Part shown: piece by piece, positions 1 to 64,000 of the stretch
Position numbering within the stretch: the stretch's first letter is position 1
Layout: every line of letters starts with the position of its first letter
NCBI GenBank assembly: GCA_965372795.1
Contig: CBDVDR010000001.1
Coordinates: 1 to 64,000, forward strand
From: an uncultured bacterium
GTDB taxonomy: Bacteria; Zixibacteria; MSB-5A5; GN15; FEB-12
DNA length: 64,000 nucleotides
Reading direction: 5' to 3'
The notes under the pieces: model-generated
The model's input: the letters and a program-made list of their open reading frames with translations, nothing else
Told to the model about the DNA's origin: nothing
Databases searched by the model: none
Translations under genes and position numbers: made by a program

Positions 1-108
1 AAGGAAAAACAAAAGTAGAATTGATTGATAAAAATGAAAGCGGTATTGTAACTGCTGATGCTGTTAAGTGGATAAAAAGATAATTTTGCGAATAAACTGG
101 AGTCGTTC

Positions 109-1578
109 ATGATTAAACATAATAAAGCATTCAGGGTAATACTATTAATTACGCTGATCACTCTTTTTACATCAATTATACACGCTGAACCATTGACCCT
201 TGAACAGTCATTAGAAATAGCTTTTGCAACCAGTCCAACGATGATTAATGCGGGTTATAATCTTGAAATCAGCGAACGAAATCTTGAGGCGCAAAAAGCA
301 GGTTTTAAATCCCAGTTTAATTTGACAATAACGCCTTATAGTCTAACTAAAGACGAGGTTTTTGATGATCGTTTTTCTGATTACATCACTCAGGAACAAA
401 CCAGATCGTCTACTCAATTTTCAATAATGCAGCCTATCAAATGGACCGATGGAACCTTGTCCCTAACAGAGCAGCTTATCTGGCGGGATGCTTCAAGTTC
501 ATTACCCAATTCTTTAAATGAAAGCTCTTACTATAATTCACTGACACTCAGATTCAGCCAGCCTTTGTTTACTTATAACCGATCAATGATGACCCTTCAA
601 GAGCTTGAGTTGTCCCTTGAGAATGCCCGTTTGAATTATGCCTTGCAGAAGTTACAGATCGAAAGCCAGGTAACCCGTGATTTTTTGAATTTGTATCATC
701 AACAGATGTCAGTTAAGATATCAGAAGAAGAAAAAAATAATTCTCAGGAAAGTTTTGATATTATAGTAAGTAAAGTTGAAGCGGGTATCTCGGCCTCGGA
801 AGAGCTTTATCAAGCCGAGCTTACTTTAGCCAATAACATTGCATCACTAGATAATTCTAAAATGCAATATGAAAATTCTCTGGATAACTTTAAAATACTT
901 TTAGGCATTCCCTTAGCAGAAGAACTTTCGGTAGTTTCTGATATAAAGAAAAATATTATCGAGGTTGACTATAATAGAGCAATTGAACATGGTTTGACCC
1001 ATAGAATGGAATTGCGCCAAAAGGATATTCAAATTCAGGAATCAATCAATAATCTGGTTCGGGCAGGTTCTCAAAATGAGTTTAAGGCTTCGATAGATTT
1101 GTCATACGGACTTACCGGGACGGATAAAGAGTTTGGGGAGGTTTTCAGTTCTACCAACAAAAATCAATCAGTAGCCATTACGTTGAATATACCGGTATTT
1201 GACTGGGGTCAGAAAAGACATCGGATAAAAGCAAGCGAGCTTCAATTAAAGAGCAGTCGGCTTTCAGCCAGTGAAGAGAAAAAACAAATACAGCTTCAGA
1301 TCAGACAATCATATCGTAATCTTCTGAATGAAAGAACTCAGATTGATATAGCCGAAAAAAATATTAAAAATGCCCGCTTAACTTATGAAATAAATTTAGA
1401 GCGGTATCGAAACGGTGATTTATCATCCAAAGATATTAGCTTTTATCAAAATCAGCTTTCCCGTGAACAGCTTAATGAAGTGGCAACCCTTATCAGTTAT
1501 CAGCTTGCCTTACTTGATTTAAAAATACGAACCCTTTGGGATTTCAGTAATAACCAATCGGTTATAGAATATAATTAG
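109..1578 (+). CDS. TolC-family outer membrane efflux channel
   Basis: 489 aa with a signal peptide and two OEP-like helical/beta repeats (LTLEQSLEIA..., LNIPVFDWGQ, YEINLERYRNG); GGAG RBS upstream; first gene of an MFP/RND operon. Confidence 0.9.
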   Translation: MIKHNKAFRVILLITLITLFTSIIHAEPLTLEQSLEIAFATSPTMINAGYNLEISERNLEAQKAGFKSQFNLTITPYSLTKDEVFDDRFSDYITQEQTRSSTQFSIMQPIKWTDGTLSLTEQLIWRDASSSLPNSLNESSYYNSLTLRFSQPLFTYNRSMMTLQELELSLENARLNYALQKLQIESQVTRDFLNLYHQQMSVKISEEEKNNSQESFDIIVSKVEAGISASEELYQAELTLANNIASLDNSKMQYENSLDNFKILLGIPLAEELSVVSDIKKNIIEVDYNRAIEHGLTHRMELRQKDIQIQESINNLVRAGSQNEFKASIDLSYGLTGTDKEFGEVFSSTNKNQSVAITLNIPVFDWGQKRHRIKASELQLKSSRLSASEEKKQIQLQIRQSYRNLLNERTQIDIAEKNIKNARLTYEINLERYRNGDLSSKDISFYQNQLSREQLNEVATLISYQLALLDLKIRTLWDFSNNQSVIEYN

Positions 1579-1588
1579 GAGTTTTCAA

Positions 1589-2647
1589 ATGAAAAAACTT
1601 TCAGCAATATTATCGACTTTAATTTTTTCGGTGCTAATCATCGGTTGTGATGATGACGGACCTGATATTGATCTTGAGTCGTCTATCCCGGTTCGAGTTG
1701 AGGCGGTAACTCAAAAGCCGATCAAGGAATATACTTTTGCAACGGGGACAGCCCAGGCAATGAATGAATCCAACTTTAATTCGTTTCAATCGGGATTGTA
1801 CCAAGTTCAAGTCAACGCCCGAACAGGAACACCCTTTACAATGGGCGACAGTGTTGAAATCGGTGATGTGATTGTCAAATTGGAAAATCCTGAATTTGAA
1901 AATCAGATATCGATTAAGTCTAAAAGTCTTAATTATGACATTTCGAAACGAGAGTTTGAAAAGCAAAAGAAGTTGTTTGAAAAAGGCGGTATCACGCTGC
2001 GCGAGTTAACCGATGCGGAGCGAAATTATATAGATTCAAAATACGCTTTGGAGAATGCCTCGCTGCAACTGGCTAAACTAACGGCTATTGCAACCTTTGG
2101 CGGTATAATCGTTGACCTGCCCTTTTACAGTGAAAATCAGCTTCTCAGTGCAGGCACACACTTAGTCAGTTTTATGGATTATTCAAAAATGGTAATTGAT
2201 ATTACGCTTCCCGGAAAAGAGATGGGTCGAATTCATAAAAATCAAAAAGCTTTTATCACCAATTATAATAATGCCACTGATACATTAGATGCAATAATTA
2301 CACAGGTCTCCCCTACCTTGAATCCGGAGACTAGAATGTTTAAGGCTTCTTTAGAAATTGATAACAGCTCATTAAATTTCCGTCCCGGGATGTTTGTCAA
2401 GGTTGACATAATAGTAGATTCGAAAGATTCCACGCTGGTTATTCGAAAAGATGTCGTTCAACAACGACGTGGCGAAAAAACCGTTTATATAGTTGATAAA
2501 GGTGTTGCTCTTGAGCGAGTTATTGAAACAGGTCTTGAAAATAACGAAGAGATTGAAATTCTCAGCGGACTTGAAGCTGATGATCGGCTGGTTATTGAGG
2601 GATTTGAAACGCTCCGTCATCGTTCAAAAGTTAGAGTTTCAAAATAA
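1589..2647 (+). CDS. RND efflux periplasmic adaptor (membrane fusion protein), probable lipoprotein
   Basis: 352 aa; lipobox LIIGC; lipoyl, hairpin and beta-barrel motifs (FRPGMFVKV, ETGLENNEEIEILSGL...LVIEG); 10 bp after tolC-like gene. Confidence 0.9.
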   Translation: MKKLSAILSTLIFSVLIIGCDDDGPDIDLESSIPVRVEAVTQKPIKEYTFATGTAQAMNESNFNSFQSGLYQVQVNARTGTPFTMGDSVEIGDVIVKLENPEFENQISIKSKSLNYDISKREFEKQKKLFEKGGITLRELTDAERNYIDSKYALENASLQLAKLTAIATFGGIIVDLPFYSENQLLSAGTHLVSFMDYSKMVIDITLPGKEMGRIHKNQKAFITNYNNATDTLDAIITQVSPTLNPETRMFKASLEIDNSSLNFRPGMFVKVDIIVDSKDSTLVIRKDVVQQRRGEKTVYIVDKGVALERVIETGLENNEEIEILSGLEADDRLVIEGFETLRHRSKVRVSK

Positions 2648-2666
2648 ATCCTGATAGGAAAAACTA

Positions 2667-5600
2667 ATGTACAAATTTGCACAATTCTCTGTCAGGTACC
2701 CTACTACGGTAGTAATGGTTGTTTTAGCAATCCTCCTGCTCGGATATATTTCGTTCACAAGATTAGGGGTTGATCTTCTGCCTGATCTCAACAACCCAAG
2801 ACTGTTTGTTGAAATTGAAGCGGGTGAACGTCCGCCTGAGGAGATGGAGAATCTATTTGTTGAGCAGATGGAATCGGTAGCAGCCCGGGGCAGGAAAGTT
2901 GTCAATGTTTCCTCTATTTCAAGAGTCGGTAAAGCTCAAATAGCAGTTGAGTACAGCTGGGATGCTGACATGGATGAATCGTTTCTCGATTTGCAAAAAG
3001 CGGTAGCGGATTTTTCACAAAACAGCGATGCCGATAAAGTCAGGGTCAGTCAGTACGACCCGAATGCTATGCCGATTGTTGTGGCGGTGCTCTCGCATCC
3101 TGAAATAACTGATCTCAACGAACTTAGAAAGACCGCAGAAAATAATATCCGCAACGAGTTGATTCGTTTACCGGGGGTCGCTTCGGCAGAACTTGTCGGT
3201 CAAAGGGAACGTGAGATTGAAATTAAAACCGACCCTTACACGCTTGAGGCTTATGGCATAACCATTGAACAGATTGCCAATGCAATTCAAAGCAATAATC
3301 GCAATGTCAGCGGCGGTTCATTGGTGGAGATGGGGACACGTTATGTAATCAGAGGGGTTGGTGAATTTGGAAACCTTGATGATTTAGAAAATTTGATTAT
3401 AACTTATAAATCACCCGGAGTAAATCAACAGGAGTCTTATAAACGCTCGCCGGTTTATTTAAGAGAAGTAGCAGAAGTTAATTTTGTTTTAAGTGAAGCC
3501 GAAAATATTGTACGTTTGAACGGCAAACGAGCTTTAGCAATTGAAATTTTCAAAGAAGCCCGTTTTAACACTATTGATGCCTCTCAGGCTGTCAATGAAC
3601 AGCTTCGTAAAATACAAAAATCTTTACCCGGCTATAAAATCCAGATAATAAAAGATCAAGCCTCTTTTATTCGTTCATCTGTTGAAGAAGTCGAACAGAC
3701 CGGATTGATCGGAATTCTTTTAGCGGTGTTGGTTCTGTTTGTATTCTTAAGACGTATCGGGGTTACGGCAGTGATTAGTTTTGCCATTCCTATTTCAATT
3801 GTTGCAACATTTAATCTTATGTTTTTTAACGGGTTGACCCTCAACATAATGACGCTGGGAGGGCTGGCTCTGGGAGCCGGGATGTTGGTCGACAATGCGA
3901 TTGTGGTGGTTGAAAATATATTTCGTCATTTGGAGAGCGGAAAACCGATTTCAGAAGCGGCCGTGCTTGGCGTTGGTGAAGTAGGCGGTGCAATCACCAG
4001 TTCAACATTGACGACAATCATTGTTTTCCTGCCGATAGTTTATCTTCATGGCGCCGCCGGGGAGCTTTTTAAAGAGCAGGCCTGGACAGTGGCGTTTTCT
4101 TTGATTTCCTCACTCTTTGTGGCGCTGTTTGTTATTCCGATGCTGGCTTCAAAATTTCTAAAAAAGAAACAACAACAGGTTAATCCAAAAAGTTTATCAT
4201 TCCCGGGATATAAAAAGCTGTTAAGTTTTACTTTATCCAAAAGAAAAACAGTAATTCTGGGCAGCATAATTTTAGTAATTATTACTATCTTAGCCATTCC
4301 ATTTGTCGGCAGTGAGTTTATGCCGGCGGCTGATCAGGCAGACATATATATAGAGATCACTCTTCCGGAAGGCACCTCGCTTGAGCGTACCGAAGGGGTG
4401 ATAAAAAATATAGAGACACAAATATCTCAAAACTTTGGAGAATATATATCAGATATTTTTTCCAAAGTTGGTCCCGGCGGAGCATCGACTGATGAACTTG
4501 ATGCCTTGAAAGATGAGAACAACGCTGTCATTCATTTGAATTTGCAAACTGACAGTAAAATTTCAATTGGAACTCTTGCCGGCGGGTTAGACGAAATCAT
4601 TTCTGATATACCGGATGCCGAGACAAAGTTGATTTTACAACAGACAGCCCTTCAAATGACATTGGGTACAACTTCCGCTCCGGTCGCTATTGAAGTCAAA
4701 GGTGAAAATCTTGATGAACTCCAAAAACTGTGCGATTCAATAATTGCACGCATCTCCCCTATTGAAGAGCTGGCGAATATTGAGTCGAGTTTTCAAAAAG
4801 GGCGTCCGGAAATAAATATTGAGATAGATCATACGGTTGCTTCCCAGTTTTCACTTGATGCTTCAACAATCGGTACAACGGTGCGGGATCTTTTATCCGG
4901 ACGTGATGCCGGACAGATGGAATATCAGGGTGATTATTCAGATCTCGTTTTGAGGCGGGCGGATATGTCAATTAGTGAGCTTGAAAGAATTCTGATAGAG
5001 ACTAACACCGGACAACGAGTCCGGCTTGATGAAGTAGCCCGGCTGACTTTTTCAAATTCACCAAGAGAAATTATTCGCAACAATCAGTCTCGAATCGGAC
5101 GGGTAACATCCCAAATCATCAGCGATAAATCGTTTGATAAAATTTCCGGCAAGGTCAAAGCTGCAATCGCCGGCTTAATTTTACCGGCAGAATATTCACT
5201 ATCAATAACAGGCGAAGAGAAATTACGCGAAGAAGCTTTTGGGAATTTAAAATTTGCCCTGTTATTATCTTTAATTTTAGTATACATGGTAATGGCAGCT
5301 CAATTTGAATCGTTGCTTCATCCCTTTGTAATTCTTTTATCTGTACCACTGGCAGGGGTCGGAACTGTTTTACTTCTGCTTATTATGGGGATGCCTTTTA
5401 ATATAATGTCATTTATCGGGATTATCATGCTTGGCGGAATTGCAGTCAACGATTCGATTATCCTTGTAGATCGAATCAACCAGAACCGCCGATCCGGCTC
5501 TAATTTGAATGATGCGATAGTGGCTGCCGGTTCAAGTCGGATCCGGCCGATTATTATGACATCGGCAACGACTATTTTAGCTTTGCTTCCTTTAACATTT

Positions 5601-5753
5601 GGATTCGGTGAAGGAGCATCCCTGCGGGCACCTATGGCGGTGGCTGTTATCGGTGGATTGGTCAGCTCGACCTTTTTAACATTAATTGTTATTCCATCGG
5701 TGTATCATCTATTAGCAGGTCACAAAGAAATCAGAACGGAGTTTGATAAGTAG
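2667..5753 (+). CDS. RND permease, AcrB/AcrD/AcrF family
   Basis: 1028 aa; TM4 GMLVDNAIVVVENI, TM10 GIAVNDSIILVD, TM11 RIRPIIMTS; two periplasmic porter loops. Confidence 0.93.
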   Translation: MYKFAQFSVRYPTTVVMVVLAILLLGYISFTRLGVDLLPDLNNPRLFVEIEAGERPPEEMENLFVEQMESVAARGRKVVNVSSISRVGKAQIAVEYSWDADMDESFLDLQKAVADFSQNSDADKVRVSQYDPNAMPIVVAVLSHPEITDLNELRKTAENNIRNELIRLPGVASAELVGQREREIEIKTDPYTLEAYGITIEQIANAIQSNNRNVSGGSLVEMGTRYVIRGVGEFGNLDDLENLIITYKSPGVNQQESYKRSPVYLREVAEVNFVLSEAENIVRLNGKRALAIEIFKEARFNTIDASQAVNEQLRKIQKSLPGYKIQIIKDQASFIRSSVEEVEQTGLIGILLAVLVLFVFLRRIGVTAVISFAIPISIVATFNLMFFNGLTLNIMTLGGLALGAGMLVDNAIVVVENIFRHLESGKPISEAAVLGVGEVGGAITSSTLTTIIVFLPIVYLHGAAGELFKEQAWTVAFSLISSLFVALFVIPMLASKFLKKKQQQVNPKSLSFPGYKKLLSFTLSKRKTVILGSIILVIITILAIPFVGSEFMPAADQADIYIEITLPEGTSLERTEGVIKNIETQISQNFGEYISDIFSKVGPGGASTDELDALKDENNAVIHLNLQTDSKISIGTLAGGLDEIISDIPDAETKLILQQTALQMTLGTTSAPVAIEVKGENLDELQKLCDSIIARISPIEELANIESSFQKGRPEINIEIDHTVASQFSLDASTIGTTVRDLLSGRDAGQMEYQGDYSDLVLRRADMSISELERILIETNTGQRVRLDEVARLTFSNSPREIIRNNQSRIGRVTSQIISDKSFDKISGKVKAAIAGLILPAEYSLSITGEEKLREEAFGNLKFALLLSLILVYMVMAAQFESLLHPFVILLSVPLAGVGTVLLLLIMGMPFNIMSFIGIIMLGGIAVNDSIILVDRINQNRRSGSNLNDAIVAAGSSRIRPIIMTSATTILALLPLTFGFGEGASLRAPMAVAVIGGLVSSTFLTLIVIPSVYHLLAGHKEIRTEFDK

Positions 5754-5758
5754 TAAGC

Positions 5759-8700
5759 ATGGTAAAGTTTTTTATTAAAAGACCTGTTCTGGTCGGGATG
5801 TTGATTACCGGATTCTGTTTACTCGGGATAATCTCATATTCACAACTACCGGTCGAATTGATTCCATTTACCGAACTCCCCATGCTCATAGTTCATGTCG
5901 GCACAGCCCGTGATGCTACCCCTGAGTATCTTGAAAACAACGCAGTGATAAAGCTTGAAGGCGCTATCGCTTCATTAGAAAATATTGAACGGATAGAATC
6001 GAACATTGATCGGCGGCGGGGTATAATTTTTGTTTATTATAACCAAAAAGCTAATATAAAATATGAGTATTTGAAACTTCAGGAAAAAGTAAATCAGGTT
6101 CAAATCGAATTCGGTCAGGATTTTTTTGCGGCAGTATGGAAAGTTGACTCGGAACAACTATCGAATATGTTTATGAGCCTTCAGGCTCGCGGAACAGGAA
6201 GTCTGGACCAGATCAGAGAAGTCATCGACAAAAAGGTTACCAGGGATCTTGAAAATATAGACGGCGTTTCAAATGTAGAAATATATGGCGGGAAACAGCG
6301 GTCGGTTGAGGTGCTGCTTGATGATCAGACACTAAAAGCATACAATCTGACCCCTAATCAGGTTTCATCTGCTATTTCAAAAGAGAGCAGTAATCGCCAA
6401 TTTTTGGGTCAGGTTACCGAGGGTAACAGGCAGTATTTTGTAAACCTGATATCGGGCTATTCTTCCTTAAGCAATATTGAGAATGTGATAATTAAACCAG
6501 ATGGTCCTCTTTATTTAAAAGATATTGCAGAGATAGTCGAAGGCGGGTCGGATGAAACTTCCATCTCCCGCATTAACGGAATGGAATCAATTTCCATTAC
6601 CCTGATTCGCGACCAGCAATCGAATCTTCTTAGTCTGTCACATGAGACCAGAGATATTATTAAATCTTTAAATGAAAAGATAGCTTCGGATGGAGTCGAA
6701 TTAATAATCCAGAATGATGCCGCTGAAATTATAGAAGATAACATTGATACAATAAAAATGCTCGCCTTGATAGGCGGAATTCTTGCAATAATAATTCTCT
6801 GGATATTTTTGAAAAATTTACCGATGGTGCTCACCGTCGCAGCCTCGATACCTATTTCAATTTTGATCTCGATGAATTTCTTTTATGCCTTTGATATCTC
6901 AATTAATACTTTGACTCTGGTCGGGATTGCGATAGCGATTGGTATGCTTTTGGATAACAGCATCGTTGTCCTTGAAAATATTCATCGAAAACTTGCTCTT
7001 GGGAAAAGTAAATATGATTCTGTGGTTGACGGAACCAGTGAAGTTATCAGAGCCGTATCGGCATCTACTTTGACAACTGTTTGTGTGTTTTTGCCGTTTG
7101 TATTTTCTGAAAACTTCCTTATCCAAACAATGGGTCGTCATGTGGGTGTATCAATAATATCAACTCTGTTGGTATCTTTGGTTGTCGCCTTTTTATTGAT
7201 CCCTGTTTTTGCTTATCGCTTCCTGTTAAGTTCATCCGGAGCCAATGTTCATAATTTTAATATAATTTCCCAGAAAAACCGTTTGCAGCAGATCTATACC
7301 CTGCTGTTAAAATCCTGCCTTCGCTTCCCCGCCCGAACGGTCCTGCTTGGGATAACTGCCTTTTTTGTCAGTATAATAATCAGCCTTGCCCTTAGTATTA
7401 ATATCAGCGAAGAAGTCGAGACCGAGACATTTCAGATGTACGCCACGATGCCTTCCGGCACAACCCTCAAGTCTTCAGATGAGCAAGTCATTTTGATGGA
7501 TGAACGTCTATTAGAAATAGCAGAACTTGACGATCGCACGGCAAATATTCAGGAAGATAATATAGTTTTCTCGTTTAAATTAAAAGAGGATTATGACGAA
7601 ATTGATAAGCGGGATTTACCAGAGATCAAAGATGATATTCTTGAAAAACTGAACAATGGATTTCCGCGAGTAGATTTTTCTTATGAACAACCGGCAACAA
7701 ACTCCCGTTTTCGCGGTAGAGCCGGCGGAGGGTTTGGCGGCAGAGCTTTCCAACGATTATTAGGGATTGGCGAAAGCGAAGAAAAAGTTGTTATTAAGGG
7801 AAGTAACCTTGCTGTCCTTCGTAATATTGCCGATGACATCGAATTTAATATTGGAAACCTTGTGACGATTAGATCGGTTGACGTTTCTGTTTCAGATCAG
7901 CAACCGGGGATTGATCTGATAATTGATAAATTGGTTATGGGTTATTACAATGTTTCAAACAATGCGTTAATCAGCGAACTGGGTAGTTTCCAAAATGAAT
8001 CATCCACCGGAGTGAACCTAATACAAGGTTCGGATAAAATAAGTATCATTCTAAAAAATGATGATTTGGAAGAGAAAGACAGCGATGATTTAAAAGAATT
8101 ACAAATTCCTTCAAATTCAGGTGGCACCGTTCCGCTGACCCAGCTTGCATCACTGGTATATAATACCGGCTATTCCAATATCAATCGTGTTAATCAGGAA
8201 AAACAGGTTGAAGTTATTTATAAATTTGTCGCCGATGTTAATGAATCTAAAGAACTGCTTGATAATGCCCGTCTTGAAGTTGACCAAATTGCCGCAACTA
8301 TTACTCCTCCGGCTGGCGTGGCAATTGAAGTTGTTCACGATGAGACTGATTATTCTGAATTCTATTTTCTAATTGCAGCTTCGATTGTTCTAATATTTAT
8401 GATCCTTGCATCGGTTTTCGAATCACTTATAACGCCGCTGGTAATGATGTTTACAATTCCGCTGGCAACTATAGGTGCGTTTTGGGGATTAATCCTGACC
8501 GGCAATTCAATTTTGAATGCTAACGCCCTGATTGGATTATTGATCCTGCTTGGGGTTGTTGTAAATAATGGGATTATTTATATCGACTATTCAAGATTCC
8601 TAAGGAAAAAAGGTTATCGTCCTTCGCGAGCGTTGATTGCCGCCGGACAAGCGAGAGTGCGACCGATTTTGATAACTGCTATTACTACGGTACTGGCTAT

Positions 8701-10468
8701 GCTGCCGCTTGCGATGGGTAAAGCAGAATATGTCGCTCAAATCGGAGCACCTTTTGCAATCACAGTAATTGGAGGATTAAGTTTTGGAACTTTGTTTACA
8801 TTGATATTAGTTCCAACTGTTTCTTTTGGAATGAACAATGCTTTGAAATGGTGGCACGACCTTTCATGGAAATTAAAAGTTTTACAAGGGCTCGGTTTTC
8901 TTGGTGGAACTATACTGATTTATTTTAATGTCGAAGCGGTATTGTGGCAATTTGTTAATGTTACAGCCCTGCTCTCAATAATACCATCACTTGTGTATTT
9001 TGTTCAGGTTTCCCTTAGAAGGTCACGATCAGATATTATTCCAGCCAACAGCCCAATAAAAATAAATATCAGAAATCTGGTAAAGAAATATGACGATTTT
9101 TCCAGATTTACAAGAGAGTGGAATAAAGCTGAACGACAGAAACAAAGTAAATTTGGCAAAGTCAAAGATGCTGAAACGGATTCAGCTTCAAATATTTATT
9201 GGCATCTTCCGTTATATTTTTTCCATTACTATTTTGTATTCATTTATCTTGAAGGAAATTTCTGGAACATATTACTTAGCGTATCATTTTTCATATACTC
9301 TTTGAAAATTATCTCCATGATACGGGTGCAAATTTCAAAACTGTCTAAAAAATACCTGAATAAATTAATGTCGATCGTTAATATATTATTTTTCTGGTTC
9401 TTCCCTTTGGGATTTTTGATATGGCATAATATGCGCACAGAGAATCTGACAGTTACAATCCTGCTTAGCCTGCTCTGGTATCCAGCGATTCTAATTTATC
9501 ATGGTTCAAAAAAATTGTATCGTGAAAAAATTGACATCAACCGTCTGAAGGGTCGATTCAAATGGATACGAAAAAACTTCTATCGGTTAGTTAAAACTAT
9601 CCCGATCATTGGGAAAAAGAAAATTCCTTTCTCGGCTCTGAATCAGGTCTCTTTAGAGATCGGCAACGGGATGTATGGTTTGATTGGTCCCAACGGCGCC
9701 GGCAAAACTACCTTGATGAGAGTTATTTGCGGTGTGCTCGAACAAAGTCGGGGAAAAATTACAATTAACGATATGGATATTAATGAGTATCGTGAAGAAC
9801 TTCAGGCTTTAATCGGATATCTTCCACAGGAATTCGGCACCTATGAAAACATGACCGCTTATGAATTCCTTGATTATCAGGCCTTACTCAAAGGCAATAC
9901 CGACAGTGTTAAACGGGCAGAAATTGTAAACAAAGCGATACAATCAGTTCATCTGATGGAAAATCAAAATAATAAGATTAAAACATTTTCCGGAGGTATG
10001 AAACAAAGGGTCGGTATTGCTCAAACATTGCTGCATCTTCCGAGAATTCTGGTTGTTGATGAACCTACAGCCGGATTGGATCCTAAGGAACGAATCCGAT
10101 TTAGAAATCTTCTTTCAGAGTTGTCACGAAACCGTATTGTAATTTTCTCAACTCATATTATTGAAGATATTTCCAGCTCTTGCAACAAACTTGCGGTCCT
10201 TGATGATGGGAAAGTAAAATTCACCGGAAGTCCGCAGGAAATGGTGGAACTGGCTAAGGGCGTTGTATGGCAGATGAAAGTCAGTGAAGAAAAGTTCGAA
10301 GAGTTGCGATCAAAATATCGAGTAGTGCATCATATAAGCGAACATAACGAAATCCGGGTTAGATTGATATCAAACATCAAACCATCTGATGATGCAATTC
10401 CGGTCAACCCGTCACTTGAAGATTCTTACTTATGGCTTTTAGATCAAAAGGAAGCCGATCATGCATAA
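5759..10468 (+). CDS. RND permease fused to extra TM helices and a C-terminal ABC ATPase domain
   Basis: 1569-aa uninterrupted ORF. Residues ~1-1025 are RND (GMLLDNSIVVLENI, RVRPILITA). The C-terminus has Walker A GPNGAGKTT, Q-loop YLPQ, signature FSGGMKQR, Walker B ILVVDEPT and H-loop STH. Confidence 0.9.
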   Translation: MVKFFIKRPVLVGMLITGFCLLGIISYSQLPVELIPFTELPMLIVHVGTARDATPEYLENNAVIKLEGAIASLENIERIESNIDRRRGIIFVYYNQKANIKYEYLKLQEKVNQVQIEFGQDFFAAVWKVDSEQLSNMFMSLQARGTGSLDQIREVIDKKVTRDLENIDGVSNVEIYGGKQRSVEVLLDDQTLKAYNLTPNQVSSAISKESSNRQFLGQVTEGNRQYFVNLISGYSSLSNIENVIIKPDGPLYLKDIAEIVEGGSDETSISRINGMESISITLIRDQQSNLLSLSHETRDIIKSLNEKIASDGVELIIQNDAAEIIEDNIDTIKMLALIGGILAIIILWIFLKNLPMVLTVAASIPISILISMNFFYAFDISINTLTLVGIAIAIGMLLDNSIVVLENIHRKLALGKSKYDSVVDGTSEVIRAVSASTLTTVCVFLPFVFSENFLIQTMGRHVGVSIISTLLVSLVVAFLLIPVFAYRFLLSSSGANVHNFNIISQKNRLQQIYTLLLKSCLRFPARTVLLGITAFFVSIIISLALSINISEEVETETFQMYATMPSGTTLKSSDEQVILMDERLLEIAELDDRTANIQEDNIVFSFKLKEDYDEIDKRDLPEIKDDILEKLNNGFPRVDFSYEQPATNSRFRGRAGGGFGGRAFQRLLGIGESEEKVVIKGSNLAVLRNIADDIEFNIGNLVTIRSVDVSVSDQQPGIDLIIDKLVMGYYNVSNNALISELGSFQNESSTGVNLIQGSDKISIILKNDDLEEKDSDDLKELQIPSNSGGTVPLTQLASLVYNTGYSNINRVNQEKQVEVIYKFVADVNESKELLDNARLEVDQIAATITPPAGVAIEVVHDETDYSEFYFLIAASIVLIFMILASVFESLITPLVMMFTIPLATIGAFWGLILTGNSILNANALIGLLILLGVVVNNGIIYIDYSRFLRKKGYRPSRALIAAGQARVRPILITAITTVLAMLPLAMGKAEYVAQIGAPFAITVIGGLSFGTLFTLILVPTVSFGMNNALKWWHDLSWKLKVLQGLGFLGGTILIYFNVEAVLWQFVNVTALLSIIPSLVYFVQVSLRRSRSDIIPANSPIKINIRNLVKKYDDFSRFTREWNKAERQKQSKFGKVKDAETDSASNIYWHLPLYFFHYYFVFIYLEGNFWNILLSVSFFIYSLKIISMIRVQISKLSKKYLNKLMSIVNILFFWFFPLGFLIWHNMRTENLTVTILLSLLWYPAILIYHGSKKLYREKIDINRLKGRFKWIRKNFYRLVKTIPIIGKKKIPFSALNQVSLEIGNGMYGLIGPNGAGKTTLMRVICGVLEQSRGKITINDMDINEYREELQALIGYLPQEFGTYENMTAYEFLDYQALLKGNTDSVKRAEIVNKAIQSVHLMENQNNKIKTFSGGMKQRVGIAQTLLHLPRILVVDEPTAGLDPKERIRFRNLLSELSRNRIVIFSTHIIEDISSSCNKLAVLDDGKVKFTGSPQEMVELAKGVVWQMKVSEEKFEELRSKYRVVHHISEHNEIRVRLISNIKPSDDAIPVNPSLEDSYLWLLDQKEADHA

Positions 10469-11186
10469 CAGTTCCACAAGCAGAATTTCTTATTTAAAAA
10501 GTATGTATGCTTTTTTCAAATACAATGCCTCAAATATTTTTGCAGGTAAATTTGTTTATTTTCTATCTTTTTCAATTTTACTCTTTTTAACCATTGTTAT
10601 CATTTACTCTGTTGATGAAAATGCGCCACCCTCACCTGAGAATATTTATTATTTTCTATTATTCCCGGCGGTTCTTCTGGTCTTTTATCCCTCAACTTAT
10701 AATATCCAGAGTGATGTCGATTCTCGAATGATTGAGACTCTGTTTGGCATACCAGACTATCGTTATAAGGTGTGGCTGGCAAGGAATATCACCCAGCAAT
10801 TTATAATTGTGTTTATAATGTTTGGGCTTTCGTTGTTTTGCTATTTTGCCATGGCTGATTTTTCGGTCTGGGAGATGACGATTCAAATTATGTTTCCACT
10901 TTTATTTTTGAGCAGCCTGGCTTTTATGTTATCGACTATAACCAGAAGCGGAAATGCTACGGCTGTGATAATGGTAATTTTGAATCTGTTTTTTATGATT
11001 GCCGATGAAATTCTGGAGGGTACCCGGTGGAATTTGTACCTAAATCCTTTTAGTGAAGTGGAAGCATTTGAAGTCTTTCTTCAGATAGAGACCATGATGT
11101 ATAATCGGATTTATATTGTTGTGGCATCTATTCTGTTTATGATGATAGCCATGTTACGTCTTCAAAAACGAGAAAAATTCATTTAA
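10461..11186 (+). CDS. Integral membrane protein, ABC-2-type permease-like (about 6 TM)
   Basis: 241 aa, about 6 hydrophobic segments with a cytoplasmic coupling-loop-like segment (DVDSRMIETLFGIP); overlaps the RND-ABC fusion gene by 8 bp. Confidence 0.65.
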   Translation: MHNSSTSRISYLKSMYAFFKYNASNIFAGKFVYFLSFSILLFLTIVIIYSVDENAPPSPENIYYFLLFPAVLLVFYPSTYNIQSDVDSRMIETLFGIPDYRYKVWLARNITQQFIIVFIMFGLSLFCYFAMADFSVWEMTIQIMFPLLFLSSLAFMLSTITRSGNATAVIMVILNLFFMIADEILEGTRWNLYLNPFSEVEAFEVFLQIETMMYNRIYIVVASILFMMIAMLRLQKREKFI

Positions 11187-11346
11187 TCATATTTCCCTTT
11201 TCATATTGTTTGTTTCTTATTCATCAGTTAAAACGACTCAAAACCGTTATGACTTTTCGATTTATATTCAAACGCTCTCAATTTCATAAAAAGCTGATTG
11301 AGCCAATAACCAATTGTAAGTTTTTTATGACTGAAACGGTTACTAA

Positions 11347-11375
11347 TTGACTGAAAGATTAAACAGCTATATATT
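11347..11375 (+). promoter_or_regulatory. sigma70-type promoter
   Basis: TTGACT-17 bp-TATATT, 22 bp upstream of the DUF362 start codon. Confidence 0.6.
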
Positions 11376-11397
11376 GATCTAAATTAAATGAGGTTGA

Positions 11398-12351
11398 ATG
11401 AAACGACGAGATTTTATAAAGCAAACAGGTAAAGCCGTTGCTCTTGCCGCAGTAACCGGTGGCACCGGATATTTATTTCATAATCGAGAGTCGACCACCT
11501 ATACCCCGGTTCTGACAAAGTTAAATGATTTTAAAGTTCCCAATAATCCGGCCCTGCCACAGATAACCCTTGCAAAACATATTGATCCTGTTAACGCCCT
11601 TAATTTTTCACTTGATGCTATCGGTGGTATCAAAAGATTTATAAAGCCAAATGAGACGGTTACTATAAAACCAAATATCGGCTGGGATCGCACTCCCGAG
11701 CAGGCTGCCAACACCAATCCGATTCTGGTGGCAGAAATGGTCAGGTTGTGTTATGAAGCCGGTGCTGCTGAAGTTATAGTTACTGATGTAACCTGTAATG
11801 ATCCTCGTCGTTGTTTTTTACGATCAGGGATCAAAGAACAGGCTGAGAAAATGGGCGCTAAATTAATTCTTCCGGTTGAAGAAGATTATGTAAAGGTTAA
11901 TCTCAGAGGGAAAATACTTACTGAATGGCCGGTATTAAAATATTTTGTAAATACTGACCGCTTGATAAATATGCCGATTATCAAACATCATTCTCTTTCA
12001 AGCTGCACTCTGGGAATGAAAAATCTATATGGGATTCTTGGTGGACGACGCAATCAATTACATCAACAAATTGACCAATCAATAGTTGATCTGGCTGCTT
12101 TCACTCAACCTACACTGACAGTAATTGACGGCACCCGAGTGTTGTTGCGGGGCGGTCCTCAGGGAGGTTCTTTAGATGATGTTGCAGAAGAAAATACGGT
12201 AATTTGCGCAACCGACCAGGTTGCCGGGGATGCGCGCGCTGCGGAATTTCTTGGTTTAAAAGCTGATCAGGTCAGCCATATAGTTCTTGCCGATAAAAGC
12301 AAACTTGGGAATCTTGACTACAAAATTTCAGGATATAAAGAAATCATCTGA
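11398..12351 (+). CDS. DUF362 domain protein with Tat signal peptide
   Basis: MKRRDFIK twin-arginine signal; motifs IKPNIGWDR, ANTNP, INMPIIKHH, TLGMKNLYG. Confidence 0.8.
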   Translation: MKRRDFIKQTGKAVALAAVTGGTGYLFHNRESTTYTPVLTKLNDFKVPNNPALPQITLAKHIDPVNALNFSLDAIGGIKRFIKPNETVTIKPNIGWDRTPEQAANTNPILVAEMVRLCYEAGAAEVIVTDVTCNDPRRCFLRSGIKEQAEKMGAKLILPVEEDYVKVNLRGKILTEWPVLKYFVNTDRLINMPIIKHHSLSSCTLGMKNLYGILGGRRNQLHQQIDQSIVDLAAFTQPTLTVIDGTRVLLRGGPQGGSLDDVAEENTVICATDQVAGDARAAEFLGLKADQVSHIVLADKSKLGNLDYKISGYKEII

Positions 12352-14009
12352 TGACAATCAAAACGGTCAGAAATCTTCGGCGTATATCACAGATTTTATT
12401 TTTTGGGATCTTTTTCTGGTTAATTTTAAAAACAAATTTTGAAGTAAATTTTAGTCCGGATGACAGCTCTGATATTTTACTGCCCTATCCGGTTTCAATA
12501 TTTCTTAAGTTTGATCCTTTGGCAGCCATTGCTATTCTTTTAGCTTCCGGAACGGTCTACAAAGGATTGCTCTGGTCGCTGGTTATTTTAGTACCAACGA
12601 TTTTTATGGGAAGATTTTTTTGTGGCTGGGTTTGTCCAATGGGGACAATGAATCATTTTATATCTGAAATCGGTTCTGAGAGAAACTCACGTAAAGGGAT
12701 TCAAAAAATTGAATCAAACAGGTATAAAAAATACCAAAGGATAAAATATTATATTCTGTTTATTTTTCTTGGCGCATCTTTCGCCGGCACCCTTCAAATC
12801 GGACTTTTGGATCCGCTACCATTGCTGGCAAGATCGATTGGAACATTTATTTTACCCTTAACCCATACGGCAGCCATTGAGACCCTGTCCTGGTTTAAAG
12901 ATTTCGGAATTCCCCCAATAATCATTCCCGCTCAAATAGTTTTTGATATCATCGCATTTTTGATTTTACCGTTTAAACAAGCCCATTTTAATACCATCTT
13001 CAGTATCGGGTTTATATTTATATTAATTATGTTCCTTAACCGAGTATTTACCCGATTCTGGTGCCGCGGAATTTGTCCTCTGGGTGCGTTACTGGGAGTT
13101 TTTTCAAGATACTCGATTTTCGGATTACAAAAGGATGCCGGTTCATGTGATCATTGCAATCAATGTCTTATCTCCTGCCAGGGCGCCGATAACCCCGAGA
13201 TTGGATCTACCTGGAGACAAACCGAATGTCACCTTTGTTTGAATTGTCAGGCGTCATGTCCACAGGGATCATTGTCGTTTAGATTTTTTCCCAAACAAGA
13301 AAATACTCCGCAAAACCCGGGTTTGATTCCGACGGTTGATATTACCAAACGCAAATTTACCGCCTCGCTTGCAGGCGGATTGGCAATGTATCCTCTTTTA
13401 AGATCGGGGATTGATTTTGAATCTAAAGCTAATCCATTGTTGATCCGTCCTCCCGGTTCGGTTGACGAAGAGACCTTTCTTGAAAGATGTATAAGATGCG
13501 GACAATGCATGCGGGTCTGCCCTAATAACGCCTTGCATCCAACTCTTCTTGAATCCGGAGTTGAAGGAATTTGGACTCCAATACTGATTCCCAAAGTTGG
13601 CTACTGCGAGCCTACTTGTACTCTTTGTACACAGATTTGCCCTACCGGGGCAATTTTGGAACTGACCCAGAAAGAAAAGATTGGCGACAAAAACAGTCCG
13701 GCTAATGTAATAGGTACAGCATTTATAGATCAGGGCCGGTGTCTCCCCTGGTCAATGGCAATCCCTTGTATTGTCTGTGAAGAATGGTGCCCAACTTCTC
13801 CAAAAGCTATTTACCTGAAAGATGAAATTGTAATCAATCGTCAGGGACAAGAGATAGCCGTTAAACGCCCCTTTATTGATCCAGCCGAGTGTACCGGCTG
13901 CGGAGCTTGCGAATTTGCCTGTCCGGTAAATGATAAACCAGCGGTTTATATAACTTCAGTTGGGGAATCAAGATCCGAAAACAATCAAATTCTGCTTAAA
14001 AGCAAATAG
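12351..14009 (+). CDS. Membrane polyferredoxin (NapH/MauN-like membrane domain plus NapF/MauM-like 4Fe-4S domain)
   Basis: GRFFCGWVCPMG and RFWCRGICPLG motifs; several CxxCxxCxxxCP clusters; IRPPG motif; TGATG overlap with the upstream stop codon. Confidence 0.88.
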   Translation: MTIKTVRNLRRISQILFFGIFFWLILKTNFEVNFSPDDSSDILLPYPVSIFLKFDPLAAIAILLASGTVYKGLLWSLVILVPTIFMGRFFCGWVCPMGTMNHFISEIGSERNSRKGIQKIESNRYKKYQRIKYYILFIFLGASFAGTLQIGLLDPLPLLARSIGTFILPLTHTAAIETLSWFKDFGIPPIIIPAQIVFDIIAFLILPFKQAHFNTIFSIGFIFILIMFLNRVFTRFWCRGICPLGALLGVFSRYSIFGLQKDAGSCDHCNQCLISCQGADNPEIGSTWRQTECHLCLNCQASCPQGSLSFRFFPKQENTPQNPGLIPTVDITKRKFTASLAGGLAMYPLLRSGIDFESKANPLLIRPPGSVDEETFLERCIRCGQCMRVCPNNALHPTLLESGVEGIWTPILIPKVGYCEPTCTLCTQICPTGAILELTQKEKIGDKNSPANVIGTAFIDQGRCLPWSMAIPCIVCEEWCPTSPKAIYLKDEIVINRQGQEIAVKRPFIDPAECTGCGACEFACPVNDKPAVYITSVGESRSENNQILLKSK

Positions 14010-14071
14010 GGCAAGCCCTCCCCGATACATATCCTGTTGTTCTGCAACAACTTTCCGATTTGTGGCAATGT

Positions 14072-14098
14072 TAAGATTATTTTAGATTTTACCGATAT
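14072..14098 (+). promoter_or_regulatory. Possible sigma28 (FliA)-type promoter
   Basis: TAAG-15 bp-ACCGATAT versus consensus TAAA-N15-GCCGATAA, 34 bp upstream of ATG 14133. Confidence 0.4.
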
Positions 14099-14132
14099 AG
14101 AATTTATATATTGTTATCCACAAAAGGATGTA

Positions 14133-16961
14133 ATGCAAGAAGATAAAAAAAATATCGAATCGTACAACCATGAGATTAATCCTCTTTTGGAGGCTGTTTT
14201 AGAATCTACCGAAGATGGTATTCTTGTAGTAGATGAAAAAGGCAAGGTAGTCCATGTCAATTCAAAGTTCTCAGAACACTGGAGTATTCCTCAAGAATTG
14301 ATTGATACCCGTGATGACGAAAAGTTATTAAATTTCGTTCTTGATAAACTTGCTGATCCTGAATCATTTATAAAAAAAGTACAACAACTTTACCAATCCT
14401 TTGAAGAAGATTTTGATACAATAAAATTTAAAGATGGCCGGTTATTTGAAAGAAGATCACTCCCCCTTGTTTATCAAAACAAAATTTCAGGCAGAGTCTG
14501 GTGTTTTAAAGATGTAACCCATCAAATAGCAATTGAGAAGGACTTATATGAGAGTGAGCAAAAATACAGCAATCTATTCAAGTATTCAGGCGATGCTATA
14601 ATAATACATGATTTGGAAGGCAATATCGTTGATATTAATCAACAAGCGATTAATCTCTTTGGTTACAGACGCGCCGAATTTTTAAAAATCCAAGTCAATG
14701 ATCTTCATCCAAAAGATGCGTTAGAAAATTATAATTCAATTTTTAAAAATATTCAAGAGACCGGGTTTATTTTTGCTGAGCTGAATTTTGTAAAAAACAA
14801 TGGCACTTCCTTTCCGGCAGAAGTTGTTTCGACTTTTATCGAAATAGGTGAACATAAACTAATTCAAGGGATTGTTAGAGATATTACCGAGCGGAAGCGA
14901 GTGGAACGCATAAAATCCGTTTTATTTAAAATATCTGAATATGCGACTACCTCGGTCAACCTAACAGCCTTCTTAAAAGAAATCCATCATTCTCTTAGCG
15001 AGATTATTGATACAACCAATTTTTATGTAGCTCTATATGATGAGAAGAAAGGAACCTACTCATTTCCTTATTGTGTTGATGAAGCAGATGACCCTCTTCT
15101 TATTGATGAACCCCTTAAAAATAGTTTAACTGATTATGTAAGACGTACCGGAAAACCTCTTTTAATTGATGAAGCAATTCACCGGAAGCTTGAAAGAAAA
15201 GGTGAAGTCAAGCTATGCGGCGAACCATCAAAATTATGGCTGGGCGTACCTTTAAAATCATCTAAAAAGACATTAGGGGTTGTTGTCGTCCAAAGTTACC
15301 ACGATGATCAGCTATATAGTAAAGCCGATCTTGAAATTCTTGTCTTTGTTGCAGAACAAATAGCGATGGCAATCGAGAAAAAACAGGCTGAGAATTTATT
15401 GAAAATCGAAAAAGCATACCTTGAACAACTTTTCGAAAGCTCACCAGAAGCAATTGTTGTTATAAGCAATAAAGGTCTCATTTTAAAAATCAACAGTGAG
15501 TTCACTAATTTATTCGGGTATTCCTCAGATGAAGTAATGAATGCTATGATCGATGATATTTTAATCCCTCATGACAGGATGGATGAAAATATAGAGATTA
15601 AACGTAAAGTTGAACAAGGCGAAAAAATATTTATCGAGAGTCAGCGATTACACAAGGATGGAAAACTCCTGGATATATCGCTTTTAGCAACGCCTATTAA
15701 AGTTAGCGGCGGACAAATTGCAATTTATGCTATTTACCGGGATATTTCAGAACAAAAAGAGATTGAACAAAAACAGATCAAATTAAGAGAACGTCTTTCC
15801 CGGGTTGAGAAGATGGAATCTATTGGTGTCCTCGCCGGCGGTGTGGCTCATGATTTAAATAATATGCTTGGTCCCCTTGTTGGTTACCCTGAACTGATTT
15901 TACGTAAAATGACTGAGGATACTCCATTAAGAAAACAGATTCAAAAAATGGGTAAAGCGGCAAAAGATGCCGTCGATATTATTCAGGATCTTTTAACCCT
16001 CGCCCGACGCGGCCGATATGAAATGGTTCCAACCAATCTAAACGAAGTGATTCAATCGTATCTTGATTCTCATAGTTTCCAAAGTAAAAAGGAACATTGT
16101 CCAGAAGTCTCTGTTGCCATTGAACTTGATGATAATATAAATAATATTACAGGATCGTCTCCGCATTTGATTAAAGTTATAATGAACTTGATTATAAATG
16201 CCTTTGATGCCATGCCAGATGGTGGCGCCCTTTCTATTATGTCGTCACAAAAAGAGATTAGTAATAATCAGTCTATTATACCAAAATTTGAATCCGGACA
16301 ATATGTGACTTTATCAGTAAAAGATACCGGTCAAGGGATTGCTGAAGAAGATATCCCAAGAATTTTTGAACCATATTATTCAAAGAAAAAAATGGGTTCC
16401 AGCGGAAGCGGACTTGGGTTGTCAGTTGTTTATGGAATCGTTAAAGATCATAAAGGGTATTATGAGGTAAAATCGACAGTTGGTAAAGGCACCGAATTTA
16501 TTCTTTATTTCCCGGTTTCAAAAGAATTGATTAAGAAAAATGTTCCTACAACGCAAGATATATCGGGCAGTGAAAGAATTTTGGTCGTAGATGATGTTGC
16601 AGAGCAACGTGAGATGGGGATCGAAATCTTAAGCAGCTTGGGCTACAATGTTGACACAATCAACAATGGTAATGAAGCAATAAAAATCCTAAAAAGTAAT
16701 GACTATGACCTGGTAATACTTGATATGATTATGGAAGATAATTTTGATGGATTGGATACTTACAAAAGTATTATCGCAAATCATCCAAAACAAAAAGCTA
16801 TAATTATCAGCGGATTTTCACCAACAGACCGTGTGATTCAGGCACAAAAACTTGGAGCCGGTGAATTTGTAAAAAAACCATTTACTATTGATTCATTAGG
16901 ATTGGCTGTAAGACAAGAACTTGACAGTACAATAAATACCAGAAAAGTGATCCGTAAATAA
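14133..16961 (+). CDS. Cytoplasmic hybrid sensor histidine kinase (PAS-PAS-GAF-PAS-HisKA-HATPase-REC)
   Basis: H-box VAHDLNN, N-box NLIINAFDAM, G-boxes DTGQGI and GSGLGLS, receiver LVVDD...LDMIM...KPF. Start moved from 14037 (TTG) to ATG 14133, which follows AAAGGA. Confidence 0.92.
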   Translation: MQEDKKNIESYNHEINPLLEAVLESTEDGILVVDEKGKVVHVNSKFSEHWSIPQELIDTRDDEKLLNFVLDKLADPESFIKKVQQLYQSFEEDFDTIKFKDGRLFERRSLPLVYQNKISGRVWCFKDVTHQIAIEKDLYESEQKYSNLFKYSGDAIIIHDLEGNIVDINQQAINLFGYRRAEFLKIQVNDLHPKDALENYNSIFKNIQETGFIFAELNFVKNNGTSFPAEVVSTFIEIGEHKLIQGIVRDITERKRVERIKSVLFKISEYATTSVNLTAFLKEIHHSLSEIIDTTNFYVALYDEKKGTYSFPYCVDEADDPLLIDEPLKNSLTDYVRRTGKPLLIDEAIHRKLERKGEVKLCGEPSKLWLGVPLKSSKKTLGVVVVQSYHDDQLYSKADLEILVFVAEQIAMAIEKKQAENLLKIEKAYLEQLFESSPEAIVVISNKGLILKINSEFTNLFGYSSDEVMNAMIDDILIPHDRMDENIEIKRKVEQGEKIFIESQRLHKDGKLLDISLLATPIKVSGGQIAIYAIYRDISEQKEIEQKQIKLRERLSRVEKMESIGVLAGGVAHDLNNMLGPLVGYPELILRKMTEDTPLRKQIQKMGKAAKDAVDIIQDLLTLARRGRYEMVPTNLNEVIQSYLDSHSFQSKKEHCPEVSVAIELDDNINNITGSSPHLIKVIMNLIINAFDAMPDGGALSIMSSQKEISNNQSIIPKFESGQYVTLSVKDTGQGIAEEDIPRIFEPYYSKKKMGSSGSGLGLSVVYGIVKDHKGYYEVKSTVGKGTEFILYFPVSKELIKKNVPTTQDISGSERILVVDDVAEQREMGIEILSSLGYNVDTINNGNEAIKILKSNDYDLVILDMIMEDNFDGLDTYKSIIANHPKQKAIIISGFSPTDRVIQAQKLGAGEFVKKPFTIDSLGLAVRQELDSTINTRKVIRK

Positions 16962-16985
16962 TAACTAATATTATTCGATAAAATT

Positions 16986-17029
16986 CCCAAAAAAAAGCCA
17001 GCACATTCATGCTGGCTTTTTTTGTTGGG
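16986..17029. terminator. Bidirectional intrinsic terminator between convergent genes
   Basis: A-tract, GCCAGCA-cattca-TGCTGGC stem-loop, T-tract. Confidence 0.85.
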
Positions 17030-17037
17030 TGAACAAC

Positions 17038-20000
17038 TTATTTCATCAGAGTCATTTTCTTTGTTTTAACAAAGTCGCCGACTTCAATTCGGTATAAATA
17101 AACACCCGATGAAACAATTTTTCCATAATCATCATTACCATCCCAATGAATCTCGTAAGAGCCTTCGGAATAATTTTCATTCACCAGATTACGAATATTT
17201 TGCCCGAGAACATTAAATATTGTAATACTGACATAACCTGATTTTGGAATTGTAAATCCAATTTGAGTACTGGGGTTGAATGGATTAGGATAATTCTGCT
17301 TAAGATTGTAATTCGCCGGCATTAGTTTAAGTGAGGTTGTTAATTCACTCAATTCGATCCGGCTGCCATTAGTTTCCCAGATTATTCTCTTTTCAATTTC
17401 CATTCCATTAACATTTATAATAACATTCTCACCGGCTTGGGGGTATCCTTCCGATTTTAAATCATCAGGATCATAACCATAGGCTGAAGTAAATTTCAAC
17501 AGGTTGTTATTATAAGTGCCCTTTCCACAAAGCACTCCGCTTTCGGAATATAATTTAATTTCTGAATTATTATCCAACTGAGTTCCATCTACCGTAATAT
17601 TGGCTCCATAAACAGAAACCCATTCACGGGTAGAGTGAATAATGTCATTATTGGCGGCAATGTTGGAAGTGACAGTTTTAGCCGCCTTATCAAATCCTTC
17701 GTAGATCAAAACATCATTGCCTGATGATTTGATCCAGTATCCAAGCAATGGTTTCATCTCGGTCAGATCAGCAAAGCGAGAGAAAAATTCTCCCGGCTTC
17801 CAGGTTAAACCGCCATTATCAAAACCAAGAACCATCTGCACATTACCAATAATTGATAGTAAAGCATTCTCAACCAACATCGGTTCTTCGGGCCAATAAC
17901 TGACCAGATTCCAACCCGGATAAATAGCAATATTATCATTCTGATCTATTGGGAATCCGCACAATTCAACCGTAACATCACAATTCATCCTGAACCAATA
18001 GCCAAAATGATAGTCAACTGATTTCAGGGTTGAGAACTGAATTAAACTCGGATCAAAGGTTACTCCGCCTTGATTATAACCAAGGATGACATCGATACAA
18101 TCCAAATTATCATTCATCATATTGACAATCTGATCAACATATTCAACATTCCAGGAAATTAAATTCCATCCGGTTGCCAGCTCGATAGTGCGACAGCGAA
18201 CAGTTGTAAAATTACATAATTCGAAAACATCACCTTTTTGAGTCCAGGTAACAATCGGATCAGTAATAACTTCCAGTCCGTTAATTTTAAAAGTAATTTC
18301 ATCACCCGGCTCAGCTCCTTCATCAATGGAAGGGTCAATGTCATCGGCATAAATTGACATAAAGCCGTAGATTCCATCGCCTGCAACTGTATCAATTCCG
18401 CAAAATACTCCATCAGGATCAAAGGCTGTGATTATATCACCCGGATTAAGAGGGATTCCATCAAGAGTCGGATTGCCACAAAAAACAGCAATCCATTCGG
18501 TAGTCGGATGGAGACACATCGAACAGGTCACACAAACAGCGTTTTCAACCGACATTACTCTCTCACCACACTCATCAAGGACTGATAATGTTACCGAATA
18601 GCACCCCTCTTCTTCATAAACATGACAGGGTTCAAATTCAGTACTGGTAGTACCATCACCAAAGTCCCATAGGTATTCGACATTGCCAGTGGAATTTGAA
18701 CAGTTTGTAAAACAAACTTCCAATGGTTTTTCACCATTGTTAACATCTGAGTTAAAACAGGCGGTTGGAGCTTCATGGAGATATACATCTACGACTACTT
18801 CACAGGTTGATGTTCCACAATCGTTGGAACAAGTAAGAGTGAAAGTATAAGGTCCTGATTGAGCCGGAGTGAAACATAAAATATTATCTATTAAGGTGGC
18901 ACTTTCTGAAATAGTCGGATTACATCCAATATCACCAAGGTCAACACAAACTTCCTCACCAACACATGCTCCTGCACTCAATTCTCCTTGAGGACAAGCT
19001 ATCACAGGAGGACTATCAATTGTTACATTTACAATAACATCACAGGATATTGTACCACACTCATTAGTACAGGTTAGAGTAAATAGGTTTTGCCCTGCAA
19101 CAGGTGTGAAACATAAGGTTGTACCATCAAGAGTTGCATTACCGGAGACAGTAGGATTACAGCCGACATCACCGATATCAACACAAGCTTGTTCACCGGC
19201 ACAGACAGTTATATCAAATGGAGTTTGAGGACAGGTTATAAACGGAGGTCCACCTATTTCAACAATTACAGTAACCTCACAGGATGATTCTCCGCATGAA
19301 TTTGAGCAGGTTAGTGTAAATGTATATGGTCCCGAAACATCGGCATTAAAGCAAAGATCAGAACCATTCAAAGTCGCTCCACCAATAATAGTTGGTATAC
19401 AATTCATTTCACCAAGCGGTACACAAACTTCACCGGCTTCACAAATAGAGATATTGACTGGTTCACTCGGACATGTTATAACAGGTGCGCCACCAAAAGT
19501 GACATTGACAATAACATCACAGATACTTTCTCCACATTCATTAGTACAGGTCAGAATGAAAATATTTTGACCTTCAACCGGGTCAAAACATAATGTTGTT
19601 CCGTTTAAAACTGCATTACCAATTACTGATGGATTACAGCCGACATCACCGATATCAACACAGACTTGTTCTCCGGCACAGACTGAAACATCTATAGGTT
19701 CAGGACATGTAATCACAGGTGGATCAGTTATTGTAACATTTACGATAACATCACAGATACTTTCTCCACATTCGTTAGTACAGGTCAGAATGAAAATATT
19801 TTGACCTTCAACAGGATCGAAACATAAAATTGTGCCATTTAAAGTGGCATTACCCGATACGGTTGGATAACAGCCGATATCACCAATATCAAGGCAAACT
19901 TGTTCACCGGCACAGATTGTAACATCAAATTCTGGAGGACAACTGATTACCGGAGGATCAGTTATTGTAACATTTACAACAACATTACAACTGCTGGTTC

Positions 20001-21693
20001 CCGCTTCATTTGTACAAGTCAAAGTAAATATATTTTGACCTTCAATAGGATCGAAACATAATGTTGTTCCGTTTAAAACAGCATTACCGATTACTGACGG
20101 ATTACAGCCGACATCACCGATATCAACACAAACCTGTTCACCAACACAAGTTGTTACATCAAAAGGACCCGGGCAAGTAATGACAGGAGGGCTTATTATT
20201 GATATCAAATCTGAAACTGAATTAGATCCACACTCGTTAGTAACTGTCAAAGTCACACTATAAGTACCTTCAGCAAGATAATCATGACAAGGGTCAGAAT
20301 CATAACTAATAAAACCATCACCGAAATCCCATTCGAATTCTACATTACCGCTATAATTTGAGCAGTTTGTAAAACATACATTTGGTGGGAATACGCTATA
20401 ATCAACATTTGAAGTGAAACATGCAGCAGTTGGTTGTTCATTAATTGTAACATTAACGATTACTTCACAACTGCTTTCTCCACATTCGTTGGCACAGATC
20501 AGAGAGAATATATTTTGTCCATCAACAGGATCGAAACATAATGTTGTGCCATTTAAAGTTGCATTACCCGATACGGTTGGATTACAACCGACATCACCAA
20601 TATCAATACAAACGGTTTCCCCGGCACAGACGGAAACATCGAATACGGGCGGACAGCTGATTACCGGAGGATCAGTTATAGTGACATTGACAACAACATC
20701 ACATCTGCTTTCTCCACATTCGTTGGCACAGGTCAGAAAGAATATATTTTGTCCTTCAACCGGATCGAAACATAAAGTTGTTCCGTTTAAAACAGCATTA
20801 CCCGATACGGTTGGATTACAACCGACATCACCTATATCAACACAAACTTGTTCACCGGCACAGACGGAGACATCAAATGCTGGTGGGCAATTAATTACCG
20901 GAGGGTCAGTTATTGTAACAATGACAACAACATCACAGCTGCTGCTTTCGCCGCAATCGTTAGTGCAAGTTACAGTAAAAATGTTTTCTCCGCCTAAGGG
21001 AGTGAAACATAAATTTGTACCATCCAGAGTTGCATTACCTGATACAGTTAAATTGCAATCAAGATTAACACTAATGCCAGTAAGATCAACACAAACGGTT
21101 TCACCAGCACAGATTGAAACATCAAATGGTAGAGGACAACTTAAGACAGGAGGGTCACAAATTTCTCCACCTGCTATATACATTACAACAAAGGCTGAGC
21201 TGGAATTTCCGCAAAGTTCATAACTTGTTGTTGTAAACATATCATCCACTGCGACAGCACCATTTACATCCATACCTGCGATTAGTTTATAGGTACCGTT
21301 TGGGTCGAAGTTTGCAGGATCCCATGTCAGCGAGGCACACCGGCTGATGGCAGGGAATCCAACATTTCCACGAGGATCAAAATCCAATAACCATAAATTT
21401 GTATCGGCTCCGGCAGCTCTAACATCGATGAAAAAAGGTCCCGAATAATCAGGGCGATACATCGATATCAAAGTTGTGTACTCAGGAGGTTCCGGTGGGG
21501 CATCCATTGATTCAGCGACAGCCTCTACCCCAATTGTTACTTCAGAGGTGGTAACAGCTCCGGTGGCTTCTTCGCCAGTTGCATTGATAACGGAACGCCA
21601 ATAATCCTGTCCAAAGACAGGTTCGCTGGCTCCTGTTATCAGCAATAAAAGTATTAAAAAAGGTAGAACTTTATTATAAATTTCCCGGTTCAT
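17038..21693 (-). CDS. Large secreted protein with nine Cys-rich ~78-aa repeats, two PKD domains and a C-terminal FlgD-Ig/T9SS-type sorting tail
   Basis: 1551 aa; signal peptide; PPVI.CP...CAGE.VC...C.NECG repeats; WDFGDG twice; GWNL(I/V)S repeats; tail NYPNPFNPST...SGVYLYRI...KKMTLMK. Confidence 0.85.
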   Translation of the reverse strand: MNREIYNKVLPFLILLLLITGASEPVFGQDYWRSVINATGEEATGAVTTSEVTIGVEAVAESMDAPPEPPEYTTLISMYRPDYSGPFFIDVRAAGADTNLWLLDFDPRGNVGFPAISRCASLTWDPANFDPNGTYKLIAGMDVNGAVAVDDMFTTTSYELCGNSSSAFVVMYIAGGEICDPPVLSCPLPFDVSICAGETVCVDLTGISVNLDCNLTVSGNATLDGTNLCFTPLGGENIFTVTCTNDCGESSSCDVVVIVTITDPPVINCPPAFDVSVCAGEQVCVDIGDVGCNPTVSGNAVLNGTTLCFDPVEGQNIFFLTCANECGESRCDVVVNVTITDPPVISCPPVFDVSVCAGETVCIDIGDVGCNPTVSGNATLNGTTLCFDPVDGQNIFSLICANECGESSCEVIVNVTINEQPTAACFTSNVDYSVFPPNVCFTNCSNYSGNVEFEWDFGDGFISYDSDPCHDYLAEGTYSVTLTVTNECGSNSVSDLISIISPPVITCPGPFDVTTCVGEQVCVDIGDVGCNPSVIGNAVLNGTTLCFDPIEGQNIFTLTCTNEAGTSSCNVVVNVTITDPPVISCPPEFDVTICAGEQVCLDIGDIGCYPTVSGNATLNGTILCFDPVEGQNIFILTCTNECGESICDVIVNVTITDPPVITCPEPIDVSVCAGEQVCVDIGDVGCNPSVIGNAVLNGTTLCFDPVEGQNIFILTCTNECGESICDVIVNVTFGGAPVITCPSEPVNISICEAGEVCVPLGEMNCIPTIIGGATLNGSDLCFNADVSGPYTFTLTCSNSCGESSCEVTVIVEIGGPPFITCPQTPFDITVCAGEQACVDIGDVGCNPTVSGNATLDGTTLCFTPVAGQNLFTLTCTNECGTISCDVIVNVTIDSPPVIACPQGELSAGACVGEEVCVDLGDIGCNPTISESATLIDNILCFTPAQSGPYTFTLTCSNDCGTSTCEVVVDVYLHEAPTACFNSDVNNGEKPLEVCFTNCSNSTGNVEYLWDFGDGTTSTEFEPCHVYEEEGCYSVTLSVLDECGERVMSVENAVCVTCSMCLHPTTEWIAVFCGNPTLDGIPLNPGDIITAFDPDGVFCGIDTVAGDGIYGFMSIYADDIDPSIDEGAEPGDEITFKINGLEVITDPIVTWTQKGDVFELCNFTTVRCRTIELATGWNLISWNVEYVDQIVNMMNDNLDCIDVILGYNQGGVTFDPSLIQFSTLKSVDYHFGYWFRMNCDVTVELCGFPIDQNDNIAIYPGWNLVSYWPEEPMLVENALLSIIGNVQMVLGFDNGGLTWKPGEFFSRFADLTEMKPLLGYWIKSSGNDVLIYEGFDKAAKTVTSNIAANNDIIHSTREWVSVYGANITVDGTQLDNNSEIKLYSESGVLCGKGTYNNNLLKFTSAYGYDPDDLKSEGYPQAGENVIINVNGMEIEKRIIWETNGSRIELSELTTSLKLMPANYNLKQNYPNPFNPSTQIGFTIPKSGYVSITIFNVLGQNIRNLVNENYSEGSYEIHWDGNDDYGKIVSSGVYLYRIEVGDFVKTKKMTLMK
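18780..21153 (-). repeat. Intragenic array of nine ~234-bp Cys-rich repeats (3 + PKD + 6)
   Basis: Near-identical DNA blocks such as ccgacatcaccgatatcaacaca and acagatactttctccacattc recur at ~234-bp spacing. Confidence 0.85.
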
Positions 21694-21708
21694 AGTTACT
21701 CCATTCTA

Positions 21709-21739
21709 TCAGAGGGATTCATTGATTGAATCCCTCTGA
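21709..21739. other. Perfect 13-bp intergenic stem-loop without a U-tract
   Basis: TCAGAGGGATTCA-ttgat-TGAATCCCTCTGA, just upstream of the GGAG RBS of 17038..21693. Confidence 0.7.
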
Positions 21740-21789
21740 AATATGTTTATCACATCTAATATTCATCCAAGCAAAGTCAAAATATTGTC

Positions 21790-24700
21790 TTATTTCATCA
21801 GAACCATTTTTCGGGTATCTTCAAAGTCCCCGGTAGAAATTCTGTAGAAATAAACACCCGAGGCTACTTTATCACCCTGGCTGTTGGTTCCATCCCATAC
21901 AACTTTTTTATGACCGGCAGCTTCGTAGCCACTTACAAGCTGATCAACTTGACGACCCAGAAGATCGTAAATAACCAGTTTGACTTGCGAAGGTTTCGCC
22001 AGATCATACGAGATAGTAGTTGACGGGTTGAACGGGTTTGGATAACACTGATACAGTTGATATGCCAATGGCATATTGTCAGGCGTTGATCCGGAAAGAC
22101 GATGAACCGTGAAATAAATATCCTGATTACCACCTGTTACGGTAAATTCAGAAACCTTGCTCATATCATCAATCAGAATCTGCCCGCTGCCATCATATCC
22201 TTCCCGTAGGATATACAAATCATCACCAAACTGTTTCTTGTTCCAACTCAATTTGGCTGATCGTTCTGAACCGGAAATAATATTACCGTGCGGATTGATG
22301 GCCAGAACCCAGCTGTTAGTTTCATCAGCCCTATTCAGAACATCCTGATAGAAAGGACCTTCTCCAGAAATACGGTACAATGCCATCTTTGCCGAATATT
22401 TAGGCGGAGACGGCGGAGCCGGGATAGAAGCCGAAGAGTTATCCACACCTAAAATAACATCATAGGTATTAACTTCACCAAGGTCTTCCCCGGTAACATT
22501 CAGTTTTATGAAATTATTATCTTGAGCATAATCATTAACAAGTTTAGCTGAACCCGGTGTACTACACTCAAGAACAACATCTGAAGCTTGATTCAGTTTT
22601 ATCCAATAGCCATAATATGGCATGAATGTTTGTGTAGGATAATAACCATTATCAAAGCCGAAAATCGCTGTAATAAATGATGCTTCGCCTACATTGTACG
22701 GTGTTACCGGACAATTCATACCACCTACAAGACTCCACCCCTCGCTAAGAGGTAAGTTAGTACCTGGCAATGGTATACCGCAAACCTCAAGGGTTGTAGT
22801 TTCTGGTACTTTTACCCAATAACCTTTATACGGTTCAATAACAGTTGCCGGAGAATAACCATTGTCAAAGCCAAAGTATGCAGTTGCTGTTGGGAATAAT
22901 GTTGCGATATCGTTATTATCAAGTTCGAAAGGAATCGAAACAAGATTCCAACCGGTACTCAAAGTAATTGCTTCACAGATTTTCGGTGCCCAATGCAAGG
23001 TAAACATCTGAGGGTCTGATCCACAAATTTCATAACTGGTTTCTATACGCATATCAGAGACAACAATTGCACCGGTACCATCAAAACCTTCTCTCAGGTA
23101 ATAATTCTTATCCGGTGAGAATTGGGTCGGATGCCATTTTAAGGTTGCACAACGCTGCATCGCACCGCCAAGATTACCCATCGGATCAACTTCTAAAATC
23201 CAATAATATTCTTCCATACCTTGATCTCGAATATCAATAAAGTATGGACCGCTGAAATCAGGTCGATAATCTCTGAGGTTAGTGGTGTATTCCGGCGGAA
23301 CCGGAGGAGCATCCATAGTTTCATTTACACTAACTCCGATAGCAATATAAGAGGAGTCAATAGCACTCTGGCTATCTTCACCAATACTTATTATATCTGC
23401 TCTCCAACCATCTGTAGGTGGATTATATATATGGAAACATTTATCACCGGTAAAACCAGGATAGAAGTCACCAGCCGAGATTGACCATTTCCAAACCCCG
23501 GCGGGGGCGTAGTAAGATGTGTCAATACAGAATATCTGAAGCTCAAGTGATTCAGCAAATGGTCCAATTTTAATTGTCCAGACAATTTCATCAAATCCTG
23601 TCGGCACGCCTGATTCCATAATTCTGAATCCGGCAAAACCAATGGTGTCAATTCCGCTGCCATTTGCAAAATCATTTACAAAAGTCTGATTGACCATCTC
23701 AGGAGTAATTGCACCGGTAAATTCACCAATAGTTGAGGTCCAGGAATGTCCGGACGGAGAATAAATCTGGAAGCCATTGGTAAAGCCATGGATAAAGCTC
23801 TCAGTCTGGTTAGTAAGTCTGATATTAAGAATCAGATCAGGGAGCGAATAAATTGGATAAAATTCTGAAAAAGTAGTATCTATCGGTCCGGTACTGCTGA
23901 TATGATCAACAAACAAATACCCCTGACCATTGGGTTCATCACAACCATCGATAACAGTGATATTTATTAGTTCGGAGGCACCTAAACCTGAAGTAGCAGC
24001 TGAAACAAGAAATCCTGCTTGATGGACACCAGCATCATCTGCAGTTGGAGTCCATACAAATAACCCGGTACCGTCGCCATTATCGGTAAATGTTGCTCCA
24101 AATGGAAGTACTGGTGTTACTAATGTTAAGTCAAAACCTTGAGGATCGGTTGCTGAGACCATAAATGACAAATTGTCACATTCATCTACAGTTTTATCAC
24201 CGATTGCAGCCATTACAGGTGGTAAATAATCTTGACCCGGAACAACTTGGAAACAATGTGGTCCATCCCATTCAGGATATATACTACCACTACCAACAGT
24301 CGACCATTTCCATTCCCCTGCCGGAGTATAGAAAGTACTGTCTAAGCAAATATACTTATCGTGAGACGCCTGAGGAACACCGGCAAGATTTATTGTCCAT
24401 ACTATATCATCAAAGCCGGCCGGAATACCGGCAGCAAAAATTCTGAAGCCTCCAAAACCAACCGTATCATCAGCCATGCCATCAACACTAAATTGATTCA
24501 CGAACTTATTGCCTTCTTCAATCATTGAAGGTAAAATAGCATCAGTGAAAGATCCAATTATACCACTGGCGGGAAGCATCCACTGGGCTCCATCGGGAGA
24601 ATAAATTCTGAATCCATTTGTCCAGCCATAAATTGGGCCAGCAGCATTATTAGTCATTCGGATATGAAATGTCAGAGGAGTATCAAATGGAATTTTACCT

Positions 24701-26664
24701 TCCAATGTTAATCCATCAACGTGATCGAGAGATAAACTGCTCATGGCCTGACTGACATTATAAACTGTTATACTGATTGTTTCTTCATCAGTATACATGC
24801 CATCACTAACCTGGAAAGTTACCGAATATACACCGGCATCATCAAAAGTTGGAGTCCAGTCAAAAATATTTCCAACAAAAGTATAACCAACCGGTAAATT
24901 TGTCGCAATTATCGAGTAAGTTAACGGATCGCCATCTATGTCAGTAGCAGAGACACCAAAATTAAGATTTATACCTTCGTTTACTGCCATATTTCCAATC
25001 GGATTTAAGACAGGTGGATTATTAATAACATCTCCACCGATTGACCAACATTGTTGATCGAACCAATCCGGGATTATATCACCAGTCACAGTAGACCAGG
25101 TCCAGTTACCCGCCGGCGGATAATAAGAGGTGTCAATACAAATAGATTTCCCAATATCCAATTGATCAAATGGTCCAACGGTTAAAGTCCAAACAATTTC
25201 AGAAAAACCGGTAGGAATACCAGGAGCAAACAATCTAAAGCCGCCAAATCCAACAGTATCTGCCCCCATGCCATCTTCACTAAACGAATTTATAAAATTC
25301 TGTTCTAAAATAGCCGGTGTAATAGCACCGGTAAGTTCGCCTAAAGTAGTTGTCCAGGTGGCGCCATTTTCTGAATAAATGCGGAAGCCATTAGTATAAC
25401 CGGTAATGTTAGAGTTTCCATTATCAAGCCGGATATTTATAGTTGCAGTCGAACCATCGACCGGCATGTTCCCTTCAATCAAGCCTGAGACATGATCGAC
25501 ACTGAACATACTTTGACCTTGAATGAGTTCATCAACAGTAATAGTAAAAACTTCATCATCAAAGTCTATGCCATCAGTAACAGAAATAGTTATAGGATAC
25601 ACGCCAGCTTGTCCTGACAAAGGTGTCCAACTAAACGAAGCGGTTCCATTTCCGTTATCATCAAAAATTGCACCGACTGGTATGGTCGAAGTCGAGAAAG
25701 TCAACGGATCCATATTTGCATCAGTAGCAGATATAAATATATCCAATGGATCGCCGACGTTTACTGTACGGTTCATAATTGGAGCAATTATCGGAGGGGT
25801 ATTTATAAACGGATTAACCGTAACAGTATAAGTTTCTGTATCAGTTAATTCGCCATCAGACACCTCAATAATGATAGTATAAAAACCTGCATCTCCAATA
25901 GTTGTAGACCATGCTAAATATGCAGTTCCATTTCCATTGTCGATTAAAGTTGCACCTAACGGTTTTTGTATTGCTGAGAAGGTTAAGTCATCCCCATCAG
26001 GATCAGTAGCTGAAATAGATGTTAATATTGAGTCACCTTCAATAATGACTCGATCATCAAGGGTAGCAATGGTTGGTTCTGTATTTGGTTCAAAGGTACC
26101 AATACCAAAACAATGAGGTCCATCCCAGGTCGGCATTGCTGATCCACTGGTTGTTGACCAGCTCCAGGCACCGGCGGGTGGATAGAATGTAGAATCCAGG
26201 CAGATTTCACCGCCATTGTAATTAGCATCAATAGTACCAATATTTATAGTCCAGACAATATCATTAAATCCAGCAGGAATACCGGCGGCGAACAGAGAAA
26301 ATCCCCCAAAACCAACAGTATCGGCACCCATGCCATCAATACTGAACTGATTAACAAATTTTTGTTCAGCCATAGTTGGCAAGATTGCCTCGGTATAATA
26401 ACCGATTGTATCGTTTGCAGGGACTGTCCACTCGGCCCCTGAGGTTGTATATATTTGAAAACCATTTGTCCAGCCTTTGACGTTACTGCCCGTATTGTTA
26501 TTCATTCCGATATGAAAAACAATCGGCGTCACACCATCAGCGGTTAAAGTGTTTTCTGGAGTTAAACCATCCACATGATCTAAATACATTTGAGTTTGTG
26601 CTGATCCGGTGATTGTTATGCTAAACAGGCATAGAACGGTCAGCAGAAGAGTTTTAATTCGCAT
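21790..26664 (-). CDS. Large secreted scaffold-like protein: four ~165-aa repeated beta-sandwich modules, cadherin/He_PIG-like Ig spacers, two PP.PP-motif domains, FlgD-Ig/T9SS-type tail
   Basis: 1624 aa; signal peptide; four copies of DH..G...G.TNGF.IY...DT.GF.GF...G.P.GF..IVWT...C.D...Y.PAG.W.WS; ATD.DGD.LT(F/Y)S Ig repeats; tail YPNPFNPST...RKMVLMK. Confidence 0.85.
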   Translation of the reverse strand: MRIKTLLLTVLCLFSITITGSAQTQMYLDHVDGLTPENTLTADGVTPIVFHIGMNNNTGSNVKGWTNGFQIYTTSGAEWTVPANDTIGYYTEAILPTMAEQKFVNQFSIDGMGADTVGFGGFSLFAAGIPAGFNDIVWTINIGTIDANYNGGEICLDSTFYPPAGAWSWSTTSGSAMPTWDGPHCFGIGTFEPNTEPTIATLDDRVIIEGDSILTSISATDPDGDDLTFSAIQKPLGATLIDNGNGTAYLAWSTTIGDAGFYTIIIEVSDGELTDTETYTVTVNPFINTPPIIAPIMNRTVNVGDPLDIFISATDANMDPLTFSTSTIPVGAIFDDNGNGTASFSWTPLSGQAGVYPITISVTDGIDFDDEVFTITVDELIQGQSMFSVDHVSGLIEGNMPVDGSTATINIRLDNGNSNITGYTNGFRIYSENGATWTTTLGELTGAITPAILEQNFINSFSEDGMGADTVGFGGFRLFAPGIPTGFSEIVWTLTVGPFDQLDIGKSICIDTSYYPPAGNWTWSTVTGDIIPDWFDQQCWSIGGDVINNPPVLNPIGNMAVNEGINLNFGVSATDIDGDPLTYSIIATNLPVGYTFVGNIFDWTPTFDDAGVYSVTFQVSDGMYTDEETISITVYNVSQAMSSLSLDHVDGLTLEGKIPFDTPLTFHIRMTNNAAGPIYGWTNGFRIYSPDGAQWMLPASGIIGSFTDAILPSMIEEGNKFVNQFSVDGMADDTVGFGGFRIFAAGIPAGFDDIVWTINLAGVPQASHDKYICLDSTFYTPAGEWKWSTVGSGSIYPEWDGPHCFQVVPGQDYLPPVMAAIGDKTVDECDNLSFMVSATDPQGFDLTLVTPVLPFGATFTDNGDGTGLFVWTPTADDAGVHQAGFLVSAATSGLGASELINITVIDGCDEPNGQGYLFVDHISSTGPIDTTFSEFYPIYSLPDLILNIRLTNQTESFIHGFTNGFQIYSPSGHSWTSTIGEFTGAITPEMVNQTFVNDFANGSGIDTIGFAGFRIMESGVPTGFDEIVWTIKIGPFAESLELQIFCIDTSYYAPAGVWKWSISAGDFYPGFTGDKCFHIYNPPTDGWRADIISIGEDSQSAIDSSYIAIGVSVNETMDAPPVPPEYTTNLRDYRPDFSGPYFIDIRDQGMEEYYWILEVDPMGNLGGAMQRCATLKWHPTQFSPDKNYYLREGFDGTGAIVVSDMRIETSYEICGSDPQMFTLHWAPKICEAITLSTGWNLVSIPFELDNNDIATLFPTATAYFGFDNGYSPATVIEPYKGYWVKVPETTTLEVCGIPLPGTNLPLSEGWSLVGGMNCPVTPYNVGEASFITAIFGFDNGYYPTQTFMPYYGYWIKLNQASDVVLECSTPGSAKLVNDYAQDNNFIKLNVTGEDLGEVNTYDVILGVDNSSASIPAPPSPPKYSAKMALYRISGEGPFYQDVLNRADETNSWVLAINPHGNIISGSERSAKLSWNKKQFGDDLYILREGYDGSGQILIDDMSKVSEFTVTGGNQDIYFTVHRLSGSTPDNMPLAYQLYQCYPNPFNPSTTISYDLAKPSQVKLVIYDLLGRQVDQLVSGYEAAGHKKVVWDGTNSQGDKVASGVYFYRISTGDFEDTRKMVLMK

Positions 26665-26865
26665 CCCTCACTCCTTCTATAAAATAGATTATTGATGTGC
26701 TCAATCGTGATTGTTTAAATTTGTAGAGTTCAACTGTGTAACAGGACATTTTTTTACCTATCAATGCTGTTGAATCGCTTTCAACGCTACCGTACTGTTA
26801 GCATCTTGCTAACCATTTTACTCAATGAGACTTAGTACAGCTTCGCCTACGTTCTCTCTAATATA

Positions 26866-26895
26866 AAAGTAAATAATAAAAGGCAATTTTGTCAA
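26866..26895 (-). promoter_or_regulatory. sigma70-type promoter giving a ~195-nt leader
   Basis: Minus strand TTGACA-18 bp-TACTTT. Confidence 0.5.
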
Positions 26896-26970
26896 GCAAA
26901 TATTGACCTATTAGACTATTTCACGCATCTCATTCAATATTTGAATTAACTAATAGATATTAGCTTTCAA

Positions 26971-29900
26971 TTACATTTTTATTAAATTAATAACAATTCG
27001 TTTATTTCCCTCTGAATTTATTTGCTCAAAAGTGATTGCATACACCGAGTTGTTTAACGCAATTTCAAATAACCCAACTGGATTTAACTCTGGCCAGCAA
27101 ATATCAAATCCTGCATTTTCATCAGGATGGGAGCTCTCAAGATATATACTCATATCTACAAACATATGATATTTGCAGGAGACTTCACAAAGAGGCACAT
27201 TTTCAATCAGTTCATCAACATCATTTCGCATTGAGAAAGTCGAGTCAGTAAACTCCAAAATAACATTCTGCTCAGCTATAAGCACCCAATTATAATTTTC
27301 ATAAGTTGCTACGGTATAAGTTCCTTTGTAAGTGCCAAAAAGTTGCAGTTGATTACAGGGTTGAGGCGACCGCCCGTTAAAAAACATATAATCGACAAGA
27401 TAAACTATATCTAAGATGTTAAGCCTATTATCTCCATTTATATTATATTCACCATAACATGATATTCTATAGAATGGTCCGTAAAAATATTTCACCATAA
27501 GCATCAAATCTGAAATATCAACCGCAACTGAACTTATTCCATTTTTAACAATATCTCCCCTTTGAACACAACAACAGGCATTTCCGACACCATTTTGGTC
27601 ATCGTCTTCCTGATTCGGATTTGATCTTGTTGGGCAATTATCCAATTCATTAAGAATTCCATCGCCATCAATATCATCATCGCAGGCATTACCAAGACCG
27701 TCAGCATCGGTATCAAACTGGAAAATATTAGTAAAATTAGGACAGTTATCGCACGCATCACCAAAGCTATCTCCGTCAGAATTTACCTGCATCTGATTAG
27801 ATGTTTTAGGACAATTATCACATATATCACCTATATTATCTAAATCAGAATCTATTTGAGTCGGGTTTGAGATAGAAGGACAAATATCGCATGCATCGCC
27901 GATACCGTCATTATCAAAATCTGCTTGACCGGCATTAGCAGTTTCCGGACAATTATCACACTTGTCCCTCATTCCATCACCGTCCCCATCCGGTAAGCCA
28001 CCGCAATCAATCGGAGTTTCGATGCACAAAGTATTATTACTTATAGATTCCAGCGGAGCTATGTCATAAAGCGGATATCCAAAATCAAATGCCCTGACTT
28101 CAAAACAATAGCCCTGTTTAGGGAGAAGATGTTCGACTATTAACTCATATTCAAAATACTTAAAGTATCCATCCTGAGTTAATTCAGAAGGATCAGCTTC
28201 TTCTGGATTTAAACTTGATGGATATACCTGATTAGGATAAGTTTTGATTATATCAGTTTCAATTGCTAATTCCAAGTTCAGATCGAATGGTACAAAGTAA
28301 AAAACTTCACTATCAAAAGTTAAGGGAGATTGTTCGGTAAAGTCATTTGGATTAAATGTAAAGTCATTACAATCAGATCCGAATCTACATCTCAATTCTT
28401 CAATTGTACCAGGTAAACCTTCTAAAGTCCAGCTTCCATCATTGTTGTTGAAATTATAAACGCTGTAATCATCAATATCATAAGAAGCAATATAGCTAAG
28501 ATTAAGATCATCTGTCCCAAAATAAACCCGATACCCCTCAAAGTCATTCACTTGAGAGATATGATCTAACATAGTTTCTGAAGGCATACCATTCCATCGA
28601 ACTCTAACGGTTGATGAGTCAATCGCTTCCGCCCATGTTACAGGTGTCAGTAATGGCGTTGAAGCATTATAGTCAGGGACTCCATCACCTTCATAATAAA
28701 TAGTATCACACACCCCGGTATTGACATCACAACAGACATGAAATTTTCCAAAATATCCATCACCATCAGTATCAACTCCCGGATTGTCAAACACCCACGA
28801 TGCCATCTTTGTATTTTTTGCCAGATCAGTAAAATCTAAGTTGTTGTAAAAAGCATCAGGATTGTAACCATTCCCAAGATTGTTGTCATAATTGTTAGGG
28901 TCAGAATGGAACCCTTCGCCAGCGACATATGCAAAAGAAAGGGGTAGAGTTTCTCCCGGGGCTATATCATAAGGTCCAAATGATAATAAATACTTAGTAT
29001 CATATCCATTGGAGAAATTCTGTGCCAACGCTTGATTAGGATACATCCACAACGGATCGTCGGCATTGATCGCGGCAGTAAAAGCCTGGTCATAATCAAT
29101 TTCTTGATTCATCATTAAATAATATTTATTCCTGTCACCACCCGGTGTACCCAATGCCCCGTTAACAAAACTTCTAAATGGGTCGTTCCAGAGTCCGGCA
29201 CCTGATCTTTCATGTGGCCCAAAATCCTGCTCAACATTTCCGTTACTAATCCACCAATTATATGAAACTCTATCATTTTCAATCGGAGTTTGAAGCATCG
29301 ACAATCCTGTAACAGAAGGTGCTAAAAGTTCAAAATCACCATCATTGTCAGCAATCCAGGCAATATTCAATGAGTCCTCATAATCACATTTTCCATAACG
29401 CCTTGATTTTGTGCTTAAAAAACCGGTAATATCATCAGAATAGCACAAGGTCTGAGAACATGTAGGATTATACCCAACATCACCATCATGATACATCCCC
29501 AGATAAACTTCAGAAAGATTATCGTTTCCGATATTTGTGATTTGATAATTGAACAGAACAAAATCTTCAGAATGCTTGTATGACCAGGCGTAAGATGTTT
29601 CATTAACTTTGATATTTAGTGGTATATGTGGTCTCATTTCGACCATGTCTAAATCAACCCCTTCTACAGTTGTATCAGTATAAGTCATAATGAAATCTTC
29701 TTCGGATACAGCACCTATAAATTCAGTAGACAACGGATCAATTATTGATCGCCTGATTGGATTGCCAAAAGGAGCCTCATCCGGATAAAACTCACAAGCT
29801 GCGGGAGTCCATCCATCAGCTCCGGTTGAAACAAGGGTGTCATCTCCAACAATTGCTCCAATCCAAAAGGCTCCCGCAAAAACATATTTCACGTCAGCAT

Positions 29901-30162
29901 CCTTTGGATATATTCCTCCAACCACTCTCTGCCCGGTAAAGAAATCTGCGCCGCCAATAAAACCATCACCAAAGGTTCCTATATTTGAAACCGTCAGCTG
30001 CAACTGCCCTACCCTGTGATCAGCAACTGCATGAGCTGGATATGCTTTGTTGAAACTTGAAGGCAATTTATTTGATTTATCTACTGCATCTCTTGCCTGG
30101 ATAGAACTGACAATAAGTATTAGCATTAAAAAAATGAATGTAAATTTAACAGCTTTGTACAT
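26971..30162 (-). CDS. Secreted protein with thrombospondin type-3 Ca-binding repeats and an internal dockerin-like domain
   Basis: Repeats D.D.DG.GD.CDNCP; dockerin-like RGD...DISDL...NINGDNRLNILDIVYLVDYMF followed by ~120 more residues. Start set at ATG 30162 after AAGGGG (ORF track gives 30189). Confidence 0.8.
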   Translation of the reverse strand: MYKAVKFTFIFLMLILIVSSIQARDAVDKSNKLPSSFNKAYPAHAVADHRVGQLQLTVSNIGTFGDGFIGGADFFTGQRVVGGIYPKDADVKYVFAGAFWIGAIVGDDTLVSTGADGWTPAACEFYPDEAPFGNPIRRSIIDPLSTEFIGAVSEEDFIMTYTDTTVEGVDLDMVEMRPHIPLNIKVNETSYAWSYKHSEDFVLFNYQITNIGNDNLSEVYLGMYHDGDVGYNPTCSQTLCYSDDITGFLSTKSRRYGKCDYEDSLNIAWIADNDGDFELLAPSVTGLSMLQTPIENDRVSYNWWISNGNVEQDFGPHERSGAGLWNDPFRSFVNGALGTPGGDRNKYYLMMNQEIDYDQAFTAAINADDPLWMYPNQALAQNFSNGYDTKYLLSFGPYDIAPGETLPLSFAYVAGEGFHSDPNNYDNNLGNGYNPDAFYNNLDFTDLAKNTKMASWVFDNPGVDTDGDGYFGKFHVCCDVNTGVCDTIYYEGDGVPDYNASTPLLTPVTWAEAIDSSTVRVRWNGMPSETMLDHISQVNDFEGYRVYFGTDDLNLSYIASYDIDDYSVYNFNNNDGSWTLEGLPGTIEELRCRFGSDCNDFTFNPNDFTEQSPLTFDSEVFYFVPFDLNLELAIETDIIKTYPNQVYPSSLNPEEADPSELTQDGYFKYFEYELIVEHLLPKQGYCFEVRAFDFGYPLYDIAPLESISNNTLCIETPIDCGGLPDGDGDGMRDKCDNCPETANAGQADFDNDGIGDACDICPSISNPTQIDSDLDNIGDICDNCPKTSNQMQVNSDGDSFGDACDNCPNFTNIFQFDTDADGLGNACDDDIDGDGILNELDNCPTRSNPNQEDDDQNGVGNACCCVQRGDIVKNGISSVAVDISDLMLMVKYFYGPFYRISCYGEYNINGDNRLNILDIVYLVDYMFFNGRSPQPCNQLQLFGTYKGTYTVATYENYNWVLIAEQNVILEFTDSTFSMRNDVDELIENVPLCEVSCKYHMFVDMSIYLESSHPDENAGFDICWPELNPVGLFEIALNNSVYAITFEQINSEGNKRIVINLIKM

Positions 30163-30179
30163 TTTCATCCCCTTGTTTA

Positions 30180-32648
30180 TTAAAAACATTCCGGGTTGAT
30201 AAAACCAGTCCGGAACAGATAATCAACCATCAAAGTTAAGTCAGTGATGTCAATTGTTCCACCTACATCAAGATCAGCAGCCCCAAGGTGAACCGGCTGG
30301 GGACCATTGTGAAACAGATATGATATCAAATAAGTAAGATCCGATATATCAGGGCCATCCCTCTCATTGTTCACATCACCACAATAGAACAATTGATTGA
30401 ATAGTATTGAAATATTGTCATGATGTCTATTGGAGGTTACAAGATCAAGGGTGCCATCACCATTAAAATCAGCTACCGCTATGTCAGTACAGTCATACCC
30501 AAGATCATACTTATGATTAACATTTAACTCAAAATTACTTTCACCAATATTTTGAAGAAACTCAACAGTCATCAAACTGGTATTGGCGGTTGCTAAATCC
30601 AAATCTGAGTCAGAATCAAAATCGGCCGAAACAATTGAGTTTGGTTCAAGTGATACAGAGTAGGGTGAATCGGGATAAAAAGCCCCATCCCCATCATTGG
30701 GAAATATTGTCACTTTATCATTGTAGAAAAATACACTTGTTACTGCAATATCAGCAAAACCATCACCATCAAAATCATTCACTTCAAGTGAAAAAGGGCT
30801 ATAATCAACATTATATAGCGAATCATCATATGTATTATTGCCATAATTCAAAAAAACTTCCAGCCTTGATGATTCTGGGCAAACCAGAGCAATATCATTC
30901 AGCATATCATTATTAAAATCGGCAATCTCAACATCAATGGGTCCATTCGCTGTAGGTTCTGTTTGAAGAATGTAAGGTCCCGAAGGAGTGCTTAATAGAA
31001 TTGTCAAAGCATCATCGGTTAAACTTAATACCGCAAAATCATCCTGGCCATCAGAGTTTAAATCACCAACAGCTACATCTACAGGATAATTTCCAGCTGG
31101 ATGATATTGATAATCACCAAACCCACCCAATCCGTTATTGAATAAGATAATCAAATTGTCATTATCTTTACTGGTAGTTACAAGGTCAAGATAGCCGTCA
31201 CGATTAATGTCTGAAACTGCAAACCCTCCCGGATTCGGGTCAATAGGATAATTATCTAAACTTATGAAATTACCCAGACCATTGTTCAATAAAACGCTTA
31301 TGCTGTTACCGGCATTAAGAGTTGCAATATCAGCATAGGAGTCATTATTAAAATCAGCCGTGATCACTTTGAAAGGTGAATCATCAGTTGCAAAAGTTGT
31401 CATCCGATTAAATTTCCCTACCCCATTTTCAACTGCAATTGTAAATCTGGCAACCACACCTCTTACCATCTTCGAGCCTACCACAGCATAAGCCGATGGT
31501 TCAACAATAATATCAACTTTCTCACCGTCGGCAAAATCATCATAAAGATCAAACTGAAGTGCTCTTGATGAAGAATCATACGTAAAAGAACCATCATGCA
31601 GCCCGCTGACAGTTCCGATGGCCGAGATTAATGATTCAGAAAAGGAGGTCTCATCCATATCCTGATCGAAATAAAAAATTACAGATGTTTCCGGATTGAC
31701 ATTGGTTGAGTTTGATGCCGGAGAAATATTGATAATATTTGGCGGAATATCAGCAATTACAAAGCTCCAGGAATATATACCATTTAATGGCTTACCTCCA
31801 ACGGTTTGTATATCAGTTGATAATTCGACATATACATTTTCACCAATAATAAAATCAATTTCAGGATCAAAAATCGCCCGGTTCCCAATATCTTCATAAC
31901 TATAAGTGCCTGATTTTATGCCTGAAATTGAACTTGTAACAATAAAGGTTGAGTTGTTGAATGTAGTCGGATTCATGGGCACATCAAATTCAGCAACGAT
32001 ATTAGTTTTGGTAGGGACATTATGTTCATCAGATGCCGGAATACTGTTTTCAACAACCGGAGTTAATTTTGCGATTGTGTAACAGTATGGTCCGCCCCAA
32101 TCAGGGAAAAGTCGATCGCCAGAACTGGCCCACTCCCAATCATTCACCGGTGGGTAATATGAACTGTCGATACAAATAATGCCACCATCGTAGCCAATAT
32201 CAATTGGACCGATTGTAACAGACCAAACAACTTCATTAAACCCACTTGGAATACCTGGTGAAAACATAGCAACTCCACCAAATCCAATCGTATCCGCTCC
32301 AATACCATCAAGGCTATATGGACTGACAAACTGCAAATCCATCATACTTGTCGTAATAGCACCGGTAAATTCTCCGTAAGTAGTATCCCAAACGGCACCG
32401 GATGGAGAATAGACTCTAAAACCATTTGCAGAAGCCCTCAGTAACTCAGACATAGTAACCTCTAATCGAAAGTTAAAGGTCAGCTGCTGTCCGGCGGCAA
32501 CCGTATTCGGTGCAATCATCCCTTCAACATTATCAATGGTAATGAGTCCTGTTTGCCCGAATGAAATTACCGGTGAAAGTACCAGCAACGCGATTATCGT
32601 AAACAGAGTTACCCGCTTACATTTAAAGCAAGATGCAGCCACCCTCAT
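30180..32648 (-). CDS. Secreted protein: repeated scaffold-type module, two SbsA/Big_5 Ig domains, FG-GAP/VCBS repeats, C-terminal dockerin-like domain
   Basis: 822 aa; about seven (A/G)DFN.DG..D repeats; P.....NV......FD..M...(T/S)F Big_5 motifs; tail CGDVNN...DISDLTYLISYLF...ADLDVGGTIDITDLTLMVDYLF. Confidence 0.85.
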   Translation of the reverse strand: MRVAASCFKCKRVTLFTIIALLVLSPVISFGQTGLITIDNVEGMIAPNTVAAGQQLTFNFRLEVTMSELLRASANGFRVYSPSGAVWDTTYGEFTGAITTSMMDLQFVSPYSLDGIGADTIGFGGVAMFSPGIPSGFNEVVWSVTIGPIDIGYDGGIICIDSSYYPPVNDWEWASSGDRLFPDWGGPYCYTIAKLTPVVENSIPASDEHNVPTKTNIVAEFDVPMNPTTFNNSTFIVTSSISGIKSGTYSYEDIGNRAIFDPEIDFIIGENVYVELSTDIQTVGGKPLNGIYSWSFVIADIPPNIINISPASNSTNVNPETSVIFYFDQDMDETSFSESLISAIGTVSGLHDGSFTYDSSSRALQFDLYDDFADGEKVDIIVEPSAYAVVGSKMVRGVVARFTIAVENGVGKFNRMTTFATDDSPFKVITADFNNDSYADIATLNAGNSISVLLNNGLGNFISLDNYPIDPNPGGFAVSDINRDGYLDLVTTSKDNDNLIILFNNGLGGFGDYQYHPAGNYPVDVAVGDLNSDGQDDFAVLSLTDDALTILLSTPSGPYILQTEPTANGPIDVEIADFNNDMLNDIALVCPESSRLEVFLNYGNNTYDDSLYNVDYSPFSLEVNDFDGDGFADIAVTSVFFYNDKVTIFPNDGDGAFYPDSPYSVSLEPNSIVSADFDSDSDLDLATANTSLMTVEFLQNIGESNFELNVNHKYDLGYDCTDIAVADFNGDGTLDLVTSNRHHDNISILFNQLFYCGDVNNERDGPDISDLTYLISYLFHNGPQPVHLGAADLDVGGTIDITDLTLMVDYLFRTGFINPECF

Positions 32649-32684
32649 ATATTGCTCCGTTTTTTTATTATTTGGATTTAAGAT

Positions 32685-32713
32685 AATATAGGAATAAATA
32701 CTCTATTTGTCAA
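32685..32713 (-). promoter_or_regulatory. sigma70-type promoter
   Basis: Minus strand TTGACA-17 bp-TATATT, 36 bp upstream of ATG 32648. Confidence 0.7.
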
Positions 32714-32729
32714 TATAGCATCTATTTTT

Positions 32730-32776
32730 GGGGGGGTTAAAACCCACCCCCCTTGATAGCCAAGAGGGGTGATTTT
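32730..32776 (-). terminator. GC-rich hairpin(s) after the paralog cluster, probable terminator
   Basis: Minus strand CACCCCUCUUG-gcuau-CAAGGGGGGUG followed by GGUUUU; an overlapping alternative G/C-run hairpin is possible. Confidence 0.5.
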
Positions 32777-32781
32777 AATAA

Positions 32782-35700
32782 TTATTTACAAATGTGGTAA
32801 TCAACTGGCGGTGGAGAACCCGGAACAAACATGAAGTCTACAAAGTAAGTCAGATCTGAGATATTTAGTTCACAGTCTCCATTATTGTCAAATGTCACAA
32901 AACAGTGTGGTGCCGGTGAACCGGGAATAAACAAATAATCTACATAGAAAGTCAGATCGGAAATGCCAACATCTCCATCACCATTCGCATCTCCCATAGT
33001 TCCACAAGTAGGAGTTAAAAAATATAAATCAAAGAATGATTGAGCATCAGCAGCAATATTTTCAAGATTATTAGCTCCACTCGTATTGTAAATTCCATCA
33101 GGATAAGATGCGTTCATGGTCGTCATAAAGGCTGTGAAAAAGTGGAGAGTATCGCTACCACCCATATCAAGACCGGAAACATAGGTAAAACCGGAGTGCA
33201 TATCGGTTGCCGATGAATCTGAAAGTATTGTCCCCGGAGTTGTATGCATCATGCGCAGCGTGTCAGTATCAAATCCAAGACCATACTGATAGACTAAACG
33301 ATTATTGGAGCCGGTATATTTATTAAACAAATTAAAATTGTTGTCAGGGATTGTTTGATGATTATAAGGCTGGGAAGAGAATTCAAACCCTCCAAGATAC
33401 ATCATGGCGCCAAATCGTTCATCGCTGGGCCATTCTTCACTGGAAGATGGAAGAGTGTCAGAATATTCAAGTCCGCCCTGCCAAACAAAATCAGCAATCC
33501 CATAACCTTCAAACATCGGATCGTTACCAAACCCGTGCGAATTATCAGCCCCCGAATCTGAAGGTATGTCCCAATCCATTACTTCTCCGATTATGACACC
33601 GTTTTGAGGAATACCACTAAAGGTATATACTTTGGTCTGCTTGATAACAAAACCACATGAATAATTCGGATCGGTCGGCGCATACCAAATAACTTCAAAA
33701 GCCAACGACGAATCATTATTGGTGAAGACACCCGTATAGTAAATATCCGCCCAGTTTTTTACTGAATGATGAGGAATTTTACCGGGAATGTCCTGCGGCA
33801 GCAACGCTACCGAGTCTGCAATGTTAACCCCATACATCCCCCAGTTCATGATAGAATTGTCAGAACCAACAACAAGACTGTTGTCATAAACATACCTATC
33901 AAAGTGATGGTTCCATTCGCCATCATCCAAAGTATCATACGCCATATTGGCTCCCCCCGGAGTACCGGCATTTCCGGCATTACCATTAGTTCCGACAATA
34001 AGCTCGGTACAGGCGGTGCGGATAGTATCCCAGGTCGGTTGAACGCAAGTATCGGCAACGACAAGTTCGACTTCAAAAGCGCCCGAACCACTCGGTGCAT
34101 CATGTTCAAAAATAACCCGCCCGGTCACTTTTACAACCCAACCCGGTGAATTGATTGCAAGATTACCATTAAGTGTTATAGTACCTTCTTCTTTATTATT
34201 CTGACCAAATTCAATCAAACCATCAAAATCAGGTGAGATTGTTAACCATCCGGTTAAGGCAGGCTGATCTTCTACGATAGTTGTAGTATAATGCAAATCA
34301 GCTGTACCGTTGTTTTCAAGAGTAAGGTCAATAATTTCTGATTCCCCATGTTTAACACAGTCAGGAAAGCCAAATCTTATTGGATACATTACACACTGTG
34401 GAGCAGTTACTTCTTTTACACAAGGTATTCGCATCCACAGATAATCATTAGCGGTCCATTCTCCTTCACTATTGATGGCACCACCCGGAATTTGATCATC
34501 CATAAAAGCTACATCAAGATAATAACTGTTGTCATGAACGGCACCGGTAGTCATCGCATAAGTGGTGCAAATATTAGAAACCAACGGACCAACTATTGGA
34601 TAATCGGAGCCTTGTTCATTCATGGTTGACCAGCTTTCCGAAGGACAGGGACCGTTACCTTCCGGGTCACAGGCTTTGCCGTCAAAATAAACATCCGGTC
34701 CACCATAGGAATTAGTTATCCCTCTTGGATTATCCCAGGTCAAGCCGGACAAATCACCGGAGACTGAAATAAACAGATCACCATTGGCGGCACCACTTGC
34801 ATCACCATCAAAAGCACGTTGTCCGCAATCATCATGGTTCTCATTGCCCGAAGTGTTTGGGCTGTTATATTCCACCCACATCACATATAATCTATTATTA
34901 CATTCGGAAATTTGTACTTTAGCGACATTCTCACTAAATAATGAAGGCGTGCAATTTTCAGGATTCCATTGAGCCGAAGTTACTGTTCTGAGATTACCCT
35001 GTCCCCCGGGGATAAACCCGAGGTCTTCTGACCAATGAAATATACGGGAAGCATAACGCCCCATATCCAATTCGTCCCACTCCATCGCTACATAGGCAAC
35101 ATGATATTTTTCATCAGTTGTGATCATCGTTGAAATATCATTAAATGGGCGAAAACCATTTTGACCGGCAACGTTCTTTGTAATATTAATTCTTGGTTCC
35201 CAGTAGTTTCCTCCCGGAGTCGGGTTGTATAAATCGCCAAGGTTTCCCCGTCCGAAATTTCTATTTATCTGATAATACAGATCATTGTCCCATCGATCAC
35301 GTTCGGCTGATCCGGACGAACTGCTCTGGGAGCAGGTATCACATCCCGGCTCATCGGGAAGCAATCCCACCCAGGTTATCGCCACAGTTCCGTTAGGTGA
35401 GGCACACAGGTCGTAGCCTTCTACACCGTAAATGGTATCAAGCGCACAGCCATAAACCCAGGTTCCGTTGGACCCGTCTTCTGGGTCAACTTTCTGAAAA
35501 TAACTTAAATTTTTGACTCCATCAAAACGACCACGCGAAGAACCGATCAAATGAATTATCGGGGCACCATCAGGCGGGTCCTGATAAGCAATATCAGGCC
35601 AGATAACTTCTGCATCTTTTGGAAAATCAGGAGATAAATTTCCGCAATCGTTCAAAGAATCCGGTACCCGATCAGAAACAGAGAAAAATGAAGTATTGCA

Positions 35701-36267
35701 AGTATGTTGAATCCAATATTGAGTCCGAAAATCTCCCCCATTTGATAACTGTTCTTGAGCAATATAAATTAAACGATTATCAGATGTTGTAACAACCGAA
35801 GTGAACCCGGGATAATAATAACAACCCCAACAACTATAAAATCCTACTATAGTACCTGATACACCATCCCAACCGCTATGTTCTACTTCACGGTCTTCTT
35901 GTATAGCACTGGGAAGCATTGTCCAGGCAAGATGCATTGTCCATGGGCAAGCCTCACTTGATCCCCATGTTATCTGGCGGTGCATTGAACCGTAATGCTG
36001 TAACTCATGATAAGAGAAACCCATTTTCTCACCAAAACCGACGCCGGCTTTAGTATTATCAAGTGAAGTTCTGGTTCTTGGGCTATCTGTCACAATGCCC
36101 GAACTGGTCTCCGGAAAGGCATATTCTACTACTCGGCTGGCAAGGGGCGATTTAACCCGAGCTTGTGACTCGTCCTGAGATTTGGCGGCGAAAAGATTCA
36201 GCGAAAAAAAGGCGGTGATAAAGAGCGTGAGGATTAAAACTAAAATAACTCTTTTTGAAACCATCAT
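32782..36267 (-). CDS. Secreted dockerin-tailed protein, tandem paralog A
   Basis: Signal peptide from MMVSKR (start 36267 after CAGGGG; the track start at 36375 overlaps the upstream gene); Asp-box-like SGDLSGLTW; Ig-like ENNGTADL...WLTI; dockerin GDANGDGDVGISDLTFYVDYLF...DNNGDCELNISDLT. Confidence 0.85.
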   Translation of the reverse strand: MMVSKRVILVLILTLFITAFFSLNLFAAKSQDESQARVKSPLASRVVEYAFPETSSGIVTDSPRTRTSLDNTKAGVGFGEKMGFSYHELQHYGSMHRQITWGSSEACPWTMHLAWTMLPSAIQEDREVEHSGWDGVSGTIVGFYSCWGCYYYPGFTSVVTTSDNRLIYIAQEQLSNGGDFRTQYWIQHTCNTSFFSVSDRVPDSLNDCGNLSPDFPKDAEVIWPDIAYQDPPDGAPIIHLIGSSRGRFDGVKNLSYFQKVDPEDGSNGTWVYGCALDTIYGVEGYDLCASPNGTVAITWVGLLPDEPGCDTCSQSSSSGSAERDRWDNDLYYQINRNFGRGNLGDLYNPTPGGNYWEPRINITKNVAGQNGFRPFNDISTMITTDEKYHVAYVAMEWDELDMGRYASRIFHWSEDLGFIPGGQGNLRTVTSAQWNPENCTPSLFSENVAKVQISECNNRLYVMWVEYNSPNTSGNENHDDCGQRAFDGDASGAANGDLFISVSGDLSGLTWDNPRGITNSYGGPDVYFDGKACDPEGNGPCPSESWSTMNEQGSDYPIVGPLVSNICTTYAMTTGAVHDNSYYLDVAFMDDQIPGGAINSEGEWTANDYLWMRIPCVKEVTAPQCVMYPIRFGFPDCVKHGESEIIDLTLENNGTADLHYTTTIVEDQPALTGWLTISPDFDGLIEFGQNNKEEGTITLNGNLAINSPGWVVKVTGRVIFEHDAPSGSGAFEVELVVADTCVQPTWDTIRTACTELIVGTNGNAGNAGTPGGANMAYDTLDDGEWNHHFDRYVYDNSLVVGSDNSIMNWGMYGVNIADSVALLPQDIPGKIPHHSVKNWADIYYTGVFTNNDSSLAFEVIWYAPTDPNYSCGFVIKQTKVYTFSGIPQNGVIIGEVMDWDIPSDSGADNSHGFGNDPMFEGYGIADFVWQGGLEYSDTLPSSSEEWPSDERFGAMMYLGGFEFSSQPYNHQTIPDNNFNLFNKYTGSNNRLVYQYGLGFDTDTLRMMHTTPGTILSDSSATDMHSGFTYVSGLDMGGSDTLHFFTAFMTTMNASYPDGIYNTSGANNLENIAADAQSFFDLYFLTPTCGTMGDANGDGDVGISDLTFYVDYLFIPGSPAPHCFVTFDNNGDCELNISDLTYFVDFMFVPGSPPPVDYHICK

Positions 36268-36313
36268 TTTCCCCTGTATAAATCTGTTCCCTCTATAATA
36301 TATCATATTACCC

Positions 36314-39300
36314 TTATTTGCAAATATGACATGGCACCGGTTCCGGACAAAACGGATCAAACATATAACATACAACGTAAGTTAAATCTGATATCCCAAG
36401 CTCACAATCACCATTCAGATCAAACTCTTCAAAACATGCTGGAGCCGGAGCTCCGGGAACAAACAAATAGTCTACAAAGTATGTTAGATCAGAAATACTG
36501 AAGTCACCATCATGATTCGCATCACCCATTAACTCACAGCATCCGGGTGGAATAATTGGAGTAAAGAAATCTCTGGCATCAGCAGCTATATTAGCCAAAT
36601 TATTTGCGCTGGCAGTATTGGTAACACCATCCGGATAGGAAGAATTCATGGTCGTCATAAAGGCTGTGAAGAAATGAAGAGTATCTGTTCCACCCAAATC
36701 AAGACCGGAAACATAGGTCATGCCGGAGTGCATATCGGCTGCCGATGAATCAGAAAGGATTGTGCCCGGAATACTATGCATCAGGCGCAATGTATCAACA
36801 TTGAATCCGAGATGATAAGGATAGACCAGACGACCATTGGAACCGGTATATATATTAAACAGATCAAATCTACGATCTGGTATGGCACCATATTCATAAG
36901 GCAAAGTTGAAAATTCATATCCCCCAAGATACATCATCGCCCCATACCGTTCATCACTTGGCCATTCTTCATCTGGTGACGGAAGCGTATCAGCATATTC
37001 AAGTCCGCCCTGATAAACAAAATCAGGAATCTCTTCCCCCGCAAACATACCATCGTTACCAAAACCGTGCGAATTGTCGGTTCCCGAATCAGACGGCACA
37101 TCCCAGTCAGCGACTTCACCGATTATAATATCATCATGCGGAGCCCCATCAAATGAATAAACTTTGGTGTGCTTAATTACAAAACCACATGAGAAGGCTG
37201 GATCAGTTGGCGCATGCCAGGTAACTTCAACTGCAATAGAAGAATCATTATTGGTGAAAACTCCCGTGTTGTAAATATCCGCCCAGAAAGTTGATGAATG
37301 TGACGGCGCTTTACCGGGAATGTCCTGCGGCAATAACGCCACCGAGTCAGCAATATTAACCCCATACATCCCCCAGTTCATCGTAGCATTGCCACCCGTT
37401 CCCGAACCAATGATGGTACTGTTGTCATACAGATACCTATCAAACAGAGGGTTCCACTCGCCGTCACTCAGTGTATCATAAGCCAAATTGACTCTCCCCG
37501 GAGAACCGGTATTACCGGCAGTTCCATTAGAGGCTACAATAAGTTCGGTGCAGGCAGTTTGAATAGTGTCCCAGGTTGGTTGAACACAGGTGTCAGCTAC
37601 TACCAGTTCTACTTCAAAAACATCGGAACCGCTCGGTGCATCATGATCAAAAATGACCCGTCCGGTAACTCTTACAACTGTACCCGGAGAGTTGATGGCA
37701 AGATTACCATTTAGAACAACAGAACCAATTTCTTTATTGTTTTGTCCATACTCAATCAAGCCGTCAAACGGATCAAAATCACCCGACAGCGTAAGCCATC
37801 CGGTAACACCCGGCTGATCTTCTACAATTGTCGTAGTATAATGCAAATCTGCAGTGCCATTATTTTCTATCACCAAGTTTACAATTGCTTCATCCCCATG
37901 TTTAAGACAATTTGGAAAACCGTATTCTGTAATATTCATAGTAAAGCCGGCAAGAGTAATTTCCTTTACACAAGGAATCCGCATCCACAGATAATCATTA
38001 TTTGTCCATTCCCCTTCACTATTGATCGCACCCCCGGGAATAATATCATCCATGTAGGCAATATCGAGATAGAAACTGTTATCATGAATCGCACCGGTGG
38101 TCATCGCATAAGTGGTGCAAATATTAGAAACTGACGGACCAACTATTGGGTAATCGGAGCCTTGTTCATTCATGGTTGACCAGCTTTCAGTCGGACAGGG
38201 ACCGTTCCCTACCGGGTCACAGGCTTTACCGTCAAGATAAGCAGATCGACCACCATAAGAATTTGTTATTCCTCTGGGATAATCCCAGGTTAATCCATAA
38301 TCTCCTGATACTGAAAGAAACAGATCACCATTAGCGGCTCCATCAGAATCACCATCAAAAGCACGTTGTCCGCAATCGTCATGATTCTCATTCCCGGTCG
38401 TATTCGGGCTGTTGTATTCCACCCACATCACATATAATCTATTATTACATTCGGAAATTTGTACCTTAGCAACATTTTCACTGAAAGAAGAAGGGGTGCA
38501 ATTTTCAGGCTCCCATTGAGCCGCTGTCACAGTGCGGATGTTCCCTTTTCCACCTGGGGAAAATCCAAGGTCTTCTGACCAATGGAATATACGGGAAGCA
38601 TAACGCCCCATATCCAATTCGTCCCACTCCATCGCCACAAAGGCAACATGATATTTTTCATCAGTTGTTATAATAGTTGAAAGATCGGCAAATGGTCGAT
38701 AGCCATTTACGCCGGCATCATTTCTGGTAACATTAACTCTTGGTTCCCAGTAGTTTCCTCCCGGTGTTGGATTGTAAAGGTCTCCAAGATTCCCCCGTCC
38801 GAAATTTCGATTAAGTTGATAATACAGATCATTGTCCCATCGGTCCCGTTCAGCCGAGCCAGTCGAACTGGATTGGGAACAAGTATCGCACCCCGGCTCA
38901 TCGGGAAGCAACCCCACCCACGTAATCGCAACGGTTCCATTAGGAGACGCACACAGGTCGTAGCCTTCAAGCCCATAAACCGTATCAATCGCACAACCAA
39001 AAGTCCAGATACCGTTACTGCCGTCCTCAGGGTCAACTTTTTGGAAATAGCTTAAGTTTTTGACTCCATCAAAACTACTACTCGAAGAACCGATCAAATG
39101 AATAATCGGGGCACCATCTGGTGGTTCCTGATAAGCGATATCTGGCCAGATCACGGCAGCATCATCCGTATTGCCGATATGAGTATTACCACAATCATTA
39201 AGAGAATCAGGCACTCGATCAGAAACTGAATAAAACGAAGTATTACAGGTATGTTGAATCCAATATTGAGTACGATAATTGGCACCCGCTGCCAGACGAT

Positions 39301-39814
39301 TGTGAGCAACACGAATCAAACGATTATCATCTGTTACTTCTAAGGTGGGAAAACCCGAATAACCATAATTCGGCCATTGTGAATAAAAACCAACTATAGT
39401 TCCTGATGCACCATCCCAGCCACTTGTTTCAACCTCACGATCTTCTAAAATCGCACTGGGAAGCATCATCCAGATAAGGTGCATTGTCCAGGGACAATTT
39501 TCAGTTGACCCCCAAGATATCTGGCGGTGCATCGAACCAAAATGTTGAAATTCGTAATAAGAAAAACCCATTTTCTCACCAAACCCGACTCCGGTTTTGG
39601 TGGGATCAAGCGAGGTTCGTTCATATTTGTTATTAGTCACAAGGCCCGGATTACTCTCCGGGAACGCATATTCTACGACTCGGCTGGCGAGCGGCGATTT
39701 TACCCGCGCCTGTGACTCGTCTTGAGATTTGGCGGCGAAAAGATTTTGCGAAAAAAAGGCGGCGATAAAGAAGATGAGGATTAAAACTGAAATAACTCTT
39801 TTTGAAACCATCAT
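36314..39814 (-). CDS. Secreted dockerin-tailed protein, tandem paralog B
   Basis: Colinear homolog of paralogs A and C over its full length; start 39814 (MMVSKR) after CAGGGG; C-terminal dockerin GDANHDGDFSISDLTYFVDYLF. Confidence 0.85.
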   Translation of the reverse strand: MMVSKRVISVLILIFFIAAFFSQNLFAAKSQDESQARVKSPLASRVVEYAFPESNPGLVTNNKYERTSLDPTKTGVGFGEKMGFSYYEFQHFGSMHRQISWGSTENCPWTMHLIWMMLPSAILEDREVETSGWDGASGTIVGFYSQWPNYGYSGFPTLEVTDDNRLIRVAHNRLAAGANYRTQYWIQHTCNTSFYSVSDRVPDSLNDCGNTHIGNTDDAAVIWPDIAYQEPPDGAPIIHLIGSSSSSFDGVKNLSYFQKVDPEDGSNGIWTFGCAIDTVYGLEGYDLCASPNGTVAITWVGLLPDEPGCDTCSQSSSTGSAERDRWDNDLYYQLNRNFGRGNLGDLYNPTPGGNYWEPRVNVTRNDAGVNGYRPFADLSTIITTDEKYHVAFVAMEWDELDMGRYASRIFHWSEDLGFSPGGKGNIRTVTAAQWEPENCTPSSFSENVAKVQISECNNRLYVMWVEYNSPNTTGNENHDDCGQRAFDGDSDGAANGDLFLSVSGDYGLTWDYPRGITNSYGGRSAYLDGKACDPVGNGPCPTESWSTMNEQGSDYPIVGPSVSNICTTYAMTTGAIHDNSFYLDIAYMDDIIPGGAINSEGEWTNNDYLWMRIPCVKEITLAGFTMNITEYGFPNCLKHGDEAIVNLVIENNGTADLHYTTTIVEDQPGVTGWLTLSGDFDPFDGLIEYGQNNKEIGSVVLNGNLAINSPGTVVRVTGRVIFDHDAPSGSDVFEVELVVADTCVQPTWDTIQTACTELIVASNGTAGNTGSPGRVNLAYDTLSDGEWNPLFDRYLYDNSTIIGSGTGGNATMNWGMYGVNIADSVALLPQDIPGKAPSHSSTFWADIYNTGVFTNNDSSIAVEVTWHAPTDPAFSCGFVIKHTKVYSFDGAPHDDIIIGEVADWDVPSDSGTDNSHGFGNDGMFAGEEIPDFVYQGGLEYADTLPSPDEEWPSDERYGAMMYLGGYEFSTLPYEYGAIPDRRFDLFNIYTGSNGRLVYPYHLGFNVDTLRLMHSIPGTILSDSSAADMHSGMTYVSGLDLGGTDTLHFFTAFMTTMNSSYPDGVTNTASANNLANIAADARDFFTPIIPPGCCELMGDANHDGDFSISDLTYFVDYLFVPGAPAPACFEEFDLNGDCELGISDLTYVVCYMFDPFCPEPVPCHICK

Positions 39815-39860
39815 TTTCCCCTGTATAAAACTGTTCCCTCTATAATATATTATAATATCC

Positions 39861-42800
39861 TTATTTGCACAAGTGACAAGGCGGTGGTCCCGGTGAACCC
39901 GGTACAAACAAGTAATCTACAAAAAATGTTAGGTCAGATATATTTAATTCACAATCAGCCACATTATCAAATTCTTCAAAACATTCTGGTCCCGGCGACC
40001 CCGGAATAAATAAGTAATCTACAAAAAATGTCAAATCACCAATTCCAACATCCCCATCCCCATTGGCATCACCCGGTGTATCAAGGCAACCTGAGCAGCC
40101 TCCACCAAGATATGAGTCAAAGAATGCTCTGGCATCATTTGCAATATTAATCAAATTCATCGCACTGCCGGTGTTGGTTATTCCGCTCGGGAAGGTAGCA
40201 TTCATGGTGGTCATCATGGCTATAAAAAAGTGAAGAGTATCAGTTCCGCCCAAATCAAGACCGGATACATACGTCATCCCCGAAAGCATATCAGTTGCCG
40301 ATGAATCTGAAAGAATTGTCCCGGGAGTTCTGTGTATATTTAAAAGAGTATCGAGATTGATATCAGATTTTAATTGATCAATCATACTATTAGATGATAA
40401 AGTATATTTATTAAAAGGATCCCTAAAATATCTATCTGCTATTCCTATATAAGTATATGGATGAGTTGAATACTCAAATCCTCCAAGATACATCATCGCC
40501 GCATAGCGTTCATCACTGGGCCATTCTTCATCAGGTAATGGTAATGTATCAGAATATTCAAGTCCGCCTTGATAAACAAAATCAGGAATCTCTTCCCCGG
40601 AAAACATAGCATCATAACCAAAGCCGTGCGAGTTGTCTCTTCCCGAATCAGAAGGCACATCCCAGTCGATAATGTCTCCGATGATTATATTATCATGCGG
40701 GAGTCCATCAAACGAATAAACCTTGGTGTGCTTAATTACAAAGCCACATGAGAAACTCGGATCCATCGGCGCATACCAGGTTGCTTCAATAGCAATAGAT
40801 GAATCATGCGTTGTATAAACACCGGTATAATAAATATCCGCCCAGGCAATGGTTGAATGTGAAGGCTCTTTACCGGGGATATTCTGTGGTAGTAACGCTG
40901 CCGAGTCAGCTATCATTGTCTGGAACATTCCCCAGTTCATATTATAATTCTCGGAGGTTCCATAACCAATAATAGTTCCGTTATCATACAGATAAGTATC
41001 GAACAGAGGGTTCCATTCACCATCAACCAATGTATCATAAGCCATGTTGCAGCCGCCCGGAGAACCGGCTTTTCCGGCGTTGCCATTGGATCCTACAATC
41101 AGTTCGATACAGGCAGTTCGAATAGTATCCCAACTTGGTTGAACGCAAGTGTCTGCTACGACCAGTTCAACTTCAAAGTTATTTGATCCATTCGGTGCAT
41201 CATGATCAAAAACAACCCGTCCGGTTACTCTGACAACTGTACCCGGAGAGTTGATGGCAAGATTTTCATTCAGGGTGATAGTACCTTCTTCTTTATTATT
41301 CTGACCAAATTCTACCAACCCATCAAAATCTTCCGAAATTGTCAACCATCCGGTTGATGCCGGCTGATCTTCTACGATTGTCGTAGTATAATGTAAATTT
41401 GCTGTTCCTGAATTCTCAATGGTTACCTCGAGAACTTCGGCTTCACCATGTTTAACACAGTTGGGGTATGAAAATTGGGTTAAGCTTAAAGCAAATCCCG
41501 GATCGATCACTGCTTGTACACAAGGTATCCTCATCCACAAATAATCATTGTTAGTCCAATCCCCTTCACTCATAATTGCCCCACCGGGAATTTGATCATC
41601 TATATAGGCAATATCAAGATAGTAATTGTTATCATGAACGGCACCGGTTGTCATAGCATAAGTAGTACATATATTTGAAACTTCCGGTAGTGCCACCCGG
41701 TAATCAGAGCCATGCTCGTTCATAGTCGGCCAATGTTCTGCCGGACAGGGACCATTGCCTTCCGGGTCACACGCTTTACCGTCAAGATAAGCCGATGGAC
41801 CACCGTAAGAATTGGTTATCCCTCTTGGATTATCCCAGCTCAGACCAACAAGATCATCGGAGACAGAGAGAAACAGATCACCATTGGCCGCCCCATCAGG
41901 ATCACCGTCAAAAGCTCGCTGTCCGCAATCATCATGGTTATCATTTCCGGTAGTGTTCGGGCTGTTAAGCTCGACCCACATAACATACAGTCTGCCGCCA
42001 CATTCTGAGATTGAAAGTTTCGCTACGTTTTCGTTGTACTTTTGAGGAGTGCAATTTTCAGGCTCCCATTCTGCTGAGGTAACTGTTCGTATATTTCCCT
42101 GACCCGATGCTAAAAAGCCAAGGTCTTCTGACCAGTGAAATATTCTTGAGGCATAACCGCCGATCGCCGCTTCATCCCATTTCATTGCTACAAAGGCAGT
42201 ATGGAATTTTTCATCTGTAGTTATCAATGTTGAAATATCTGCAAAAGGACGGTAACCATTTTCACCGGCTACGTTCTTTGTTACGTTGATTCTATTTTCC
42301 CAATAGTTTCCTCCCGGAGTCGGATTGTAAAGTTCCCCGAGATTACCGCGACCAAAGTTTCTATTTAGTTGAACAAACAGATCATTGTCCCAGCGGTCAC
42401 GACCAGTAGATCCGGTTGATGTTGATTGTGAACAGGTATCACACCCCGGTTCATCGGGAAGCAACCCCACCCAGGTAATCGCAACTAAACCGTTGGGCGA
42501 GGCGCACAGATCGTACCCTTCACCGTTAAAGATTGTATCAATCGCACAACCATACGTCCAGCTGCCGTTGCTGCCATCCTCAGGGTCGACCTTCTGGAAA
42601 TAACTTAGGTTTGAAGGACCATTACCGCCACCAAACGCAGAGCCAATCAGATGAATTATTTCGGCACCATCAGGCGGATTCTGATAGGCAATATCAGGCC
42701 AGATAACAACGGCATTATCAGGAACATCAATATGGGTATTACCACAATCATTCAGAGTATCAGGTATTCGGTCGCTGACTGAGTAAAATGAAGTATTGCA

Positions 42801-43370
42801 GGTATGCTGAATCCAGTATTGGATGCGATAACGAGCCCCTGCTGCTAAACGATTATGAGCCGCAAAAATATGACGGTTATCAGATGTAACCGCATTAGTT
42901 GGATAACCAGCATAATTTCCACTAGGTTGCCATTGAGAATAAAATCCTACCATAGTTCCACTTTCACCATCCCAGCCATTAGATTCAATTTCTCGATCTT
43001 CGAGAATCGCACTGGGAAGCATCATCCAGACAAAGTGCAGTGTCCAGGGGCAGGATACACTTGAGCCTAAAGTTATCTGGCGATGCATCGAACTATTGTG
43101 TTGATAGTCATAATATGTAAACCCCATCTTCTTACCAAAACCGACCCCGGATTTTGTTGGGTCAAGCGAGGTTCTTGTTCTTGGATTACCTGTTATAAAT
43201 CCCAGATTTTCATCAGGAAGAGCATATTCTACGATACGGCTGGCAAGTAGTGATTTTACCCGATTCTGTGCCTCTTTTTTATACTTGGCTGCGCCAATAT
43301 TCTGCGAAAAAAGGGCGGTAATAAAGAGGGCGAGGATTAAAATCGAAATAACTTTATTTGAAACCATCAT
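39861..43370 (-). CDS. Secreted dockerin-tailed protein, tandem paralog C
   Basis: 1169 aa; colinear homolog of A and B; CAGGGGAG RBS; C-terminal dockerin GDANGDGDVGIGDLTFFVDYLF. Confidence 0.85.
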   Translation of the reverse strand: MMVSNKVISILILALFITALFSQNIGAAKYKKEAQNRVKSLLASRIVEYALPDENLGFITGNPRTRTSLDPTKSGVGFGKKMGFTYYDYQHNSSMHRQITLGSSVSCPWTLHFVWMMLPSAILEDREIESNGWDGESGTMVGFYSQWQPSGNYAGYPTNAVTSDNRHIFAAHNRLAAGARYRIQYWIQHTCNTSFYSVSDRIPDTLNDCGNTHIDVPDNAVVIWPDIAYQNPPDGAEIIHLIGSAFGGGNGPSNLSYFQKVDPEDGSNGSWTYGCAIDTIFNGEGYDLCASPNGLVAITWVGLLPDEPGCDTCSQSTSTGSTGRDRWDNDLFVQLNRNFGRGNLGELYNPTPGGNYWENRINVTKNVAGENGYRPFADISTLITTDEKFHTAFVAMKWDEAAIGGYASRIFHWSEDLGFLASGQGNIRTVTSAEWEPENCTPQKYNENVAKLSISECGGRLYVMWVELNSPNTTGNDNHDDCGQRAFDGDPDGAANGDLFLSVSDDLVGLSWDNPRGITNSYGGPSAYLDGKACDPEGNGPCPAEHWPTMNEHGSDYRVALPEVSNICTTYAMTTGAVHDNNYYLDIAYIDDQIPGGAIMSEGDWTNNDYLWMRIPCVQAVIDPGFALSLTQFSYPNCVKHGEAEVLEVTIENSGTANLHYTTTIVEDQPASTGWLTISEDFDGLVEFGQNNKEEGTITLNENLAINSPGTVVRVTGRVVFDHDAPNGSNNFEVELVVADTCVQPSWDTIRTACIELIVGSNGNAGKAGSPGGCNMAYDTLVDGEWNPLFDTYLYDNGTIIGYGTSENYNMNWGMFQTMIADSAALLPQNIPGKEPSHSTIAWADIYYTGVYTTHDSSIAIEATWYAPMDPSFSCGFVIKHTKVYSFDGLPHDNIIIGDIIDWDVPSDSGRDNSHGFGYDAMFSGEEIPDFVYQGGLEYSDTLPLPDEEWPSDERYAAMMYLGGFEYSTHPYTYIGIADRYFRDPFNKYTLSSNSMIDQLKSDINLDTLLNIHRTPGTILSDSSATDMLSGMTYVSGLDLGGTDTLHFFIAMMTTMNATFPSGITNTGSAMNLINIANDARAFFDSYLGGGCSGCLDTPGDANGDGDVGIGDLTFFVDYLFIPGSPGPECFEEFDNVADCELNISDLTFFVDYLFVPGSPGPPPCHLCK

Positions 43371-43484
43371 TCTCCCCTGTATATATCTGTGCTCTTAATA
43401 TAAAAAAACCTTGGTTGTCTGCTGGTTTTGTCCTTAAAACTATTTATAAACGACCCTGCTAACGGAGAAGTTTATTGTACTATT

Positions 43485-43513
43485 AACATAGTTATACTTG
43501 ATAATTCTGTCAA
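43485..43513 (-). promoter_or_regulatory. sigma70-type promoter for the paralog cluster
   Basis: Minus strand TTGACA-17 bp-TATGTT. Confidence 0.65.
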
Positions 43514-43566
43514 CAATTTAAACTTTAAGAGAAGCAGGATCTGCGTTGGATAATTTATAAAGGCAT

Positions 43567-43616
43567 AAAGAAATGGCAGGTCTTGCTTTCGGGTGTCCAA
43601 AAACGTGACCTGCCAT
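43567..43616 (-). terminator. Stem-loop with U-rich tail after the DUF5916-type gene
   Basis: ATGGCAGGTC...GACCTGCCAT perfect 10-bp stem with a 24-nt loop, followed by UUCUUU on the minus strand. Confidence 0.5.
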
Positions 43617-43657
43617 AGGAATAGGTCTCTACAATACTATATTAATGTATAGGGCTT

Positions 43658-46135
43658 CTAAATATTAAGCCAGTAACTGGTTTTAATCAGGAATACATTA
43701 TTTGCACCGGATGAGAACAAACGATCAAAATCCCTTGAGACATTCAAATTGTTCACACTGTCATCAAATTGCGGGCGCGAACGGGTCCATACCATATACA
43801 TCGTGCTTCCCGGTAAATATTCCCAGCGAAGCAACAGCGTTGAGTTCAGAGCCGAGTAATTGTAATCCGAATTATATCCGCTTACCTGGGATGAATACTG
43901 GTTTCCACCCTGATAGAAACGGTAGTTTTGATAATCCAATCCGGCTATATAACCTTCAGCTGATAACTGAATTGAAAGCTTGCTATTAACTACTACCGAC
44001 ATCGAGGCATTCAACGAAATTTGGTTCTTATTCAAATCAGCAAAGAGCGAAGAATCATCTTCATTGGTTACCCATCGAGTAGCATCATAGTTGCGGGTGA
44101 AATTGATACCGGTTGAAAATTCAAGATTGCTTCTCGGGCGAATTTCAACCCCCATATAATTTGCCCACCAGTGACCGCCTCGATCACCGCCACTGCCGGG
44201 ATTTAAAACAAATGATATTGGTTTTCTTGAATCGGTGTTCAAGCTGAACCACCAGCTATAAGTCGGATGAACCGGCCATTCCCAGAGTCCATTCCCTCGG
44301 GTTTCACGATCGCTATATTTTTCAGCTTGAATTGATGATCCCCCACCGAGAGTCCAGTTGTTTGTAAATACTATATGAGTATTAAAATTACTACCTAAAC
44401 TATAGGTAATTCCATCGTAATTTGAAGAAGTATAGAAATTGAAATTATTATAACTGTCCTGAATAATCCACCAGGTATCATTGGTGCGATACTGTGTCCA
44501 CAACCAGATATTTTTTGAATCCGTCCGGGAAGTAAAACCTAAGCGATTGAGGTTCAGATCGGGATGTTTTATAGTCATCCCCAGAGCCCCTCGGATATGC
44601 TTTCCTCCGATCTTCTCAAATGTTAAATCAACGCCATATCCGGAAACACTTCCTTCAGTACGACTTCCAACAACCTGACCAACCATCATCCATTTATTGT
44701 CATTGGTGCTCAATCTCCAGTCGATACCACCGGTCAGATTTGGCTGCATGCCATCCTGTCCGGCGAAAGTAAACATCCCGCCAAAACTTGAATTTTTTAG
44801 AATATCCTGCTTAACTCTCAAAATTGTATAATTGGCAATCGGCTCTGCCACAAACGAGTTAATAATTGTGTCTGCCGAAGTTGTATTTATCTGAAGTTCT
44901 CCGTTGTTATAGGTCGAATCCAAAACAACATTTCGTAATGCAGCATACTCTGCTTTTTCCTCTTCGGTTACCGCACTTAGTAAAGCAATCGAGGTCCCGC
45001 CTGAAAGTTTTCCGGTTAATTTCAAAGCACCTAATATAGTTGTCGATTTTGGATAATCACTATAGTAGGCGAAATCATCATCATCGGCACTTCCATTTGG
45101 ATTCCTCCCTATCCTACGTGAGTAAAAGAGAGTAAAAGGCGTTTGAAATAGATCGGACCCTTCGAGAAAGAACGGTCTCCTTTCAGGGAAATAGGTTTCG
45201 AATGATGATAGATTCAAAACCGGATCATCAAGTTCGACCTGACCAAAATCAGGATTAACGGTAGCATCCAGAACTAAATTTGATGACAATGAATACTTGG
45301 CATCGAATCCCATATTTTTATAAATATCTTTCCCGTCAAAATTGCCCGGTTCTTTGGGAGCGGTTTCAAAACTTGACACCATATAGGGGAGAATTTCTAT
45401 ATTTTTTTCAGGGCTAATATCTTTGATACCGGATAGATGACCGAAGTTGGAAACATGTCCACCCTTTTCGCTCGGCGTAAATGCCCATTTTACTACTTCA
45501 TTTTTTCGATTTATATAGCGGACAAAATCAACTCCCCAGGTATGTTCATCCTTTTCAGCAAAGCGTAAAACCGTTAAAGGGATTTTCATCTCAGCCGTCC
45601 ACCCCCACGGTTGCCGTTGAACCTCTGATTCCCAGACAGCATCCCACGACATATCAGCATTACCGTCATCAAAATAACGACAATCTTTTTGAACATTCAC
45701 TGAACTGACTTCAAACGCATTGCCGGTTTGATGGTCATGGAAGGGATCGACCCTAAAGGTTACTCTGTCGCTTTGCGATGTTCTATCCCGCCGGACCAGT
45801 TGTCCGTCGATTTTTGATGGTTCTGAATCATAACACCAAAAAGCTACGTACATATTATTATCATCATAAGCAACAGCGACCAAGGTTGATTCAGAAGCTT
45901 GCTCGCCTTCATCCGGTTCAATCTGTCTAAATGAATTAACTTTATGAATCTTCTTTGAGCTCCAAATAGCATCGTCAAGCCTGCCATCAATTTTAGGGGC
46001 ATGGGGATTTATTCGATAGGCTCTTATTTCGGGGACGTTTTCTTCAGTAACCGTAGCTTCCTGCGCCATGACAGTGAGTGTTTGCGCGAAAAACATAGTT
46101 AATAATATGACTGTGAGAATTAAAGACCGATTCAC
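43658..46135 (-). CDS. CBM9-like N-terminal domain plus DUF5916-type outer-membrane beta-barrel protein
   Basis: PKIDGRLDDAIW, AYDDNNMYVAF, WTAEMKIPL (CBM9-like); TVNPDFGQVELD, ERRPFFLEG, LFYSRRIG, RWEYLPGS, terminal KTSYWLNI. GTG start 46135 after GGAGGT (track gives 46156). Confidence 0.82.
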   Translation of the reverse strand: MNRSLILTVILLTMFFAQTLTVMAQEATVTEENVPEIRAYRINPHAPKIDGRLDDAIWSSKKIHKVNSFRQIEPDEGEQASESTLVAVAYDDNNMYVAFWCYDSEPSKIDGQLVRRDRTSQSDRVTFRVDPFHDHQTGNAFEVSSVNVQKDCRYFDDGNADMSWDAVWESEVQRQPWGWTAEMKIPLTVLRFAEKDEHTWGVDFVRYINRKNEVVKWAFTPSEKGGHVSNFGHLSGIKDISPEKNIEILPYMVSSFETAPKEPGNFDGKDIYKNMGFDAKYSLSSNLVLDATVNPDFGQVELDDPVLNLSSFETYFPERRPFFLEGSDLFQTPFTLFYSRRIGRNPNGSADDDDFAYYSDYPKSTTILGALKLTGKLSGGTSIALLSAVTEEEKAEYAALRNVVLDSTYNNGELQINTTSADTIINSFVAEPIANYTILRVKQDILKNSSFGGMFTFAGQDGMQPNLTGGIDWRLSTNDNKWMMVGQVVGSRTEGSVSGYGVDLTFEKIGGKHIRGALGMTIKHPDLNLNRLGFTSRTDSKNIWLWTQYRTNDTWWIIQDSYNNFNFYTSSNYDGITYSLGSNFNTHIVFTNNWTLGGGSSIQAEKYSDRETRGNGLWEWPVHPTYSWWFSLNTDSRKPISFVLNPGSGGDRGGHWWANYMGVEIRPRSNLEFSTGINFTRNYDATRWVTNEDDSSLFADLNKNQISLNASMSVVVNSKLSIQLSAEGYIAGLDYQNYRFYQGGNQYSSQVSGYNSDYNYSALNSTLLLRWEYLPGSTMYMVWTRSRPQFDDSVNNLNVSRDFDRLFSSGANNVFLIKTSYWLNI

Positions 46136-46203
46136 ATTGTACCTCCTAAATTGCACAATTTGTTCCAGCTTTCAAACACTCACTATCCCATTCGTTAATT
46201 ATC

Positions 46204-46231
46204 TATACGTGTACCTTTTTAGAAAAGTTCC
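46204..46231 (-). promoter_or_regulatory. ECF-sigma-type promoter
   Basis: Minus strand GGAACTT...CGTATA with AAC-17 bp-CGT spacing. Confidence 0.5.
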
Positions 46232-46436
46232 ATTTTTCCGTAAATAATTTCTCGTAACTACATCTATAGACATTAGTTATGAACTTAAGGCGGGTCGAGA
46301 GCATAACTCCATTACTATCAGTTAAAATCAAGTCTACTCTTATTTTATTAGTTTTTCATCAATATATTTTGTTTTCCTATATAATTTTAATCGGTATATA
46401 GTGTGAACCAGATCTAATTTTATAGGAGGATACAAA

Positions 46437-46850
46437 TTGATAATAGACCATATCGGTATAGTAGTAAAAAATATCCCCGATGCGATAGAGCATTGGAAAA
46501 CTATTTTTGGGTACGAACAGATGACTGAAATTGTTGAGAACACACGACAAAAGGTAAAAGTGGTCTTTTTAAAAAAAGAAAATTCTCAAACGATTAAGCT
46601 TATTGAACCATCGGATGAAACCTCCCCTATTTTTGCCCTGGCAAAGCGAGGCGGCGGATTGCATCATCTTTGTTTTAAATGTGATAGTCTTGAAAAGCAA
46701 CTGGATGAATTCACAGAAAAGGGACTTCGGATTCTCACGCAACCGCAACCCGGAGAAGCTTTTGATAATGAAAACATCGCTTTTGTTTTTGCCAAAAATG
46801 GACTCAATGTTGAATTGATTGATACCGACAAAAAAGCTGCCCTACTTTAA
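46437..46850 (+). CDS. VOC/glyoxalase family protein (methylmalonyl-CoA epimerase-like)
   Basis: IDHIGIVV, GGGLHHLCF, GLNVELI motifs; AGGAGGA RBS before a TTG start. Confidence 0.85.
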   Translation: MIIDHIGIVVKNIPDAIEHWKTIFGYEQMTEIVENTRQKVKVVFLKKENSQTIKLIEPSDETSPIFALAKRGGGLHHLCFKCDSLEKQLDEFTEKGLRILTQPQPGEAFDNENIAFVFAKNGLNVELIDTDKKAALL

Positions 46851-46866
46851 GTTCAAAAAAAACATG

Positions 46867-46900
46867 AAAAAGAGCAGTCATCTTTCGATGACTACTCTCT
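46867..46900 (-). terminator. Intrinsic terminator, possibly bidirectional
   Basis: Minus strand AGAGUAGUCAUC-GAAA-GAUGACUGCUCU-UUUU, between convergent genes. Confidence 0.75.
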
Positions 46901-46931
46901 TACCTAGTATCTAATATTACTTAGATACTTA

Positions 46932-49900
46932 CTATTCAAAGCGAATAGTATTTGAACGATGGGTCACTGTTTTACCACGGCTCTCCATCTCAATTATAGC
47001 TTCACCGCTTCCTGAAGGATTGGTGTCAGGTGATGCTTTGAAGCGGTACCTGACTTCGATCTTCTGTTCGCGGTCAATTTTATCAATCTCGATCAACAGA
47101 TGTCCATCGCTGCCGATAGCAGCTCTTGCTGCTTCACCGTCAACGGTAGCACTCTCTAAAACATATTCACCATTGATTGGAAGAATATCTTCTAAGACAA
47201 CATTCTCAGCCGAATAATAGCCAACGTTTTCTATCACTATCAGAACTTCCCAGGTATTAGGACCAATTTGAGCTGCACCATCTGTATCAGGTACCAGCAC
47301 CGTATCCCAATTGATTGGTTCGAGTTCTAAAATTGTAGTAGCTTCCCAGTTATTAACTGGAATCTGGCTATAGTCAACCTGTGAACGATTTCTACCAGTA
47401 ATAAAGACTTCCACTCGACGATTTTGCTGCCAGTGCACTTCGGAGTGACCCGTATCAACCGGGATCGTTGCTGCAAAGCCTTCGTATGACATCAAGGAAG
47501 TGTCAATGTTGTGGTTCTCGTTCAACCAGGTTAATACTGACAATGCCCGAGCTTCCGAGAGTTCCCAGTTTGATGGGAATCTGACAGTATTAATCCGGCG
47601 GTAATCACAGTGACCTTCGGTTCTAATCGTTACATCAGAATATTTTAGAATCGAATCTGCAATTGCCTCAAGTATCGGTAAAGCTTCCGGTCTTAAGAAA
47701 GCCTTAGATGTTTCAAAATAGGCACCGATAATATTCATTTTGATTTGGGTATCAGGAGCAGTCCGTAATGGTCCAACCGCAACAGTTACAGTTGTAGATT
47801 GCCGGGTATATTCCTTTGCCGTTGTATCAGGACTACCTTCAATATAAATAGTGTTTTCAAGGAATTTACGTGAACCCGGATCAAGATCCTCAATGGAATA
47901 TTTCATTGATTTCCTGAAGCCATCAGCACCAACTGTAAATTCATTATACAACTGTTTACCATCAGAACTAACAATCAGCTCGGTACCATCAACCATAGAT
48001 AGTTGGGTTTCATCCGGAAGTGAATCGACAATTTTCAAGCGTACAGCTTCCGCTCCGCCGTTATAGTCAATTGAGATTTCATAATCAACTACGACTCCGG
48101 TACTGTCATAGGTTTGAGTGGTATCTATCGAAGCTGATTTTGTAATCATCGCTGTCGGTACCTGAGCAGCTAGTTTATTAAGTTTTAATATAGGCTGTGC
48201 CGGGCAGACTTTAAAAATCAGATACGATTCACCGGTCTCATGGACAAAAACAAAGACAGATGCAATCTGACCATCCGCCAAATCGTACAGTCTATCTGAG
48301 AGATCACGAGTATCGATCATGACTGCTCTTTGACCGGGACGAACAGTACTGAAATAGAACATCCCTTTATTGTTCACTTGTGAGCGTGAACCATCATCAA
48401 GGAAGAGGTCAACCCCTGAAAGGGTTGTGTCAAATTCTATCTCACCGTCACCGCAATCGACAATCACCCGACCGCGAATTGAACCTGATAGAGTTGATGG
48501 AATTACATTAACACGACAAGTCGCCCTTGATGGTACAAAATCATCGGCATGCGCCCAGGCAATGTTTTCATTGATCCCGCCTAATATACGGGTACTAAGC
48601 TGCACGGTGTAACGCAGGGTTACTTTATCACCCGGATCAAGGTCACCCATTTGCCAGGTCAATGGATTAATTCCGGCTGGGTCAGGCGCAATAGCCTGAT
48701 CAATGATTGTTGTACTATCAATATATGCAAACCCATACGGTAGAGTATCTAAGATAAAACTGTTCAATGCCGTAGTCGTTGAAACATTTTCAACAATGAT
48801 GGTAAAATCAATTATATCACCCGGGAAGCCACTGTTAACATTGGATCGTTTGGTAATAATCAGCGGTGGCACCTCAACTCCCACCCTTGCCATGACAGGT
48901 CCCCATGAATGACTTGCCCCATCACCATTATTATCATAGAGAGTTGCATAGTTATCAAATGGTAATGAATAATCCAAGCCTGTAGGTATCTCTGATAAAT
49001 AAGTAATAACAACCGTATCAGGGAAACCGATATCTCCTATCACAATTCTAATCGGATCAGTACCTACTGAGATAGCCGGTATACCGTCAACCATTGCCGA
49101 ACCCTGAACAAAGTTGAAATCATCAGGATGATCATCCTCAATGATAGCATCTGTTAATCCATAGTTTCCGGTATTGGTTACCTGAATCGTATAAGTAATC
49201 GTATCCCCGGCATTGGCAATAGTTGGATACGCACTCTTTTCAATAGTAATCGTTGGAGCAATGACCTCGGTTGTAACTACAGATTCTGTATACTGATCAG
49301 CCGGGTTTGTAATTATTGCTTTGTTTGTTACAATGTATCCATTTGGAGCTGATTGATCAATTACTACTTTGAATTCCATCTTAACCGAATCAAGCGCATT
49401 AATTGTGTCAACACTCCAGATAATCATATTATCAAGGGCATCAAACAGAATTGTTGAAGTCGTTTGAGCCAAACCATCATAAGATGTTTTAGGTCTCTGT
49501 GATGCTCTTGAGACAGCAGAGGAAGCGACATAAGCAGTAAGTTCAGGAATAGTGTCTTGAACAATAACATTGGCTATCGGAGCATTCTCGGTATTACGAA
49601 TTGTTATCGTATAAAGCAATGTATCTTCAGGCGGAGCCTGTACTTTATCAACAGTGGTAAATAACCTGAGCATACCCGGTGCAAATGTTCGTTCAACAAC
49701 TATTTCTGTTGTTTTTGTATCAATACCACAAGCATTCTTAGCTGTCAATACGACCGTAAAATGTCCCGAATCAACATAAATATGAGTCGGGTTGGGACTG
49801 GTTGAAGTATTTCCATCACCAAAATCCCAACTCCAGGATGTTGACCCGGTTGAGATATTAGTGAAATTTGCTGTGACAGGAGCTTGACGATTACTTGGGT

Positions 49901-52900
49901 TAGTTATATAAGTAAAGTCTGCTATCGGCGGTGCTAAAATAATGAAAGTATATAGTTTACTTTCTGTATCAGTTCCATCAGGACCGGTTATCGTCAAGGA
50001 AATCATATAATCTCCTGAAACCGTATAATCATGATTTGGATTCTGATCTGTTGAACTCGTTCCGTCACCAAAATCCCATAACCAGCTTGTTATATCACCG
50101 GTTGATAAATCACTAAAGTAAACGATTAAAGGACTACAACCGGATAATGGTTCAGCAGTAAAGTCGGCGTTTAAGTTCGGGTCTTTCACAGTAATGATTT
50201 CAGTGGATTTTTTACTGCCACATTCATTGGAACTTGTCAGAGTAACAGTATAAATTCCAATAACTGTAAAAGTATGGGTCGGATTTTGATCGGTTGATGC
50301 TGGAGAGCCATCATCAAAATCCCATGACCAGGAAGTCGCAGCGATTGAATTATCAGTAAATTGAACTGTTAATGGCACATCACCATGAGTCGGCAGTGCT
50401 GTAAAAGCAGAGGTTGGAGAAGAAAATACGTTAATATGATTTACTTTTGTCTCGGTATCAGTTCCATCAGCAAAAGTCGCTGTAAGTGAAACTGTATAAA
50501 TCCCAGGTAATAAGTAAGTGTTATCCGGATACTGTAAAGTTGAAGTATTTCCATCTCCAAAATTCCATGCCCAGCTAATTACTTCACAGTTTGAGAAACC
50601 GTTAAAGTAAACTGTTAATGGACCACAGCCCGAAGGGACTTCTGAACCAAAGTCAACTTGACAACTTGGATCTGTCACAATTATCTCTTTGGTTGACTTC
50701 CTGCTGCCGCACTCATTGGTACTCGTCAGTGTAACCGTAAAGGTTCCAAAAGTCGCAAATGTGTAAGTAGGATGTTGATCAGTTGAAACAGGTGTCCCAT
50801 CATCAAAATCCCATTCCCAAGATGTTGCTCCTAAAGATAAATCGGTAAAATCAACTGTTAATGGTGCCTCACCCTGTGTTGGTGTCGCTGTAAATGCTGA
50901 GGTCGGTGCATCTTTAACTTTAATGAAATCAATCTTTGTTTTCGTATCGGTTCCACCATCAAATGTAATAGTCAGTGAAACTTTGTAGAAACCAGGATTG
51001 ATATAAGTATGATCTGGATTTTGAAGAGTGGAGCTGCTTCCATCACCAAAATTCCATAACCAGTTGTTTACTTCACAATCAGACTGATCATAGAAGTAAA
51101 CTGTTAACGGACTACAGCCATAAGGAACTTCTGAATCAAAATCAGCTTGACAGGTTGATTCAGTAACTGTAATAACGTCACTTGACTGGTCATCACCACA
51201 TTCATTAAAGGTGCTTAGGATTACAGTATACTGACCTGTGGCAGGATAAATATATTGGGGATGTAATTCTGTTGAGGTTGTCCCGTCACCAAAATTCCAT
51301 TCCCAGGTTGTGGCATTAGTCGATTGATTTGTAAAATCAACCGTTAATGGTGCGTTGCCTTGAGTAGGAGTCGCAGTAAAAGCTGAAACAGAAGATGGCA
51401 GTACAGTTATATACTCAATCTTAGTCTCAGTATCATCACCACAATCATTCCTGACGGTTAAAGAAACTGTATAATCGCCAGCTCTTGAATACTGATGAGA
51501 TGGGTTTTCCTGAGAAGATGTAGCACCGTCACCAAAATTCCAAGACCAGCTGTTTACATCGTGAGAGCTCAAATCAATAAAATGTACATCTTCTTCAACA
51601 CAGACGGTTGTTACCTGAGCAGTAAAATTCGCTGTTGGCAGTTTCTTTATTAAAATATATTGTACTTTTGTTTCGGTATCATAACCACAGTCGTTTGACA
51701 CTTTTAAACTTACAGTATAAAAACCGGCTGTGGAATATGTATGAGATGGGTTTTGATCTGTCGATGTATTGCCATCTCCAAAATTCCATTCCCATTCATC
51801 AGCCAGATATGACCTGTCATCAAAATTAATTGGCTTGCCAACACATCCTTCTAATGGGTCAGCTCTGAAATCTGCATGAGGTGGTTGGTCAACAGTAATA
51901 GGGATAGATTTTGTAATATCATCTTCCCCACAGATCCCTTTTACTGTTAATTTAACATTGTAAGTTCGTGCAATATTGAAGAAATGTTCAGGATTTGGAT
52001 CAGTGGATATATAACCATCATCAAAATCCCATAACCAGGAAATGGCATCTGTAGACTGATCAGTAAATTGTACCCTGCCACCTGAACAGAATTGAGTCAA
52101 TTCATAAGTGTAATCTGCAACAGGATCAGGAATTATAATAATCTTGAGGGTTATAGTTTTATCATCTTGACCGCAATCGTTTTTAACAGTCAATTTAGCG
52201 TCATAAGTTCCACTGGCGGCATATGTATGAACTGGCTCTTTTTGAGTTGATGTATTACCATCACCAAAATCCCAGTCCCAGGATGTTGCATAAGTTGATA
52301 AATCTACAAAATGAATTTCATTGGCAGTACACTCATGATAAGATTCAGGTCTGAAATCAGCTACCGGACCTGTACTTACAGTGATATATGCTTCTTTAAG
52401 CTCTTTGTCAATTTTACCGCAACTATCCATTATTTCTAATTCGACATTGTATACACCAGTAGCAGCATAAGCATGAGTCGGATTTTGATCGGTTGATGTA
52501 TTACCATCTCCAAAATCCCAATACCAGGAAACTGCACCTGTAGATTGATCTGTAAAAGTCACAGTTTCATCTATACAAGCATTCGTTTTATTAACTGTAA
52601 AATCTGCAATTCCTTCCGGAGATGAATCAATGACAACACTTTTGGTTTCAACATCACTGTTACATAAGTTACTTGCCGTCAATGTAACTGTATAAGTGCC
52701 GGGTTGATTGTATTTATGTGAGGGATGTTGATCTGATGAATAATTTCCATCGCCAAAATCCCATTGCCAGGCATCAGCATCAGTAGAATGATCAGTAAAC
52801 TCTACATGCCCGGTAAAACAATCAGAAACCGCATCAAATGTAAACTTTGCATCAGGATTAGGATAAATTGAGATATAAAGGACTTTTATCTCGTCATCTT

Positions 52901-53726
52901 CCCCACAATCATTTTTGACTGTTAAAGAGACTGTGTATTGCCCTTCAATAGAATATGCATGAGAGGGATTTTGCAATCCTGAAGTATGACCGTCTCCGAA
53001 ATTCCATGCCCACGAAGTAGCATCAGTTGACAAATCTGAGAATAATATATTTTCACCAATACATGCCGTAGTTGAACTTGCCCTGAATTCAGCAATCGGA
53101 TCAGGAGTACTTGTTACATTAATGTCCATTGACTCAGTTAATGATCCACATGAATTTTTAGCTGTTAATGTAATCGTATAAGTTCCGGGAGTACCATAAT
53201 AATGATCTGGTGGATTTTCTAATGGTGAAGAAGTGCCATCACCAAAGTCCCATAACCATGATTTAGCACCCACTGATTGATTCAATAATTCAACCGTTGA
53301 GCCATTACAATCCGGAGTATATTTAACTGAAAAATCAGCTGAAATTGGTTTATCATAAACCTTGATATAAGTAACTTTAGTTTCAGTATCAAAACCACCC
53401 GGACCGGTTACTGTCAATGAGACTGTATACAAACCTGATTGAGTATAAGTATGTTCCGGCCATCGGTATATATATGTACCACCTTCATAGATCGTACCAT
53501 CGCCAAAATCCCATGATAGATAATTATATAAGCCGGATGATAAGTCTGAAAATTCAACTGTTAACGGGTTGCATCCCTCCAGAGGTTCACCAATAAAGTC
53601 GGCTACTGGAGGATCACATTTCTCAGCCTGAGCTGAGACTGATAAAGAACTGCCAAATATGATTAAGGCTGTAAAAACTAATATCATAATTGAAGTTCCA
53701 GGGCTATTTAATCTTGTTGTGTTCAT
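46932..53726 (-). CDS. Giant secreted protein: 16 PKD domains, DUF11 domains, SdrD-B-like domain and OmpA-like peptidoglycan-binding domain
   Basis: 16 W(D/N)F(G/D)DG motifs; K......GD.I.(Y/F)TI.V.N...D.LP DUF11 motifs; OmpA motifs EGHCD, NWELSEARA, NRRVEV. Start probably 53726 given GGAGGT spacing (track gives 53732). Confidence 0.88.
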   Translation of the reverse strand: MNTTRLNSPGTSIMILVFTALIIFGSSLSVSAQAEKCDPPVADFIGEPLEGCNPLTVEFSDLSSGLYNYLSWDFGDGTIYEGGTYIYRWPEHTYTQSGLYTVSLTVTGPGGFDTETKVTYIKVYDKPISADFSVKYTPDCNGSTVELLNQSVGAKSWLWDFGDGTSSPLENPPDHYYGTPGTYTITLTAKNSCGSLTESMDINVTSTPDPIAEFRASSTTACIGENILFSDLSTDATSWAWNFGDGHTSGLQNPSHAYSIEGQYTVSLTVKNDCGEDDEIKVLYISIYPNPDAKFTFDAVSDCFTGHVEFTDHSTDADAWQWDFGDGNYSSDQHPSHKYNQPGTYTVTLTASNLCNSDVETKSVVIDSSPEGIADFTVNKTNACIDETVTFTDQSTGAVSWYWDFGDGNTSTDQNPTHAYAATGVYNVELEIMDSCGKIDKELKEAYITVSTGPVADFRPESYHECTANEIHFVDLSTYATSWDWDFGDGNTSTQKEPVHTYAASGTYDAKLTVKNDCGQDDKTITLKIIIIPDPVADYTYELTQFCSGGRVQFTDQSTDAISWLWDFDDGYISTDPNPEHFFNIARTYNVKLTVKGICGEDDITKSIPITVDQPPHADFRADPLEGCVGKPINFDDRSYLADEWEWNFGDGNTSTDQNPSHTYSTAGFYTVSLKVSNDCGYDTETKVQYILIKKLPTANFTAQVTTVCVEEDVHFIDLSSHDVNSWSWNFGDGATSSQENPSHQYSRAGDYTVSLTVRNDCGDDTETKIEYITVLPSSVSAFTATPTQGNAPLTVDFTNQSTNATTWEWNFGDGTTSTELHPQYIYPATGQYTVILSTFNECGDDQSSDVITVTESTCQADFDSEVPYGCSPLTVYFYDQSDCEVNNWLWNFGDGSSSTLQNPDHTYINPGFYKVSLTITFDGGTDTKTKIDFIKVKDAPTSAFTATPTQGEAPLTVDFTDLSLGATSWEWDFDDGTPVSTDQHPTYTFATFGTFTVTLTSTNECGSRKSTKEIIVTDPSCQVDFGSEVPSGCGPLTVYFNGFSNCEVISWAWNFGDGNTSTLQYPDNTYLLPGIYTVSLTATFADGTDTETKVNHINVFSSPTSAFTALPTHGDVPLTVQFTDNSIAATSWSWDFDDGSPASTDQNPTHTFTVIGIYTVTLTSSNECGSKKSTEIITVKDPNLNADFTAEPLSGCSPLIVYFSDLSTGDITSWLWDFGDGTSSTDQNPNHDYTVSGDYMISLTITGPDGTDTESKLYTFIILAPPIADFTYITNPSNRQAPVTANFTNISTGSTSWSWDFGDGNTSTSPNPTHIYVDSGHFTVVLTAKNACGIDTKTTEIVVERTFAPGMLRLFTTVDKVQAPPEDTLLYTITIRNTENAPIANVIVQDTIPELTAYVASSAVSRASQRPKTSYDGLAQTTSTILFDALDNMIIWSVDTINALDSVKMEFKVVIDQSAPNGYIVTNKAIITNPADQYTESVVTTEVIAPTITIEKSAYPTIANAGDTITYTIQVTNTGNYGLTDAIIEDDHPDDFNFVQGSAMVDGIPAISVGTDPIRIVIGDIGFPDTVVITYLSEIPTGLDYSLPFDNYATLYDNNGDGASHSWGPVMARVGVEVPPLIITKRSNVNSGFPGDIIDFTIIVENVSTTTALNSFILDTLPYGFAYIDSTTIIDQAIAPDPAGINPLTWQMGDLDPGDKVTLRYTVQLSTRILGGINENIAWAHADDFVPSRATCRVNVIPSTLSGSIRGRVIVDCGDGEIEFDTTLSGVDLFLDDGSRSQVNNKGMFYFSTVRPGQRAVMIDTRDLSDRLYDLADGQIASVFVFVHETGESYLIFKVCPAQPILKLNKLAAQVPTAMITKSASIDTTQTYDSTGVVVDYEISIDYNGGAEAVRLKIVDSLPDETQLSMVDGTELIVSSDGKQLYNEFTVGADGFRKSMKYSIEDLDPGSRKFLENTIYIEGSPDTTAKEYTRQSTTVTVAVGPLRTAPDTQIKMNIIGAYFETSKAFLRPEALPILEAIADSILKYSDVTIRTEGHCDYRRINTVRFPSNWELSEARALSVLTWLNENHNIDTSLMSYEGFAATIPVDTGHSEVHWQQNRRVEVFITGRNRSQVDYSQIPVNNWEATTILELEPINWDTVLVPDTDGAAQIGPNTWEVLIVIENVGYYSAENVVLEDILPINGEYVLESATVDGEAARAAIGSDGHLLIEIDKIDREQKIEVRYRFKASPDTNPSGSGEAIIEMESRGKTVTHRSNTIRFE
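49700..53610 (-). repeat. Array of 16 PKD-domain repeats (~250 bp each)
   Basis: Recurrent ccatc(a/t)ccaaa(a/t)tccca blocks encoding WDFGDG, and NDCG/NECG motifs. Confidence 0.85.
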
Positions 53727-53738
53727 ATTCATTACCTC

Positions 53739-56348
53739 CTAGAACTTTCCAACGATACGGGTGAAAATTCCATGACCCCGATAATAGTTATCAGGGAAAA
53801 CTGCATCAATTGAGTTTTCAATTCTCTCATAACCTAAAGAAACGCGAAAACTTTTTGGGTTTTCATAGCCTACTTCAATTTTAAAAAATGTCTCCTCATC
53901 TTCAAATATATTTTTAAGTAAAAATCTCTTCACCGAAGCAAGAGCAAATATATTATGGGTTATTGAAAGAGAACCATTAAGAAGCATGAGATAATTTGTT
54001 GATGTCAATTCCTGCACCGGCTCATCTTCCTTTAATTGCTCTCGTCTGATTAAGCCGACGGTAAATTCATTTAACCGGTTTCTGTTCCAATGAATTCTGG
54101 CACCTATGTCCCATGTTTTGTTTCTGGAATTCAGAGTAGCGTCTCGTTTCACTTCATGAACTTCGGTCTCAACATTTAACCAGAAATGATGAGTAAAGAA
54201 ATAAGTTAATTGCCCGAGGTAAAAATCATCTATGCTGGACAAGGTTGAATCAGTCCAGACCTGATAAAGATCATGGCGCGTGAACTTGCCTAAAGCTTTG
54301 ACTTTTTCAACAGGTAAATACTCAAAGGCTATCGTGCCGGCTTTCTCCTTTTTGTTGGGATCAGATTGGCTAAAGCTTAAATCATTACCCGGCACTGTAA
54401 ATTTCTTATATTCGTAAGTTGAGAAAGTGCTGAAATTCTTCGAATGTTGGGTCCGCAGTTTAATGAATGTGGCGTCTTCACGATCAGACCATAAATCATT
54501 ATCAGTATCTTTTACAAGGCGGATTCTTTGTGTTATTTCAATCCTTGTGCCTTTCCGATGTTCATTGGCAACTGTAATAGAAAGTTGATCCGTATTACTA
54601 TCACCTGTGTTGTCGGCAATGTTATCGAATCCTATCCGTTCATAGTGGGCACCGTATTCAAATTTATTCATAATTCCGAAATTTTCTTTCGTTCCACTAA
54701 GATCGCCTATAAACCGTTTCTGTCTTTTATTTTCCAAAAGCGGGTCATCGGTATTTTTAATATTTCTCAGTTCAAATCCGGCTCCGAAATTAAAACCATC
54801 TCGTTCACGGTTTTTGTATGCAACTGTATAGATATCTTCTTTTTTGGTTCCGTTGTAAGTATTATTTTTGCCGTTGGGAATCAGATTTTTTAAATTTCTG
54901 AATGAGCCAGTGAATTGTTGTTTCTCTGTTGAGTTATAAATTCCTTCAAAATTCAGACGCTGTTGATTTATAGTAGGCGTAATATTGGCATTACCAAAAG
55001 TTTGAAAATTATCTTCTATTCGTTGAACATCAGCATTGAGCTTAAGACTCTCAAAAGGATTGACTGACCAGCCTGCCCGCAACGCCATGTCATTATCAGT
55101 ATAACTGTCGCTTTCAGCACCGGCAATTTCTACATAACCCTTACCAAGTTCGTTTAAATCAAGAGATGCATCTCCGACAATCAGATTCTCCGGTTCTTCC
55201 AAGCCGATTCCGGTAGCATTATTATCCTGGAATTGATGGAGATAGGATATGCTGGTTTTAACTTTGCCGTTTTCACTCGCAAATTTTGCCCGACCACCTA
55301 ACAGTTCATCATTACTGGTTCGTTGATAATCATAAGTGATGACAATATATAACGGGTCGTTAGCAGCTGTAACACTTGGAACAGGCTGATGAAGTAAAAT
55401 ACGACCTCGTTCATAATCAACCGCATAATCAATGTCCCGAATAAGTCTTCGAGTTGAAATAAGGGTTGTTAAATCAAAACGATCTCGAATTTCAATTTTT
55501 ACTTCCTCACTGCCCCGCGTTACAGAAGCATTTGATAAGTAATAAGGTCCCGAGGTGCCATCGGCTGGAAATCCAACTGAAGTCCCTTCTCTAAACCTTT
55601 TTCCATCAAGTTTTCCACCAACAGCCTCTACGCCAATCGACTTATTATGCAGATCGGCATAAGCTCCGAAGATAGAACGGTTATGAAGGCTGAATTGGGA
55701 TCCTTTGAAACTTGGTTTGATAGAACCGCCTTCAAGATATCCATGATCGTCTGATTCAAATCTGGCGAACATTTCCAAACGAGCTTTCTCCTGCGGTTGT
55801 GTTAATAGACGGGTATCAAGGTTTGAATATTCCCATAGATAATTGGGATCGTAAGTGCTATGTCCGGTAAACCGCCAGGTGTCCCAAAGCGGTTCAGTCG
55901 ATTCAACCGACATCTTAAGTCTGAAAATCGAGGGATCATACACCCGATATTCATCATCTATTCGAGAATCAAGGATTGTCACCCCGTGTATAAAAAGACC
56001 ATTACCAATATTTCCATCAGCAAACAAGGAAGCTCTAAAATTTGTGGACAAATCCTTGGTTAGTTCCGGATTATTGATATTAAATGCTGGTTCATTCCCT
56101 TTCACAGTAAGGCTATGAATGGTTAATTCACCTAACCCCAAAAATAATAGCTTTTGACGGCTGGCATAAGTTGAATCTTCTAATAGATTACTATTGGGTA
56201 CAAATAGCATTGTATTTGTACCTATTTCCGGTAATGATCCGGTTACTACCGTTTCATCACTAAATGCAGTTAATGGCACCAAACAAATCGCAAAAAAGAA
56301 TAGACATAACTGCAACGTTGTCTTGTGATTCGTGAACATTTTTTTCAT
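53739..56348 (-). CDS. Putative outer-membrane beta-barrel protein, partner of the PKD/DUF11/OmpA protein
   Basis: 869 aa; signal peptide; many amphipathic strands; terminal Phe (FTRIVGKF); motif DGTSGPYYL...GSEEVKIEIRDR...DYAVDYERGRILL; its stop codon overlaps the RBS of the next gene. Confidence 0.6.
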   Translation of the reverse strand: MKKMFTNHKTTLQLCLFFFAICLVPLTAFSDETVVTGSLPEIGTNTMLFVPNSNLLEDSTYASRQKLLFLGLGELTIHSLTVKGNEPAFNINNPELTKDLSTNFRASLFADGNIGNGLFIHGVTILDSRIDDEYRVYDPSIFRLKMSVESTEPLWDTWRFTGHSTYDPNYLWEYSNLDTRLLTQPQEKARLEMFARFESDDHGYLEGGSIKPSFKGSQFSLHNRSIFGAYADLHNKSIGVEAVGGKLDGKRFREGTSVGFPADGTSGPYYLSNASVTRGSEEVKIEIRDRFDLTTLISTRRLIRDIDYAVDYERGRILLHQPVPSVTAANDPLYIVITYDYQRTSNDELLGGRAKFASENGKVKTSISYLHQFQDNNATGIGLEEPENLIVGDASLDLNELGKGYVEIAGAESDSYTDNDMALRAGWSVNPFESLKLNADVQRIEDNFQTFGNANITPTINQQRLNFEGIYNSTEKQQFTGSFRNLKNLIPNGKNNTYNGTKKEDIYTVAYKNRERDGFNFGAGFELRNIKNTDDPLLENKRQKRFIGDLSGTKENFGIMNKFEYGAHYERIGFDNIADNTGDSNTDQLSITVANEHRKGTRIEITQRIRLVKDTDNDLWSDREDATFIKLRTQHSKNFSTFSTYEYKKFTVPGNDLSFSQSDPNKKEKAGTIAFEYLPVEKVKALGKFTRHDLYQVWTDSTLSSIDDFYLGQLTYFFTHHFWLNVETEVHEVKRDATLNSRNKTWDIGARIHWNRNRLNEFTVGLIRREQLKEDEPVQELTSTNYLMLLNGSLSITHNIFALASVKRFLLKNIFEDEETFFKIEVGYENPKSFRVSLGYERIENSIDAVFPDNYYRGHGIFTRIVGKF

Positions 56349-56589
56349 TGTTAACTTTCAGAAAAAGTATTTATTCTTTTGCAGAAAAAATTGTCCTGCA
56401 ATTTAGGTTTATTTGTCTTATTTATGGTAAATATACAATCATTCCCTATAATGTAAAGATTTATCTCTTTATACACTTACACTTCCTTGCAAACAAGTCT
56501 GAATTGTGCAATTTATATGCAATTAATTTCACCCAATCCTTCCCAATGTTACCCTATAAAACGTAACTGATAAATACAATCTCTTAGAC

Positions 56590-56605
56590 AACAAGTATCA
56601 TGCCA
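56590..56605 (-). promoter_or_regulatory. Possible sigma54 -24/-12 element
   Basis: Minus strand TGGCAT-GATAC-TTGTT; the -12 element is GT rather than GC. Confidence 0.25.
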
Positions 56606-56906
56606 TAGTAGATAATTTTTCCTTTTATTGCTGTTTCGAATGAGCTTCGGTAGAATAATTTTCAACACACAATCACTACAAATATTATCTTATATTGATT
56701 TGTTTATTCATAACTACATGAAATGGGTGCACTATTGAGACTCTCATGTTGAAGAGATTTGAAAGGAAGGTTGGGAGCAGACGAGGGTTCGCCAAGGCGA
56801 ACCGCCCACAAAACGTATTCCATTGAAATATTAGACGTTAAGTAGAGTCAAGTTGAGTTAACTTCAGCGAAGTAGTTTCTTAGGGAATTGTTAGAAAGTA
56901 TGTATT

Positions 56907-56940
56907 AAAAAACCCACTGAGATTGAATCTCAATGGGTTT
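56907..56940 (-). terminator. Intrinsic terminator of the S8 protease gene
   Basis: Minus strand AAACCCAUUGAGAU-UCA-AUCUCAGUGGGUUUUUU. Confidence 0.8.
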
Positions 56941-56962
56941 ATACAACCAAGATTCAACTAAC

Positions 56963-59900
56963 CTATTTAAGCAGCATCATCTTTTTGGTGCTTGTATATG
57001 TCCCAGCTGTCAGACGGTAGAAATAAACTCCGGAAGCAATCTTTGACCCTGCTGTATTAGTACCATCCCATTGTACAGAATGATATCCAGCTTTCAAGTG
57101 ACCATCAATCAAAGTTACAACTCGCTGTCCAAGGACATTGATAATTTCCAAGTTTGCATGTGCATCAACCGGTAATGCAAATTTTACTTTTGTAATAGGG
57201 TTAAATGGATTCGGGTAATTTTGGGATAATTCAAAGCTTTCTGGAATATATGGCGAACCTTCTTCCACAATCGCATCAATAGAATTATGATTCATATTTG
57301 AAACTTTTGCCCATTCAATTATATGATATCCAGGCACCTTAAAAAGCTCATAAGTTCCATTTTCAAGCAGAGCCGAACCTCCTAAATCTGCTAAACCTAC
57401 ACGAAGAGTGCTCTCGGTACGACCCTGCAAAAGTTGAAGACCTCTCTCTGAAGAAAGTTCGGCCTTGGATAAATCGTTACCAGTCAAATTTAATTGAACG
57501 CCACGTAACTGCTGATCAGAATCAAGATGAACAAAAGTTGTATCGTCATGGTAATCATAATATAATGTAACATTTGCTTGATTCAATTTATTTATATTAG
57601 ATGAAAATTCCCCACACATTGCCGGTGGATTCTGAGAAACAAATAAATAGTCTACCGTTTTTGTAACATCACCTATGCTAATTTCTTCATTGAAATCACC
57701 ATTGACATTAGCTTCTTCTATACAATCAGGAGCATCTCCTGATGTAAATAGATAATCAACCATATCCGTAAGATCAGAGATATTACAATTTACTTCATCA
57801 CCATTGAAATTACCGCGCAATCCCTGACAACATTCTTCAATTGTGAAGCAGTAAGGACCTCCCCAGTTCGGATATACTGCATCAGACTGACCGTTCTCCT
57901 TTCTTAGTCCCCAATTCCACGTATTTCTGCCTCTATTTCTTCCTTGCATAAAATCAACCTTATCAACACAAATCTGTTGTCCTATATTATCACAAGAAAC
58001 AAAAGTAGTAATTCGCCAGGCAGGTACTCTTATTCCGTTGACTAATATATTATCAACCGGAATCACATCACTTCCTTGAAATCTTACCGAATCAATCTCT
58101 TCATTATGAATTACCTCTTCATTAAACCACATATCAAGAAAACTAGCCCAATCCAAACTATCTGTTACCCATTCAATATCTACAGGATCAAATTGAGCAT
58201 TATCAGGTGAATATATTTCGAAACCATGTTCAAAATAAAGAATTGTTCCCGGCTGATCGTTATTAATCCCTAATATGAAGCTGAATTCTTGACCGCAAGG
58301 AACATTCTTCGTTTCCGGCAACAGAAGTTCAACTTGTCCCCCAGCTCTCAAAGTCGAATACCGGTACAAATTCCATTCGGAAATTTCGTAACCATCAGAA
58401 CCTCTTATTTGCCACCAGTAAGTAGCGTCAGTCTCCCCTTCAAATCGAACATCCACACGTGACTCTTTACTATCGATAACACTGAAAATCACAGAATCCA
58501 TATTAGCATCATACGCCAACATTATATCATATGTCATACTATCTCCCTCAGGATCCACCACCGGATCAAAGCCGAGTTCTCCGACATATGGTCCCTTTTC
58601 ATCAGCAAAATATGCATCGGATGGGGCACCCAGAAAACCATTCATATGAATGTTAAAGTATCTCCATCCTCCCCACGAAATACTGTTGGATACTCTAACT
58701 CTTACAATATAGTCATGGCTGTCCATAAGGACTGATCCAGCATATTGAACAAATGTATCAGGATTATTAACAATACCAGAGGTCCAAACCAAACTGTCCT
58801 GCCAATCCAGGATAGTATGACTTAGTTGGAGTTCAAATGCTTGTTGAGTCCCAACACTATCTTGAAAAGACCAGTAGAATAATGGGGTATGTGATACAAT
58901 CCGGAATTGAATTTCATTACCTACATTTATGTTCAAGGCGAGTGGTAGACTGTTATTAGATGCTGCATTAAATGCCCCCATATCTCCGCGGGTGCCGTCC
59001 AAATCATTAAATTCTGAAGATGTATCTGCCGCATCAATACAAGGTGAACCATCAGCTAATTCAAAATTACCATTCGCCGCATCAACAAAGAGAGGATCGG
59101 CAGATATAGAACCTATACCCGGAACTGCCCTCACATAATTACTATCATAGTTCAAATAAACGTTGTTATATTGAAAACTCAAACTATCTATTTCATTACT
59201 TATGATTCCATATCCCGGACCATTCTCTACTATAATATTGTTTCTAATATCATAATTATAAAATGTGGAACTACTTATACCTGCTCCCCCCTCTGGAGGA
59301 TTACCTTCAAATGGTATACTATGATTACGATAAAAAGTATTATTGTAAACTTTGGTTGTTCCATAACAATGATTCAACCGCAATCCTCCGCCTTTATGAG
59401 CAGAATTCTCGATAAACAGATTATAGCTTATAAAGGCTCCGTGAGAAAGCCTCATAGAAAGACCACCACCCTCTTCAATAGCCTGGTTATTTATGAATTT
59501 GTTATTTTCAATAACATAAGTACCTTGTCTGGTATACATACCACCACCGCTGACATCGCCCTGATTGTTTTCAATAACACAATTACGAACAACTGTTGGA
59601 CAGTGGCCGGAACCATTTCCACCTCTTACATTAATTCCAATACCAGCCGAATTTTGAATTACACAGTTCAAAATTGAAAGTGAACTAAAGTAAATTTTAA
59701 TCCCATCACCAAGTGAGTTACGAAGTGTAAAACCCTGCAAAACGGTTGTTGAATCTTCTTCCATTCCAGCCATTACAAGGACCGATGTGTCGCCCATGAT
59801 CGGCTCTATAAAAGTATTAGCTGCACCATCAACCGATGTCAGTAATATATGTTTCCCTAAAAAGTTAATATGCTCTGCATAGACACCTTCCGATACATAT

Positions 59901-62900
59901 ATTGTGTCATTGTCATAAGCAGCATTGATGGCTGATTGAATTGTAGGAAATTCTGATGGAACATAAATAACAGTTGTAGCTTTAGTTGGCATTAAGCATT
60001 CGAACCACCCACCCCATTCAGTACCATTATTCACTCGTAACCTGAGCATGTATACAGTTCTATCTTCAAGGGGAAATCCGGCATATAAAATACTTGAATC
60101 ACTTGAGACAACCACTCCGGTATTCCACATCTCGGCAACATTCCAGTCCCAATCAGTTCCTACTTGAAGTTCATATTGATACTGAGAGGTTTCCAATGTA
60201 TCGTAAAAGGACCATTGAATTGTTGGATTGAGATTAGTGGCAACTTCTAAATATATTGGGTCAAATGTAACTGCTAATGCAATTGGATATTCAATAGTAT
60301 TTCCGTTCACGGCTCCAATGTCACTTCGACTGCCATCAGGATCATCAAATATTGGATCAGGGTTTCCAGCATCAATACATGGTGAATTTGATAAAAGGAT
60401 AAAAGTATTCTTGGTTGTATCTAAGATTCTAGGATCGACAGCCATATTATCATCGCCATTAGAAAAAAACAGAGAATTTCCCCATATATTATTATATTCT
60501 ACAGTTGCATAATTATTTCCTGAAAATAAACCCTCTGAAATCCCTATGCCTTTATTGTAAATCACAAGGTTGTTGGTCGCCAATGTGGGACTAACTATTC
60601 TTAATCCGTTTCCAATATTTCCATATACTGTATTATTATAAACTAAACCTTCAACATTTACCGTATCAATTAAAGCATACAAACATTCATTTCTGGAAAT
60701 AATGTTGTGATGTATATCAATATATCCCTTGGTAGTTTTTATTGCTGAATTACTTCCACAATAGTTGTTTGTGACAAGGTTTGAATCAAATTCTAAAGTT
60801 CCTTTGATTAAATCTAAAACCTTGGCGTTACCGCTAAACTCAGATCCGGTTACACGAAGGTTTTCAGGTCCGTTAGCAAGAACACCATATAAAGAATTAT
60901 TTATAATTTTACAATTTCGTACTTCAATATCAGTCCCACTGGAAACTAATATTCCCGTCAAACCGTTTTGAATTGTAAATCCGGTTATTGATGATTTATT
61001 CGAACCACCATACGTTATTATTGTTGTTTGACTGCCGAGAGTCGGTTCAATTATTGTTACTGAAGGTCCATCTACTGCATAAAGTGCAACTCCATTTGAA
61101 GGCAATGTAAGTGATCCCTGATACAAACCGGGGCTCACAAATATTGTATCACCCGGGTTTAAAATATCAATTGCCGGTTGAATTGAACTAAAATCTTCAG
61201 GAATATAAATATGTTGACCATCATAAACAACACCTTGAATAGTTTGCCATTCACTCCATGTCGCTCCATCGAATACCCGCAATCTAAAATAGTAATTATT
61301 AAATGATTCAAGCGGCATTCCGGAGTAAGTAACATAATCAGATGAAGACACGATCACACCAGACTCCCACATCTCTGCTACATCCCAATTATCATCACTC
61401 CCGACCATGATTTCAAATTGTGTCTGAGGAGAACCTTCCCAACCTATAAATGTCCAGTTCATTTCAGGACTTAAAGTATTCCTGTTGGTCAAATTTAAAT
61501 CTGTAGCAATAGGCATACTTAACGGACTATATGGGATAGCTCCTATATCGTTTCTACTGCCATCAGGATCATTATAAATCGCTTCTGGACTTCCTGCATC
61601 TATTGCAATAGAAGTTGGCAGAAGTCTCAAATCATTGCTTGATTTACTAACAAAATCAGCATCACCAAAAATTTGAGTTGCGGTGTTAATCTGGAGAGTA
61701 TCATCCCAATCTTGAGCGTTACCCCAAAACAGATTGTACTCAAATTCATCAAATGTAAATATACCGTATTGACCAAACCCATCAGAGAGCTCAATTGCTT
61801 TAACATTATCACCAAGAAATATATTATTCAATATGGCTAATGAAAAAATTCTATACATATATGGCACACAATAGTTAGCAATTAATATACTTCTATTATT
61901 ATTAACAAATGTATTATTAATAATGCGTCCATCATACCAACCACCATCACAAATGTGAAGACATGCTTCCCCGCCATTATTTATAAACAGATTATTATTA
62001 ATTTTCCAATTGTCATTTTGATTTTGATCAAAAACTTTTATTACTACCGTACCATATTGAGTCAATTCTGCCGGTGAATTCAAATTATTATCAATAAAAA
62101 TATTGTCAGTAATATTGACACGGTGAGTACTTGCATCAATTACCATATTTCCATTAACCATTGTAAATGTAAAACCTTTTATCAGTGGTGCATCATAAAT
62201 CCCACTGCCAACTTTAATAATTGGCTGATCAGACTGCAATGGTCGAATTGTTGTAAATTTAGCACCCATCTCACTTAAAAGGACTACCGATTTATAAGTT
62301 AAATCGATATTTTCATAATAATCTCCCGGTGCCACAAGAATAGTATCACCAGGCAGAGATGCTTCAACGGCTTCCTGAATTGTACTATAACCTGATGGTA
62401 CTCGTAACGCATTCGCACTACCTCGAATAGCAAGAATCGATGCCATTGGATTTATCAAACCAGCACCTAATTCTCCTTCAAACCCTTCATTCAGATGATC
62501 GATATTTGTTGCTGTTTCTAAAATTGCATTCACAACCTGCTGACGAGTGGCTTCTGGTTCAAGTTGCCACAACAAGGCTGCCTGGGCGGCAACAAATGGT
62601 GCCGCAAAACTGGTACCTCCCCATTTGACATAACTGCTGTCAAGATAAGGACCACTTATAGAAGTTCCCGGGGCACAAAGATCTATATGATTTCCAAAAC
62701 TTGAAAAATCAGCCAAAAGATTCAAAGTATCAATTGCGGCAACAGTTAGTACATTAGGATCACTTGCCGGATAATGAGCTGATTCATTCGGCCCGTTTCC
62801 TGCAGCTGCGACAACTAATACATTATTTGTCGTAGCATAAGCGATTGCATCTTGCACTGCCTGATGTACATCAATTGTTACCAAACTAAGATTAATTACT

Positions 62901-63595
62901 CGGCACTTGTTTTCAACTGCTTGTAGGATTGCTTCTGCTAAAACATAGCCATCACTAAGTCCTTCAATATCTGTAACCCGATAAGCCTCAGAAATTGAAT
63001 TGGGAGCAACCAAATGTGATATACCCGCAACAAAAGTGCCATGCCCGCTGTTAACTCCCCCCGGCTCATCAAATGAATCTTCATCCATATCTATATAATC
63101 ATAACCGGATTGCACAAATCCATTCAAGGCAGGATGAATATAATTTACACCGCCGTCTAATATTGCAATTTTTATACCGGAGCCATTAGCAACATTGTGA
63201 GTAGTGTTCAAATCCAATTGATTGGTGATAGTTTGATTGGAATTGCCATCACCGCCAACATCATCAGAAACTGGGAGGCTACTCTGAACAGCTTGTAGTG
63301 GATCAATCATGAAATTTGGATGACAAAATGATACTGAATTTTGATCACTTATTATAGCAGCTACGCTATCAAGATTAGTCTCATTGATATTTAATAAATA
63401 AATATCAATTTTAGGAAGATACCGATTTATTGAGGCATCAAATTGCTGAATAACTTCCGAAATATCATATCCTGGGGTCATTTTTACGACTAATTGCCCA
63501 ATTTCAAATCGCATAGTTCCTGAAGCTTGAGAAGTAACTGCAAATATAATAATTAGACAAATACTTCCTATTACACTTTGTAATTTCTTTTTCAT
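56963..63595 (-). CDS. Secreted S8 (subtilisin-family) protease with three beta-helix/FN3-like modules, scaffold-type module, dockerin-like domain and FlgD-Ig/T9SS-type tail
   Basis: 2210 aa; triad IAILDGG / HGTFVAG / GGTSFAAP and oxyanion AAAGN; three (V/I)P....IQ.A......DTI.V..G.Y...IDA...D.DG.R.D.GA modules; dockerin RGNFNGD...ISDLTDMVDYLF; tail NYPNPFNPIT...KKMMLLK. Confidence 0.9.
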   Translation of the reverse strand: MKKKLQSVIGSICLIIIFAVTSQASGTMRFEIGQLVVKMTPGYDISEVIQQFDASINRYLPKIDIYLLNINETNLDSVAAIISDQNSVSFCHPNFMIDPLQAVQSSLPVSDDVGGDGNSNQTITNQLDLNTTHNVANGSGIKIAILDGGVNYIHPALNGFVQSGYDYIDMDEDSFDEPGGVNSGHGTFVAGISHLVAPNSISEAYRVTDIEGLSDGYVLAEAILQAVENKCRVINLSLVTIDVHQAVQDAIAYATTNNVLVVAAAGNGPNESAHYPASDPNVLTVAAIDTLNLLADFSSFGNHIDLCAPGTSISGPYLDSSYVKWGGTSFAAPFVAAQAALLWQLEPEATRQQVVNAILETATNIDHLNEGFEGELGAGLINPMASILAIRGSANALRVPSGYSTIQEAVEASLPGDTILVAPGDYYENIDLTYKSVVLLSEMGAKFTTIRPLQSDQPIIKVGSGIYDAPLIKGFTFTMVNGNMVIDASTHRVNITDNIFIDNNLNSPAELTQYGTVVIKVFDQNQNDNWKINNNLFINNGGEACLHICDGGWYDGRIINNTFVNNNRSILIANYCVPYMYRIFSLAILNNIFLGDNVKAIELSDGFGQYGIFTFDEFEYNLFWGNAQDWDDTLQINTATQIFGDADFVSKSSNDLRLLPTSIAIDAGSPEAIYNDPDGSRNDIGAIPYSPLSMPIATDLNLTNRNTLSPEMNWTFIGWEGSPQTQFEIMVGSDDNWDVAEMWESGVIVSSSDYVTYSGMPLESFNNYYFRLRVFDGATWSEWQTIQGVVYDGQHIYIPEDFSSIQPAIDILNPGDTIFVSPGLYQGSLTLPSNGVALYAVDGPSVTIIEPTLGSQTTIITYGGSNKSSITGFTIQNGLTGILVSSGTDIEVRNCKIINNSLYGVLANGPENLRVTGSEFSGNAKVLDLIKGTLEFDSNLVTNNYCGSNSAIKTTKGYIDIHHNIISRNECLYALIDTVNVEGLVYNNTVYGNIGNGLRIVSPTLATNNLVIYNKGIGISEGLFSGNNYATVEYNNIWGNSLFFSNGDDNMAVDPRILDTTKNTFILLSNSPCIDAGNPDPIFDDPDGSRSDIGAVNGNTIEYPIALAVTFDPIYLEVATNLNPTIQWSFYDTLETSQYQYELQVGTDWDWNVAEMWNTGVVVSSDSSILYAGFPLEDRTVYMLRLRVNNGTEWGGWFECLMPTKATTVIYVPSEFPTIQSAINAAYDNDTIYVSEGVYAEHINFLGKHILLTSVDGAANTFIEPIMGDTSVLVMAGMEEDSTTVLQGFTLRNSLGDGIKIYFSSLSILNCVIQNSAGIGINVRGGNGSGHCPTVVRNCVIENNQGDVSGGGMYTRQGTYVIENNKFINNQAIEEGGGLSMRLSHGAFISYNLFIENSAHKGGGLRLNHCYGTTKVYNNTFYRNHSIPFEGNPPEGGAGISSSTFYNYDIRNNIIVENGPGYGIISNEIDSLSFQYNNVYLNYDSNYVRAVPGIGSISADPLFVDAANGNFELADGSPCIDAADTSSEFNDLDGTRGDMGAFNAASNNSLPLALNINVGNEIQFRIVSHTPLFYWSFQDSVGTQQAFELQLSHTILDWQDSLVWTSGIVNNPDTFVQYAGSVLMDSHDYIVRVRVSNSISWGGWRYFNIHMNGFLGAPSDAYFADEKGPYVGELGFDPVVDPEGDSMTYDIMLAYDANMDSVIFSVIDSKESRVDVRFEGETDATYWWQIRGSDGYEISEWNLYRYSTLRAGGQVELLLPETKNVPCGQEFSFILGINNDQPGTILYFEHGFEIYSPDNAQFDPVDIEWVTDSLDWASFLDMWFNEEVIHNEEIDSVRFQGSDVIPVDNILVNGIRVPAWRITTFVSCDNIGQQICVDKVDFMQGRNRGRNTWNWGLRKENGQSDAVYPNWGGPYCFTIEECCQGLRGNFNGDEVNCNISDLTDMVDYLFTSGDAPDCIEEANVNGDFNEEISIGDVTKTVDYLFVSQNPPAMCGEFSSNINKLNQANVTLYYDYHDDTTFVHLDSDQQLRGVQLNLTGNDLSKAELSSERGLQLLQGRTESTLRVGLADLGGSALLENGTYELFKVPGYHIIEWAKVSNMNHNSIDAIVEEGSPYIPESFELSQNYPNPFNPITKVKFALPVDAHANLEIINVLGQRVVTLIDGHLKAGYHSVQWDGTNTAGSKIASGVYFYRLTAGTYTSTKKMMLLK

Positions 63596-63605
63596 TATTT
63601 ACTCC

Positions 63606-64000
63606 TTAGCCTGCTCCAAACACCGAAAAAGGTGCCCAGTAATATGCAGAATGATATTTTTCTTTTAATTCTTTGGACGCTAGTCTGGCAGAATCCTTAG
63701 CAGATTTACCATCAAATATATATTTATAAAATATTGTCATCCAGGCAGCAGTCGATTTATCTGAGACAGCCCAATGACTGCCGACAACATTCTTAGCACC
63801 CATCTCAAGAAGACAACGAATGATTCCTGTCGACTCTTCTCCGGGAAGAATTGATTGATGTGCAGTACGACAAGCTGCCAAAGTCACTAAATTAACCTTG
63901 CAATTTTTCAATCTAAAATCAGCTCCAAATAACTGTTCACCTTTCAATGAAAGTGATGAATAGGATGGGTTATCACTTCGATACTGTGCATGACCAATAT
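63606..64000 (-). CDS. CHAT (caspase-like, HetF-type) domain protein, C-terminal part (5' end outside the window)
   Basis: The frame is open to the window edge: IGHAQY...LVTLAACRT (His/Cys dyad), GAKNVVGSHWAVSD, HSAYYWAPFSVFG. Confidence 0.88.
   Translation of the reverse strand, partial: IGHAQYRSDNPSYSSLSLKGEQLFGADFRLKNCKVNLVTLAACRTAHQSILPGEESTGIIRCLLEMGAKNVVGSHWAVSDKSTAAWMTIFYKYIFDGKSAKDSARLASKELKEKYHSAYYWAPFSVFGAG

Follow-up and report, generated by a model that had tools for sequence, protein, structure and literature searches.

RND pumps, which are ion-driven trimers, and ABC exporters, which are ATP-driven dimers, are taught as separate machines. RND pumps collect their substrates from the periplasmic side, and the supply of substrates from the cytoplasm or the inner leaflet is usually put down to loose cooperation of separate transporters. 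In mycobacterial lipid export, both an RND (MmpL7) and an ABC-2 transporter (DrrABC) are needed for one route. The locus that we describe here similarly encodes an RND together with a putative DrrA-type ABC-2 exporter (DrrA is the top family for one of its two ATPases, at 201 bits, which is below the cut-off). However, MmpL7 and DrrABC do not share a chain, and their host has no TolC-type channel, whereas in this locus an RND and an ABC ATPase form one polypeptide within a putative tripartite pump.

Two other described systems share parts of this arrangement. In MacAB-TolC, as in the present locus, an ABC ATPase is paired with an adaptor and a TolC-like channel to span the envelope, and the ATPase domain of MacB (5lj6) can be superposed on that of the fusion (Z 26.4, 218 aligned, rmsd 1.8). 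In contrast, MacB includes a four-helix permease of its own, which bears a periplasmic domain, and has no RND partner; moreover, the best folds for G5, the small membrane protein of our locus, are type V and LptF/G, with no MacB membrane domain among the matches listed. The MdtABC-TolC and MuxABC-type pumps have, as here, two adjacent RND paralogue genes behind one adaptor gene, as well as an outer-membrane channel, and among solved sequences MdtB (9lyq_B) ranks first or second for the two transmembrane pieces of the fused RND that were searched (E 3.1e-18 and 1.7e-25). Nevertheless, the two RND proteins score far below the family cut-offs (257.2 bits against 1584 for MdtB for the fused RND, RND2; 389.9 bits against 1774 for MdtC for the plain RND, RND1), the D-D/K relay is not retained, one paralogue is extended by six helices and an ATPase, and the cassette also encodes an ABC exporter. 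In the text available of one review, HAE-1 pumps are described as rarely being heterotrimers, with MdtBC cited (PMC8277102). The first-pass annotation knew of no characterised pump that joins an RND and an ABC transporter in one chain; our literature search, including a term search within the available text of that review (PMC8277102), likewise yielded no description of an RND-ABC fusion, and the cassette as a whole appears never to have been studied before.

The window (the whole stretch of 64,000 nucleotides that was analysed) carries five of the seven genes of this conserved cassette (Table 1). These five had been annotated as a tightly coupled operon, and the list of open reading frames agrees, with spacings of 10, 19 and 5 bp followed by an 8-bp overlap. 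The limits of the operon did not hold, since the cassette consists of seven genes, two of which start upstream on an adjoining contig (C2). These two genes, encoding a stand-alone ABC ATPase (NBD-A) and a large ABC-2-type permease, had been missed because of the contig break. The reverse strand of C2 ends with ...GWNYIGTYRISE, and frame 3 of the window carries on with GKTKVEL...WIKR and a stop; the bases AA are common to both contig ends, and the C-terminus of the large permease, once joined, is colinear with those of 5 orthologues and lacks no residue. At both ends of the operon, scans for promoters and terminators gave counts that were not clearly above those in shuffled sequences, and the sole terminator-like site falls within the next gene.

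Table 1. Genes of the cassette and parts of the fusion protein, by position in the window or on the adjoining contig (C2)
Feature	Position	Strand	Basis
NBD-A, stand-alone ABC ATPase gene, precedes large permease	C2:3297-4208	minus	adjoining contig
Large ABC-2-type permease, remainder	C2:1-3303	minus	adjoining contig
Large ABC-2-type permease, 3' end (last 26 codons + stop)	3..83	+	colinear with orthologue C-termini
Outer-membrane factor (OMF), TolC-like, 489 aa	109..1578	+	Pfam OEP 146.4 bits
Periplasmic adaptor (membrane fusion protein, MFP), 352 aa	1589..2647	+	NCBIfam RND_mfp 156.2 bits (cut-off 94.9); Pfam HlyD_D23, HlyD_3
RND1, plain RND permease, 1028 aa	2667..5753	+	Pfam ACR_tran 724.8 bits, residues 4-1016
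RND2-linker-NBD-B fusion, 1569 aa, single open frame	5759..10468	+	ORF list, Pfam, homologues
Fusion: RND body, residues 1-1020	5759..8818	+	ACR_tran 513.6 bits (cut-off 28), profile positions 1-1015 of 1021
Fusion: two-helix membrane hairpin after RND TM12, residues 1037-1086	8867..9016	+	model helices 18-38, 42-67; hydropathy peak 1061-1086
Fusion: detached ATPase beta1 and A-loop Tyr, residues 1100-1111, IKINIRNLVKKY	9056..9091	+	aligns with NBD-A residues 1-12
Fusion: four-helix membrane insertion between ATPase beta1 and beta2, residues 1144-1255	9188..9523	+	model helices 125-144, 148-176, 179-208, 211-236
Fusion: rest of NBD-B with C-terminal domain, residues 1291-1564	9629..10450	+	ABC_tran 103 bits; 4yer_B structural match
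G5, 241-aa membrane protein	10461..11186	+	type V (ABC-2-like) membrane-domain fold (model)

The central gene of the cassette had been described as a single uninterrupted frame of 1569 codons that encodes a full RND body followed by an ABC domain. Profile searches bear this out: residues 1-1020 pass the ACR_tran profile over its full length, and residues 1294-1438 match ABC_tran (103 bits, cut-off 25). The RND body (RND2) displays the pattern of 12 helices in two blocks and of two large loops in the periplasm (hydropathy peaks at 10-28, 332-484, 529-547 and 868-1025), and its topology is colinear with that of RND1, to which it is 30.3% identical. Both proteins fall below the cut-off of the NCBIfam family RND_permease_2 (NF033617; 442.2 bits for RND2 and 625.3 bits for RND1, cut-off 1250).

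Between the RND body and the ATPase, about six extra transmembrane segments had been noted. An AlphaFold2 model of fusion residues 1020-1569 (m4a1cbf152c53, mean pLDDT 79.6) contains six such helices, arranged as 2 + 4. The ATPase (NBD-B) is non-contiguous: its beta1 strand (residues 1100-1111) lies about 180 residues ahead of beta2, with four of the helices between. Segment 1100-1111 fills the beta1 position in the model, in that alignments to solved NBD chains begin at model residue 79-83, opposite chain residue 1-2, and Tyr1111 is invariant in 41/41 and 19/19 aligned sequences. As modelled, then, the ATPase fold is split by four membrane helices between its first and second strands. The regulatory insertion of CFTR NBD1 likewise separates beta1 from beta2 in an ABC ATPase, but it is a short soluble segment, whereas the insertion here spans about 180 residues and holds four membrane helices. 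The remainder of NBD-B resembles solved ATPases (4yer_B, Z 28.1, 265 aligned, rmsd 3.8; MJ0796, 3tif_A, Z 26.9, 218 of 230 aligned, rmsd 1.8), and the C-terminal domain of the first of these, TM_1403, is also found in the ATPases of the cassette. The catalytic motifs, which had been called intact, were all located (Walker A 1310-1317, Q-loop 1355-1358, signature FSGGMKQR 1410-1417, Walker B with its Glu 1430-1436, H-loop 1464-1467) and are invariant in 41/41 aligned family members. The linker is itself conserved, with 26 invariant columns in an alignment of 19 sequences from two phyla.

We searched for other proteins with both domains, as the first-pass annotation had proposed, and found PF00873 together with PF00005 in all of the at least 120 homologues listed; among 120 of these, 112 are 1500-1700 aa long. 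At the level of genomes, the distribution is patchy: the linker is present in 17 of 285 genomes searched from the same phylum and in 4 of 301 from a second phylum, and the fusion was not found in the other searched genome of the same genus, which is rated 100% complete. In every positive genome (17/17 and 4/4) the linker lies in stop-free frames. An exhaustive search with a linker profile gave 135 representatives, among which the full-length proteins all measure 1550-1590 aa and have their linker at about 1020-1295; the short matches start or stop inside the linker, as fragments would, and no clear unfused form is found among the 135. A search for shorter unfused forms gave 1 match among 3422 candidates, a 666-aa "partial" protein that still has both domains. 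Two of the proteins from the linker-profile search, P0281 (526 aa) and P0354 (501 aa), could be either stand-alone linker-plus-ATPase proteins or truncated gene calls.

Gene order is conserved as well. The order OMF-MFP-RND1-fusion-G5 is found in 12 of 14 loci of the same phylum, the other 2 being cut by contig ends, and the position of the OMF gene is the same in these 12 and in 3/3 loci of the second phylum. The upstream ATPase and large permease are present in 5/5 extended loci of the same phylum, and all seven genes occur together in 3/3 loci of the second phylum, so that the seven-gene order holds in 8/8 loci inspected for the upstream pair. The fusion is not a one-off that lacks synteny, and by the measure of sequence conservation the fusion gene is real and under selection. 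Outside the cassette, the adjoining genes vary between loci, and we found no conserved neighbour that would indicate a substrate or a biosynthetic pathway. A scan of a genome collection had also returned 80 loci, which we rejected as a source of synteny because ordinary ABC ATPases were matched over the ATPase part only, through generic ABC motifs; the linker was present in 0/5 genomes reached through these ordinary ABC loci.

The gene that follows the fusion encodes G5, which has no Pfam or NCBIfam match, and none to the ABC2_membrane Pfam families. A model of G5 (pLDDT 86.3) has as its best structural match NosY (7o0y_D; Z 15.8, 221 aligned, rmsd 3.9), and the top 22 matches (Z 8.9-15.8) are all ABC-transporter membrane subunits, with the next, unrelated row at Z 6.9. 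These top matches comprise NosY, ABCA3/4, ABCH, PmtD, ABCG, Wzm, KpsM, CcmB, LptF/G and a Mce1 permease chain, with TarG also named. According to its model, G5 has the type V (ABC-2) ABC membrane-domain fold. We then find G5 predicted in complex with the C-terminal module of the fusion at a score of 0.69 (three runs, 0.65-0.70; best control 0.00), passing a mark that is attained by 116/157 solved complexes and 2/215 mismatched pairs, a pass that may stem from resemblance to type V transporters of solved structure, NosDFY for example. The runs have at least 84% of contacts in common with a partner pLDDT of at least 77, and the contacts involve the region of the Q-loop and helical subdomain on the NBD-B side and residues 7-28 and 88-104 on the G5 side; G5 is predicted to dock on NBD-B via its N-terminal and coupling helices. 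Confident contacts of G5 with the linker helices were absent from this prediction. The two genes are closely linked: in 14/14 loci, the start of G5 falls between 23 bp upstream and 13 bp downstream of where the fused gene ends, and 18 of the 285 genomes of the phylum have G5, namely the 17 with the linker and one 79%-complete genome.

The two genes on the adjoining contig supply what resembles the rest of an ABC exporter. NBD-A is 45% identical to NBD-B over 268 residues; its Walker A, Q-loop, Walker B and H-loop are found in 9/9 orthologues, and its signature (LSGGMKRR) in 7/9, while in the other 2 the motif search caught an earlier stretch. The families nearest to the two ATPases are DrrA (201 and 158.7 bits, the former for NBD-A) and GldA (180.1 and 172.1 bits), all below their cut-offs. 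The 45% identity and the conserved co-occurrence of the two genes suggest that NBD-A and NBD-B form a heterodimer. The large permease, of about 1130 aa, has a large extracytoplasmic domain, and its N-terminal part matches ABC2_membrane_2 in 4/9 orthologues (best E 1.9e-7); a profile search gave no ABC-2 family match in this genome's own copy. A profile of its membrane part found nothing below E 0.089 among solved structures, and profile comparison of this part with G5 was not significant (probability 0.3%). At the end of the protein, a Golvesin_C domain scores above the cut-off in an orthologue (53.5 bits) and below it in this genome's copy (24.2 bits), and the nearest proteins to the periplasmic domain by language-model comparison are of the "xanthan lyase family" and Peptidase_M1, which at scores of 0.89-0.92 are weak leads. 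G5 and the large permease are two protein families without annotation.

The ABC part recalls the type V exporters (NosDFY, ABCA, ABCG, Wzm-Wzt, PmtCD): G5 has its best structural match in NosY, and Foldseek places NosF among the best matches for the fused ATPase (E 9.9e-17). It differs from them in three respects: G5 matches no ABC-2 Pfam model, the membrane subunits are very dissimilar (241 aa and about 1130 aa), and one ATPase is fused to an RND with its beta1 set off by four membrane helices.

On balance, though with limited confidence, we favour a reading in which a heterodimeric ABC-2 exporter is tethered to one of the two RND paralogues of a tripartite pump and supplies the RND stage with substrate taken from the inner membrane. 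The pump would consist of RND1 and RND2, probably as a heterotrimer, with one adaptor and one outer-membrane channel. The type V exporter would be made of two paralogous ATPases, the free NBD-A and NBD-B at the C-terminus of RND2, and of two unlike membrane subunits, the large permease and G5, which would pair with each other. NBD-B would be held covalently to RND2 by the conserved six-helix membrane linker, four helices of which run between beta1 and beta2. This ATP-driven module may lift an amphiphilic or membrane-embedded substrate from the cytoplasm or the inner leaflet and hand it over beside the RND, from which it would proceed to the adaptor and then the channel. That the RND stage is driven by protons is an assumption, because neither RND paralogue keeps the AcrB-type D-D/K relay. 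Two ideas had been offered at the outset. One, that two fused RND subunits of a heterotrimer supply the ATPase dimer, is not supported by a cassette with its own stand-alone ATPase (with all motifs) and a second ABC-2-type permease; because the cassette encodes these, an A/B heterodimer that needs one fused subunit is the simpler reading. The other, a tethered ABC-2 module, fits the type V fold of G5 and its predicted docking on the fused ATPase. The weak points of the proposed relay of substrate are that this genome's own large permease lacks an ABC-2 match and that no neighbouring gene gives a clue to the substrate.

The residues of the proton relay bear on how the RND stage is energised. 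In AcrB-type pumps, this relay is made up of two Asp in TM4, a Lys in TM10, and an Arg and a Thr in TM11. MdtF, MdtB and 7wlv_A have D-D in TM4 and K-N in TM10, whereas RND2 has D399-N400 and N-N; the D-D/K relay is without a match in RND2, although equivalents of one TM4 Asp and of the TM11 Arg and Thr are retained. The relay is also absent from RND1, which has D-N in TM4 and N-D in TM10. The N-N of RND2 is found in 14/14 copies of the same phylum and 3/3 of the second phylum, and is conserved at 90% or more among 40 full-length alignment rows. We considered the loss of the TM10 acidic residue as a family rule specific to RND2 and rejected it, since RND1, which has N-D in 12 of 13 loci of the same phylum, has N-N in the remaining one and in 3/3 loci of the second phylum. 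The D-D/K pattern is present in just 1 of the 6 RND paralogues of this genome.

A simple tether would need no conserved six-helix linker threaded through an ATPase, which hints at a tighter mechanical coupling than a relay of substrate. Specifically, closure and opening of the NBD-A/NBD-B dimer might reach RND2 by way of the four-helix bundle and the TM12-linked hairpin, so that ATP drives or gates the RND with or instead of protons, and one machine has two energy sources. The linker has the properties expected of such a part, being a structured module conserved in two phyla and sitting inside the ATPase fold, and the D-N/N-N of RND2, invariant in its TM10 part in both phyla, the N-N of RND1 in the second phylum and the scarcity of D-D/K among the RND paralogues of this genome point the same way. 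However, the TM4 Asp and the TM11 Arg and Thr are kept, other RND families operate with different relays, the complete ABC exporter alongside, with two ATPases and two membrane subunits, offers the ATPases a conventional job, and modelling did not yield contacts of the linker helices with other parts. We know of no precedent for an ATP-driven RND, and we consider this coupling, with ATP hydrolysis passed mechanically into an RND that lacks the classical Asp-Asp/Lys relay, to be unlikely.

Somewhat less likely still is that the cassette is a machine for building the envelope, which moves the cell's own lipid, glycolipid, lipoprotein or polymer, with the periplasmic domain of the permease handling cargo and the RND acting like lipid-moving RNDs. 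The sub-cut-off similarity to DrrA and GldA, the lipid and glycan exporters among the nearest folds of G5 (ABCA3/4, ABCG, Wzm, KpsM, TarG and LptF/G), the Golvesin_C domain (again below the cut-off in this genome) and the xanthan lyase and Peptidase_M1 leads all agree with such a role, but the patchy distribution, including that the cassette was not found in the other searched genome of the same genus, suits an accessory function better, and no biosynthetic genes adjoin the cassette in a conserved manner. We also give little credence to a fusion that serves co-assembly only, such that two independent pumps are placed together with neither substrate hand-over nor energetic coupling. Gene fusions can arise to fix stoichiometry, and a shared substrate path is not among the computed results; against this, the seven-gene order is kept in two phyla, 17 of the 18 genomes with G5 also have the fusion, conservation of the linker is strong, and the linker-profile representatives include no clear unfused form. 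Finally, an assembly artefact or pseudogene, in which a sequencing error merged two genes, is refuted by conservation to the point of having virtually no probability, as the same stop-free frame recurs in independent assemblies (120/120 proteins listed, 17/17 and 4/4 genomes).

In this cassette, a peptide bond and a conserved membrane linker hold the RND and ABC classes together, which would amount to a physical coupling of two kinds of transporter that are normally treated as separate. Besides two unannotated families, namely G5 and the large permease, the cassette contributes an ABC ATPase interrupted by membrane helices. As a natural, stable complex, it would open either the hand-over from an inner-membrane exporter to a tripartite pump or the control of an RND by ATP to cryo-EM and mutation. 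If ATP energy is indeed passed into the RND, the cassette would provide the first case of ATP driving or gating an RND transporter.

The fourth gene of the cassette is, as the first-pass annotation had it, a single uninterrupted reading frame of 1569 aa, in which Pfam matches both an RND body (RND2; ACR_tran, residues 1-1020, 513.6 bits) and an ABC ATPase (NBD-B; ABC_tran, residues 1294-1438, 103 bits). The annotation had also described a five-gene operon, and its five + strand frames stand, with spacings of 10, 19 and 5 bp and an 8-bp overlap, but there are seven genes in all. In relatives, two extra genes always lie 5' of the outer-membrane factor gene, encoding an ABC ATPase of 300-321 aa and a membrane protein of 1121-1173 aa, and we found their counterparts on contig C2 of the same genome. 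The C2 piece of the large permease and window positions 3..83 run colinear to the C-termini of five orthologues, with zero residues missing; the reverse strand of C2 ends in a Glu codon, window frame 3 carries on from it, and the contig ends share the bases AA. On the basis of this protein colinearity and two-base overlap, C2 and contig C1, whose first 64 kb make up the window, abut inside the large permease gene. Thus, the cassette comprises seven genes, and the assembly break that divides it hid two of them from the window.

Features of the cassette in gene order, followed by the AlphaFold2-modelled segments of the fusion protein
Feature	Position	Strand	Evidence or remark
NBD-A, ABC ATPase	C2:3297-4208	minus	67-73% identical to relatives' copies
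Large permease	C2:1-3303	minus	runs off contig end; last 26 residues in window 3..83, frame 3
Outer-membrane factor	109..1578	+	OEP 146.4 bits (Pfam)
Periplasmic adaptor	1589..2647	+	RND_mfp 156.2 bits, cut-off 94.9 (NCBIfam)
RND1, RND permease	2667..5753	+	ACR_tran 724.8 bits (Pfam)
RND2-linker-NBD-B fusion, 1569 aa	5759..10468	+	stop-free ORF; ACR_tran and ABC_tran
G5, membrane protein, 241 aa	10461..11186	+	ORF; zero matches in Pfam and NCBIfam
Two linker helices	residues 1037-1086		AlphaFold2 model
Beta-strand (beta1)	residues 1102-1111		AlphaFold2 model
Poorly modelled loop	between beta-strand and four helices		AlphaFold2 model
Four linker helices (ATPase follows)	residues 1144-1255		AlphaFold2 model

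The five-gene order proposed at first is kept in 12 of 14 loci from the window's own phylum (the other two are clipped by contig ends, with their remaining genes in the same order). The upstream ATPase and large permease are present in 5/5 loci extended upstream, and all seven genes occur in the same order in the three loci fetched from a second phylum (3/3). In all 14 loci, the start of G5 falls between 23 bp upstream and 13 bp downstream of where the fused gene ends, and G5 is found in 18 of 285 own-phylum genomes, namely 17 with the linker and one that is 79% complete. The neighbours flanking the cassette vary from locus to locus; therefore, the cassette is self-contained, and its flanks give no hint of the substrate. 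Downstream in the window, on the same strand (11398-14009), two genes that overlap by one base encode a DUF362 protein (158.4 bits) and a protein of 552 aa in which several 4Fe-4S ferredoxin motifs occur; since this pair is absent beside the cassette in other loci, it is probably unrelated. Upstream of the cassette on C2 (locus L117, 4573-8712, minus strand) are genes for an 857-aa CarboxypepD_reg-like protein and for PapD_N- and DUF4402-like proteins (weak matches, all below Pfam cut-offs), which may be a fimbria-like set and are not kept next to the cassette in relatives.

A homologue search with residues 1020-1569 was limited to proteins of similar total length; its raw total of 3980 (E ≤ 0.001) includes unrelated long ABC-domain proteins and was therefore set aside. 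All 120 homologues listed, 49-60% identical over the query and counting the window's own protein (100% identity), carry PF00873 together with PF00005, the ACR_tran and ABC_tran combination on which the first-pass annotation had centred. Their sources are named as Zixibacteria, Gemmatimonadota, Aminicenantes, KSB1 and Latescibacteria; 112 are 1500-1700 aa long and eight are shorter, two of these labelled 'partial' by a source. With the linker alone as query (residues 1020-1290), we obtained matches in 17 of 285 own-phylum genomes (14 of 130 genera), none of them with the stop between RND and ABC parts that had initially been considered; 14 lie within open frames of 1565-1690 aa, and the remaining three sit on short contigs or extend to the edge of the fetched sequence. 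In the second phylum, the linker was present in 4 of 301 sampled genomes, in open frames of 1450-1591 aa. Judged from these reading frames, the fusion is real and conserved, and that it is an artefact is hardly conceivable. P0281 (526 aa) and P0354 (501 aa) each start inside the linker and contain an entire ATPase, and either may be a stand-alone linker-ATPase protein or the product of a truncated gene call. Neither linker nor G5 was found in G126, the one other genome of the window's genus that was searched (rated 100% complete), suggesting that the cassette as a whole was gained or lost recently. Thus, the cassette is accessory and patchy.

We modelled residues 1020-1569 with AlphaFold2 (41-row alignment, mean pLDDT 79.6). 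The strand IKINIRNLVKKY aligns with NBD-A residues 1-12, weakly on its own (E 0.5) and colinearly, while the main NBD-B/NBD-A alignment starts no earlier than NBD-A residue 18. In structural comparison, solved ATPase chains place their residue 1-2 on model residue 79-83, the inserted segment being left unaligned (for MJ0796, 218 of 230 residues aligned, rmsd 1.8, Z 26.9); therefore, the model has beta1 and A-loop Tyr1111 at their usual positions, with four membrane helices predicted to be inserted ahead of beta2. Neither alignment shows any variation at Tyr1111, and the linker has 26 invariant columns among 19 sequences from two phyla. The C-terminus of RND permeases is cytoplasmic and the helix counts (2 and 4) are even, so both parts of the split ATPase, beta1 and the remainder, would be cytoplasmic.

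Profile coverage and hydropathy both show the RND2 body to be complete; its identity to RND1 is 30.3%. Aligned to the solved pumps MdtB (9lyq_B), MdtF (9qpr_C) and 7wlv_A, which have D-D in TM4 and K-N in TM10, RND2 has D399-N400 and N-N, and retains the counterparts of the TM11 Arg and Thr; we take the functional roles of these positions to be those of AcrB. RND1 has D-N in TM4 and N-D in TM10. Thus, neither RND1 nor RND2 has the classical proton relay. The N-N of RND2 is found in 14/14 own-phylum and 3/3 second-phylum copies. The TM10 difference between RND1 and RND2 was rejected as a family rule, since N-D is found in 12 of 13 own-phylum copies of RND1, whereas the other one has N-N, as do 3/3 second-phylum copies. 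The genome encodes six RND paralogues of >1000 aa, on contigs C1, C6, C8, C14 and C19; only that on C19 has the AcrB-type D-D and K-N, and one on C14 has N-D in TM10, as RND1 does. Within the periplasmic part of RND2 we also noted a Gly/Arg-rich stretch, RFRGRAGGGFGGRAF... (window 7700-7780, about residues 648-672), which is visible in the family consensus too.

The two ATPases are 45% identical over 268 residues, C-terminal domain included; their nearest types are DrrA and GldA, with scores below cut-offs, and they are close to the TM_1403, NosF and ABCA structures. With NBD-A at hand, the earlier proposal that two fused RND subunits supply the ATPase dimer becomes unnecessary. The G5 model (59-row alignment, pLDDT 86.3, pTM 0.84) was compared against 48,161 solved chains; its nearest structure is NosY (Z 15.8, 221 aligned, rmsd 3.9), followed by ABCA3/4, ABCH, PmtD, ABCG5/8, Wzm, KpsM, CcmB, LptF/G and TarG. 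All 22 matches with Z of 8.9 or more are ABC-transporter membrane subunits, and the next unrelated row has Z 6.9. The predicted complex of the C-terminal module with G5 scored 0.69 (runs 0.69, 0.65, 0.70; best control 0.00), passing a mark attained by 116 of 157 solved complexes vs 2 of 215 mismatched pairs; the runs have at least 84% of contacts in common and partner pLDDT of at least 77. Confident contacts link module residues 302-367 and 403, around the Q-loop and helical subdomain, to G5 residues 7-28, 88-104 and 237-241, which we read as a predicted N-terminal amphipathic helix and the loop joining helices 2 and 3; none is listed between G5 and the linker helices. Since type V transporters have already been solved, this pass may reflect likeness to them. 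Within the first 280 residues of the large permease there are about seven hydrophobic segments; the roughly 820 residues that follow finish with a Golvesin_C domain, which scores above its cut-off in an orthologue and below it in this genome's copy. ABC2_membrane_2 matches the N-termini of 4 of 9 orthologues (best E 1.9e-7), and not this genome's copy.

Among the systems closest to the cassette are NosDFY and other type V exporters and MacAB-TolC; MdtABC-type pumps likewise have two RND paralogues, and the pairing of MmpL7 with DrrABC is close by function. None of these joins RND and ABC in one chain. MdtBC is named as a rare heterotrimer in a passage of the review PMC8277102. That the architecture is not already functionally described, as first supposed, agrees with the full-text literature searched, which comprised the main texts of papers within one library and held no description of an RND-ABC fusion, and with the passages of that review reached by term search, which have no mention of one.

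We lean towards a type V ABC exporter of heterodimeric build, in which the large permease goes with NBD-A and G5 with NBD-B, and which would be tied, via RND2, to a tripartite RND pump of RND1, RND2, adaptor and channel; this is the simplest account using every conserved part. Its main rival, in which ATP hydrolysis acts on RND2 itself, is favoured by a linker that is conserved and threaded through the ATPase fold, as well as by the missing classical relay, but a complete ABC exporter is encoded beside RND2, and we consider this rival unlikely. It is distinctly improbable that the cargo belongs to the cell's own envelope, and we give very little weight to a fusion that serves co-assembly only. 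In the exporter tied to a pump that we favour, substrate would first be extracted from the cytoplasm or inner leaflet by the ABC stage, after which the RND stage would export it through the outer membrane.
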